Shown piece by piece: positions 1 through 36,644 of a stretch of DNA of 36,644 nt. Made by a program: the position numbers and the translations under genes. Positions within the stretch are counted from its first letter, which is position 1. Every line of letters starts with the position of its first letter. Under the pieces are notes generated by a model. It was not told the origin of the DNA. It saw nothing but the letters and a program-made list of their open reading frames with translations, and made no database searches. This DNA comes from an uncultured bacterium. GTDB lineage: Bacteria > Zixibacteria > MSB-5A5 > JAABVY01 > JAHJOQ01. The stretch lies in assembly GCA_965369655.1 (NCBI GenBank), contig CBDUQR010000030.1, forward strand, positions 1 through 36,644, in the 5' to 3' direction.

Positions 1-1462
1 TCGATTTCGGTTCAATGACGTCATCGACATAGCCGCGCTCAGCAGCCGTATATGGGTTCGCGAAACGCTCGCGGAATTCCGCTTCTTTCTCAGCAAGAGC
101 AGCTTCAGGGTCTTTCGCCCGTGAGATTTCTTTCTTGAATATAATCTCTACCGCGCCTTTGGGACCCATGACGGCAATCTCGGCGGTCGGCCAGGCGTAG
201 TTCATGTCGCCGCGAACATGCTTCGAGTTCATAACATCATACGCGCCGCCGTATGCCTTGCGTGTAATCACTGTGATTTTTGGCACTGTCGCCTCGCAGT
301 AGGCATACAGCAGCTTCGCGCCGTGCCTGATAATCCCGCCGAACTCCTGCACTGTCCCGGGGAGAAAACCGGGGACATCCTCGAAAGTCAGGATCGGAAT
401 GTTGAACGCATCGCAGAATCGGATAAACCGTCCAGCTTTGTCGGCTGAATCGATATCGAGCACACCCGCGAGGGCAGCCGGCTGGTTCGCGATAATGCCA
501 GTTGATCGTCCGCCGAGATATGCAAACCCGATCACGATGTTCTGCGCCCAGTCCGGCATGATCTCGAAGAAATCGCCATCGTCCATCACCCGCGTGATGA
601 CATCCCTGATATCGTACGGCTTGTTCGGATTGTCAGGCACGATATGGTTAAGCGCGGCATCCTCGCGATCATGCGGATCAGTCGTGTCTTTGTATGGCGG
701 GTCATCGATATTGTTCTGCGGGATGTAATTCAGGAGCTTTCTGGTCAGCAGCAGGGTCTCGGCTTCGTTGTTGCCGACGAGATGCGCGACGCCCGATTTG
801 CTCGCGTGTACCATTGCGCCGCCGAGTTCGTCGTATGTGACTTCCTCGTGAGTCACAGTCTTCACCACGTTGGGGCCGGTGACGAACATGTACGACGTTC
901 CCTTTGTCATCAGAATGAAGTCTGTGATAGCGGGGGAGTAGACCGCTCCGCCAGCGCATGGTCCGAGCACGACAGATATCTGTGGCACGACGCCGGATGC
1001 GAGCGTGTTTCGCAGAAAAATATCGGCGTAACCGCCGAGCGACACTACGCCTTCCTGGATTCGTGCGCCGCCGGAATCGTTGAGTCCCACAACCGGCGCA
1101 CCGACCTTCATCGCCATGTCCATGATCTTGCAGATTTTTTCGGCGTGAGCTTCGGAGAGAGAGCCGCCGAAAACTGTAAAATCCTGCGAAAACACAAAGG
1201 TGATCCTGTTGTTGATCAACCCGCAGCCAGTGACAACGCCATCGCCGAGATACTTCTGCTTGTCGAGTCCGAACGCACTCGAACGATGTGTCACGAACAT
1301 GTCAAACTCCTCGAATGTGCCTTTGTCGAGAAGCAGATCGAGTCTCTCGCGTGCGGTCAGTTTGCCCTTGTCGTGCTGCGCGTCGATTCTCTTCTGGCCG
1401 CCGCCAAGTTTGGCAGCTTCCTGTTTCTTTCTGAGGACTTCCAGTTTTTCTTCTATGGACAT
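1..1462 (-). CDS. pccB: Acyl-CoA carboxylase carboxyltransferase beta subunit (propionyl-CoA carboxylase / methylmalonyl-CoA carboxyltransferase family); 3' end runs off the window
   Basis: Both ends translated by hand from the minus strand. From ATG 1462: [40 protein letters not shown]. At the window edge, in the same frame: [20 protein letters not shown]. Absent from the ORF track because there is no stop in the window. Confidence 0.93.
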
Positions 1463-1494
1463 GATGCTATCCTATCACTATCGTCAATGACGTA

Positions 1495-1846
1495 CCCACA
1501 CGCCTCTTCGCTCTGGGTGGGCTACGGGCTTTTTGCTCCTCGCAGTGACAATCGCTTAACCGTCGTCATTCCCGCGAAGGCGGGAATCCATTCTTTGATT
1601 CACGTCAGGAGCGCCCTTCGCCTGACTCAGGACTTCGCGGGGCTCCTGACCTACTCGGCAATCGTCTATGTCGATCCCACCCGCCGCTTCGCTCTGGGTG
1701 GGCTACGGGCTGACACGAGTCTGAGACGTCGTCATTCCCGCGAAGGCGGGAATCCATTCTTTGATTCACGTCAGGAGCGCCCTTCGCCTGACTCAGGACA
1801 TGCCCTTCGCAGTGCTCAGGACTTCGCGGGGCTCCTGACCTACTCG
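1495..1846. repeat. Composite REP cluster: two tandem ~170-bp units, each with a GTAG-type palindrome, a CGTC-type palindrome and a nested GTAG palindrome
   Basis: 1561-1633 is identical to 1727-1799 (73 bp). CGTCATTCCCGCGAAGGCGGGAATCCA at 1564-1590 and 1730-1756. CCCAC..GTGGGCTAC at 1495-1525 and 1676-1706. GTCAGGAGC..GCTCCTGACCTAC at 1604-1654 and 1770-1843. Confidence 0.9.
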
Positions 1847-1854
1847 CTACTCCG

Positions 1855-3000
1855 CTAACCTCGGAGCAAGTTGCCTGCGATTACGAGGCGCTGGATCTCG
1901 GATGTACCCTCATATATCTCAGATACTCGCTGATCGCGGTACAGTTTCTCGATCGGCGAGAACTCGCCTATGTAACCATAGCCTGAGTGTATCTGCATTG
2001 CTTTATCGACGCAGAAATTAGCCGCTTCGGCGGCGAAAAGCTTGGCCTGCGCCGCTTCGAGGCTGAAACGTACGCCTGCGTCCTGAAGCTCGGCGGCTTT
2101 GTAGGTCATCAACCGCGCCGCTTCGGTCCTCGTCGACATGTCAGCAATCATCCATTGGATAGCTTGCAGTTTGGCGATGGGCGATCCGAACGCAATGCGT
2201 TCTTTCGCATACTTGACAGTCTCGTCGAGAGCACGCTGGCAGATACCGGTCGCTTGTGCAGCGATACCGATTCTGGCGCCGTCGAGCGTCATCATCGCGT
2301 ACTTGAATCCTTTGCCTGCCTCGCCGAGCAGGTTTGATTTCGGTACTTTGACATCTTTGAACCAGAGGCGACCCGTCGTGGCGTACTTCATGCCCATCTT
2401 GTGCATGAGAGTCTCCGCCCTGATGCCGTCCTGCTTGAGATCAACGATTACCGCCGAGACCTTGTCACGGATGCCATCTTCCTGTATTTTGCCGAAGACC
2501 ACCCCGACATCCGCGACATCACCGTGCATGATGAATATCTTTTCGCCGTTGATGACGAAATTGTCGCCATCGATGCCGAATGTGGTCTGCTGATTTGCGG
2601 CGTCGGAACCAGCATTCGGTTCGGTCAGCGCAAACGCCGGTATCAGTTCACCCTTTGCGGCTTTCGGGATGATCGCCTTCTTCTGTTCGTCGGTGGCATG
2701 CTTGGTGATCGGATCGACAGCCAGTTGCGACACTGCCGCCAGCAGCGATGATGGAGCATCCCAGTACGCGATTTCCTCGATCATGGTAGCGTATTCGAGA
2801 GCAGTCTTACCGCCGCCGCCATATTCGGTCGGCATGTTGAAACCAACGCAACCCTTGTCGGCCAGTATCTTGAATATGTCGTGACAGAACGCGTCCGGTT
2901 TGCGATCCCACTCATATCCAATCCTCTGGATATCCGGCCCGATCTCCTTGACCATATCCCTGACCGGCTGCTGAATCTTATCGTTTACATTGTAGGCCAT
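1855..3000 (-). CDS. Acyl-CoA dehydrogenase (short/branched-chain, butyryl-CoA dehydrogenase-like)
   Basis: Motifs FALTEPNAGSD, INGEKIFI, ERIAFGSPI, IHSGYGY, IYEGTSEIQR. RBS AAGGAGG upstream. Confidence 0.95.
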   Translation of the reverse strand: MAYNVNDKIQQPVRDMVKEIGPDIQRIGYEWDRKPDAFCHDIFKILADKGCVGFNMPTEYGGGGKTALEYATMIEEIAYWDAPSSLLAAVSQLAVDPITKHATDEQKKAIIPKAAKGELIPAFALTEPNAGSDAANQQTTFGIDGDNFVINGEKIFIMHGDVADVGVVFGKIQEDGIRDKVSAVIVDLKQDGIRAETLMHKMGMKYATTGRLWFKDVKVPKSNLLGEAGKGFKYAMMTLDGARIGIAAQATGICQRALDETVKYAKERIAFGSPIAKLQAIQWMIADMSTRTEAARLMTYKAAELQDAGVRFSLEAAQAKLFAAEAANFCVDKAMQIHSGYGYIGEFSPIEKLYRDQRVSEIYEGTSEIQRLVIAGNLLRG

Positions 3001-3039
3001 TGTCCCTCCTTAACATTCTTGTTGTTTTTTCAGGCAGGC

Positions 3040-3068
3040 AATTTACACAATGTCGATCTGACGCGCAA
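3040..3068 (-). promoter_or_regulatory. Putative sigma70 promoter for the acyl-CoA dehydrogenase gene
   Basis: TTGCGC-N17-TAAATT on the minus strand, with TGTG before the -10. Confidence 0.4.
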
Positions 3069-3156
3069 GCTGTTTACTGCCGCATATCGCATCATTGATG
3101 GGATTTGGACCGGCGTGGTATTTCCGGCCTTTTCTCTTTTGCGCTTGCGAAATGCC

Positions 3157-3185
3157 TTGCGCCTCCTGTCTGTGTTTCATAACAT
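3157..3185 (+). promoter_or_regulatory. Putative sigma70 promoter, possibly giving a leaderless mRNA for the gene at 3192
   Basis: TTGCGC-N17-TAACAT ending 6 nt before the GTG start; no Shine-Dalgarno. Confidence 0.35.
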
Positions 3186-3191
3186 CTATTC

Positions 3192-4157
3192 GTGTCGAAG
3201 TTTCAGAAAGCAGATTTGAGCAAAGTCAAGCGCTACTCTATTCGTGAGCGGCAGAGCAAGGTTACGACCGATCTGTTCGGCAAACCGCTCAGTGACGGCA
3301 GCGCGACACGACTGCTGGAGTCGCTGCCCGGTTTCCTGAAAGCTGACGATCTGCGGTCTCTGGTCGCAGCTTGTGCCGAGGCGGTTCGGAGCAATCGCCG
3401 CATAATTCTCATGTCGGGCGCGCACACTCTCAAGGTCGGTCTGTCGCTGATCTTCATCGATTTCCTGAAATTCTATGGCAATGTTCATTTCGCGACCAAC
3501 GGCGCAGGGTTGATCCATGACCTGGAGATTGCCTTCTTCGGCTCGACCTCTGAAGACGTTGAGGAGAATCTCAGGGACGGCAGCTTTGGCATGGTCGAGG
3601 AAACCGCGCGGCTCTTTTCTGATGTGCTCTCGATTGCCGATTCGAGGCGTGTGGGTCTCGGAGAAGCTGCTGGAATCTTGATCGAGAGGGAATCACCTCA
3701 GTTCGCTGAGTTCTCCATCGCATACAATTGGTACAGGATGGATGCCCCATACACGCTGCATGTCACGATGGGAACCGACATAGTCTGCCAGCATCCGGAG
3801 TACGACGGCGCCAAAGCTGGTCGTGCATCTCACGACGACTTCCAGATATTCTGCGATTCAGTCTGCCGGATCGGCGACGGGGGAGTGGTTGTGAATATCG
3901 GATCGGCGGTCACCATGCCGGAGGTTTTTCTCAAGGCTCTCTCGGTTGCGAAGAACCTCCACCCTGAACTGACCGGTTTCACCACTGCGAATTTCGATAT
4001 GATCCAGCATTATCGACCGAATATCAATGTGGTCGGACGACCGCAGGTCCTGGGTGCGAAAGGATTCAGCATAACGGGTCATCATGAGATCATGATACCG
4101 TTGTTTCTCGCAGCCGTGAAAGAATCTGCCACTCAGATTCGTCCAGAGTCCCTGTAA
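3192..4157 (+). CDS. Conserved hypothetical protein, deoxyhypusine-synthase-like (GSU2086-like)
   Basis: 321-aa ORF with MSGAH..KVGL, ATNGAGLIHDLE, GTDIV.QHP..DGA..G and NIGSAVTMPEVFLKAL. Confidence 0.75.
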   Translation: MSKFQKADLSKVKRYSIRERQSKVTTDLFGKPLSDGSATRLLESLPGFLKADDLRSLVAACAEAVRSNRRIILMSGAHTLKVGLSLIFIDFLKFYGNVHFATNGAGLIHDLEIAFFGSTSEDVEENLRDGSFGMVEETARLFSDVLSIADSRRVGLGEAAGILIERESPQFAEFSIAYNWYRMDAPYTLHVTMGTDIVCQHPEYDGAKAGRASHDDFQIFCDSVCRIGDGGVVVNIGSAVTMPEVFLKALSVAKNLHPELTGFTTANFDMIQHYRPNINVVGRPQVLGAKGFSITGHHEIMIPLFLAAVKESATQIRPESL

Positions 4158-4168
4158 TCATCAGAACC

Positions 4169-4257
4169 GTAGGTCAATCGGCCTGCCCGATTGACGTCTT
4201 ATCCAATTGTCAAGTGCTCTTCGCAAGTCTCAGGACAGGCGAGCGCGCTTAACCTAC
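4169..4257. repeat. Inward-facing GTAG-type REP doublet
   Basis: GTAG-GTCAATCGG-cctgc-CCGATTGAC at 4169-4195. 4201-4257 ends in CTAC and matches 32223-32279 at 54 of 57 nt. Confidence 0.8.
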
Positions 4258-4408
4258 GCTGACTTATCTGACTTTGCGAGTCATAATTACTAATAAACTG
4301 GGCTTCGCTGTCGAATATAATAGTGAAGATCAGCAAGGCGGGCGGATGTGATCGCCGGGGCGTTTGCGGCGCAGACATGACGACCTGTCGAAACGAAGGA
4401 GAATCATA

Positions 4409-4759
4409 ATGACAGCGGATGAAATCAGTCAGAGCAGGCAGAAACTGAGCGAAGCCCTTGCTCTTCTCGAAGAGGCGGCCAAGCACAAGAAGGACGAACT
4501 CCAAAGCGTGGTGACCGACAAGTACGGGAATGTGAAAGACTTCTTTTCAAACAAAGAAGATGCGGCGTCGGAAGCTATCAAGAAGGCGCGCGAATACGCC
4601 ACCGAGAAAGCTCAGCACGCAAGAGATGTCGGTACAGAGAAAGTTAAAGAAGTCGGTGGCGCCGTTGATGAAGAAGTACACAGAAATCCCTGGCCGTACA
4701 TAGGTGGCGCAGCCCTTGGCGCTCTCATGCTCGGATTCATACTCGGAAGGAAAAGCTAA
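4409..4759 (+). CDS. ElaB/YqjD/DUF883 family tail-anchored membrane protein
   Basis: Helical charged N-terminus and C-terminal VHRNPWPYIGGAALGALMLGFILGRK. AAGGAG RBS before ATG 4409, preferred over the ORF-track start at 4364. Confidence 0.88.
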   Translation: MTADEISQSRQKLSEALALLEEAAKHKKDELQSVVTDKYGNVKDFFSNKEDAASEAIKKAREYATEKAQHARDVGTEKVKEVGGAVDEEVHRNPWPYIGGAALGALMLGFILGRKS

Positions 4760-4762
4760 GCA

Positions 4763-5155
4763 TTGAGGGAAATCCTGAAGCAAATGCTGCGCGAATTCGT
4801 CGACAGGCTGGTGGCTGAAAGCAAGTCTGCGTCACTCGATCTGATAAAGATTAAAGCTGTCGCGGTCTATCTAAAGATCGTCGACAGCGTGCGGAAATCA
4901 GTGCTGGGCGGAGTTCTACTCCTCCTGGCACTCATGCTTCTGGTGATCGGTTTCGTTGCTCTGCACATTGGCGCATTCATTCTCATTGATATGAGCCTCA
5001 GAACAATCGGGATCGTGGCGCTCTGCCTTGGCGCTGTGTATTTCCTAGTGCCGCTTGTCGTGATCCTCAAGCTGACCTCGGAGAAGACCTGGATGAAGAT
5101 ATCGAAAAGCTCCAGGCTCGTAAATGACGTCCTGTCTCCGCGCCGCGGACGGTAG
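4763..5155 (+). CDS. YqjE-like two-TM membrane protein (holin superfamily III-like)
   Basis: 130 aa with two hydrophobic helices, directly after the DUF883 gene as in yqjDE. Confidence 0.65.
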   Translation: MREILKQMLREFVDRLVAESKSASLDLIKIKAVAVYLKIVDSVRKSVLGGVLLLLALMLLVIGFVALHIGAFILIDMSLRTIGIVALCLGAVYFLVPLVVILKLTSEKTWMKISKSSRLVNDVLSPRRGR

Positions 5156-5179
5156 GATCGGACACGCCCCCCAAAGGCT

Positions 5180-5208
5180 TTGACACCCTGCCCATAAATT
5201 CCTATATT
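5180..5208 (+). promoter_or_regulatory. Sigma70 promoter of the ftcD cluster
   Basis: TTGACA-N17-TATATT. Confidence 0.65.
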
Positions 5209-5337
5209 CATGCACTCTGATCTCGGAGATCGAGTGTGATGGTCTCCGAAATTGATTTTCCGTTCGTCCTGTGATTGTGGGCGGCGAGTTAGATTGAATA
5301 CATGACGAGTTAAACTGCATAATACCGGACTGAGGCA

Positions 5338-6870
5338 ATGGCGAAATTAGTCGAAGTAATACCGAATTTTTCCGAAGGGCGACGTCCCGAAGTCCTCGAT
5401 GAGATTATCAATGCGATTCTGTCTGTGGATGGCGTTGTGCTCCTCGACAGAGAGATGGACGCTGATCACAATCGCGCGGTCGTCACATATGTGGGCGAAC
5501 CGCAGGCTGCCGTCGAGGCCGCGTTCAGGGGAATCAAGAAAGCATCCGAGGTACTCGATATGTCGACACACGAGGGGGAGCATCCGCGCATGGGCGCTAC
5601 CGATGTCTGCCCGTTTGTACCTATCTCGGAAGTGACCAGGCAGGATTGCATCGAGCTCGTTAAGCAGCTCGGCGAAAGAGTCGGCAGTGAGCTCGACATT
5701 CCTGTTTATCTATACGAACTCGCCGCTTCTCGTCCGGAGAGGGTTAATCTCGCCGACGTTCGCAGCGGTCAGTATGAGGGAATGTGCAAGGAAGTAGGCA
5801 CGAACCCTGATCGAGATCCTGACTACGGCCCGGCGAAGATGAACATCAAGGCCGGCGCTACCGCCATCGGCGTTCGCCTGCCTCTCGTGGCTTACAATAT
5901 CTATCTCGACACGCCGTATGTGAGCATTGCCAGGAAGATCGCCAAAGCGATAAGATCGCGCTCAGGTGGTTACATGTACTGCAAGGCGCTCGGGTTCGAG
6001 ATCAAAGAACGGAACCAGGCGCAGGTCTCGATGAATCTGGTCAACTACAAGAAGACTCCGATATTCCGAGTGTTTGAGTCTATCAAATCTGAAGCGGACC
6101 GTTATGGCGTGAGGGTGACATCATCTGAGATTATCGGGTTGGTTCCAAACGACGCGCTTGTCGCGGTATCGGATTTCTATCTCAAGCTGGAGAACTTCTC
6201 GAAGGATCAGATACTGGAAGAGAAGCTGCAGAAGAGCATGGAAGCCCAGACGACCAGCCGGGGGATAATTGGCTTCGTGGAGAGTGTGGCGTCATCGTCG
6301 CCGGCTCCGGGCGGCGGATCGGTTTCTGCGTGCGCTGGTACGCTGGCGGCAGCGCTGACTGCAATGGTATGCAGGCTTACGATCGGGAAGAAGAAATACA
6401 AAGATGTTCAAGATGCCATATCCGACGCGCTGAAGAAAGCCGATGCGCTCAAGGATAAGCTCTATGGATTCATACAGGAAGATGCAGACGCCTTCGACTC
6501 TGTCATGGTCGCGCGGAGGCTGCCGAAAGACACTGACGATCAGAAAGCGGCTCGGCTCACGGCGATCCAGAAGACGACTATCATCGCCGCCGAGGTGCCG
6601 CTGAAAGTCATGGAGGCATCGCTTGAGGCGATCAGGCTGGCCCATATTGCCGCCGAGAACGGGAATATCAATTCCGTGTCGGACGCAGGATGTGCTGCGC
6701 TGAATGGACGCGCTGCGGTATTCGGAGCATATCTTAATGTCATGATAAATCTGCCGGGGATTGATGACGAGTCCGAACGAAAGAGAATTCAAGGTGCTGC
6801 GGAGAAGATAAAGACAGAAGCGGAGTCCCTGGCACAAACGATCTACGATCTTGTTCTATCCAAAGTATGA
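5338..6870 (+). CDS. ftcD: Bifunctional glutamate formimidoyltransferase / formimidoyltetrahydrofolate cyclodeaminase
   Basis: Transferase motifs LVEVIPNFSEGRR, DADHNRAV, HPRMGATDVCPFVP, AQVSMNL. Cyclodeaminase motifs SSSPAPGGGSVSA and GNINSVSDAG. Confidence 0.96.
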   Translation: MAKLVEVIPNFSEGRRPEVLDEIINAILSVDGVVLLDREMDADHNRAVVTYVGEPQAAVEAAFRGIKKASEVLDMSTHEGEHPRMGATDVCPFVPISEVTRQDCIELVKQLGERVGSELDIPVYLYELAASRPERVNLADVRSGQYEGMCKEVGTNPDRDPDYGPAKMNIKAGATAIGVRLPLVAYNIYLDTPYVSIARKIAKAIRSRSGGYMYCKALGFEIKERNQAQVSMNLVNYKKTPIFRVFESIKSEADRYGVRVTSSEIIGLVPNDALVAVSDFYLKLENFSKDQILEEKLQKSMEAQTTSRGIIGFVESVASSSPAPGGGSVSACAGTLAAALTAMVCRLTIGKKKYKDVQDAISDALKKADALKDKLYGFIQEDADAFDSVMVARRLPKDTDDQKAARLTAIQKTTIIAAEVPLKVMEASLEAIRLAHIAAENGNINSVSDAGCAALNGRAAVFGAYLNVMINLPGIDDESERKRIQGAAEKIKTEAESLAQTIYDLVLSKV

Positions 6871-7709
6871 AAAGATACGCCGATCTACACGTACACACGA
6901 ATCATTCCGACGGCGTTTTGTCTCCGGAACAGGTCGTGACGAAGGCTGTTGAGGCCGGGCTGAAGGTCCTTGCAATCTCAGATCACGACACTGTGACCGG
7001 ATATTTGGAGGCGATCGAATATGCCGATCGGGCGGAACTTACGCTTATTCCGGCTGTAGAACTTTCGACCGCGCTTGAAGGCACAGAGCTGCACATCCTC
7101 GGATACCTGATCGACTGTAATGAAGACGACTTCGTTGGAAGGATTAAAGAATTTCGTGATGACAGGTTGTTGCGGGGTGAGAAGATCATACAAAAGCTGA
7201 ATGAACTGGGCATTGATCTGTCGATGGAGACGGTCAAGCGAATTGCCGGCGACGCGGTGCTCGGACGCCCCCATTTCGCGGACGCCCTCGTGAAGGAAGA
7301 ATATGTCAGGGGTTTCGACGAGGCTTTCGCGAGGTATCTCGGATACCACGGGCCGGCGTATGTTCCGAAATATCACATGACGCCGCAGGAAGGCATAGAA
7401 TTGATCCATCATGCATCAGGTGTGGCCGTACTTGCGCATCCGGGACCAATGGGCCGGGATGATATCCTGCCTGAGCTGGTCAAGGCCGGTCTCGATGGAA
7501 TCGAGGCCATATATCCGATGCACAACTATCACGCCACAGAGAAATACAAGAAATTTGCCGCAGATTTCGGCCTGATTGTTACCGGCGGGTCGGACAGTCA
7601 CGGCAGAAAAAACGACAAAGCGGCCATAGGTTCTATTACGGTTCCAAAGGAGTGTTATGACGGTTTGCTACGGGCAAAAATGACCAATATGACCAGGGAG
7701 CCAAAGTGA
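6867..7709 (+). CDS. PHP-domain metal-dependent phosphoesterase (TrpH/YciV/RNase AM family)
   Basis: DLHVHTNHSDG, AISDHDT, HILGY, GRPH, LAHP, GGSDSHG. 4-bp overlap with ftcD. Confidence 0.92.
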   Translation: MKRYADLHVHTNHSDGVLSPEQVVTKAVEAGLKVLAISDHDTVTGYLEAIEYADRAELTLIPAVELSTALEGTELHILGYLIDCNEDDFVGRIKEFRDDRLLRGEKIIQKLNELGIDLSMETVKRIAGDAVLGRPHFADALVKEEYVRGFDEAFARYLGYHGPAYVPKYHMTPQEGIELIHHASGVAVLAHPGPMGRDDILPELVKAGLDGIEAIYPMHNYHATEKYKKFAADFGLIVTGGSDSHGRKNDKAAIGSITVPKECYDGLLRAKMTNMTREPK

Positions 7710-9661
7710 AAAATCTAATGATTACGATTGCAGTCTTATTGCTTGCGCTGAATTCATATTCAATTGCGGATCCTCTTACGGTGGAACAGAACATCGCGTT
7801 GAAATCTATCCTGTTGGGATGGATGGGTGAACAACCATTGTCATCTTCTGCACTCTCGGATTTTATCGGCTATGAGCCGGTGAAATGCGGTACGCCGGCA
7901 GCGCTGTCTATTCGCCAGATGGTTGCGAACGCTTCACTCGATGTACAGGAGACATATCGGGCGTTTACCGAGCAGAGGTTCGATCAGTTCGCGCCACTGA
8001 CCGCCGGATCACCCGGCGGGCATTTCCTGATCCACTACGCATCATCGGGAGTGCACAAGCCATATCAGTTCGGTTCTCAGCAGGACAACGATGGAAACGG
8101 AGTTCCGGATTATATCGATTCGGCTGGGATTATTCTCGAAAATGTCTGGACTACCGAGATCGGTTCGCTAGGCTACAATGAGCCACCGAGCGACGGCTTC
8201 TATCCATCGGGAGTGGATGACCGATACGACGTCTATGTTTTCGATATTGCTACCGGACTCGGTTTCAGTAACGTGTATGGCGTCACGTATCAGGATTCGG
8301 TCTTCCTGGTTGGTCAGGCGATAAAGGCTACCAGTTTCATAGTTCTCGAAAACGACTATTCGAGTATAGACATTTATGTTGATCGCCCACTCGCCGCATT
8401 GCGGGTGACGGCGGCTCATGAGTTTTTCCACGCGATACAGTTTGGTTACGATCCCGGGGAGTTCGAGTTCGACGAAATGTTGCAGGAGCAACGTCATCAC
8501 TGGCTCGAAATGTCCGCAGTCTGGATGGAAGAACAGGTCTACGACGACATCGATGACTATTACTATTACTTAGGCTGGTTCGCAAACTATACATATCTCA
8601 CGCTGAGGACTTCGCGTCAGACTATGTATCCGGGAGTAGTATATCAGTATGCAGCAATGCTATGGCCGCTCTACCTGTCGGAGAAATTCGGTCAGGATAT
8701 TGTGCGGGTCATCTGGGAGAAATGCGCCGAGGATGCTCCGAAGGCGAACGCATTTCAGAACGCATTTGAAGATGCAATCGTGGAAGTTTCAAATGGTGAG
8801 TACAATTTCGGCTCCGCGCTCTCGGAGTTCTATATGTGGTACTATTTCACCGGTGCGAGAGCGATAGCGGGATTTGGATACGAAGAAGCCGAATATTACC
8901 CGCGAATTCCTGAATTTCCATCTGAAGAATTAGGCAACATCCAGACTTACACGAATCTACCGCTCGTCGATTTCAGCCCTGACTCCATCGGTTTCAGCAA
9001 CTGGCCGGACTACCTCGGTGCCAACTACCTGAGATTTATTCCGGAGAATATCGACTCGATGAGGTTCACTCTTGATGGCGAGGTCATGCGGGTCAAACAT
9101 CACGACAGGGATACAGTCGACTTCGTCTGGAATATACGATACGCAAAACGCAATCCCGGTACAGGTGTCGAGATGAGTGAAAACGCTTTTGGCAATTACC
9201 AGCAGTTCACAATCAGCGACATAGGCCAGGCATCGGAAGTAATAGTCGTTCTCATGCCGTATGCCGAGTCGAAATACAGCTGGCTGCATGAGAATGTCAA
9301 ATACAAGTTCACTGTACCTGATACCTCAAGTCGCACTGTTAGTTTGATGGCATTTCAAGATCCTTATCCAAATCCATTCAAGACTGACGAGGCAAGTGAA
9401 GTGGTCTTCAAATTCTCTGTTCCCGAAGTTGTCAGGCAACAGGTTCAGTTGAGTGTTTTCACGTTGGCCGGAGAGAAGATATACAGTCGGTTCTATGGGA
9501 TTACAGAAACCGAGCCGTATGGACAGGATGCTGAGACTGATCGATGGATTTCGTGGGATGCCACAAACGACAGTGGCAGTCGAGTAGCTTCCGGGTTGTA
9601 TCTCGTACATCTGACCGTCGATGACGAGTCCAGGGTCTTCAAGGTTGCCGTCATCGAATGA
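7706..9661 (+). CDS. Secreted zinc metalloprotease (MXAN_6640-like) with C-terminal FlgD-Ig/T9SS-like sorting domain
   Basis: Signal peptide; KCGTP; HFLIHY; TAAHEFFHAIQ followed by WLEMSAVWMEE; C-terminal PYPNPF...WDATNDSGSRVASGLYLVHL. Confidence 0.8.
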   Translation: MKNLMITIAVLLLALNSYSIADPLTVEQNIALKSILLGWMGEQPLSSSALSDFIGYEPVKCGTPAALSIRQMVANASLDVQETYRAFTEQRFDQFAPLTAGSPGGHFLIHYASSGVHKPYQFGSQQDNDGNGVPDYIDSAGIILENVWTTEIGSLGYNEPPSDGFYPSGVDDRYDVYVFDIATGLGFSNVYGVTYQDSVFLVGQAIKATSFIVLENDYSSIDIYVDRPLAALRVTAAHEFFHAIQFGYDPGEFEFDEMLQEQRHHWLEMSAVWMEEQVYDDIDDYYYYLGWFANYTYLTLRTSRQTMYPGVVYQYAAMLWPLYLSEKFGQDIVRVIWEKCAEDAPKANAFQNAFEDAIVEVSNGEYNFGSALSEFYMWYYFTGARAIAGFGYEEAEYYPRIPEFPSEELGNIQTYTNLPLVDFSPDSIGFSNWPDYLGANYLRFIPENIDSMRFTLDGEVMRVKHHDRDTVDFVWNIRYAKRNPGTGVEMSENAFGNYQQFTISDIGQASEVIVVLMPYAESKYSWLHENVKYKFTVPDTSSRTVSLMAFQDPYPNPFKTDEASEVVFKFSVPEVVRQQVQLSVFTLAGEKIYSRFYGITETEPYGQDAETDRWISWDATNDSGSRVASGLYLVHLTVDDESRVFKVAVIE

Positions 9662-10185
9662 AATCACCGCTATACGCCATGGCGCTCTCGGCGATTCTCG
9701 CCGCGCTCTGCTATGTCACGATGCTGCCCCTGATCGGATTCTACAATGTCTTCCTGACATTGTTTATCTGTTTCGCGGCCGGAGTCATGTTAGGACCGGG
9801 CTGGGGTTTCCTGACCGGCGTGGTGGGTATGTTTCTATGTTCATATTTCAACCCGCTCGGAGCCGCTCTCCCGCCGATCATGCTGGCACAGATGATTGGC
9901 GCGGGACTCTCCGGATTGTTGGGCGGCTGGCTCAGTAAGATGCTGACAGGACGAAGGGCTGGCGTCGGGATATACATATTGATGGGATTCCTCGGTCTTG
10001 TGACTGCGCTGTTCTATCACTTGCTGGTCGATATAGTCGACGCATGGCTGTGGGGACCGTTCTGGGCGAGGCTTCAACTCGGCCTGATATCTTCACTGGT
10101 GACAATTATCTCAAACATCGTTATATTCGTCGTGTTGTATCCGGTTCTGAGGGCGCTGTCGGGCGCGGTCAGAATCCGGGATTGA
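9658..10185 (+). CDS. ECF transporter S component (CbrT-like)
   Basis: 175-aa hydrophobic protein with an AxxxA helix 1 (SAILAALC) and GVMLGPGWGFLTG. Confidence 0.75.
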   Translation: MKSPLYAMALSAILAALCYVTMLPLIGFYNVFLTLFICFAAGVMLGPGWGFLTGVVGMFLCSYFNPLGAALPPIMLAQMIGAGLSGLLGGWLSKMLTGRRAGVGIYILMGFLGLVTALFYHLLVDIVDAWLWGPFWARLQLGLISSLVTIISNIVIFVVLYPVLRALSGAVRIRD

Positions 10186-10247
10186 CGTTCGTCGACGGTT
10201 GCAGGCGCAACATCCAGCGTCGAAGTTAGTACAACGACCAGACTGGA

Positions 10248-12233
10248 TTGCAAATGGAAATTCGATTGGCCGGAGAAGTCAGGATGTTCCTGCTGACATT
10301 TCTGTTGGCCACAGTAGCATCTGCGCAGTCGGTTGACCCTTCTGGCGACAGCATCAGAGTAGTCGATTCGCTCTCGAATCGCCCTGATATTTACACCCCG
10401 GATTCGTTGTCGTCTGTACGCGATTCGCTTGCGCGCTTGATTTTCACAGACAGTGCAGAAACGATTGTTGAGTATCCCGATTTCTACGACGAGCAGATCG
10501 AGGCAATTGCTTCACCGAGCCGCCGCGGCATTCGCATCACAGGGAATCAGGATCGGATGCACTTCACACTCAGGGATGCGGTGCGACCGATCACATCGTT
10601 CTATGCTCTCAAGTTCGGCCCACCCGGACAGAGCTATTCACTCACATACCTCGGTTTGCCTCCCTATATGTACTATCGCGAACCGGATCATGCCGGAGCG
10701 TACGATGTGTACCAGTTTCCACCTGTGGGATTGCCGGACATGAGGCTTTTCAGTCTCGAACAGGGCGACCTGCTCGTTGTCGACACCGATGATCCGATGA
10801 CCGGAACAGCCTCGATTGAGGCACGGACGGCCGCATTCAACGACGAAACGGCATACTCCGAGGCACAGATTTTCAAAGGTGATTATTTATACGCGAACAC
10901 AGATGTGATATTCAAACAGAACACGAGCGAGAGACTCGGTTGGGGATTCAGAATCGGGATCGAGAAGAGCGACGGGTATATTTCGTCGTCTGCGAAAGCG
11001 CGGGAGAACTACAATGTCGGCGTCAGGTACAAGCTCAATTCCAGATGGCAGCTCGGCTCGAATCTGAGGTTCATGAGTGTCGATGATCGACTTGCCCAAC
11101 TCGGTAGATGGAGGTCGGTGATCGCGGAAGGGGACAGGTCACTGAGCGGGCTGACCGTTCTTGCCATGAAACGCGATAGCACGCGATGCGCACTCAATGT
11201 TTCCGCATGGTGGCAGAAGTTCGAGGAGAAGATAAGATCGAGTCGATTCTTCCTCTGGCAACTCCACGAGCAGTCAGGCGCGAAAGTCTCAATCAAACGG
11301 GCTATCGGCGCACACGCTCTGTTCTTCCGTCCGCAGATTGTATACAGTCATGTTACATTCGATCACGGGTACGATTATTACACGAGAGTGATCGCCGACG
11401 GTGGAATCGATCTGAGAACCGGCAGAGATTTGTCGTGCCTTATTTCCGGGAATTACCTTTTCGACTGGGGTAGCGCGTCACGAGTCGGCGGGACCTTGCG
11501 AACAACATACGATCTCAAGTCACGAGCAACAGTCTATGCCTCCGGCACTGTGAAGCACATTCCGCCGTCAGATATGGCCAGATTTCTCAAACCGAAGGGG
11601 GCAGATTTCAATCTTGACGGTTTCCCGGAATACAATCACGGGGGCGACCCGACGCTGAAACCGACGATGCTCGCGGTTGCGTCCGGCGGGATTACATTGA
11701 GGCGCGAACACTGGTCGATTGCTGCTAACGGAAAAGCCGGAAGAATCACCGACATGGTCATCTGGCAAGCCTATGATGGCAGTCAGGGCGGACTCTACCA
11801 GTCTGAGGCTGTCGACGCCGATCTCTACACTGGTTCTCTGGATGCCGATGTACTGCTTTTCGACCGGATATCCCTGAAATCATCATACACCTACGCCAGA
11901 ATTGAGCAGACTGATTTGGAGAACAACCTCTCTGTCATGCCGAGGCACAACGCGTATGGTTCCATATCATTGAGGCAGCATATCAAGCGATTGAGGCTCA
12001 ATCTGGTTCCGAGCATCGAGGCGGAGTATCATTCGGAGAATTTCAGAAGCTACGCCAATCCGGAGAAACTCAACGGTTATCTTCTCGTACATGGGAAGTT
12101 CTCGGTGAGGATAAAAAGTTTCAACTTCTATTACACTATGGAGAATATCCTGAACAAGACTCATCAGACCGTGTACTACTATCCCTCGAACCGACGCGTC
12201 TGGTGGGGGATACGATGGATATTTCTTAACTGA
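10248..12233 (+). CDS. Outer-membrane beta-barrel protein (putative porin / TonB-dependent receptor-like); start may be ATG 10254 or 10284
   Basis: Signal peptide ending VASA-Q, plug-like GPPGQ segment, amphipathic beta strands, C-terminal ENILNK...RRVWWGIRWIFLN. Confidence 0.75.
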   Translation: MQMEIRLAGEVRMFLLTFLLATVASAQSVDPSGDSIRVVDSLSNRPDIYTPDSLSSVRDSLARLIFTDSAETIVEYPDFYDEQIEAIASPSRRGIRITGNQDRMHFTLRDAVRPITSFYALKFGPPGQSYSLTYLGLPPYMYYREPDHAGAYDVYQFPPVGLPDMRLFSLEQGDLLVVDTDDPMTGTASIEARTAAFNDETAYSEAQIFKGDYLYANTDVIFKQNTSERLGWGFRIGIEKSDGYISSSAKARENYNVGVRYKLNSRWQLGSNLRFMSVDDRLAQLGRWRSVIAEGDRSLSGLTVLAMKRDSTRCALNVSAWWQKFEEKIRSSRFFLWQLHEQSGAKVSIKRAIGAHALFFRPQIVYSHVTFDHGYDYYTRVIADGGIDLRTGRDLSCLISGNYLFDWGSASRVGGTLRTTYDLKSRATVYASGTVKHIPPSDMARFLKPKGADFNLDGFPEYNHGGDPTLKPTMLAVASGGITLRREHWSIAANGKAGRITDMVIWQAYDGSQGGLYQSEAVDADLYTGSLDADVLLFDRISLKSSYTYARIEQTDLENNLSVMPRHNAYGSISLRQHIKRLRLNLVPSIEAEYHSENFRSYANPEKLNGYLLVHGKFSVRIKSFNFYYTMENILNKTHQTVYYYPSNRRVWWGIRWIFLN

Positions 12234-12243
12234 GGAGGATCGA

Positions 12244-12798
12244 TTGATCTCGCGAGACGACGCATACAGGCTGGTGACCGAACGTGTAACACAGAAGAAT
12301 CTCGTGAAACATATTCTCGCGGTCGAGGCTGTAATGATCCGACTCGCCGAGCATTTCGGCGAGGATTCGAGTATCTGGGGACTTGTCGGGTTGCTTCACG
12401 ATCTCGACTACAGCGTCACAGCCGACATACCTGAGAAGCATACGTTCACGACCGAAGAGTGGCTGGACGAAATCGATGCTGGATTGACGGCTGAGATGAT
12501 GCACGCCATCCGCGCTCATCCGGGACACATCCCGTGCGAAAGCAGACTGGACTGGGCGCTCTATTGCTCCGATCCGGTGACAGGCCTGATCGTCGCCGGT
12601 GTGCTGATGCACCCATCGAAGAAGCTCGCGAATGTCGATGCCGAGTTCATGCTCAGACGGTTCAAAGAGAAGCGTTTCGCAGCAGGCGCCGACAGGGAGG
12701 CTATCGCATCATGCGAGAAAATCGAACTGCCGCTCGATCAGTTTATGACTCTCGCCATCGATGGCATGAGAGGTATCTCCGACCAACTCGGATTCTGA
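12244..12798 (+). CDS. HDIG-type HD-domain hydrolase
   Basis: LVKH...GLLHDLD...AIRAH...DPVTGLI...KEKRFAAG. RBS GAGGAGG before the TTG start. Confidence 0.9.
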   Translation: MISRDDAYRLVTERVTQKNLVKHILAVEAVMIRLAEHFGEDSSIWGLVGLLHDLDYSVTADIPEKHTFTTEEWLDEIDAGLTAEMMHAIRAHPGHIPCESRLDWALYCSDPVTGLIVAGVLMHPSKKLANVDAEFMLRRFKEKRFAAGADREAIASCEKIELPLDQFMTLAIDGMRGISDQLGF

Positions 12799-12805
12799 TT
12801 CGATC

Positions 12806-14155
12806 ATGACACGCTCAGTTCGTCAGGAGAAGCTCTCGCTGTTCGGGTGGCTGAGCTACGACTTCGCCAACACGATCTTCTCGATGAATATCCTGACGAT
12901 GTACTTCGCGCAATGGATCATCATCGATTTGGGTTATCCCGACATATACTACAGTACGGCGTACTCGATCTCGATGATCGCCGTAGCACTCACGCTTCCG
13001 ATCCTCGGCCACAGGTCTGATCTGTTATGCAACAGGAAGCGGTACCTCGTGATGTTTACATTCGGGTGCATCGTGGCCACGACATTCCTGGGCGTATCCG
13101 TCTTCGCAATTGGCGATATCGCTGTTCTCGGCATGCTTGCGCTGGTGAGCGTGGCGGTCGCGAATTACTTCTATGAGGGCAGCCTGGTCTTCTACAACGC
13201 TCTTCTGCCATCGGTCTCGAACAAGAGCAATGTCGGGACGATTTCAGGGCTCGGTGTCGGGCTTGGGTACGTTGGAGCGATAGTTGGGCTGTTGTTGATC
13301 CAGCCGGTTGTGGATGGCGCGATACCCTGGATTCCGGCAGGTAGGCAGTCGGCCTTTCTGCCGACTGCGATGTTGTTCCTGTTGTTTTTCCTTCCGACCT
13401 TTCTGTTCCTGAAGGATAAACAGGCGACCGTACCGGTTCTCAGTGAATCAAGAGGCCTCAGGCGGCTCTGGAAAGACCTGCGAGATGCGCGGAAATACCC
13501 TGGCGCATTCAGGTTTCTCATCGCAGATTTTCTTTTCGAGGACGCTATCGCAACGCTGATCATATTCATGGCGGTGTATGCCGAGAAGGTCATGGGATTC
13601 CCGGACAGTACCAAGGTCACTCTGTTCATCGTCTCAACAATATCTGCTGTGATCGGCTCTGTCCTGAGCGGCCGTATCTCCGACAGGCTCGGCCACTACA
13701 GGACGCTCAAAGCTGTGGTATGCGGCTGGGTATTGCTCTTAACGGCGGTAGCATTCACCACGAGCCGACCGATGTACTGGGTGCTTGGATCGATCTTCGG
13801 AGTACTTCTCGGTTCTACATGGACGATCTCACGCCCTCTCCTCAATCAACTTGTGCCTGAACGCAAGCTGGGACTCTTCTACGGTCTTTACAGCTTGTCT
13901 GGCAGAGCAGCCGCAGTCCTGGGACCGATCCTCTGGGGGTTGGTTGTCCTTCGTCTTACTTCCGAGAGCGCACTCGCAAGGCTGGTGACGGGAACATTCG
14001 GCGCATTAGGTGTGAGTGTCCAGGACGCTGTGCTGCAAACGATTCAGTATCGCTTCGCGGTCGGTTCATTGGCAATACTTGTGCTCATCGGACTGGTTAT
14101 CTACTGGAGAATCCCCGATCCCGCAAAATCAGGGTTGACATATCCCGGTTCTTAG
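12806..14155 (+). CDS. MFS transporter (UMF1/Atg22-like)
   Basis: W..YDFAN, FYNALLP, SGLGVGLGYVG, FYGLYSLSGRAAAVLGP; about 12 TM helices. Confidence 0.9.
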   Translation: MTRSVRQEKLSLFGWLSYDFANTIFSMNILTMYFAQWIIIDLGYPDIYYSTAYSISMIAVALTLPILGHRSDLLCNRKRYLVMFTFGCIVATTFLGVSVFAIGDIAVLGMLALVSVAVANYFYEGSLVFYNALLPSVSNKSNVGTISGLGVGLGYVGAIVGLLLIQPVVDGAIPWIPAGRQSAFLPTAMLFLLFFLPTFLFLKDKQATVPVLSESRGLRRLWKDLRDARKYPGAFRFLIADFLFEDAIATLIIFMAVYAEKVMGFPDSTKVTLFIVSTISAVIGSVLSGRISDRLGHYRTLKAVVCGWVLLLTAVAFTTSRPMYWVLGSIFGVLLGSTWTISRPLLNQLVPERKLGLFYGLYSLSGRAAAVLGPILWGLVVLRLTSESALARLVTGTFGALGVSVQDAVLQTIQYRFAVGSLAILVLIGLVIYWRIPDPAKSGLTYPGS

Positions 14156-14162
14156 CTATAAT
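14135..14162 (+). promoter_or_regulatory. Consensus sigma70 promoter for the cohesin/dockerin genes, overlapping the MFS 3' end
   Basis: TTGACA (14135-14140)-N16-TATAAT (14157-14162). RBS GAGG before ATG 14235. Confidence 0.75.
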
Positions 14163-14234
14163 ACTGTTGGTACTGTCCGAAATGCTCCCGCCGGTTCGGG
14201 GCTGGGATTTTAACATATTTGAGAGGAAGCCGCC

Positions 14235-15665
14235 ATGTATCAAGTAACACTTCGACTGATTGCTGCAATCTTTGTTGTATCATTGCTTTGCGGATTTGCT
14301 TTGCACGCTGCCGATCCGGAGGATTCGACGCTGTTCGTATTGCCCCATATTTTGGCGCAACCCGGTGAAACCATCAGTATGCCGTTTTCAATCAATACAA
14401 TCCATGATATAGGAGGTTTTAACTTCCTGTTTAGTCATGAGACCAATGCTCTCGATGCAATCGAGATGACTTCGGATGGCACTCGTTCGGAAGGATTGGA
14501 TATCTTCACCTGGGCAATTGCCAATTCCTCACCTCAGGTGATAGCTGGCGTCGGCGCCTTCCTACCTGCGGAATTCATTCCAGCCGGTGATGGTCCGGTC
14601 GCGAACTTTATTTTGGATGTCAACCAGTCACTTCCATTTGGATGCCTGCTGCCGTTGACATTCTTCGACGAAGTCGGATTTGGCGCCAGGAGGAATGCGA
14701 TAACTGATCCTGAGGCTACCACTGAGTTCAACCCTGATTTCAACAATGGATCGATTCTGATTCCACTTGATACAGTCGGTGTTTTCTTCGATCCGGGAGA
14801 TGTGAATGTAAACGGGTTAGCCTACGAGATCGCCGATGCTGTGTTGATGTCCATTCAGCTAAGCGAAGGCATAGAATCGTATATGGATGAAGCGCAGCAG
14901 GCGCGAAACTCTGATGTGAACGTCGACCTGCTGCCCTGGACGATTGCGGATCTTGTGTTGATAATGGATGTAGTAAATGGTACCCTTCCCCCTCCGCCGG
15001 AAGAACCGGTTACGGAAGTAATCCACTTGCCAGGGGATTCGATCTGGTTTGATGCGTACGAAGGCACTCCGGTTGACACATTAGAAATACCGATCTATGC
15101 TGCAAACAGTATTCCGGCTGGGGGCTTGTCATTCAAATTGAGTTATCAATTGCACGAGTTGGAGTTAGTTTCATATTCACTGGACGGCACGCGGATGCCG
15201 CCTGAATGGAGCACGGTTTCTGCAGTCGAACGGTCAGATGGTTTAATGTTCTTTGCTACGACAGAATTCGGCACCAGTCCGCAGTATCACATGATGCCAG
15301 CCGATGATGGGCTGATTGTGACGCTCAAGTTCGCTGTTCTTAATCCAACGTCGAATTACTTCGATGTCCATTTTGAGCGATTGCAACATCATGGTCAGGT
15401 GAATGGATATGGCACGTTTGACTGGGGATGGCCATACTGGCATTTTGCGTCGTTACAGAATGTCGACAGAGCGATGTACTTCAGCTTCATATATGGTGAT
15501 GCCGACGGGTCGGGAGCTATCGACATTGATGACGTCGTCTACCTGATCCAGTACATATTCAACAGCGGGCCTCCACCGCCTGTCTACGACGCCGGTGATT
15601 TCAACAGAGATTTCTTCATCGATATAGATGATGTGACAGCGTTACTCGACTTCATCTTCGGGTAA
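14235..15665 (+). CDS. Secreted protein: cohesin-like, dockerin, cohesin-like, dockerin
   Basis: Signal peptide. Cohesin-like PGETISMPFSINTIHDIGGFNFLFSHE and PVDTLEIPIYAANSIPAGGLSFKLSYQ. Dockerins GDVNVNG..EIAD..SDVNVD..TIAD and GDADGSGAIDIDDVVYL..GDFNRDFFIDIDDV. Confidence 0.8.
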   Translation: MYQVTLRLIAAIFVVSLLCGFALHAADPEDSTLFVLPHILAQPGETISMPFSINTIHDIGGFNFLFSHETNALDAIEMTSDGTRSEGLDIFTWAIANSSPQVIAGVGAFLPAEFIPAGDGPVANFILDVNQSLPFGCLLPLTFFDEVGFGARRNAITDPEATTEFNPDFNNGSILIPLDTVGVFFDPGDVNVNGLAYEIADAVLMSIQLSEGIESYMDEAQQARNSDVNVDLLPWTIADLVLIMDVVNGTLPPPPEEPVTEVIHLPGDSIWFDAYEGTPVDTLEIPIYAANSIPAGGLSFKLSYQLHELELVSYSLDGTRMPPEWSTVSAVERSDGLMFFATTEFGTSPQYHMMPADDGLIVTLKFAVLNPTSNYFDVHFERLQHHGQVNGYGTFDWGWPYWHFASLQNVDRAMYFSFIYGDADGSGAIDIDDVVYLIQYIFNSGPPPPVYDAGDFNRDFFIDIDDVTALLDFIFG

Positions 15666-15712
15666 GTCTCAGTCGGTATGTTCAGCCCAGTTGAATGGCT
15701 GGATAGGGAGGA

Positions 15713-17185
15713 ATGATGAAGTACTTCGATTATCTTTCACAGAGACGAAGCCATGTTCTGTTGATTGCGTTTTTAGTGGCTGTCATATTCGGATTCGCAG
15801 GTCCTGAAACCTCAGTGCAGGATTGGACAAAACCGCTGACAAGAATGGAATTAGAGATTTGGAGTCCTCCTGCATCCCTTGGGGATACCACTACAATGCG
15901 AATACTTCTGGAAGGAGACATGGAAGGATACTCCTTCGAGCGTTTCAGTTTTACCATCACGTATGACACAGCGGCATTAACATTTATCGGTGGTTCGATG
16001 GGGGCATTCGTGGATTCTTGTGGATGGGAAGCGCAACATCTTCTTGAGCCATCCAATGGTGTCATCCAGATATTCGCGCACGCTGACCTTGATGGAACCC
16101 CAGAAACACCAACGTGTTTTCTCGACACCAGAGATGTAATCCTTGCCGAATTGGACTTTGAGGTAACAACTGATACTGCCTATGATTGCACGTCTACGGT
16201 ACTGAGGTTCTTTTGGGAAGATTGTAATAGCAATGTTTACTGGTCAGCGAGTTCCGATACGATCTATCTGTCTGACGAAGTATCAGATTGGGACTTGAAT
16301 TTTGGCTATTGGCGTATTAATCAAGATGACTCTCTGCCGACAATTCACGGCGCTCCGGATTCGTGTGCTTCTTCGGGTAGTGGAAAACCTCGAAATAGGA
16401 TGATGGATTTTTATGCTGGGCACGTTGATTTCATCTGCACAGGTTCAATCGACTTGCGAGGCGACCTGAACCTGAACAATGTTCCCAATGAGATAGCTGA
16501 TCTGGTGCTGTTTACTCACTATTTTCTGCTTGGTATTGATGTATTCGAAATCAACCAGGAGGTGCAGGTTCACAATAGTGATGTGAATGCAGATAGTTCT
16601 GTTCTCAGAGTTAGTGATATTATATACCTTATGCGTATAGTAGTAGGTGATGCAAACCCTTTCCCAAAATCCCAAGGTGAAAAAGCGCTAAAAGCGCACA
16701 TTCTGCAGGATGATGTAGCCAAAACGATAACAGTGGAGTATCCTGACACGTTAGCAGGGCTATACCTTGTCTTCTCTAACAGTATTGAGCCTGAGTTTGT
16801 TGAACAGTGGGAACACATTTACACTTTTGCCCATCATCATATTGGTGGGAAAACGAACGTTTTACTACTCTTCGAGCCATACGATAAGCCCGAATCATTC
16901 GATTCGATGTTATTGTTCAGCTATTCAGGGGAAGGGGTTTTGAAGTATGCTGAGGTGGGCGACTTCCGAAATCGCTACGTTGAAACAGTCATCCATTCGC
17001 GTTTACCAATTGACCTTGACGGAATAATTATGCTTCTGGGATATATTTTCTCCGGAAACTATGTGCCTGAGCCGTTGGAGTCGGGTGATGTCAACTGCGA
17101 CGGAATCGTTGACATCGATGATGTCGTTTATCTGTTGGAATATATCTTCGCGGGTGGTCCAGAGCCGTACATAGATTGCCCGTGA
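15713..17185 (+). CDS. Secreted or membrane-anchored protein with a cohesin-like domain, an internal dockerin and a C-terminal dockerin
   Basis: Hydrophobic N-terminus. LGDTTTMRILLE..FSFTITYDTAALTF. RGDLNLNNVPNEIADLV..SDVNAD. C-terminal GDVNCDGIVDIDDVVYLLEYIFAGGPEP. RBS GGAGG. Confidence 0.8.
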   Translation: MMKYFDYLSQRRSHVLLIAFLVAVIFGFAGPETSVQDWTKPLTRMELEIWSPPASLGDTTTMRILLEGDMEGYSFERFSFTITYDTAALTFIGGSMGAFVDSCGWEAQHLLEPSNGVIQIFAHADLDGTPETPTCFLDTRDVILAELDFEVTTDTAYDCTSTVLRFFWEDCNSNVYWSASSDTIYLSDEVSDWDLNFGYWRINQDDSLPTIHGAPDSCASSGSGKPRNRMMDFYAGHVDFICTGSIDLRGDLNLNNVPNEIADLVLFTHYFLLGIDVFEINQEVQVHNSDVNADSSVLRVSDIIYLMRIVVGDANPFPKSQGEKALKAHILQDDVAKTITVEYPDTLAGLYLVFSNSIEPEFVEQWEHIYTFAHHHIGGKTNVLLLFEPYDKPESFDSMLLFSYSGEGVLKYAEVGDFRNRYVETVIHSRLPIDLDGIIMLLGYIFSGNYVPEPLESGDVNCDGIVDIDDVVYLLEYIFAGGPEPYIDCP

Positions 17186-17209
17186 GTTCTGTCACATCTC
17201 ATGTTCGAC

Positions 17210-17237
17210 AAGGGTCGCCATACACGGCGGCCCTTTT
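17210..17237 (+). terminator. Intrinsic terminator after the cohesin/dockerin genes
   Basis: AAGGGTCGCC-atacac-GGCGGCCCTT-TT. Confidence 0.65.
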
Positions 17238-17255
17238 CATGTTGTCTCGAAATTT

Positions 17256-17334
17256 GTGGGGCAAAACCCGAAGCGGTTTTGCCTCTTGGAATAAATGGCA
17301 GAACCGCTCCGCTTCGCTTCGGGTTCTTCCCTAC
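17256..17334. repeat. Inverted GTGG/GTAG-type REP doublet (REPIN-like)
   Basis: Plus strand GTGGGGCAAAACCCGAAGCGGTTTTGCC (17256-17283). Minus strand GTAGGGAAGAACCCGAAGCGAAGCGGAGCGGTTCTGCC (17297-17334). Confidence 0.65.
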
Positions 17335-17404
17335 AAGACTGTAAGTGGCTAATGCATCTGCGATTACAGAGTCGCATGGTCGTGTTTCGTTATCCAAATA
17401 ATAG

Positions 17405-17433
17405 TTGACACCCAATCGGCGATTCTTTAGATT
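17405..17433 (+). promoter_or_regulatory. Sigma70 promoter of the nuo operon
   Basis: TTGACA-N17-TAGATT, 34 nt upstream of the nuoA GTG. Confidence 0.7.
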
Positions 17434-17467
17434 GGCCGCTACTTGTTGAGCGGGGAAAGGAAAGCGC

Positions 17468-17827
17468 GTGTTTGAGACATACTTCCCGATTGTTTTTCTG
17501 CTGTTCGTATCCATCGCTGCAGGCGGGGGGCTGTATCTCGTCTCAAAATTCCTCGGCAGGAAAAGCCCAGAGTCAAAATTCATGGACACGCCATACGAAT
17601 GCGGGATCGAGCCGGTCGGCACCACGAGGGAACGATTCCCGGTTAAGTTCTATCTGATTGCGATCTTATTCATCGTATTCGATATCGAAGTCGTCTTCAT
17701 GTACCCATGGGCGGTAGTGTATGACAGGCTTGCATTGTTCGGATTCATCGAGATGCTGGTGTTTATCGGCGTTCTCCTTATCGGTTATGTGTACATCCTG
17801 CGCAGCGGAGCATTGAAGTGGGATTAG
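17468..17827 (+). CDS. nuoA: NADH-quinone oxidoreductase subunit A
   Basis: [32 protein letters not shown]. Confidence 0.97.
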
Positions 17828-18297
17828 AAGAGAAAGTTCCGGATGGCGTCCTGCTGACAAGCGTGGACAAAATGGTCAACTGGTCGAGAAAGTCGTCACT
17901 GTGGCCGCTTGGGTTTGGGCTCGCATGTTGTGCAATCGAGATGATGTCCGCGTTTGGTCCGAGGTTCGATCTGGCAAGATTCGGGATGGAGGTAATGAGG
18001 CCGTCTCCTCGCCAGGCTGATCTGATGATCGTCTCCGGCAGGGTGTCGAACAAGATGGCTCCAGTTTTGATTCGGCTGTACGAGCAGATGCCATCACCGA
18101 AGTGGGTGATCGCGATGGGCGCGTGCGCATCGACTGGCGGCGTTTTTAATAACTACGCTATTTTGCAGGGTGTGGATAAGATTCTGCCTGTGGACATCTA
18201 TGTTCCCGGCTGTCCTCCGAGACCCGAACAGTTGATAGATGGAATCGTGAAGTTGCAGGAGAAGATCGAGAAGGAATCGGTTAAGAAGACCGTCTAA
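17818..18297 (+). CDS. nuoB: NADH-quinone oxidoreductase subunit B
   Basis: [34 protein letters not shown]. Confidence 0.98.
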
Positions 18298-18341
18298 ACA
18301 GACCTGATATCGCTCTGGGTAACGAATTCGCAAGAAACGGA

Positions 18342-18851
18342 ATGCTCGAAATACACGATAAAACAGAGTCGGCTCTGAAGGAGAACTTCTCAGGCAGCAT
18401 CCTTGATATCTCACACTTCAGGGATGAGTTAACTTTTCTTATTGAGAAAGACGCGCTGAGCGCCATAGTCACTTTCCTGAAAGACTCTCCGGAATTCAGA
18501 TATGGTTTTCTTTCTGATCTGACCGCCACCGACTGGCCTGATGATGAGAAGCGTCACGAAGTTGTCTATCTGCTCTACTCTTTCGATTCACACAGTTATG
18601 TTCGCATCAAGGTCCGTTTGAGTGAAGGGGAGACGATCGCTTCGCTGACAGGTGTCTGGGATATCGCCAACTGGTTCGAACGCGAGGTTTTCGATCTGTT
18701 CGGAGTCAAGTTCGATGGTCACCCGGATATGACGAGGATTCTTACGCCGGATGAATTCGAAGGTCATCCTCTCAGGAAAGATTTCCCTCTGACATACGAG
18801 ATGCCTCAGTTCTCGCACAACCTGGATGATCCGCCGGAGGTTATCAAGTAG
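18342..18851 (+). CDS. nuoC: NADH-quinone oxidoreductase subunit C
   Basis: ANWFEREVFDLFG..F.GHP, GHPLRKDFPL. Confidence 0.97.
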   Translation: MLEIHDKTESALKENFSGSILDISHFRDELTFLIEKDALSAIVTFLKDSPEFRYGFLSDLTATDWPDDEKRHEVVYLLYSFDSHSYVRIKVRLSEGETIASLTGVWDIANWFEREVFDLFGVKFDGHPDMTRILTPDEFEGHPLRKDFPLTYEMPQFSHNLDDPPEVIK

Positions 18852-20020
18852 TGGCGACGAAGACGATGACCATCAATATAGGGCCGCAGCATCCGGCCAC
18901 TCATGGCGTACTGCGGATCAAGTTAGAACTCGACGGCGAGACGGTCATCAGCGCGTATCCGATCATCGGATATCTGCATACCGGTATCGAGAAGACTGCG
19001 GAATCGAAGTATTACAGCAAAGCCATTCCACTTACCGACCGCATGGATTATCTCGCGCCGATGTCGAACAACCTCGGCTACTGCCTCGCGGTCGAGAAGT
19101 TGCTCGATATCGAGATACCAGAGAAAGCCCAGTGGGCGAGAGTCTGTCTCACAGAATTGACTCGGCTGAATTCGCACCTCGTCTGGATCGGCACTCACGC
19201 GCTCGACATCGGGGCGATGAGTATGCTGCTCTATGCTTTCCGCGAGCGCGAGAGTATCCTCGGCATATACGAACTGGTATCGGGGCAGAGGATGATGTCA
19301 ACGTATTTCCGCATCGGTGGCCTCGCGAATGACCTGCCACCCGATTTCAACGAGAAGGTGACGGAGATTCTTGATCTTTTCCCATCGCGGATAGACGAAT
19401 ATGAAGATCTCCTGACGAACAATCCGATCTGGCGCAACAGGACGATAGGCGTAGCGAAAATATCCCCCGAAGATGCGATCAAATGCGGTTTCACCGGTCC
19501 GCTTCTCAGGGCGTGCGGAATCAAGCACGATCTCAGGAAGACGAATCCATATTCATCGTACGAGAAGTTTGATTTTGATATACCAACCGATGATGGCTGC
19601 GATGTGTTTGCCCGGTACCTTGTTAAGCTCGTCGAAATGCGGCAGAGTCTGCGGATAATTAAGCAGGCGATTGACGGTATGCCGGAAGGGGCTTACAGGG
19701 CCGACGCCCCGGGGATAGTGCTGCCGCCGAAGGAGAGAGTGTTCTCTGAAATGGAAGCGCTGATCTTCCACTTCAAGATTATTACCGAAGGTTTTCATCC
19801 GCCAGTCGGGGAAGTTTATCAGGGAATCGAATCGCCCAAGGGCGAACTCGGTTTTTATATAGTATCCGACGGTGGACCATATCCTTATCGCATGCGTGTA
19901 AGGCCGCCCTGCTTCGTGCACACAGCGGCGCTTGGCAAACTGTGCAAGGGCGGACTTGTGGCTGATGTGATAGCGGCGATAGGTTCAATCGATATTGTAC
20001 TCGGCGAGGTCGACAGATGA
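18851..20020 (+). CDS. nuoD: NADH-quinone oxidoreductase subunit D
   Basis: NIGPQHPATHGVLR, GYLHTGIEK, ESPKGELG, DIVLGEVDR. No NiFe CxxC motifs. Confidence 0.98.
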   Translation: MATKTMTINIGPQHPATHGVLRIKLELDGETVISAYPIIGYLHTGIEKTAESKYYSKAIPLTDRMDYLAPMSNNLGYCLAVEKLLDIEIPEKAQWARVCLTELTRLNSHLVWIGTHALDIGAMSMLLYAFRERESILGIYELVSGQRMMSTYFRIGGLANDLPPDFNEKVTEILDLFPSRIDEYEDLLTNNPIWRNRTIGVAKISPEDAIKCGFTGPLLRACGIKHDLRKTNPYSSYEKFDFDIPTDDGCDVFARYLVKLVEMRQSLRIIKQAIDGMPEGAYRADAPGIVLPPKERVFSEMEALIFHFKIITEGFHPPVGEVYQGIESPKGELGFYIVSDGGPYPYRMRVRPPCFVHTAALGKLCKGGLVADVIAAIGSIDIVLGEVDR

Positions 20021-20493
20021 TTCTGACCGAGCAGACTGTTGAGAAGATCAGGGCGACGCTTCCTAAATATCCGGAAAGGTTGTCATGCATTCTACCCGCG
20101 CTGACGTTTGCCTGCAAGCAGGTCGGTCATCTCAACGAGGGTGTCTATCGAGAGATTGCGGATATCCTCGATATCGATGCGGTTCGCGTAGCTGAGGCGG
20201 CATCGTTCTACACGATGTTTCCCAAGAAGCCGGTCGGGAAGTTTTTCATACAGGTTTGTCATAATATAGCATGCTCTCTTCTCGGCGCCGAATCGCTCGT
20301 CGATTACCTGCTGCAGAAACTGAACGTCGAGCTTGGCGAGATTTCTGAAGATGGTTTGTTCACTGTTGTCACGGTCGAATGTCTCGGCTCGTGTACGACG
20401 GCTCCGATGATGCAGATCAACGACAAGTTCTATGAGAATCTGACTCGCGAGAAGGTCGATCAGATCATCGAAGAACTCAGAGGGCAGGGTTAG
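20017..20493 (+). CDS. nuoE: NADH-quinone oxidoreductase subunit E
   Basis: ASFYTMF; N1a ligands in VCHNIAC and ECLGSC..AP. Confidence 0.97.
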   Translation: MILTEQTVEKIRATLPKYPERLSCILPALTFACKQVGHLNEGVYREIADILDIDAVRVAEAASFYTMFPKKPVGKFFIQVCHNIACSLLGAESLVDYLLQKLNVELGEISEDGLFTVVTVECLGSCTTAPMMQINDKFYENLTREKVDQIIEELRGQG

Positions 20494-20497
20494 TTCG

Positions 20498-21784
20498 ATG
20501 GAGTTGAAAGTCCTGTTCAAGAACATTGATAATCCGAACCAGTACAAAGTCGATACGTACGTGTCGGGCGGCGGCTACAAGGCCTGGGAGAAATCTCTTA
20601 AGGAGATGAAACCGAAAGAAATCTGCGAAATCGTCAAGGCATCCGGCCTTCGCGGGCGGGGTGGCGCAGGTTTTCCGGCTGGTGTCAAGTGGGGTTTTGT
20701 ACCGCAGGACCTTCCGAAGCCGAAGTATCTTGTATGCAATGGCGATGAATCAGAGCCGGGTACATGCAAAGATCGTGTCCTGATGGAGAACGATCCGCAC
20801 ATGGTTGTCGAAGGCATGGCTATCGCAGCCTACGCGATTGGCGCGCACCGGGCGTATATATATATACGCGGAGAATTCGTGTTCCCAGCCAACAGAATGC
20901 GTGCCGCAATCGAGGAAGCGTATGCGAAGGGCTATCTTGGCAAGAACATATTCGGCACAGGTTACGACCTCGATATGACTGTCCACACCGGTGGAGGCGC
21001 TTATATATGCGGCGAAGAGACCGCGCTGCTGAATTCGCTCGAAGGCAGACGCGGGTTGTCGCGCATACGGCCTCCGTTCCCTGCTGTCGAGGGACTCTAT
21101 GCCTGTCCGACAGTCGTAAACAATGTCGAGACGCTGGCGAATGTCCCCGCGATAATCATGAACGGCGCCGACTGGTACAAAAACATCGGCACAGAAAAAT
21201 CCACCGGTACGCGGATATTCTGCCTGTCGGGGCATGTGAAGAATCCGGGCAACTATGAACTCGAACTCGGCACGCCACTGCGCCATCTCATATATGACAT
21301 CGGTGGTGGAATCCTCGACGACAAACCGCTCAAGGCTGTCATACCGGGCGGATCATCGACTCCGGTGATGACTCCCGACAAGCTCGACACTCCGATGGAT
21401 TTTGAATCGGTCGCAGAGGCTGGTTCGATGCTCGGTTCGTGCGGCGTGATAGTCATGCACGAAGATACCTGCATGGTCTGGGCGGCGAAAGTGCTCGCAT
21501 ATTTCTATATGCACGAGTCGTGCGGAAAATGCACGCCGTGCCGCATGGGTACGCAATGGATGTACCAGATACTCGACCGAATCGAGCGGGGAGACGGCAG
21601 GGAAGGGGACATCGATCTGTTGCTGGATGTCTGCGATAATATCGAAGGGCAGACCATCTGTCCATTGGGCGATGCCGCAGCGATGCCGGTGCGGGGGTTT
21701 GTGAAAACCTTCAGGGAAGAATTTGAATATCACATCGAGCACAAGAAGTGCATGGTGGAGAATAAGTTTCCGAGTTTCATGTAA
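20498..21784 (+). CDS. nuoF: NADH-quinone oxidoreductase subunit F
   Basis: LRGRGGAGFP, NGDESEPG, AYICGEETAL; N3 ligands in ESCGKCTPCR..ICPLG. Confidence 0.98.
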   Translation: MELKVLFKNIDNPNQYKVDTYVSGGGYKAWEKSLKEMKPKEICEIVKASGLRGRGGAGFPAGVKWGFVPQDLPKPKYLVCNGDESEPGTCKDRVLMENDPHMVVEGMAIAAYAIGAHRAYIYIRGEFVFPANRMRAAIEEAYAKGYLGKNIFGTGYDLDMTVHTGGGAYICGEETALLNSLEGRRGLSRIRPPFPAVEGLYACPTVVNNVETLANVPAIIMNGADWYKNIGTEKSTGTRIFCLSGHVKNPGNYELELGTPLRHLIYDIGGGILDDKPLKAVIPGGSSTPVMTPDKLDTPMDFESVAEAGSMLGSCGVIVMHEDTCMVWAAKVLAYFYMHESCGKCTPCRMGTQWMYQILDRIERGDGREGDIDLLLDVCDNIEGQTICPLGDAAAMPVRGFVKTFREEFEYHIEHKKCMVENKFPSFM

Positions 21785-24400
21785 ATGGATGAGATCAAGC
21801 TGACCATAGACGGCAGGGAAGTGACGACGACTGCCGGCAAGACGATCCTTGATGCCGCGCTGGATAACGGCATCGATATACCGACGTTTTGCTGGCACGC
21901 GAAGTTGAAGTCTATCGGCGCATGTCGTGTCTGCTTAGTCGAAATCGAGGGCTGGCCCAAACTCCAGGTCTCATGCGCGACACAGGCTTCCGATGGAATG
22001 ATCGTCCATGTCAACAACGAGCGCGTCACCAAAGCTCGGCAAGCTGTGATTGAATTCATACTGCTGAATCATCCATTGGATTGTCCGACATGTGACAAGG
22101 GCGGCGAGTGCCCGCTTCAGAATGTCACGTTCAAATACGGCGTGGATCGCTCTCGGACTATCGAGCCGAGACAGAGATTCATTGTCGATGAAAACTCGAC
22201 ATTCGATGATCTGCCGATTGGTCCGGAAATCATCCGGAATCAGAACAGGTGCATTCATTGTTACAGGTGTACGCGTATTGTCGAGGAAATCTGTGAAGAA
22301 GATGATCTCGGCGCATTCAATCGAGGTCATGGCACCGAGATTCTTCCGCCACCCGGCCGCGAAATCAGGAATATCTACTCCGGCAATGTCGTCGAGAACT
22401 GCCCGGTCGGTGCGTTGACGAATCGCGACTGGCGATACAAGATACGTGTCTGGGACACGAAACAGAAAAAGACCATCTGCAATTTTTGCTCTGATAATTG
22501 TAACCTCACAGCATGGGTTGCTCGCGACAAGATATTCAGATGTACCTCGCGCCGGAACGATCGAATCGATGAAGGCTTCATTTGCGACATCGGGCGTTAC
22601 GGTTATCAGTACGCGCAACATCCCGACCGCCTCAAGTCCCCTATGATACGAAAGGGCGGAGAACTGGTCGACTGCACCTGGGCCGAGGCTTATGATGCGA
22701 TTGCGAAGAAGATTGTATCGGTCAGCGAGAAGCTTGGACCGCAGGGAATAGCGGCGCTTGTCGGCAAGGATAACTCGAATGAGGATTACTACATTCTCGG
22801 CAGATTCATGCGGACCGTTGTCGGCTCCAACTCGATAGATCACAGGTTGTCGCGTAAGAAAAAGCTTTCATATTTTGATGACGTGATGAAGCTTGGTATT
22901 TCTGAAAGCGATCTTTCGTTTGATGATCTGGAGAAATATGATCGGTTCGTCATAATCGGCTGTGACCTGCACACTGAGAATCCGATAACCGCACTCCGGT
23001 TGCTGAAGGCGAAAAGCTACAATTCCGCGGAAATCACTCTCCTGAATCCTGCACCGACAAGGCTCTCCCGTTCGGGCGACGAGTTGATCTACGGCATCGA
23101 TTCCGAGATCGATATACTCACAGGGCTGACGAGATACATCCTGCAAGAGCGACTGTCCGTCGCAGGCGGGGCTGCGCTCGATTATAGCGATGTCAATGCA
23201 TTCTGCAGTCACACAGCGGCATTCTCACTCGAACATGTCAGCCAGAAAAGCGGCATTGCTGCTGAGGGTCTTAAATTGCTTGCGAAGGCTATCGCAAAGA
23301 GCGAGAACACGTTGTTTATTGTCGGCTCACAGATTGCTCGTCACTATCAGCGTGATACCATATTGAAGGCGATATACAATCTCGCGCTTATCATCGGGAA
23401 TCCGAAATCCGAGCACACTCCGATACTGCTGCTCCAGCCGGGCGCAAATCGCAGAGGCTGCCGCATTTTTGGAATGGAGCCGGACAGGCTGCCGCTGAAT
23501 CGTGCGTTCAACGAAAAAGATTCTCTCCGCTCGGTCTGGAAGAAAGAAGTTCCCGATCGTGAGGGAGTTGATACTCTCGACATTCTCCGTCAGATCAATG
23601 ACAGTAAAGTCGAACTCGCATTCGTTGTCGGTGCGGATCCATTGACAATCTATCCCGACGCCGAATTTGTCTGCACATCTCTCAGCAAGCTCGACACACT
23701 TGTTGTCGCGGATCTCTATCTGACTGAGACAGCCAAAGCCGCAGACATTGTGCTTCCGATGTCGAGTTGCATGGAGACCTCCGGGAGTCTTTGCAACTGG
23801 GAAAATAGGATTCAGACATTCGAGCAGGTGATTAAACCTGTCATGGATTCAAAGCCGGCCTGGAGAATATTCGCCGATCTGGCCGCCGTGCTCGATGCCG
23901 ATTTCGGATTGGATTCAAGCGAGGCTGTCTTCGATGAGTTCAGCAAACTTATGCCTGACGGATCGGCATGCGAATTCGCCTCCATTCCGGAGGAAGGATT
24001 GAGGCTGAAAACAGGCGCGGCTCTCGACAGGTCCGCAGGCCTTCAGGCGATTGTCAGGAAAGAGCCGGAAGTCGACAGCGAACAGGGCGTATATCTTCTC
24101 AGCGGCAACGGAGATCACCACTTGGGCCGCAATCGAACGATACGATCCGACAGCCTGAATCGCTTCTTGAGTGAGCCATTCATCGGTCTCTCGGAGAAGA
24201 CAGCCGCTGATCTTGCGCTCTCCGAAGGTGATCTGGCAAAGATCGAGAACAAGTCTGGCAAGCTGATCGGTACAGTCAGGTATCTGACGGGTCTCAGGGA
24301 TGACGTCGTCTGGATTCCGGACAACTTCCCGGGGATGTCGGCGAATGTGTTGAGAAGCCGCAAGTACGATATCGACAAGGTAACGGTTGTGAAGGTTTGA
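21785..24400 (+). CDS. nuoG: NADH-quinone oxidoreductase subunit G (long form with N7 motif)
   Basis: GACRVCLVE, NHPLDCPTCDKGGEC, RCIHCYRC..CPVGAL, CNFCSDNC..ICDIGR; molybdopterin-oxidoreductase-like C-terminus. Confidence 0.96.
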   Translation: MDEIKLTIDGREVTTTAGKTILDAALDNGIDIPTFCWHAKLKSIGACRVCLVEIEGWPKLQVSCATQASDGMIVHVNNERVTKARQAVIEFILLNHPLDCPTCDKGGECPLQNVTFKYGVDRSRTIEPRQRFIVDENSTFDDLPIGPEIIRNQNRCIHCYRCTRIVEEICEEDDLGAFNRGHGTEILPPPGREIRNIYSGNVVENCPVGALTNRDWRYKIRVWDTKQKKTICNFCSDNCNLTAWVARDKIFRCTSRRNDRIDEGFICDIGRYGYQYAQHPDRLKSPMIRKGGELVDCTWAEAYDAIAKKIVSVSEKLGPQGIAALVGKDNSNEDYYILGRFMRTVVGSNSIDHRLSRKKKLSYFDDVMKLGISESDLSFDDLEKYDRFVIIGCDLHTENPITALRLLKAKSYNSAEITLLNPAPTRLSRSGDELIYGIDSEIDILTGLTRYILQERLSVAGGAALDYSDVNAFCSHTAAFSLEHVSQKSGIAAEGLKLLAKAIAKSENTLFIVGSQIARHYQRDTILKAIYNLALIIGNPKSEHTPILLLQPGANRRGCRIFGMEPDRLPLNRAFNEKDSLRSVWKKEVPDREGVDTLDILRQINDSKVELAFVVGADPLTIYPDAEFVCTSLSKLDTLVVADLYLTETAKAADIVLPMSSCMETSGSLCNWENRIQTFEQVIKPVMDSKPAWRIFADLAAVLDADFGLDSSEAVFDEFSKLMPDGSACEFASIPEEGLRLKTGAALDRSAGLQAIVRKEPEVDSEQGVYLLSGNGDHHLGRNRTIRSDSLNRFLSEPFIGLSEKTAADLALSEGDLAKIENKSGKLIGTVRYLTGLRDDVVWIPDNFPGMSANVLRSRKYDIDKVTVVKV

Positions 24401-24401
24401 G

Positions 24402-25385
24402 ATGGACTGGGTAGCAATAGTCATAATAGCCGTCAAAGTCGTCGTGGTCTTTGCCGTACTTCTGACAGGCTGCGCATGGATGACATGGCTCGAACGCAAG
24501 CTTGTCGCTCGGATACAGACCAGGCTCGGTCCGATGAATGCTGGCTATCAGGGACTTCTCCAGCCGATCGCGGATATGATCAAGTTGTTGCTCAAAGATG
24601 ACATCTCTCCGAAGCATGTCGACAAAATGATCTATGCGCTCGCTCCGTTGGCGGCGTTCATCCCCGCCACTCTTTCGATTGCTGTCGTTCCGTTCGGGGA
24701 CAACATCGAGTTGTTCGGCAGGAATATCGATCTCGTCATATCGAATCTGAACATCGGAATACTCTATGTACTGGCTGTGACTTCAATAGGTGTGTATGCG
24801 ATTGTGATGGCGGGATGGTCGTCGAATTCCAAATACTCACTCCTCGGAGGTATCCGGTCTGCGGCGCAGATGATCTCATACGAGATCGGGTTGGGCCTCG
24901 CGATTGTTGCGGTTGTGTTGATAACGGGAACAGTGAATCTGGTTGAGATCGTCAATCAGCAGAGTTCGATCCTCCAGTGGAATTTCTTCGCGAACCCTGT
25001 TGCATTCCTGATCTACTTCATCTGTGCTGTCGCCGAGACAAACCGGAATCCGTTCGATCTTCCGGAGGCCGAGAGCGAGCTTGTCGCGGGGTATTTCACG
25101 GAGTATTCATCGATGAAGTTCGGGATGTTCTTCGTTGGCGAGTATGCGAATATGATAACGGTCGGCGCTATCGCGACCACGCTTTTCTTTGGCGGATGGC
25201 AGGGACCGTTCCTGCCGCCGGTCGTATGGTTTGTCATCAAGGTGGCGGCGTTCATGGTCATTTACATTTGGTCAAGGGGAACACTTCCGCGATTCCGTTA
25301 TGATCAACTGATGAATTTTGGATGGAAAGTGATACTCCCGGTGGCGATCCTGAATGTTCTCGTAACGGCGTTCTTTAAGATGTAG
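24402..25385 (+). CDS. nuoH: NADH-quinone oxidoreductase subunit H
   Basis: ERK..IQ.RLGP, LLQPIAD..KL, ETNRNPFDLPEAESELV.G, PRFRYDQLM. Confidence 0.98.
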   Translation: MDWVAIVIIAVKVVVVFAVLLTGCAWMTWLERKLVARIQTRLGPMNAGYQGLLQPIADMIKLLLKDDISPKHVDKMIYALAPLAAFIPATLSIAVVPFGDNIELFGRNIDLVISNLNIGILYVLAVTSIGVYAIVMAGWSSNSKYSLLGGIRSAAQMISYEIGLGLAIVAVVLITGTVNLVEIVNQQSSILQWNFFANPVAFLIYFICAVAETNRNPFDLPEAESELVAGYFTEYSSMKFGMFFVGEYANMITVGAIATTLFFGGWQGPFLPPVVWFVIKVAAFMVIYIWSRGTLPRFRYDQLMNFGWKVILPVAILNVLVTAFFKM

Positions 25386-25879
25386 TGTTGAATAAGATGA
25401 TTGAGTTTATCAAAAGATACTTTTTTGCGATACCGATAGGTTTCTTCACGACGCTGAAGAATATGCTGCGCAAGCCTGTCACTTTCCAGTATCCGAAGGA
25501 AAAAGTCCCGATGTATCCCCGGTATCGAGGACTGCATTTCCTCGAACGTTACGATGACGGCTCCGAACGCTGCGTCTGCTGCGGGCTTTGCGCGGCGGCA
25601 TGCCCGGCTGACGCGATCTTCATGGTGCCGGAGGAGACCGAGAAGGGCGAACGGAAGGCGACAGCGTACGAGATTAACATGCTCAGGTGCATCTTCTGCG
25701 GCTTCTGCGAAGAAGCCTGCCCCGAGGAGGCGATATTCCTCGGTATGGAGTATGAGTTTTCAGATGACGACAGAAGTAAGTTCATATATACTAAGGACGA
25801 TCTGCTTGTGAAGTGGCCGCGAACGAAGCCGTCTGCGGTCAATTTCATCAGGAAGAAACGCAGATCGTTTATGGAATAG
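25385..25879 (+). CDS. nuoI: NADH-quinone oxidoreductase subunit I (start may be ATG 25397)
   Basis: CVCCGLCAAACP and CIFCGFCEEACP; VTFQYP. Confidence 0.97.
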   Translation: MLNKMIEFIKRYFFAIPIGFFTTLKNMLRKPVTFQYPKEKVPMYPRYRGLHFLERYDDGSERCVCCGLCAAACPADAIFMVPEETEKGERKATAYEINMLRCIFCGFCEEACPEEAIFLGMEYEFSDDDRSKFIYTKDDLLVKWPRTKPSAVNFIRKKRRSFME

Positions 25880-25888
25880 GATCGCTCG

Positions 25889-26389
25889 TTGGAACTGCTC
25901 ATTTTCGCTCTCGCCGCATTCACCTCGGTTGCGAGTTGTATTCTGGTTATATTCCAGAAGGATCCGGTCAGGGCAGCGCTTTTTCTGGTAATGGCGTTCT
26001 TCTCACAGGCGATCCTGTTTGTGCTGCTCAGCGGGTTATTTATAGCTGCGCTTCAAATAATCATTTACGCAGGCGCGATCATGATACTGTTTCTGTTTAT
26101 CATCATGCTTCTGAATTTACGTCGAGATGAATTCGGCAGGGATCAGCACCCGTTCCAGCGAATCGTGGCATTTGTATTCGCAGGTATTCTTGCCATCGAA
26201 TTGGTTCTCGTCGCTTCGCGCGGCACGGGCGAGGCCGCGTGCGATCTTCCTCCCGATTTTGGATCGGTGGAATCGATCGGAGAGTTGCTTTTCACGAAGT
26301 ATCTCCTGCCATTCGAGGCGACTTCCATGCTGTTGATGGCTGCGATACTGGGCGCGGTGGTGCTCGCGAAAAAGAGACTGGATAGCTGA
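25889..26389 (+). CDS. nuoJ: NADH-quinone oxidoreductase subunit J
   Basis: [31 protein letters not shown]. Confidence 0.96.
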
Positions 26390-26390
26390 T

Positions 26391-26693
26391 ATGGTGCCTT
26401 TGGAATATTACCTGGTGCTCTCGGGCGTGATCTTCGCGATTGGCGTTCTTGGAGTGCTGACATCGCGGAACCTGATTGTGATCTTCATGTCGATTGAGAT
26501 AATGCTGAACGCGGGCAACCTTGCGTTCATTGCATTCTCCCGCTCGCTCGTCGATGTGTCGGGACATATATTTGTATTCATAGTGTTTGCGGTCGCGGCT
26601 GCCGAAGCGGCGGTCGGCCTGGCGATAATCATAGCGGTGTTCAGGAACAGGGAAACGATCAATGCTGATGAATTCAACATCATGCGCTGGTAG
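26391..26693 (+). CDS. nuoK: NADH-quinone oxidoreductase subunit K
   Basis: [28 protein letters not shown]. Confidence 0.97.
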
Positions 26694-26705
26694 GGGAACG
26701 ACAAG

Positions 26706-28637
26706 TTGAGCGAATTGATCTGGTTGATACCGTTCGCGCCGCTGGTCGGGTTTCTGATCAACGGCCTCGTCGGTAACAGGCTTCCGAAGCCGGTCGTGAC
26801 CGTCATTGCGTGCGGGTCGGTATTCGTTTCACTCGTGCTCTCTGTCGCCGCGTTTATCAAGCTGCTGGGCATGGATGCGGAGCATCGAGTCATCGAGCAG
26901 ATGCTTTTCTCCTGGATACCGTCCGGATCGTTCCAGGCGGATGTCTCGTTCCTGCTCGATCCGCTCTCAGCCGTGATGATTCTCGTCGTGTCGGGAGTCA
27001 GTTTCCTGATTCATGTCTACTCGATTGGCTACATGTCACACGACCCGGAATACTCTCGCTTCTTTACGTACATGAATCTTTTCGCCGGCTCGATGCTGCT
27101 GCTTGTGCTGGCAGATAATTTCCTGCTGATGTATGTCGGGTGGGAGGCAGTCGGTCTCTGTTCATATCTGCTGATCGGATTCTGGTACAAGAAGAAATCG
27201 GCTGCAGACGCTGGCAAGAAGGCTTTCATCGTTAATCGAATCGGCGATTTTGGGTTCGCGCTCGGAATGATGCTGATCTTCTGGACTTTCGGCTCGCTGA
27301 ATTTTACGGAGGTCTTCGACACGGCCGCGGATTCATATCGTATCGGCAGTTCGGTTATCACATGGATTACGCTCCTGCTGTTCATCGGAGCGATCGGCAA
27401 GTCGGCGCAGATACCGTTGTATGTCTGGCTGCCGGACGCGATGGAAGGTCCCACTCCGGTATCCGCGCTCATCCATGCTGCGACGATGGTAACTGCGGGC
27501 GTATACATGGTCGCGCGCTGCAACGTGCTGTTCGTACTTGCGCCGACATCTCTGCTGGTTGTTGCGGTCGTCGGTGTGGTGACTGCGATTTTCGCCGCGA
27601 CTATGGGTCTCGCGCAGAATGACATCAAGAGGGTTCTGGCATACTCTACGATTTCACAGCTCGGGTACATGTTCCTCGCGTGCGGCGTTGCGGCGTTTTC
27701 GGCGGGCATCTTTCATCTGATGACACACGCGTTTTTCAAGGCGTTGCTGTTCCTCGGCGCCGGTTCTGTTATCCATGCTATGTCTGATGAACAGGACATG
27801 CGGAATATGGGCGGTCTCAGATCGAAGATCAAAGTGACATACTGGACTATGTTTTTTGCGACGTTCGCCATCTGCGGCATTCCGGGATTTTCGGGCTTTT
27901 TCTCGAAGGACGAGATTCTCTGGAAGTCATTCTCCTCGCCGCACGGCAACACGCTGTTCTGGATAATCGGTGTCGCTACTGCAGGCCTGACTGCGTTCTA
28001 CATGTTCCGATTGATATTCATGACTTTCTATGGCAAGCCAAGATACAACAAGCACACGGCCGAGCATTTGCACGAATCGCCGAAAAACATGCTGTTCGCA
28101 CTCGTGTCGCTGGCGGTTCTTTCGATAGCGGGCGGATGGATCGGCATTCCCGCGGCTCTCGGTGGCGCAAATCATTTCGAGCATTTCCTGCATCCTGTAT
28201 TCGCGCAGGGAGAATCATTGGTGCAGGGACACGCCGCGCATTATGCGCATTCGACAGAGTATCTGTTGATGGCGATCTCGGTGATTCTCGTGCTGGCGTC
28301 AATTTACTTTGCATATCTGTGTTATGTGAGACGTCCGGAACTTGCCACGAATCTGAAGAAGCGCATATCCGGTCTGCACAAGATTATATACAACAAGTAT
28401 TACGTGGATGAAATCTACGCCGCGTTGATTGTCAAACCTGTGGTGAACATCTCGCTCTTTCTCTGGAAAGTGTTCGATGTTGCGATTATCGACGGCATCG
28501 TGAACGGGCTGGCATCGACGGTAAAATCGTTCTCGAATTCGGGACGACTCATTCAGACCGGATACCTGCGAAACTATGCGCTGATGTTCGTGGGTGGAGC
28601 GATTGTCATCCTGGCGTATTTCATAGCGATGAGGTAG
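26706..28637 (+). CDS. nuoL: NADH-quinone oxidoreductase subunit L
   Basis: GWEAVGLCSYLLIGF, GKSAQIPL.VWLPDAMEGPTPVSALIHAATMV, HAFFKALLF. Confidence 0.98.
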   Translation: MSELIWLIPFAPLVGFLINGLVGNRLPKPVVTVIACGSVFVSLVLSVAAFIKLLGMDAEHRVIEQMLFSWIPSGSFQADVSFLLDPLSAVMILVVSGVSFLIHVYSIGYMSHDPEYSRFFTYMNLFAGSMLLLVLADNFLLMYVGWEAVGLCSYLLIGFWYKKKSAADAGKKAFIVNRIGDFGFALGMMLIFWTFGSLNFTEVFDTAADSYRIGSSVITWITLLLFIGAIGKSAQIPLYVWLPDAMEGPTPVSALIHAATMVTAGVYMVARCNVLFVLAPTSLLVVAVVGVVTAIFAATMGLAQNDIKRVLAYSTISQLGYMFLACGVAAFSAGIFHLMTHAFFKALLFLGAGSVIHAMSDEQDMRNMGGLRSKIKVTYWTMFFATFAICGIPGFSGFFSKDEILWKSFSSPHGNTLFWIIGVATAGLTAFYMFRLIFMTFYGKPRYNKHTAEHLHESPKNMLFALVSLAVLSIAGGWIGIPAALGGANHFEHFLHPVFAQGESLVQGHAAHYAHSTEYLLMAISVILVLASIYFAYLCYVRRPELATNLKKRISGLHKIIYNKYYVDEIYAALIVKPVVNISLFLWKVFDVAIIDGIVNGLASTVKSFSNSGRLIQTGYLRNYALMFVGGAIVILAYFIAMR

Positions 28638-28638
28638 G

Positions 28639-30204
28639 ATGGACCAGTATATACTGAGCATAGTCACGGCGATTCCGATGCTAGGAATCCTTCTGCTGTT
28701 GCTTGTCAGCAAGAAGGCAGAGTCGACGCTCAAGGTGATAGCCATCGCGTCGAGTTTCATCGCGTTCATCGCATCGCTCTATCTCTATTTCATGTTCGAC
28801 TCATCGACCGATGCGATGCAGTTCGCTGTCAAGATACCCTGGATAGCGTCGTTCGGCATAAGCTATAACATCGGGATCGACGGCCTGAGTTTGTGGCTTT
28901 TCATTCTGACGACATTCCTTTCGTGGATTGCGATCTGGTCGTCATGGAGTGCCATCAAGGATCGTCTCAAGGGCTTCCTGATCTCGCTGCTGCTGCTCGA
29001 AGTAGGCATGCTCGGCGTATTCATGTCGCTCGACCTGTTCCTGTTCTACGTTTTCTGGGAGTTGATGCTGATCCCGATGTATTTCCTGATAGGAATCTGG
29101 GGCGGTTCAAACAAAATCTACGCCACGATCAAATTCGTTCTCTTCACGCTCGTCGGGTCGCTTCTGATGCTAGTTGCGATCATCGTGCTTTACGTGATGC
29201 ATTACTACGCCGCCGGTTTCTACTCATTCGACCTGATGCAGATAGGGACGCTTGAGATCGGCCCAAAAGCGCAGTTGTGGCTCTTCGCCGCATTCGCGCT
29301 GGCGTTTGCCATTAAGGTTCCGATGTTCCCGTTCCACACATGGCTTCCCGACGCGCACGTTGAGGCTCCAACCGCCGGAAGCGTTATCCTTGCGGGAGTA
29401 TTGCTGAAAATGGGAACTTACGGTTTTCTGAGGTTCTGCCTCCCGTTGTTCCCGGATGCGTTCGTGCACTTCATACCGGTAATATCCGTCCTGGCCATAA
29501 TTGGTATCATCTACGGCGCACTGGTCGCGATGGTCCAGAAAGACGTCAAGTCGCTGGTCGCATTCTCGTCAGTGTCTCACTTAGGCTTTGTGATGATCGG
29601 AATGGCGGCTCTCAACACGCAGGGGTTGCAGGGGTCGATCATTCAGATGATAAACCATGGGATATCAACGGGCGCGCTGTTCCTCATCGTCGGGATGATC
29701 TATGAACGGAGACACACGAGAATGATCGCCGACCTCGGCGGTATCTTCACGTCAATGCCTGTCTGGACGACTTTCTTCATCATCGTCGCGCTATCCTCGA
29801 TAGGGTTGCCGTTTACGAACGGATTCGTTGGCGAGTTCCTGATACTGCTTGGCGCTTTCAAAGCAAACATCGTTTACGCTGTCCTGGCAGCGACCGGGAT
29901 GATACTCGCTGCCGTATATATGCTCTGGATGCTGCAACGGGTTGTCTACGGCAAGATAACGCGGGAAGAGAACAGAAACCTGACAGACATCAATCTGAGA
30001 GAGAAGCTGATCCTTTTGCCGATAGTGATTCTCATCTTCTGGATCGGCATCTATCCATCGACATTCTTCAAGCCAATGGAAAAAACGATCGAGAAGTTGC
30101 TGAAGACTGTGGAGGCCGCGAAGGAGAGAGCGGAACTGCCGCTACCTGAGGGGATCGAGTTTACGGCGAGCGTTGCAGATACGGTAGACGTGGAGGGTAA
30201 TTGA
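28639..30204 (+). CDS. nuoM: NADH-quinone oxidoreductase subunit M
   Basis: FYVFWE, KVPMFPFHTWLPDAHVEAPT, LLKMG.YG, SSVSHLG. Confidence 0.98.
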   Translation: MDQYILSIVTAIPMLGILLLLLVSKKAESTLKVIAIASSFIAFIASLYLYFMFDSSTDAMQFAVKIPWIASFGISYNIGIDGLSLWLFILTTFLSWIAIWSSWSAIKDRLKGFLISLLLLEVGMLGVFMSLDLFLFYVFWELMLIPMYFLIGIWGGSNKIYATIKFVLFTLVGSLLMLVAIIVLYVMHYYAAGFYSFDLMQIGTLEIGPKAQLWLFAAFALAFAIKVPMFPFHTWLPDAHVEAPTAGSVILAGVLLKMGTYGFLRFCLPLFPDAFVHFIPVISVLAIIGIIYGALVAMVQKDVKSLVAFSSVSHLGFVMIGMAALNTQGLQGSIIQMINHGISTGALFLIVGMIYERRHTRMIADLGGIFTSMPVWTTFFIIVALSSIGLPFTNGFVGEFLILLGAFKANIVYAVLAATGMILAAVYMLWMLQRVVYGKITREENRNLTDINLREKLILLPIVILIFWIGIYPSTFFKPMEKTIEKLLKTVEAAKERAELPLPEGIEFTASVADTVDVEGN

Positions 30205-30206
30205 CA

Positions 30207-30428
30207 ATGCCTGACGTAAAGATATTCACCAAGCCCGGTTGTCCATACTGCGCTGCGGCGAGGAAAGACTTAGATGATCGAGGAGTCAGATACGAAGAAT
30301 TGGACGTCACTTCCAGCGGTGAGAATGCGAAACAGGCTCTCGGTTTTTCGAAGGGCCAGAGGCTCGTTCCCATTATCGTAACTGACGGCGAGGTGCAAGT
30401 TGGATTCAACGGAGGCTGAGGATTCTGA
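30207..30428 (+). CDS. Glutaredoxin-like probable selenoprotein with C-terminal GG-U-GF-stop (Uxx-star type); Sec codon at 30417-30419
   Basis: MPDVKIFTKPGCPYC...RLVPIIVTDGEVQVGFNGG-TGA-GGA-TTC-TGA. GGAGG RBS at 30192-30196 favours ATG 30207. SECIS-like hairpin 11 nt after the first TGA. The ORF track stops at 30419. Confidence 0.85.
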
Positions 30429-30430
30429 TC

Positions 30431-30449
30431 GCCGGGCGGTCTGTCCGGC
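30431..30449 (+). promoter_or_regulatory. Bacterial SECIS-like hairpin
   Basis: GCCGGGC-GGTCT-GTCCGGC, a 7-bp stem with one G-U. It starts 11 nt after the UGA at 30417-30419, and its apical GGUCU resembles the E. coli fdhF SECIS. Confidence 0.75.
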
Positions 30450-30463
30450 ACACGAGATAGAAT

Positions 30464-31918
30464 ATGCCGATTAACTTACCACATATAGATTATGCAGCGA
30501 TACTGCCGGAGTTGATCACTGGCGGCATGGCGCTTCTGGTTATGTTGATCACGCCGTTCATGCCGGATGAGAGACGATATTACACAGGCTATCTTGCGTG
30601 GCTCGGTATCATCGCGGCTGCGGTTGCCACATACATGGGGTTTGCAAAAGAGGTAACGACGTTCTCCGGCTTGTATGTGACCGATTTCTTCTCGACGGTG
30701 ATGAAGCTCGTTTTCCTTCTTGGATCATTTCTCGTGATTCTGCTGTCGGACAATTTCGTTCGGCTCAGGAAGCTTCCTGCGGGCGAGTACTACGCGCTGA
30801 TTCTCTTTGCCACTCTGGGCATGATGATGATGGCATCGGCGGGCGATCTGATTGTATTCTTCATAGGGCTCGAGATTATGTCTGTGGCCCTGTATGTCCT
30901 TGCGGGAATCAGGCGGGTCGATCTGAAATCTAACGAAGCATCTCTGAAGTACTTCTTCCTCGGCGCGTTCGCCACAGGATTCATCGTATTCGGCATTGCA
31001 TTCATCTATGGCGCAATAGGAACGACATCGCTGACTCACGTTTTCGATATCAGTCTCTATGTATTCGAGAACTCGGGACTGTATCTTATGATCGGTGGCG
31101 CTTTGCTTCTGATAGGACTTGCGTTCAAGATCGCGTCATTCCCGTTTCACATGTGGGTTCCCGATGTCTACGAGGGAGCGCCGACTGTAGTGACCGCGTT
31201 CATGTCATCGGGACCGAAAGCCGCGGCGATAGCTGTTCTCGCGCGAGTGTTCATCTTCGCGTTCGGCGAGCAAACGGCCATTATCGCCCCGATCTTCTGG
31301 GTTCTCTCCGTGTTGACCATGTTTGTGGGCAATCTGACCGCGATCTCGCAGTCGAACGTCAAGCGAATGCTGGCGTACTCATCGATTGCACATGCTGGCT
31401 ACATGATGATTGCGTTCGTCGCTGCGAGTGGCGAGGCAGTATCCGCCGTCGCCTATTATGTTCTCTGCTACACGGTGATGAATATCGGCGCATTCGCAGT
31501 GTTGATTATTGTCGAGAGCAAAACAGACGGCGACAATCAATTGTCAAGCTTCACCGGGCTGGGCCGACGGCATCCGATTCTCGGGGCTGCAATGCTTCTC
31601 TTCCTGATTTCGCTGGCAGGTATCCCTCCGACGGCCGGGTTCTTCGCGAAGTTCTATCTGTTCAAAGCAGCGATACTCAAGGGATATATCCTGCTGGCGG
31701 TGATCGCGGTGATCAACAGTCTTATCTCAGTCTACTACTATCTACGAGTCGTCGTTGTGATGTTTATGATAGATACCGAGACCGAATTCCGTCCTGTGAC
31801 ATATCCATCGGCGCTCTACGTAGCTCTCGTGATTGCAGTGATGGCGGTATTGGCGCTCGGAGTGTTCCCGTCGTATTTCTTCCCGTTCGATCAGCCGATG
31901 CTTGTTGCGTTCGGTTGA
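30464..31918 (+). CDS. nuoN: NADH-quinone oxidoreductase subunit N
   Basis: EASLKYF, FKIASFPFHMWVPDVYEGAPT, KRMLAYSSIAHAGY, SLAGIPPTAGFFAKF. Confidence 0.98.
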   Translation: MPINLPHIDYAAILPELITGGMALLVMLITPFMPDERRYYTGYLAWLGIIAAAVATYMGFAKEVTTFSGLYVTDFFSTVMKLVFLLGSFLVILLSDNFVRLRKLPAGEYYALILFATLGMMMMASAGDLIVFFIGLEIMSVALYVLAGIRRVDLKSNEASLKYFFLGAFATGFIVFGIAFIYGAIGTTSLTHVFDISLYVFENSGLYLMIGGALLLIGLAFKIASFPFHMWVPDVYEGAPTVVTAFMSSGPKAAAIAVLARVFIFAFGEQTAIIAPIFWVLSVLTMFVGNLTAISQSNVKRMLAYSSIAHAGYMMIAFVAASGEAVSAVAYYVLCYTVMNIGAFAVLIIVESKTDGDNQLSSFTGLGRRHPILGAAMLLFLISLAGIPPTAGFFAKFYLFKAAILKGYILLAVIAVINSLISVYYYLRVVVVMFMIDTETEFRPVTYPSALYVALVIAVMAVLALGVFPSYFFPFDQPMLVAFG

Positions 31919-31927
31919 TTAATTTCC

Positions 31928-32279
31928 GTAGGTCAATCCCACTTGGGGGGATTGACACCGGACTCGCTTACGCGACAAATGTCCAGAGGTAGTCCCAAAA
32001 GTCCTGTTATTTAGTAGGTCGGTGTTCCGCAGCAGGCGATACCTGCAAGAAACCCGACTGCCGGTCAACAAGATAGAGGTGTCGCGTTTTTCACCCCGCT
32101 CTGCGGGATTCGGAACACGACCTACTTCTGGGACAGCCTCTCCACATCTGCCGATATAGATTCAAGATGGGGCAGACCCTTCGAAGCTCAGGACTTTGCG
32201 AGGACGTCTGCCGCCCACTGAAATCCAATTGTCAAGCGCCCTTCGCAAGTCTCAGGACAGGCGAGCGCGCTTGACCTAC
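31928..32279. repeat. REP-rich convergent spacer between nuoN and the S8 protease
   Basis: GTAG-GTCAATCCC..GGGATTGAC (31928-31956). GTAGGTCG.TGTTCCG..CGGAACACGACCTAC (32014-32125). GGCAGAC..GTCTGCCGCCCAC (32171-32218). 32223-32279 nearly identical to 4201-4257. Confidence 0.8.
31976..32150. mobile_element. Possible MITE-like non-autonomous element with ~27-bp imperfect terminal inverted repeats
   Basis: Left end CAAATGTCCAGAGGTAGTCCCAAAAGT. Right end (reverse complement) CAGATGTGGAGAGGCTGTCCCAGAAGT. A third copy at 36531-36556. Confidence 0.45.
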
Positions 32280-32288
32280 TATCTACGC

Positions 32289-34946
32289 TTAAACACTGTA
32301 TGTGCAGGGTGGCGGGCCACCGGAGAAGATATAATTAATCAGGTAGACAACATCGTCGATGTCGACATTATCGCTGCAGTTGCAGTCACCAGCTTCGATG
32401 GGATTCGGTGCAGGGCCTCCTCCGAAGATGTAGTTCACGAGAAACACCACGTCGTCGATGTCGATCCCGCCGGAGCCGTCAGCATCACCCGATTGCATTA
32501 CTATATCGTATTGCGGCATGAAATCGACTCGCAGAGAATCGTGGGGACAATTTTCTGGCACTCCTCCATAAGTCGAAAAATACTCGTTCATCCGACAACC
32601 CTCGTCCCGGCTGATCCCGATCAGCGAGGTGAAAAAGAGGTCGAGAACTCCAACATCGAGATACTGGAATGAAATCCTGTGATCTGACGTCAGTATGACT
32701 TCAAATGTGATCATTGAGTCCGAATCGTGGCCGAAGTTGCCGATCTGGTGATACTCCACTATCATGGAATCCTGACCGGGCGTCGTGTAGTAATAGATTG
32801 AGCCGTGCCCAGCGCCGACAGTGTCAATCGTCAGATCGTTCCAGAAGGGAAGAAGCAGTGCGTCGATCCCGGGCGACGGCAGGTCGATGTACGCGAAATA
32901 GCCGCCGATGTTGACTTCGTCCGATGTGAATGATATTCCGCCATTGACGCCGACGTGGAGGGATGTGAAGACGTCATTGTAGAAGTTGAACGGGAATCCG
33001 ATCGGAATCTCAATCGATGTTCCATCGTCGAGCGCACCGCCCGGTCTGCTTTCGTTGTGGAACTCGTCGAGTTCGATCATCGTACCGGTTTGAGAGATTT
33101 CTATCCACTCGAAATCCGGCCCGTCAGGGTCGTCGCTGTCAATCGTCACGTAGTCCGTGTCGTTGCACAGGACCGTGAAAAAGACAGGTATGTCGATCTC
33201 ATACCATGTGCCGTAGTCGACACTGATAATCCCTTTGTAGTTGTATGTTGTGTCATCGAGAGGGGCGCTATCCAGTGTCACAAACAGCCCGACATAACCG
33301 CCCGGATCGATAGTACCGGTGTCGGGATCAACATCGATCCATCCGGGATCAGCGAGACCTTCGAGTGTGTCGTTTATGCTGATGCTGAAACTGGCGGAAG
33401 CGGAACTATTGGTATTTGTCAAAACAATCAGATCGGATGCGACCTGACCACCGACCGCTGAGAGATCAAGGTACGTTGGATCGGCGACAAGTCCGGGTGG
33501 CGGAAGATACTGATACGCCGATTCGAGGTTCGGGCGGGGACCTATCCATTCCGATGGATTCGGCTGCTGTGAACCGGTGTTCTCCAACAGCGAGACTACG
33601 ACTTCCGGCACCATCGGCAAACCGTACTGAGCCTTATATATGCCTTGCAGACAAATCACCGCACCCGCGACGATCGGCGCCGCGCTCGATGTGCCGCCGA
33701 ATGTCTCGGTGTAGTACTGGTTCTGATCGCCCCCGCCACTGAAAAGGCCGCCGTATCCGGTAGTCACTACGTTTTTGCCCCAGCCCTGAAGGTTGACGCG
33801 CGAACCGTAGTTCGAGAAATAGAGCCTCGATCTGTCCAGACCGTATTCGCCACCCGGTGGAGCACCCGCGCCAACGAGTATCGCGCGCGAGTCTCGGAAA
33901 TCTCTGTTGAATTTCTCCTCGTAGATTGGATCATCAAGGTCCTCGTAGCCGTTGCCCGCTGCTGCTACAACGATTATCCCTTTCGCTGTCGCCATCTGAA
34001 TGGCATCGAAATTGGCCTGGAAATACTCCATCGGGACGTATCCCATCTGGTCCGGACGGGACTGGAAATCGTATCGCGGTCCGGGCGTGTGCAGTTCTAT
34101 GATTATAACATCGCCGGCTTGGAGGTTTGCGGCGGAAATGTCGACGGCCGCAGCGACTCCTATGCCTCCGGTCGAAGCCATGTCCACGTGGGCGTCATAG
34201 GCTATGCCGGTGATCCCGTATTCGTTGGAATCTCCGACTATCTCGCCCAGCACTGCGGTGCCATGATTGATCCAGTCTTGCCACGGGATCAGGTCACCGG
34301 CAAGCAGCCCGCCGATATTGTCTCCGAAATCCTCATGGTCGAGATTCCAGTTGCCCTCGATATCGACTACATCGATTCCCGCTCCCGTTCCGCCCGGAAT
34401 GGTCCACGCGAAGTCCGCCGCAATGCCCTCGGGAACGCCGTAGAGATAGCCCTGGCTTCCAGAAAAATCCGGCGTTGGAGGTGGAATGTCCTGTGCAGGT
34501 TCTGCCTGGGGTTCAAGATAGACAGTCTTTACCTGGGGCAGACGACTCAGCATGTTCAGAAGTCGTTCGGCCTCGGAGTGATCCGAGACATCGATCTGGA
34601 AATATGAATTCTTGTCCACCGTGCGATGGGGTGCGATGGCGCTCAATTGCCTGTACTCCTCGTCAAGCTCCGTTTCACTCCGCACAAAGAGCGGCTTGAG
34701 GGTGTATTCACCTATTGCAGCCTTGAGTCCATCCGTGACGATTCCGGAGAGGCTGACGAGCGAACCGTTCCGCAATCGCATCTTAAGCGGCTCATCGAAT
34801 TTGACGACAAGTCTCTCAATCTTCATTCCAAGTGAGACCGATATGCGGTCGTCTGGCTTATTTGGCGCTGCGTACGCCGGAACGCTTAGAGCGAGAGCCA
34901 GCAACGCGAGCAGACAGACTATTTCTGTGCAAAGATTTCTACTCAT
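32289..34946 (-). CDS. Secreted subtilisin-family (S8) serine protease with C-terminal dockerin
   Basis: Signal peptide ending PAYA. Catalytic D (VVDIEG), H (NHGTAVLG), oxyanion N (AAGNG) and S (FGGTSSAAP). Ig/nidogen-like region, then GDADGSGGIDIDDVVFL..GDCNCSDNVDIDDVVYL. ATG 34946 preferred because the ORF-track TTG at 34985 sits at the predicted TSS. Confidence 0.9.
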   Translation of the reverse strand: MSRNLCTEIVCLLALLALALSVPAYAAPNKPDDRISVSLGMKIERLVVKFDEPLKMRLRNGSLVSLSGIVTDGLKAAIGEYTLKPLFVRSETELDEEYRQLSAIAPHRTVDKNSYFQIDVSDHSEAERLLNMLSRLPQVKTVYLEPQAEPAQDIPPPTPDFSGSQGYLYGVPEGIAADFAWTIPGGTGAGIDVVDIEGNWNLDHEDFGDNIGGLLAGDLIPWQDWINHGTAVLGEIVGDSNEYGITGIAYDAHVDMASTGGIGVAAAVDISAANLQAGDVIIIELHTPGPRYDFQSRPDQMGYVPMEYFQANFDAIQMATAKGIIVVAAAGNGYEDLDDPIYEEKFNRDFRDSRAILVGAGAPPGGEYGLDRSRLYFSNYGSRVNLQGWGKNVVTTGYGGLFSGGGDQNQYYTETFGGTSSAAPIVAGAVICLQGIYKAQYGLPMVPEVVVSLLENTGSQQPNPSEWIGPRPNLESAYQYLPPPGLVADPTYLDLSAVGGQVASDLIVLTNTNSSASASFSISINDTLEGLADPGWIDVDPDTGTIDPGGYVGLFVTLDSAPLDDTTYNYKGIISVDYGTWYEIDIPVFFTVLCNDTDYVTIDSDDPDGPDFEWIEISQTGTMIELDEFHNESRPGGALDDGTSIEIPIGFPFNFYNDVFTSLHVGVNGGISFTSDEVNIGGYFAYIDLPSPGIDALLLPFWNDLTIDTVGAGHGSIYYYTTPGQDSMIVEYHQIGNFGHDSDSMITFEVILTSDHRISFQYLDVGVLDLFFTSLIGISRDEGCRMNEYFSTYGGVPENCPHDSLRVDFMPQYDIVMQSGDADGSGGIDIDDVVFLVNYIFGGGPAPNPIEAGDCNCSDNVDIDDVVYLINYIFSGGPPPCTYSV

Positions 34947-34989
34947 AATACTGTAGTCGGCAGACAGCCGGCAGCACCCAATCAATTGA

Positions 34990-35017
34990 ATGATACTACA
35001 GTTATCGAGATTGTCAA
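34990..35017 (-). promoter_or_regulatory. Sigma70 promoter of the S8 protease gene
   Basis: Minus strand TTGACA-N16-TATCAT. Confidence 0.6.
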
Positions 35018-35025
35018 TGGGTTAT

Positions 35026-36414
35026 TCAGCCAAGCTTCGTCTTGCCGTTGGCGGCCTCGATCGAGGTGGGGTACTTGCCGGAGAAGCAGGCGACGCAAAA
35101 CTCAGCCTGGGGCAACGAATTCATCGACAGCATGCCTTTGAGGGAGAGATAGCCGAGCGAGTCGCATCCCAGTCGTTTGCGAATCTGTTCGACCGAGCAT
35201 TGCGATGCTGCCAGTTCTTTCCTTGTTGGCATGTCGATACCATAGAAACAGGGGCTTATTATGGGTGGCGAGGAGATGCGAAAGTGCACCTCTCTGGCGC
35301 CCGCCTCGTAGAGCATCTTGACGAGCTTCCGCGATGTCGTGCCCCGGACGATTGAATCATCGACCACGACGACTCTCCGGCCTTTGAGAACGCCTTTGAC
35401 CGGGTTGAACTTGATTTTCACGTCGAGGTCACGGATTCTCTGTTCCGGATCGATGAATGTTCGCCCGACGTAGTGATTCCGTATGAAACCGATTTCCATG
35501 CGCAGGCCCGATTCCTCGGAAAAACCGAGTGCCGCCGTATTGGAAGAGTCAGGGACAGAGATCACAATATCAGCGTCTGCCGGGTGCTCTCTTGCGAGTT
35601 GTTTTCCGAGACGTCGCCGGACCTTGTCGACATTCTCTCCGAATATCATGGAATCGGGTCGTGAGAAGTAGATGAATTCGAATATGCAAAATGCGTGGCG
35701 AGCCTTGTTCTCGATGGTCTCACTGTGCAGGCCTGTCGCGTTGATTTCGAGGACTTCTCCCGGATCAATGTCTCTCACGTATTTCGCACCTATTATGTCG
35801 AACGCGCATGTCTCAGAAGCTATGATCCACGCCTTGTTTCTCCTGCCGAGCGCGAGCGGTCGAAATCCCCTCGGATCCCGCGCCGCGATGATGCTGTCAT
35901 CGGTCAGGAAAACGAGACTGTATGCACCCTGCAGGCGTCGCAGTGTCCTTGCGATTCGCTTGCGCATCAACTTCTCTTTGGAGCGAGCGATAAGATGGAG
36001 GACTATCTCGGAATCGGACGTCGTTTGGAAAATCGCGCCATGATTTTCCAGTTTGCTTTTCAGCGAGAGTGAATTCGTGATATTGCCGTTGTGCCCGACC
36101 GCCAGATGGTAGCCTCGGAACTGCGTCAGCAGTGGCTGTACATTTACTGTGGTAGAGGAGCCTGTCGTTGAATACCTGTTGTGGCCGATTGCGATATTGC
36201 CTTTCAGCTTCTTCAGGTTCTCCTCGACGGAGAATACCGCGCTTACTTCACCCATGTCCTTATGCACATGGATACATCCTTTGTCGTTTGAGATTATTCC
36301 CGAAGATTCCTGCCCGCGATGCTGCAGCGAGTAAAGCCCCAGGTAGGTCAGTTCAGCAGCTTTTCTTGCTCCGAAGATTGCGAAAACGGCACAGTTATCA
36401 TGAAGCATTTGCAT
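35026..36414 (-). CDS. purF: Amidophosphoribosyltransferase ([4Fe-4S]/propeptide type)
   Basis: LQHRGQES, GHNRYST, HNGN, SDSE, CIFEFIYFSRPDS, VVVDDSIVRGTTS, PCFYGID, CVACF. Confidence 0.97.
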   Translation of the reverse strand: MQMLHDNCAVFAIFGARKAAELTYLGLYSLQHRGQESSGIISNDKGCIHVHKDMGEVSAVFSVEENLKKLKGNIAIGHNRYSTTGSSTTVNVQPLLTQFRGYHLAVGHNGNITNSLSLKSKLENHGAIFQTTSDSEIVLHLIARSKEKLMRKRIARTLRRLQGAYSLVFLTDDSIIAARDPRGFRPLALGRRNKAWIIASETCAFDIIGAKYVRDIDPGEVLEINATGLHSETIENKARHAFCIFEFIYFSRPDSMIFGENVDKVRRRLGKQLAREHPADADIVISVPDSSNTAALGFSEESGLRMEIGFIRNHYVGRTFIDPEQRIRDLDVKIKFNPVKGVLKGRRVVVVDDSIVRGTTSRKLVKMLYEAGAREVHFRISSPPIISPCFYGIDMPTRKELAASQCSVEQIRKRLGCDSLGYLSLKGMLSMNSLPQAEFCVACFSGKYPTSIEAANGKTKLG

Positions 36415-36444
36415 CCCCGCATCCGCAAGGCGTTGAAAAGCCGA

Positions 36445-36472
36445 AATCTATCATACCGCATCGTCTTGTCAA
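36445..36472 (-). promoter_or_regulatory. Sigma70 promoter of purF
   Basis: Minus strand TTGACA-N16-TAGATT with an extended -10 TG. Confidence 0.6.
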
Positions 36473-36595
36473 GCCAATTCGCCGGTCTGGGTGATGATAT
36501 GCATCCAAGCGCACCATATTCTATGCACGGCAGATGTCCAGAGGCTGTCCCAAAAGACGCGAAAAGTGGGTAATCATGTTTGCGAAAGAAAGTAG

Positions 36596-36620
36596 CGTCA
36601 TTCCCGCGAAGGCGGGAATC
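36596..36620. repeat. CGTC-type REP palindrome, third copy
   Basis: CGTCATTCCCGCGAAGGCGGGAATC, identical to the copies at 1564 and 1730. Confidence 0.85.
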
Positions 36621-36644
36621 TATTGAATGCGTTATTGTTAGATA

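Follow-up and report, generated by a model that had tools for sequence, protein, structure and literature searches.

A small gene set between nuoM and nuoN in a bacterial complex I operon very probably encodes a genuine selenoprotein of the glutaredoxin-like Uxx-star family, with a SECIS in its 3' UTR, as predicted from sequence comparison. It lies in the window, i.e. the whole analysed stretch of 36,644 nucleotides of contig CBDUQR010000030.1 (assembly GCA_965369655.1), which is of zixibacterial origin. The explanation that best covers the findings overall, and a likely one, is a selenocysteine (Sec)-decoded Uxx-star protein with an untranslated SECIS, in the service of complex I. Taken by itself, the tie of its function to complex I is a tentative proposal, and physical binding as a complex I subunit is unlikely. 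Proteins of this type are already described in NCBIfam and in Table 1 of a 2026 review (PMC13188914), which lists UXX-star families and cites Haft & Tolstoy 2025, mSystems; the window gene is a further member. The conserved complex I context is the single element that may be new. A full-text literature search, which did not extend to Haft & Tolstoy 2025, returned no report placing Uxx-star between nuoM and nuoN.

The reading frame that opens with the ATG at 30207 on the + strand encodes MPDVKIFTKPGCPYC...VGFNGG as far as position 30416, where the codons GGA GGC (30411-30416) are followed by TGA GGA TTC TGA. The preliminary description of an ORF with a CPYC motif and this ending was thus correct to the base. 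The first TGA (30417..30419) is read as Sec at residue 71 on the strength of the profile match, the homologous loci and the Cys-containing homologues, and the second TGA (30426..30428) is the true stop. The gene accordingly spans 30207..30428 (+), with 73 codons plus the stop, and its product of 73 residues ends GF-N-G-G-U-G-F (GGUGF after translation of TGA as U). The CPYC redox motif (30240..30251, +) supplies Cys12 and Cys15; C12, P13 and C15 are invariant across the alignment of relatives (A4). The start codon matches that of the homologues, and GGAGG at 30192..30196 (+), 10 nt 5' of the ATG, is the likely ribosome-binding site. An operon-embedded member from another genome (locus L049, genome G059) carries CPYS in place of CPYC, a monothiol active site, and retains the Sec tail.

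The proposed membership in the glutaredoxin-like Sec-x-x-stop family was borne out by the NCBIfam model NF041212 (Uxx-star). With the TGA read through, the protein scores 106.8 bits against a cut-off of 66 and spans the full profile, positions 1-70 of 70, which also supports the 73-residue product with a CxxC and the ending GG-U-G-F that had been suggested earlier. The truncated form of 70 residues reaches 98.9 bits and ends at profile position 67 of 70. This is the single match above the cut-off in the whole genome. Related NCBIfam models are NF041114, NF041211, NF047338 and NF045501. For NF041114 (UXX-star family 1, an equivalog model with a cut-off of 72 bits), the window protein scores 74.6 bits and 8 of 10 operon-embedded relatives pass (scores of 68.9-85.8 bits, with one under the listing threshold), and of 10 members taken from other contexts, 6 reach 76-87 bits or just under. 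Because the scores obtained in quite different contexts fall into the same range (69-87 bits), this model does not define the operon-embedded clade. An AlphaFold2 model built from 20 relatives (pLDDT 88.6) has a beta-alpha-beta-alpha-beta-beta glutaredoxin fold. Its best PDB matches are cGrx2 (4tr0), the A. fulgidus Grx (3ic4), BC3987 (3zij) and NrdH; among the Foldseek matches listed, all 33 with E <= 0.001 are glutaredoxins, NrdH or BC3987.

The surrounding operon encodes a 14-subunit NADH:quinone oxidoreductase (17468..31918, +; 14 ORFs assigned by NCBIfam scan) in the order nuoA-B-C-D-E-F-G-H-I-J-K-L-M-[Uxx-star]-N. The flanking genes are nuoM (28639..30204, +; TIGR01972, 621.8 bits) and nuoN (30464..31918, +; TIGR01770, 452.8 bits). 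The Uxx-star gene is the sole insertion in this operon. Its ATG follows the TGA stop of nuoM (30202-30204) after 2 nt, and 35 nt separate its end from nuoN. Two neighbouring genes are recorded in passing. NuoG (21785-24400, +) is long, at 871 aa, with a formate-dehydrogenase-alpha-like molybdopterin domain (TIGR01591, 313.7 bits, below the cut-off). A subtilase (Peptidase_S8) of 898 aa, secreted-looking and matching no NCBIfam family, is encoded at 32289-34985 (-); its C-terminal repeats GDxDGSGxIDIDDVVxLxNYIF look dockerin-like by eye.

The same arrangement recurs among relatives. A survey of the class covered 61 genomes, 37 of which have a Uxx-star match over the cut-off; 30 of these loci, the window locus included, were fetched. 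A further 80 loci came from a scan of GTDB species genomes, and after the removal of 9 identical ORFs, 101 unique loci remained. All 62 unique loci with a tail of the G-G-[GS]-U-G-[FY] type are flanked by nuoM and/or nuoN, 59 of them on both sides and the other 3 being cut by a contig end. They span many families of the class. The closest named relative of the window protein, at 80% identity, comes from a 'Candidatus Zixiibacteriota' MAG. Among the 41 operon-embedded records with a title, 22 are labelled Zixibacteria, 11 Ignavibacteria or a lower rank, 1 FCB group, 1 Calditrichota and 6 'bacterium'; the 'Ignavibacteria' labels are doubtful, since 5 of these 11 loci are identical to loci of the window's own GTDB class. 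A tree of 90 member proteins, based on 70 columns, has little resolution: the unconstrained version implies 4 changes of operon label, and a tree that groups the 62 operon-embedded members has a higher likelihood and is not rejected (p-AU 0.705).

The 28 remaining Uxx-star loci, with tails of the U-[GSAR]-[IV] type, come from Anaerolineae, Thermoleophilia, Dehalococcoidia and others, and their neighbours differ. Four Anaerolineae MAGs (L060, L062, L112, L076) share the conserved order selB - DUF498 (PF04430) - Uxx-star. The Pfam family DUF498 is presumably that of the mitochondrial complex I assembly factor NDUFAF3, and no weight is placed on this. In four Thermoleophilia MAGs (L100, L107, L125, L071), the gene lies directly 3' of a heavy-metal P-type ATPase (HMA + E1-E2 ATPase), and in three further loci (L053, L070, L081) an AhpC/TSA-type redoxin is encoded downstream of it.

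What the nuo context signifies is the question on which the most serious alternative turns. The selenoprotein may be genuine and its place in the operon a matter of co-expression only, the product being a free cytosolic thiol/selenol oxidoreductase or a metal/metalloid ligand. This possibility falls just short of an even chance. It agrees with the variety of neighbours in other clades (P-type metal ATPases, AhpC/TSA redoxins or selB-DUF498) and with the proposal in PMC13188914, made in that review's account of the UXX-star family, that the Sec may bind metals or unknown substrates. It is further supported by operons that manage without the gene. Five class genomes lacking Uxx-star were examined, and as one nuoM locus stopped at a contig end, four were informative: in each of these sister-family genomes, nuoN starts no more than 93 nt after an orthologous nuoM (57-62% identity), with no detectable Uxx-star between them. 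A second nuo operon of the window genome (contig 1, L131:6030-10960, - strand), in which nuoL, nuoM and nuoN abut, also has no Uxx-star gene; no NuoF-family gene was found on contig 1, and the operon appears to be of the 11-subunit type. Complex I as such therefore does not need Uxx-star, which is absent from 4 of 4 sister nuoM-nuoN junctions and from the second operon. Against co-expression as the sole reason stands the fixed position of the gene: in 62 of 62 loci, from many families, it sits next to genes for membrane subunits, and in the window 2 nt and 35 nt separate it from them. This would be unusual for a gene without a functional tie to the operon. Within the window genome, Uxx-star occurs only in the NuoEFG-containing operon.

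The reading of the first TGA as Sec is supported by the tail of the gene in relatives. The earlier expectation was that aligned homologues would show either TGA or Cys at this position, followed by two codons and a stop. The order TGA, two sense codons and stop was found in 30 of the 30 fetched class loci and in 90 of the 101 unique loci (62 operon-embedded and 28 others). As for the 7 class loci that were left unfetched, 6 have one TGA inside the match, and in 1 the match ends before that position. Among the 62 operon-embedded loci, the first codon after the TGA is GGA (33), GGC (12), GGT (7), GGG (5), GAT (3) or GAC (2), and the second is TTC (29), TTT (25), TAC (4), TAT (2), ATC (1) or ATT (1); the stop is TAA in 36, TGA in 18 and TAG in 8. 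The use of all four Gly codons and both Phe codons ahead of an invariant stop position implies purifying selection on the protein and hence translation past the TGA. In five loci from Blastocatellia, Acidobacteriota and Eremiobacterota-type MAGs (L108, L113, L117, L109, L123), the TGA is followed by three to four codons (U-T-V-H...); this tail is a longer variant than Uxx-stop.

Homologues with Cys complete the picture. Among 1.84 billion representatives, a profile search found 7545 matches at E <= 0.001, and 15 of the top 150 distant homologues were fetched. Four of them have Cys-x-x as their ending at the aligned position (P0072 with GFGGSCSF, P0052, P0112 and P0039), so that the classical Sec/Cys pairing is present. 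The other 11 comprise three with Cys followed by zero, three or four residues, six with another residue and two truncated forms.

The machinery for Sec insertion is complete. In the window genome (99.5% complete, 100 contigs), all four components for which a search had been suggested were found: a tRNA-Sec (74 bits against a gathering score of 47; anticodon tca according to ARAGORN), selA (512 bits), selB (329 bits) and selD (402 bits), the last three over their curated cut-offs. The genes selC, selA and selB are clustered on contig 17, and selD is on contig 13. Across the class, selA exceeds the cut-off in 57 of 61 sampled genomes; the remaining 4, of 52-100% completeness, have selA fragments at contig ends or nothing. 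The selD sequence (G000 contig 13, L017:1399-3654, - strand) is the C-terminal half of an ORF of 751 aa which starts with a domain of the class-V aminotransferase type (NifS/cysteine desulfurase-like) as its N-terminal half, and this ORF looks like a NifS-SelD fusion.

The candidate SECIS is the hairpin GCCGGGC-GGTCT-GTCCGGC (30431..30449, +), with 7 bp, one of them a G-U pair, and the apical loop GGUCU. As had been described, it starts 11 nt past the first TGA and 2 nt past the second, within the 35-nt spacer before nuoN. Among the folds of the local RNA it has the minimum free energy (-13.7 kcal/mol). This energy alone is unexceptional for a GC-rich stretch (z = -1.25; 23 of 200 shuffled sequences are as stable), and the same holds for the hairpin in a context of 66 nt (z = -0.79; 44 of 200 shuffles as stable). 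The case for a hairpin beyond chance is made by comparison with relatives and not by folding energy.

In nearly all of the 30 class loci, RNAfold places a hairpin right after the true stop; the stem sequences vary, and the apical loops are GGUC, AGUU, GGUU and similar. A criterion formulated post hoc, after the loci had been viewed, asks for a stem of 6 bp or more that starts 5-17 nt past the UGA and closes a loop of 3-7 nt, with [GA]GU in this loop or in its closing pair. It picks out 25 of the 30 true sites; of the 3418 remaining TGA triplets in these loci, counted over both strands, it picks out 77 (2.3%). The 5 sites that it misses keep a hairpin at the same place, one with 5 bp, one with a mismatch and three with loops lacking the trinucleotide. 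Applied to the wider set, it selects 49 of the 62 loci embedded in nuo operons and 12 of the 28 Uxx-star loci found elsewhere. Within a subset of 14 loci that share an identical 4-nt-loop geometry, 6 of the 7 stem pairs have changed on both sides (27 cells); the figure of 92.9% paired positions for this subset is inflated, because the 14 loci were picked for having a stem. When the 48 nt that follow the UGA were aligned with MAFFT, the result was structurally inconsistent and was left out of the pair counts. A covariance model of 20 positions gives 20-26 bits for its 14 training sites, 10.6-16.5 bits for other true sites and 17.4 bits for an unrelated match; it provides no independent support, since true sites outside the training set are mixed with unrelated matches. 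An Rfam scan of 29500-31000 at E <= 10 yielded only noise and no family matching the hairpin. An intrinsic terminator was considered and rejected, as there is no U-run and no terminator-like site, and nuoN begins 15 nt downstream. The earlier proposal of a SECIS just past the true stop is thus supported, as all the sequence checks suggested with it turned out favourably: the hairpin is conserved (25 of 30 against 2.3% of controls), with the qualification that its folding energy on its own is not significant.

It is very improbable that the first TGA is an ordinary stop, which would make the product a 70-residue glutaredoxin, leave GGA TTC TGA untranslated and reduce the hairpin to an intercistronic element acting in stability, processing or nuoN coupling. 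Public gene calls do end at the first TGA, a length of exactly 70 aa is recorded for 18 of 20 database homologues, and the unexceptional hairpin energy would suit an element of this kind. Termination at UGA is also expected to compete partly with Sec insertion. However, an ordinary stop does not explain why two sense codons with synonymous variation and a stop follow the TGA in so large a share of the unique loci, why the NF041212 profile covers three extra positions, or why Cys-x-x homologues and a complete Sec machinery exist. Insertion of one of the standard amino acids at the TGA (Trp, Cys or Gly), whether through near-cognate decoding or under a reassigned code, can practically be discounted: some bacteria do use TGA as a sense codon (NCBI tables 4 and 25), but here both nuoM and the Uxx-star gene itself end in TGA, so that the codon is not reassigned genome-wide, tRNA-Sec, selA, selB and selD are all in the genome, a SelB-type hairpin stands at an fdhF-like spacing, and the aligned residue in non-Sec homologues is Cys.

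Decoding of the Uxx-star gene as a selenoprotein would proceed as follows. SelB with Sec-tRNA(Sec) would bind the GGUCU-loop hairpin, 11 nt past the UGA, at the mRNA entrance of the ribosome. The UGA at 30417 would be decoded as Sec, Gly and Phe would be added, and the second TGA would terminate translation, as it is only 2 nt from the hairpin. The SECIS would thus lie in the untranslated spacer ahead of nuoN. By analogy with glutaredoxins and with the C-terminal Sec tails of enzymes such as thioredoxin reductase, the CPYC dithiol may cooperate with the selenolate carried by the glycine-rich tail: Sec71 would be the attacking group on an oxidised substrate, and Cys12 and Cys15 would resolve the selenenylsulfide. 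In glutaredoxins, the loop past the last strand lines the glutathione site beside the CxxC, which places residue 71 plausibly within reach of Cys12.

Co-production with an NADH-oxidising complex I, as judged from gene position, suggests that Uxx-star may serve this enzyme in redox maintenance, as an assembly factor or as an accessory subunit. A more specific version, which is rather improbable, is that zixibacterial complex I has gained a fifteenth, selenium-containing component, which would dock to the complex and, through its Sec-Gly tail and CPYC, keep thiols reduced or quench reactive species. If so, the Sec-Gly tail would be the protein's own selenium counterpart to the Cys-Gly end of glutathione, and respiratory complex I would for the first time have a selenoprotein tied to it.

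That a whole class has kept a Sec-bearing redox module among the membrane-arm genes of a complex I operon offers a concrete, testable lead to the function of the Uxx-star family and to the redox maintenance of bacterial complex I. The gene is also a clean natural example, as predicted, of a bacterial SECIS acting from untranslated RNA just beyond the stop codon. The public copies found of this clade are 70-residue 'glutaredoxin' entries (e.g. 'glutaredoxin 3') cut at the Sec codon. As they are stored three residues short, counts of the zixibacterial selenoproteome miss Uxx-star.

Compared with known proteins, the window product shares with the NF041212 family a length of about 70 aa, the glutaredoxin fold, the CPYC motif and a Sec three residues from the C-terminus; none of the Uxx-star family models is an equivalog specific to it. 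The tail of the operon-embedded clade, G-G-[GS]-U-G-[FY], differs from the U-[GSAR]-[IV] of other Uxx-star clades. The fold and the CxxC position are also common to short dithiol glutaredoxins and NrdH/YruB-like redoxins (4tr0, 7c10, 3ic4, 3zij, 1h75), with TM-scores normalised to the query of 0.76-0.81 against short glutaredoxin/NrdH structures and 55.7 bits for the YruB model TIGR02196, under its cut-off; these redoxins are, however, without the C-terminal Sec/Cys tail of Uxx-star. The known Sec-glutaredoxins in Table 1 of PMC13188914 have their Sec within a UxxC active site and not at the C-terminus.

The hairpin resembles the SECIS of E. coli fdhF, for which the spacer of 11 nt and the GGUCU apex given in the preliminary description agree with K-12 DNA (UGA, 11 nt, GGUUGCA-GGUC-UGCACC): the spacing and a GGUC loop followed by U are common to both. 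The fdhF element is itself part of the coding sequence and contains a bulged U, whereas the window hairpin has a continuous stem with one G-U pair and lies past the true stop. According to the relevant passage of PMC10778597, a bacterial SECIS can work from the 3' UTR if the Sec stands close to the C-terminus, recombinant thioredoxin reductase being an example; the work described there is that of Arner et al. 1999, who engineered a 3'-UTR SECIS for the mammalian enzyme (Gly-Cys-Sec-Gly-stop) in E. coli. With this precedent and a Sec so near the C-terminus, an untranslated SECIS is to be expected and is unsurprising here. Judged by that account, the construct and Uxx-star share a near-C-terminal Sec, a stop between the UGA and the hairpin, an untranslated SECIS and a flexible, glycine-rich tail. 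They differ in that the thioredoxin reductase construct is artificial and encodes a large flavoenzyme, whereas Uxx-star is natural and would find the redox partner of its Sec in the CPYC of its own domain.
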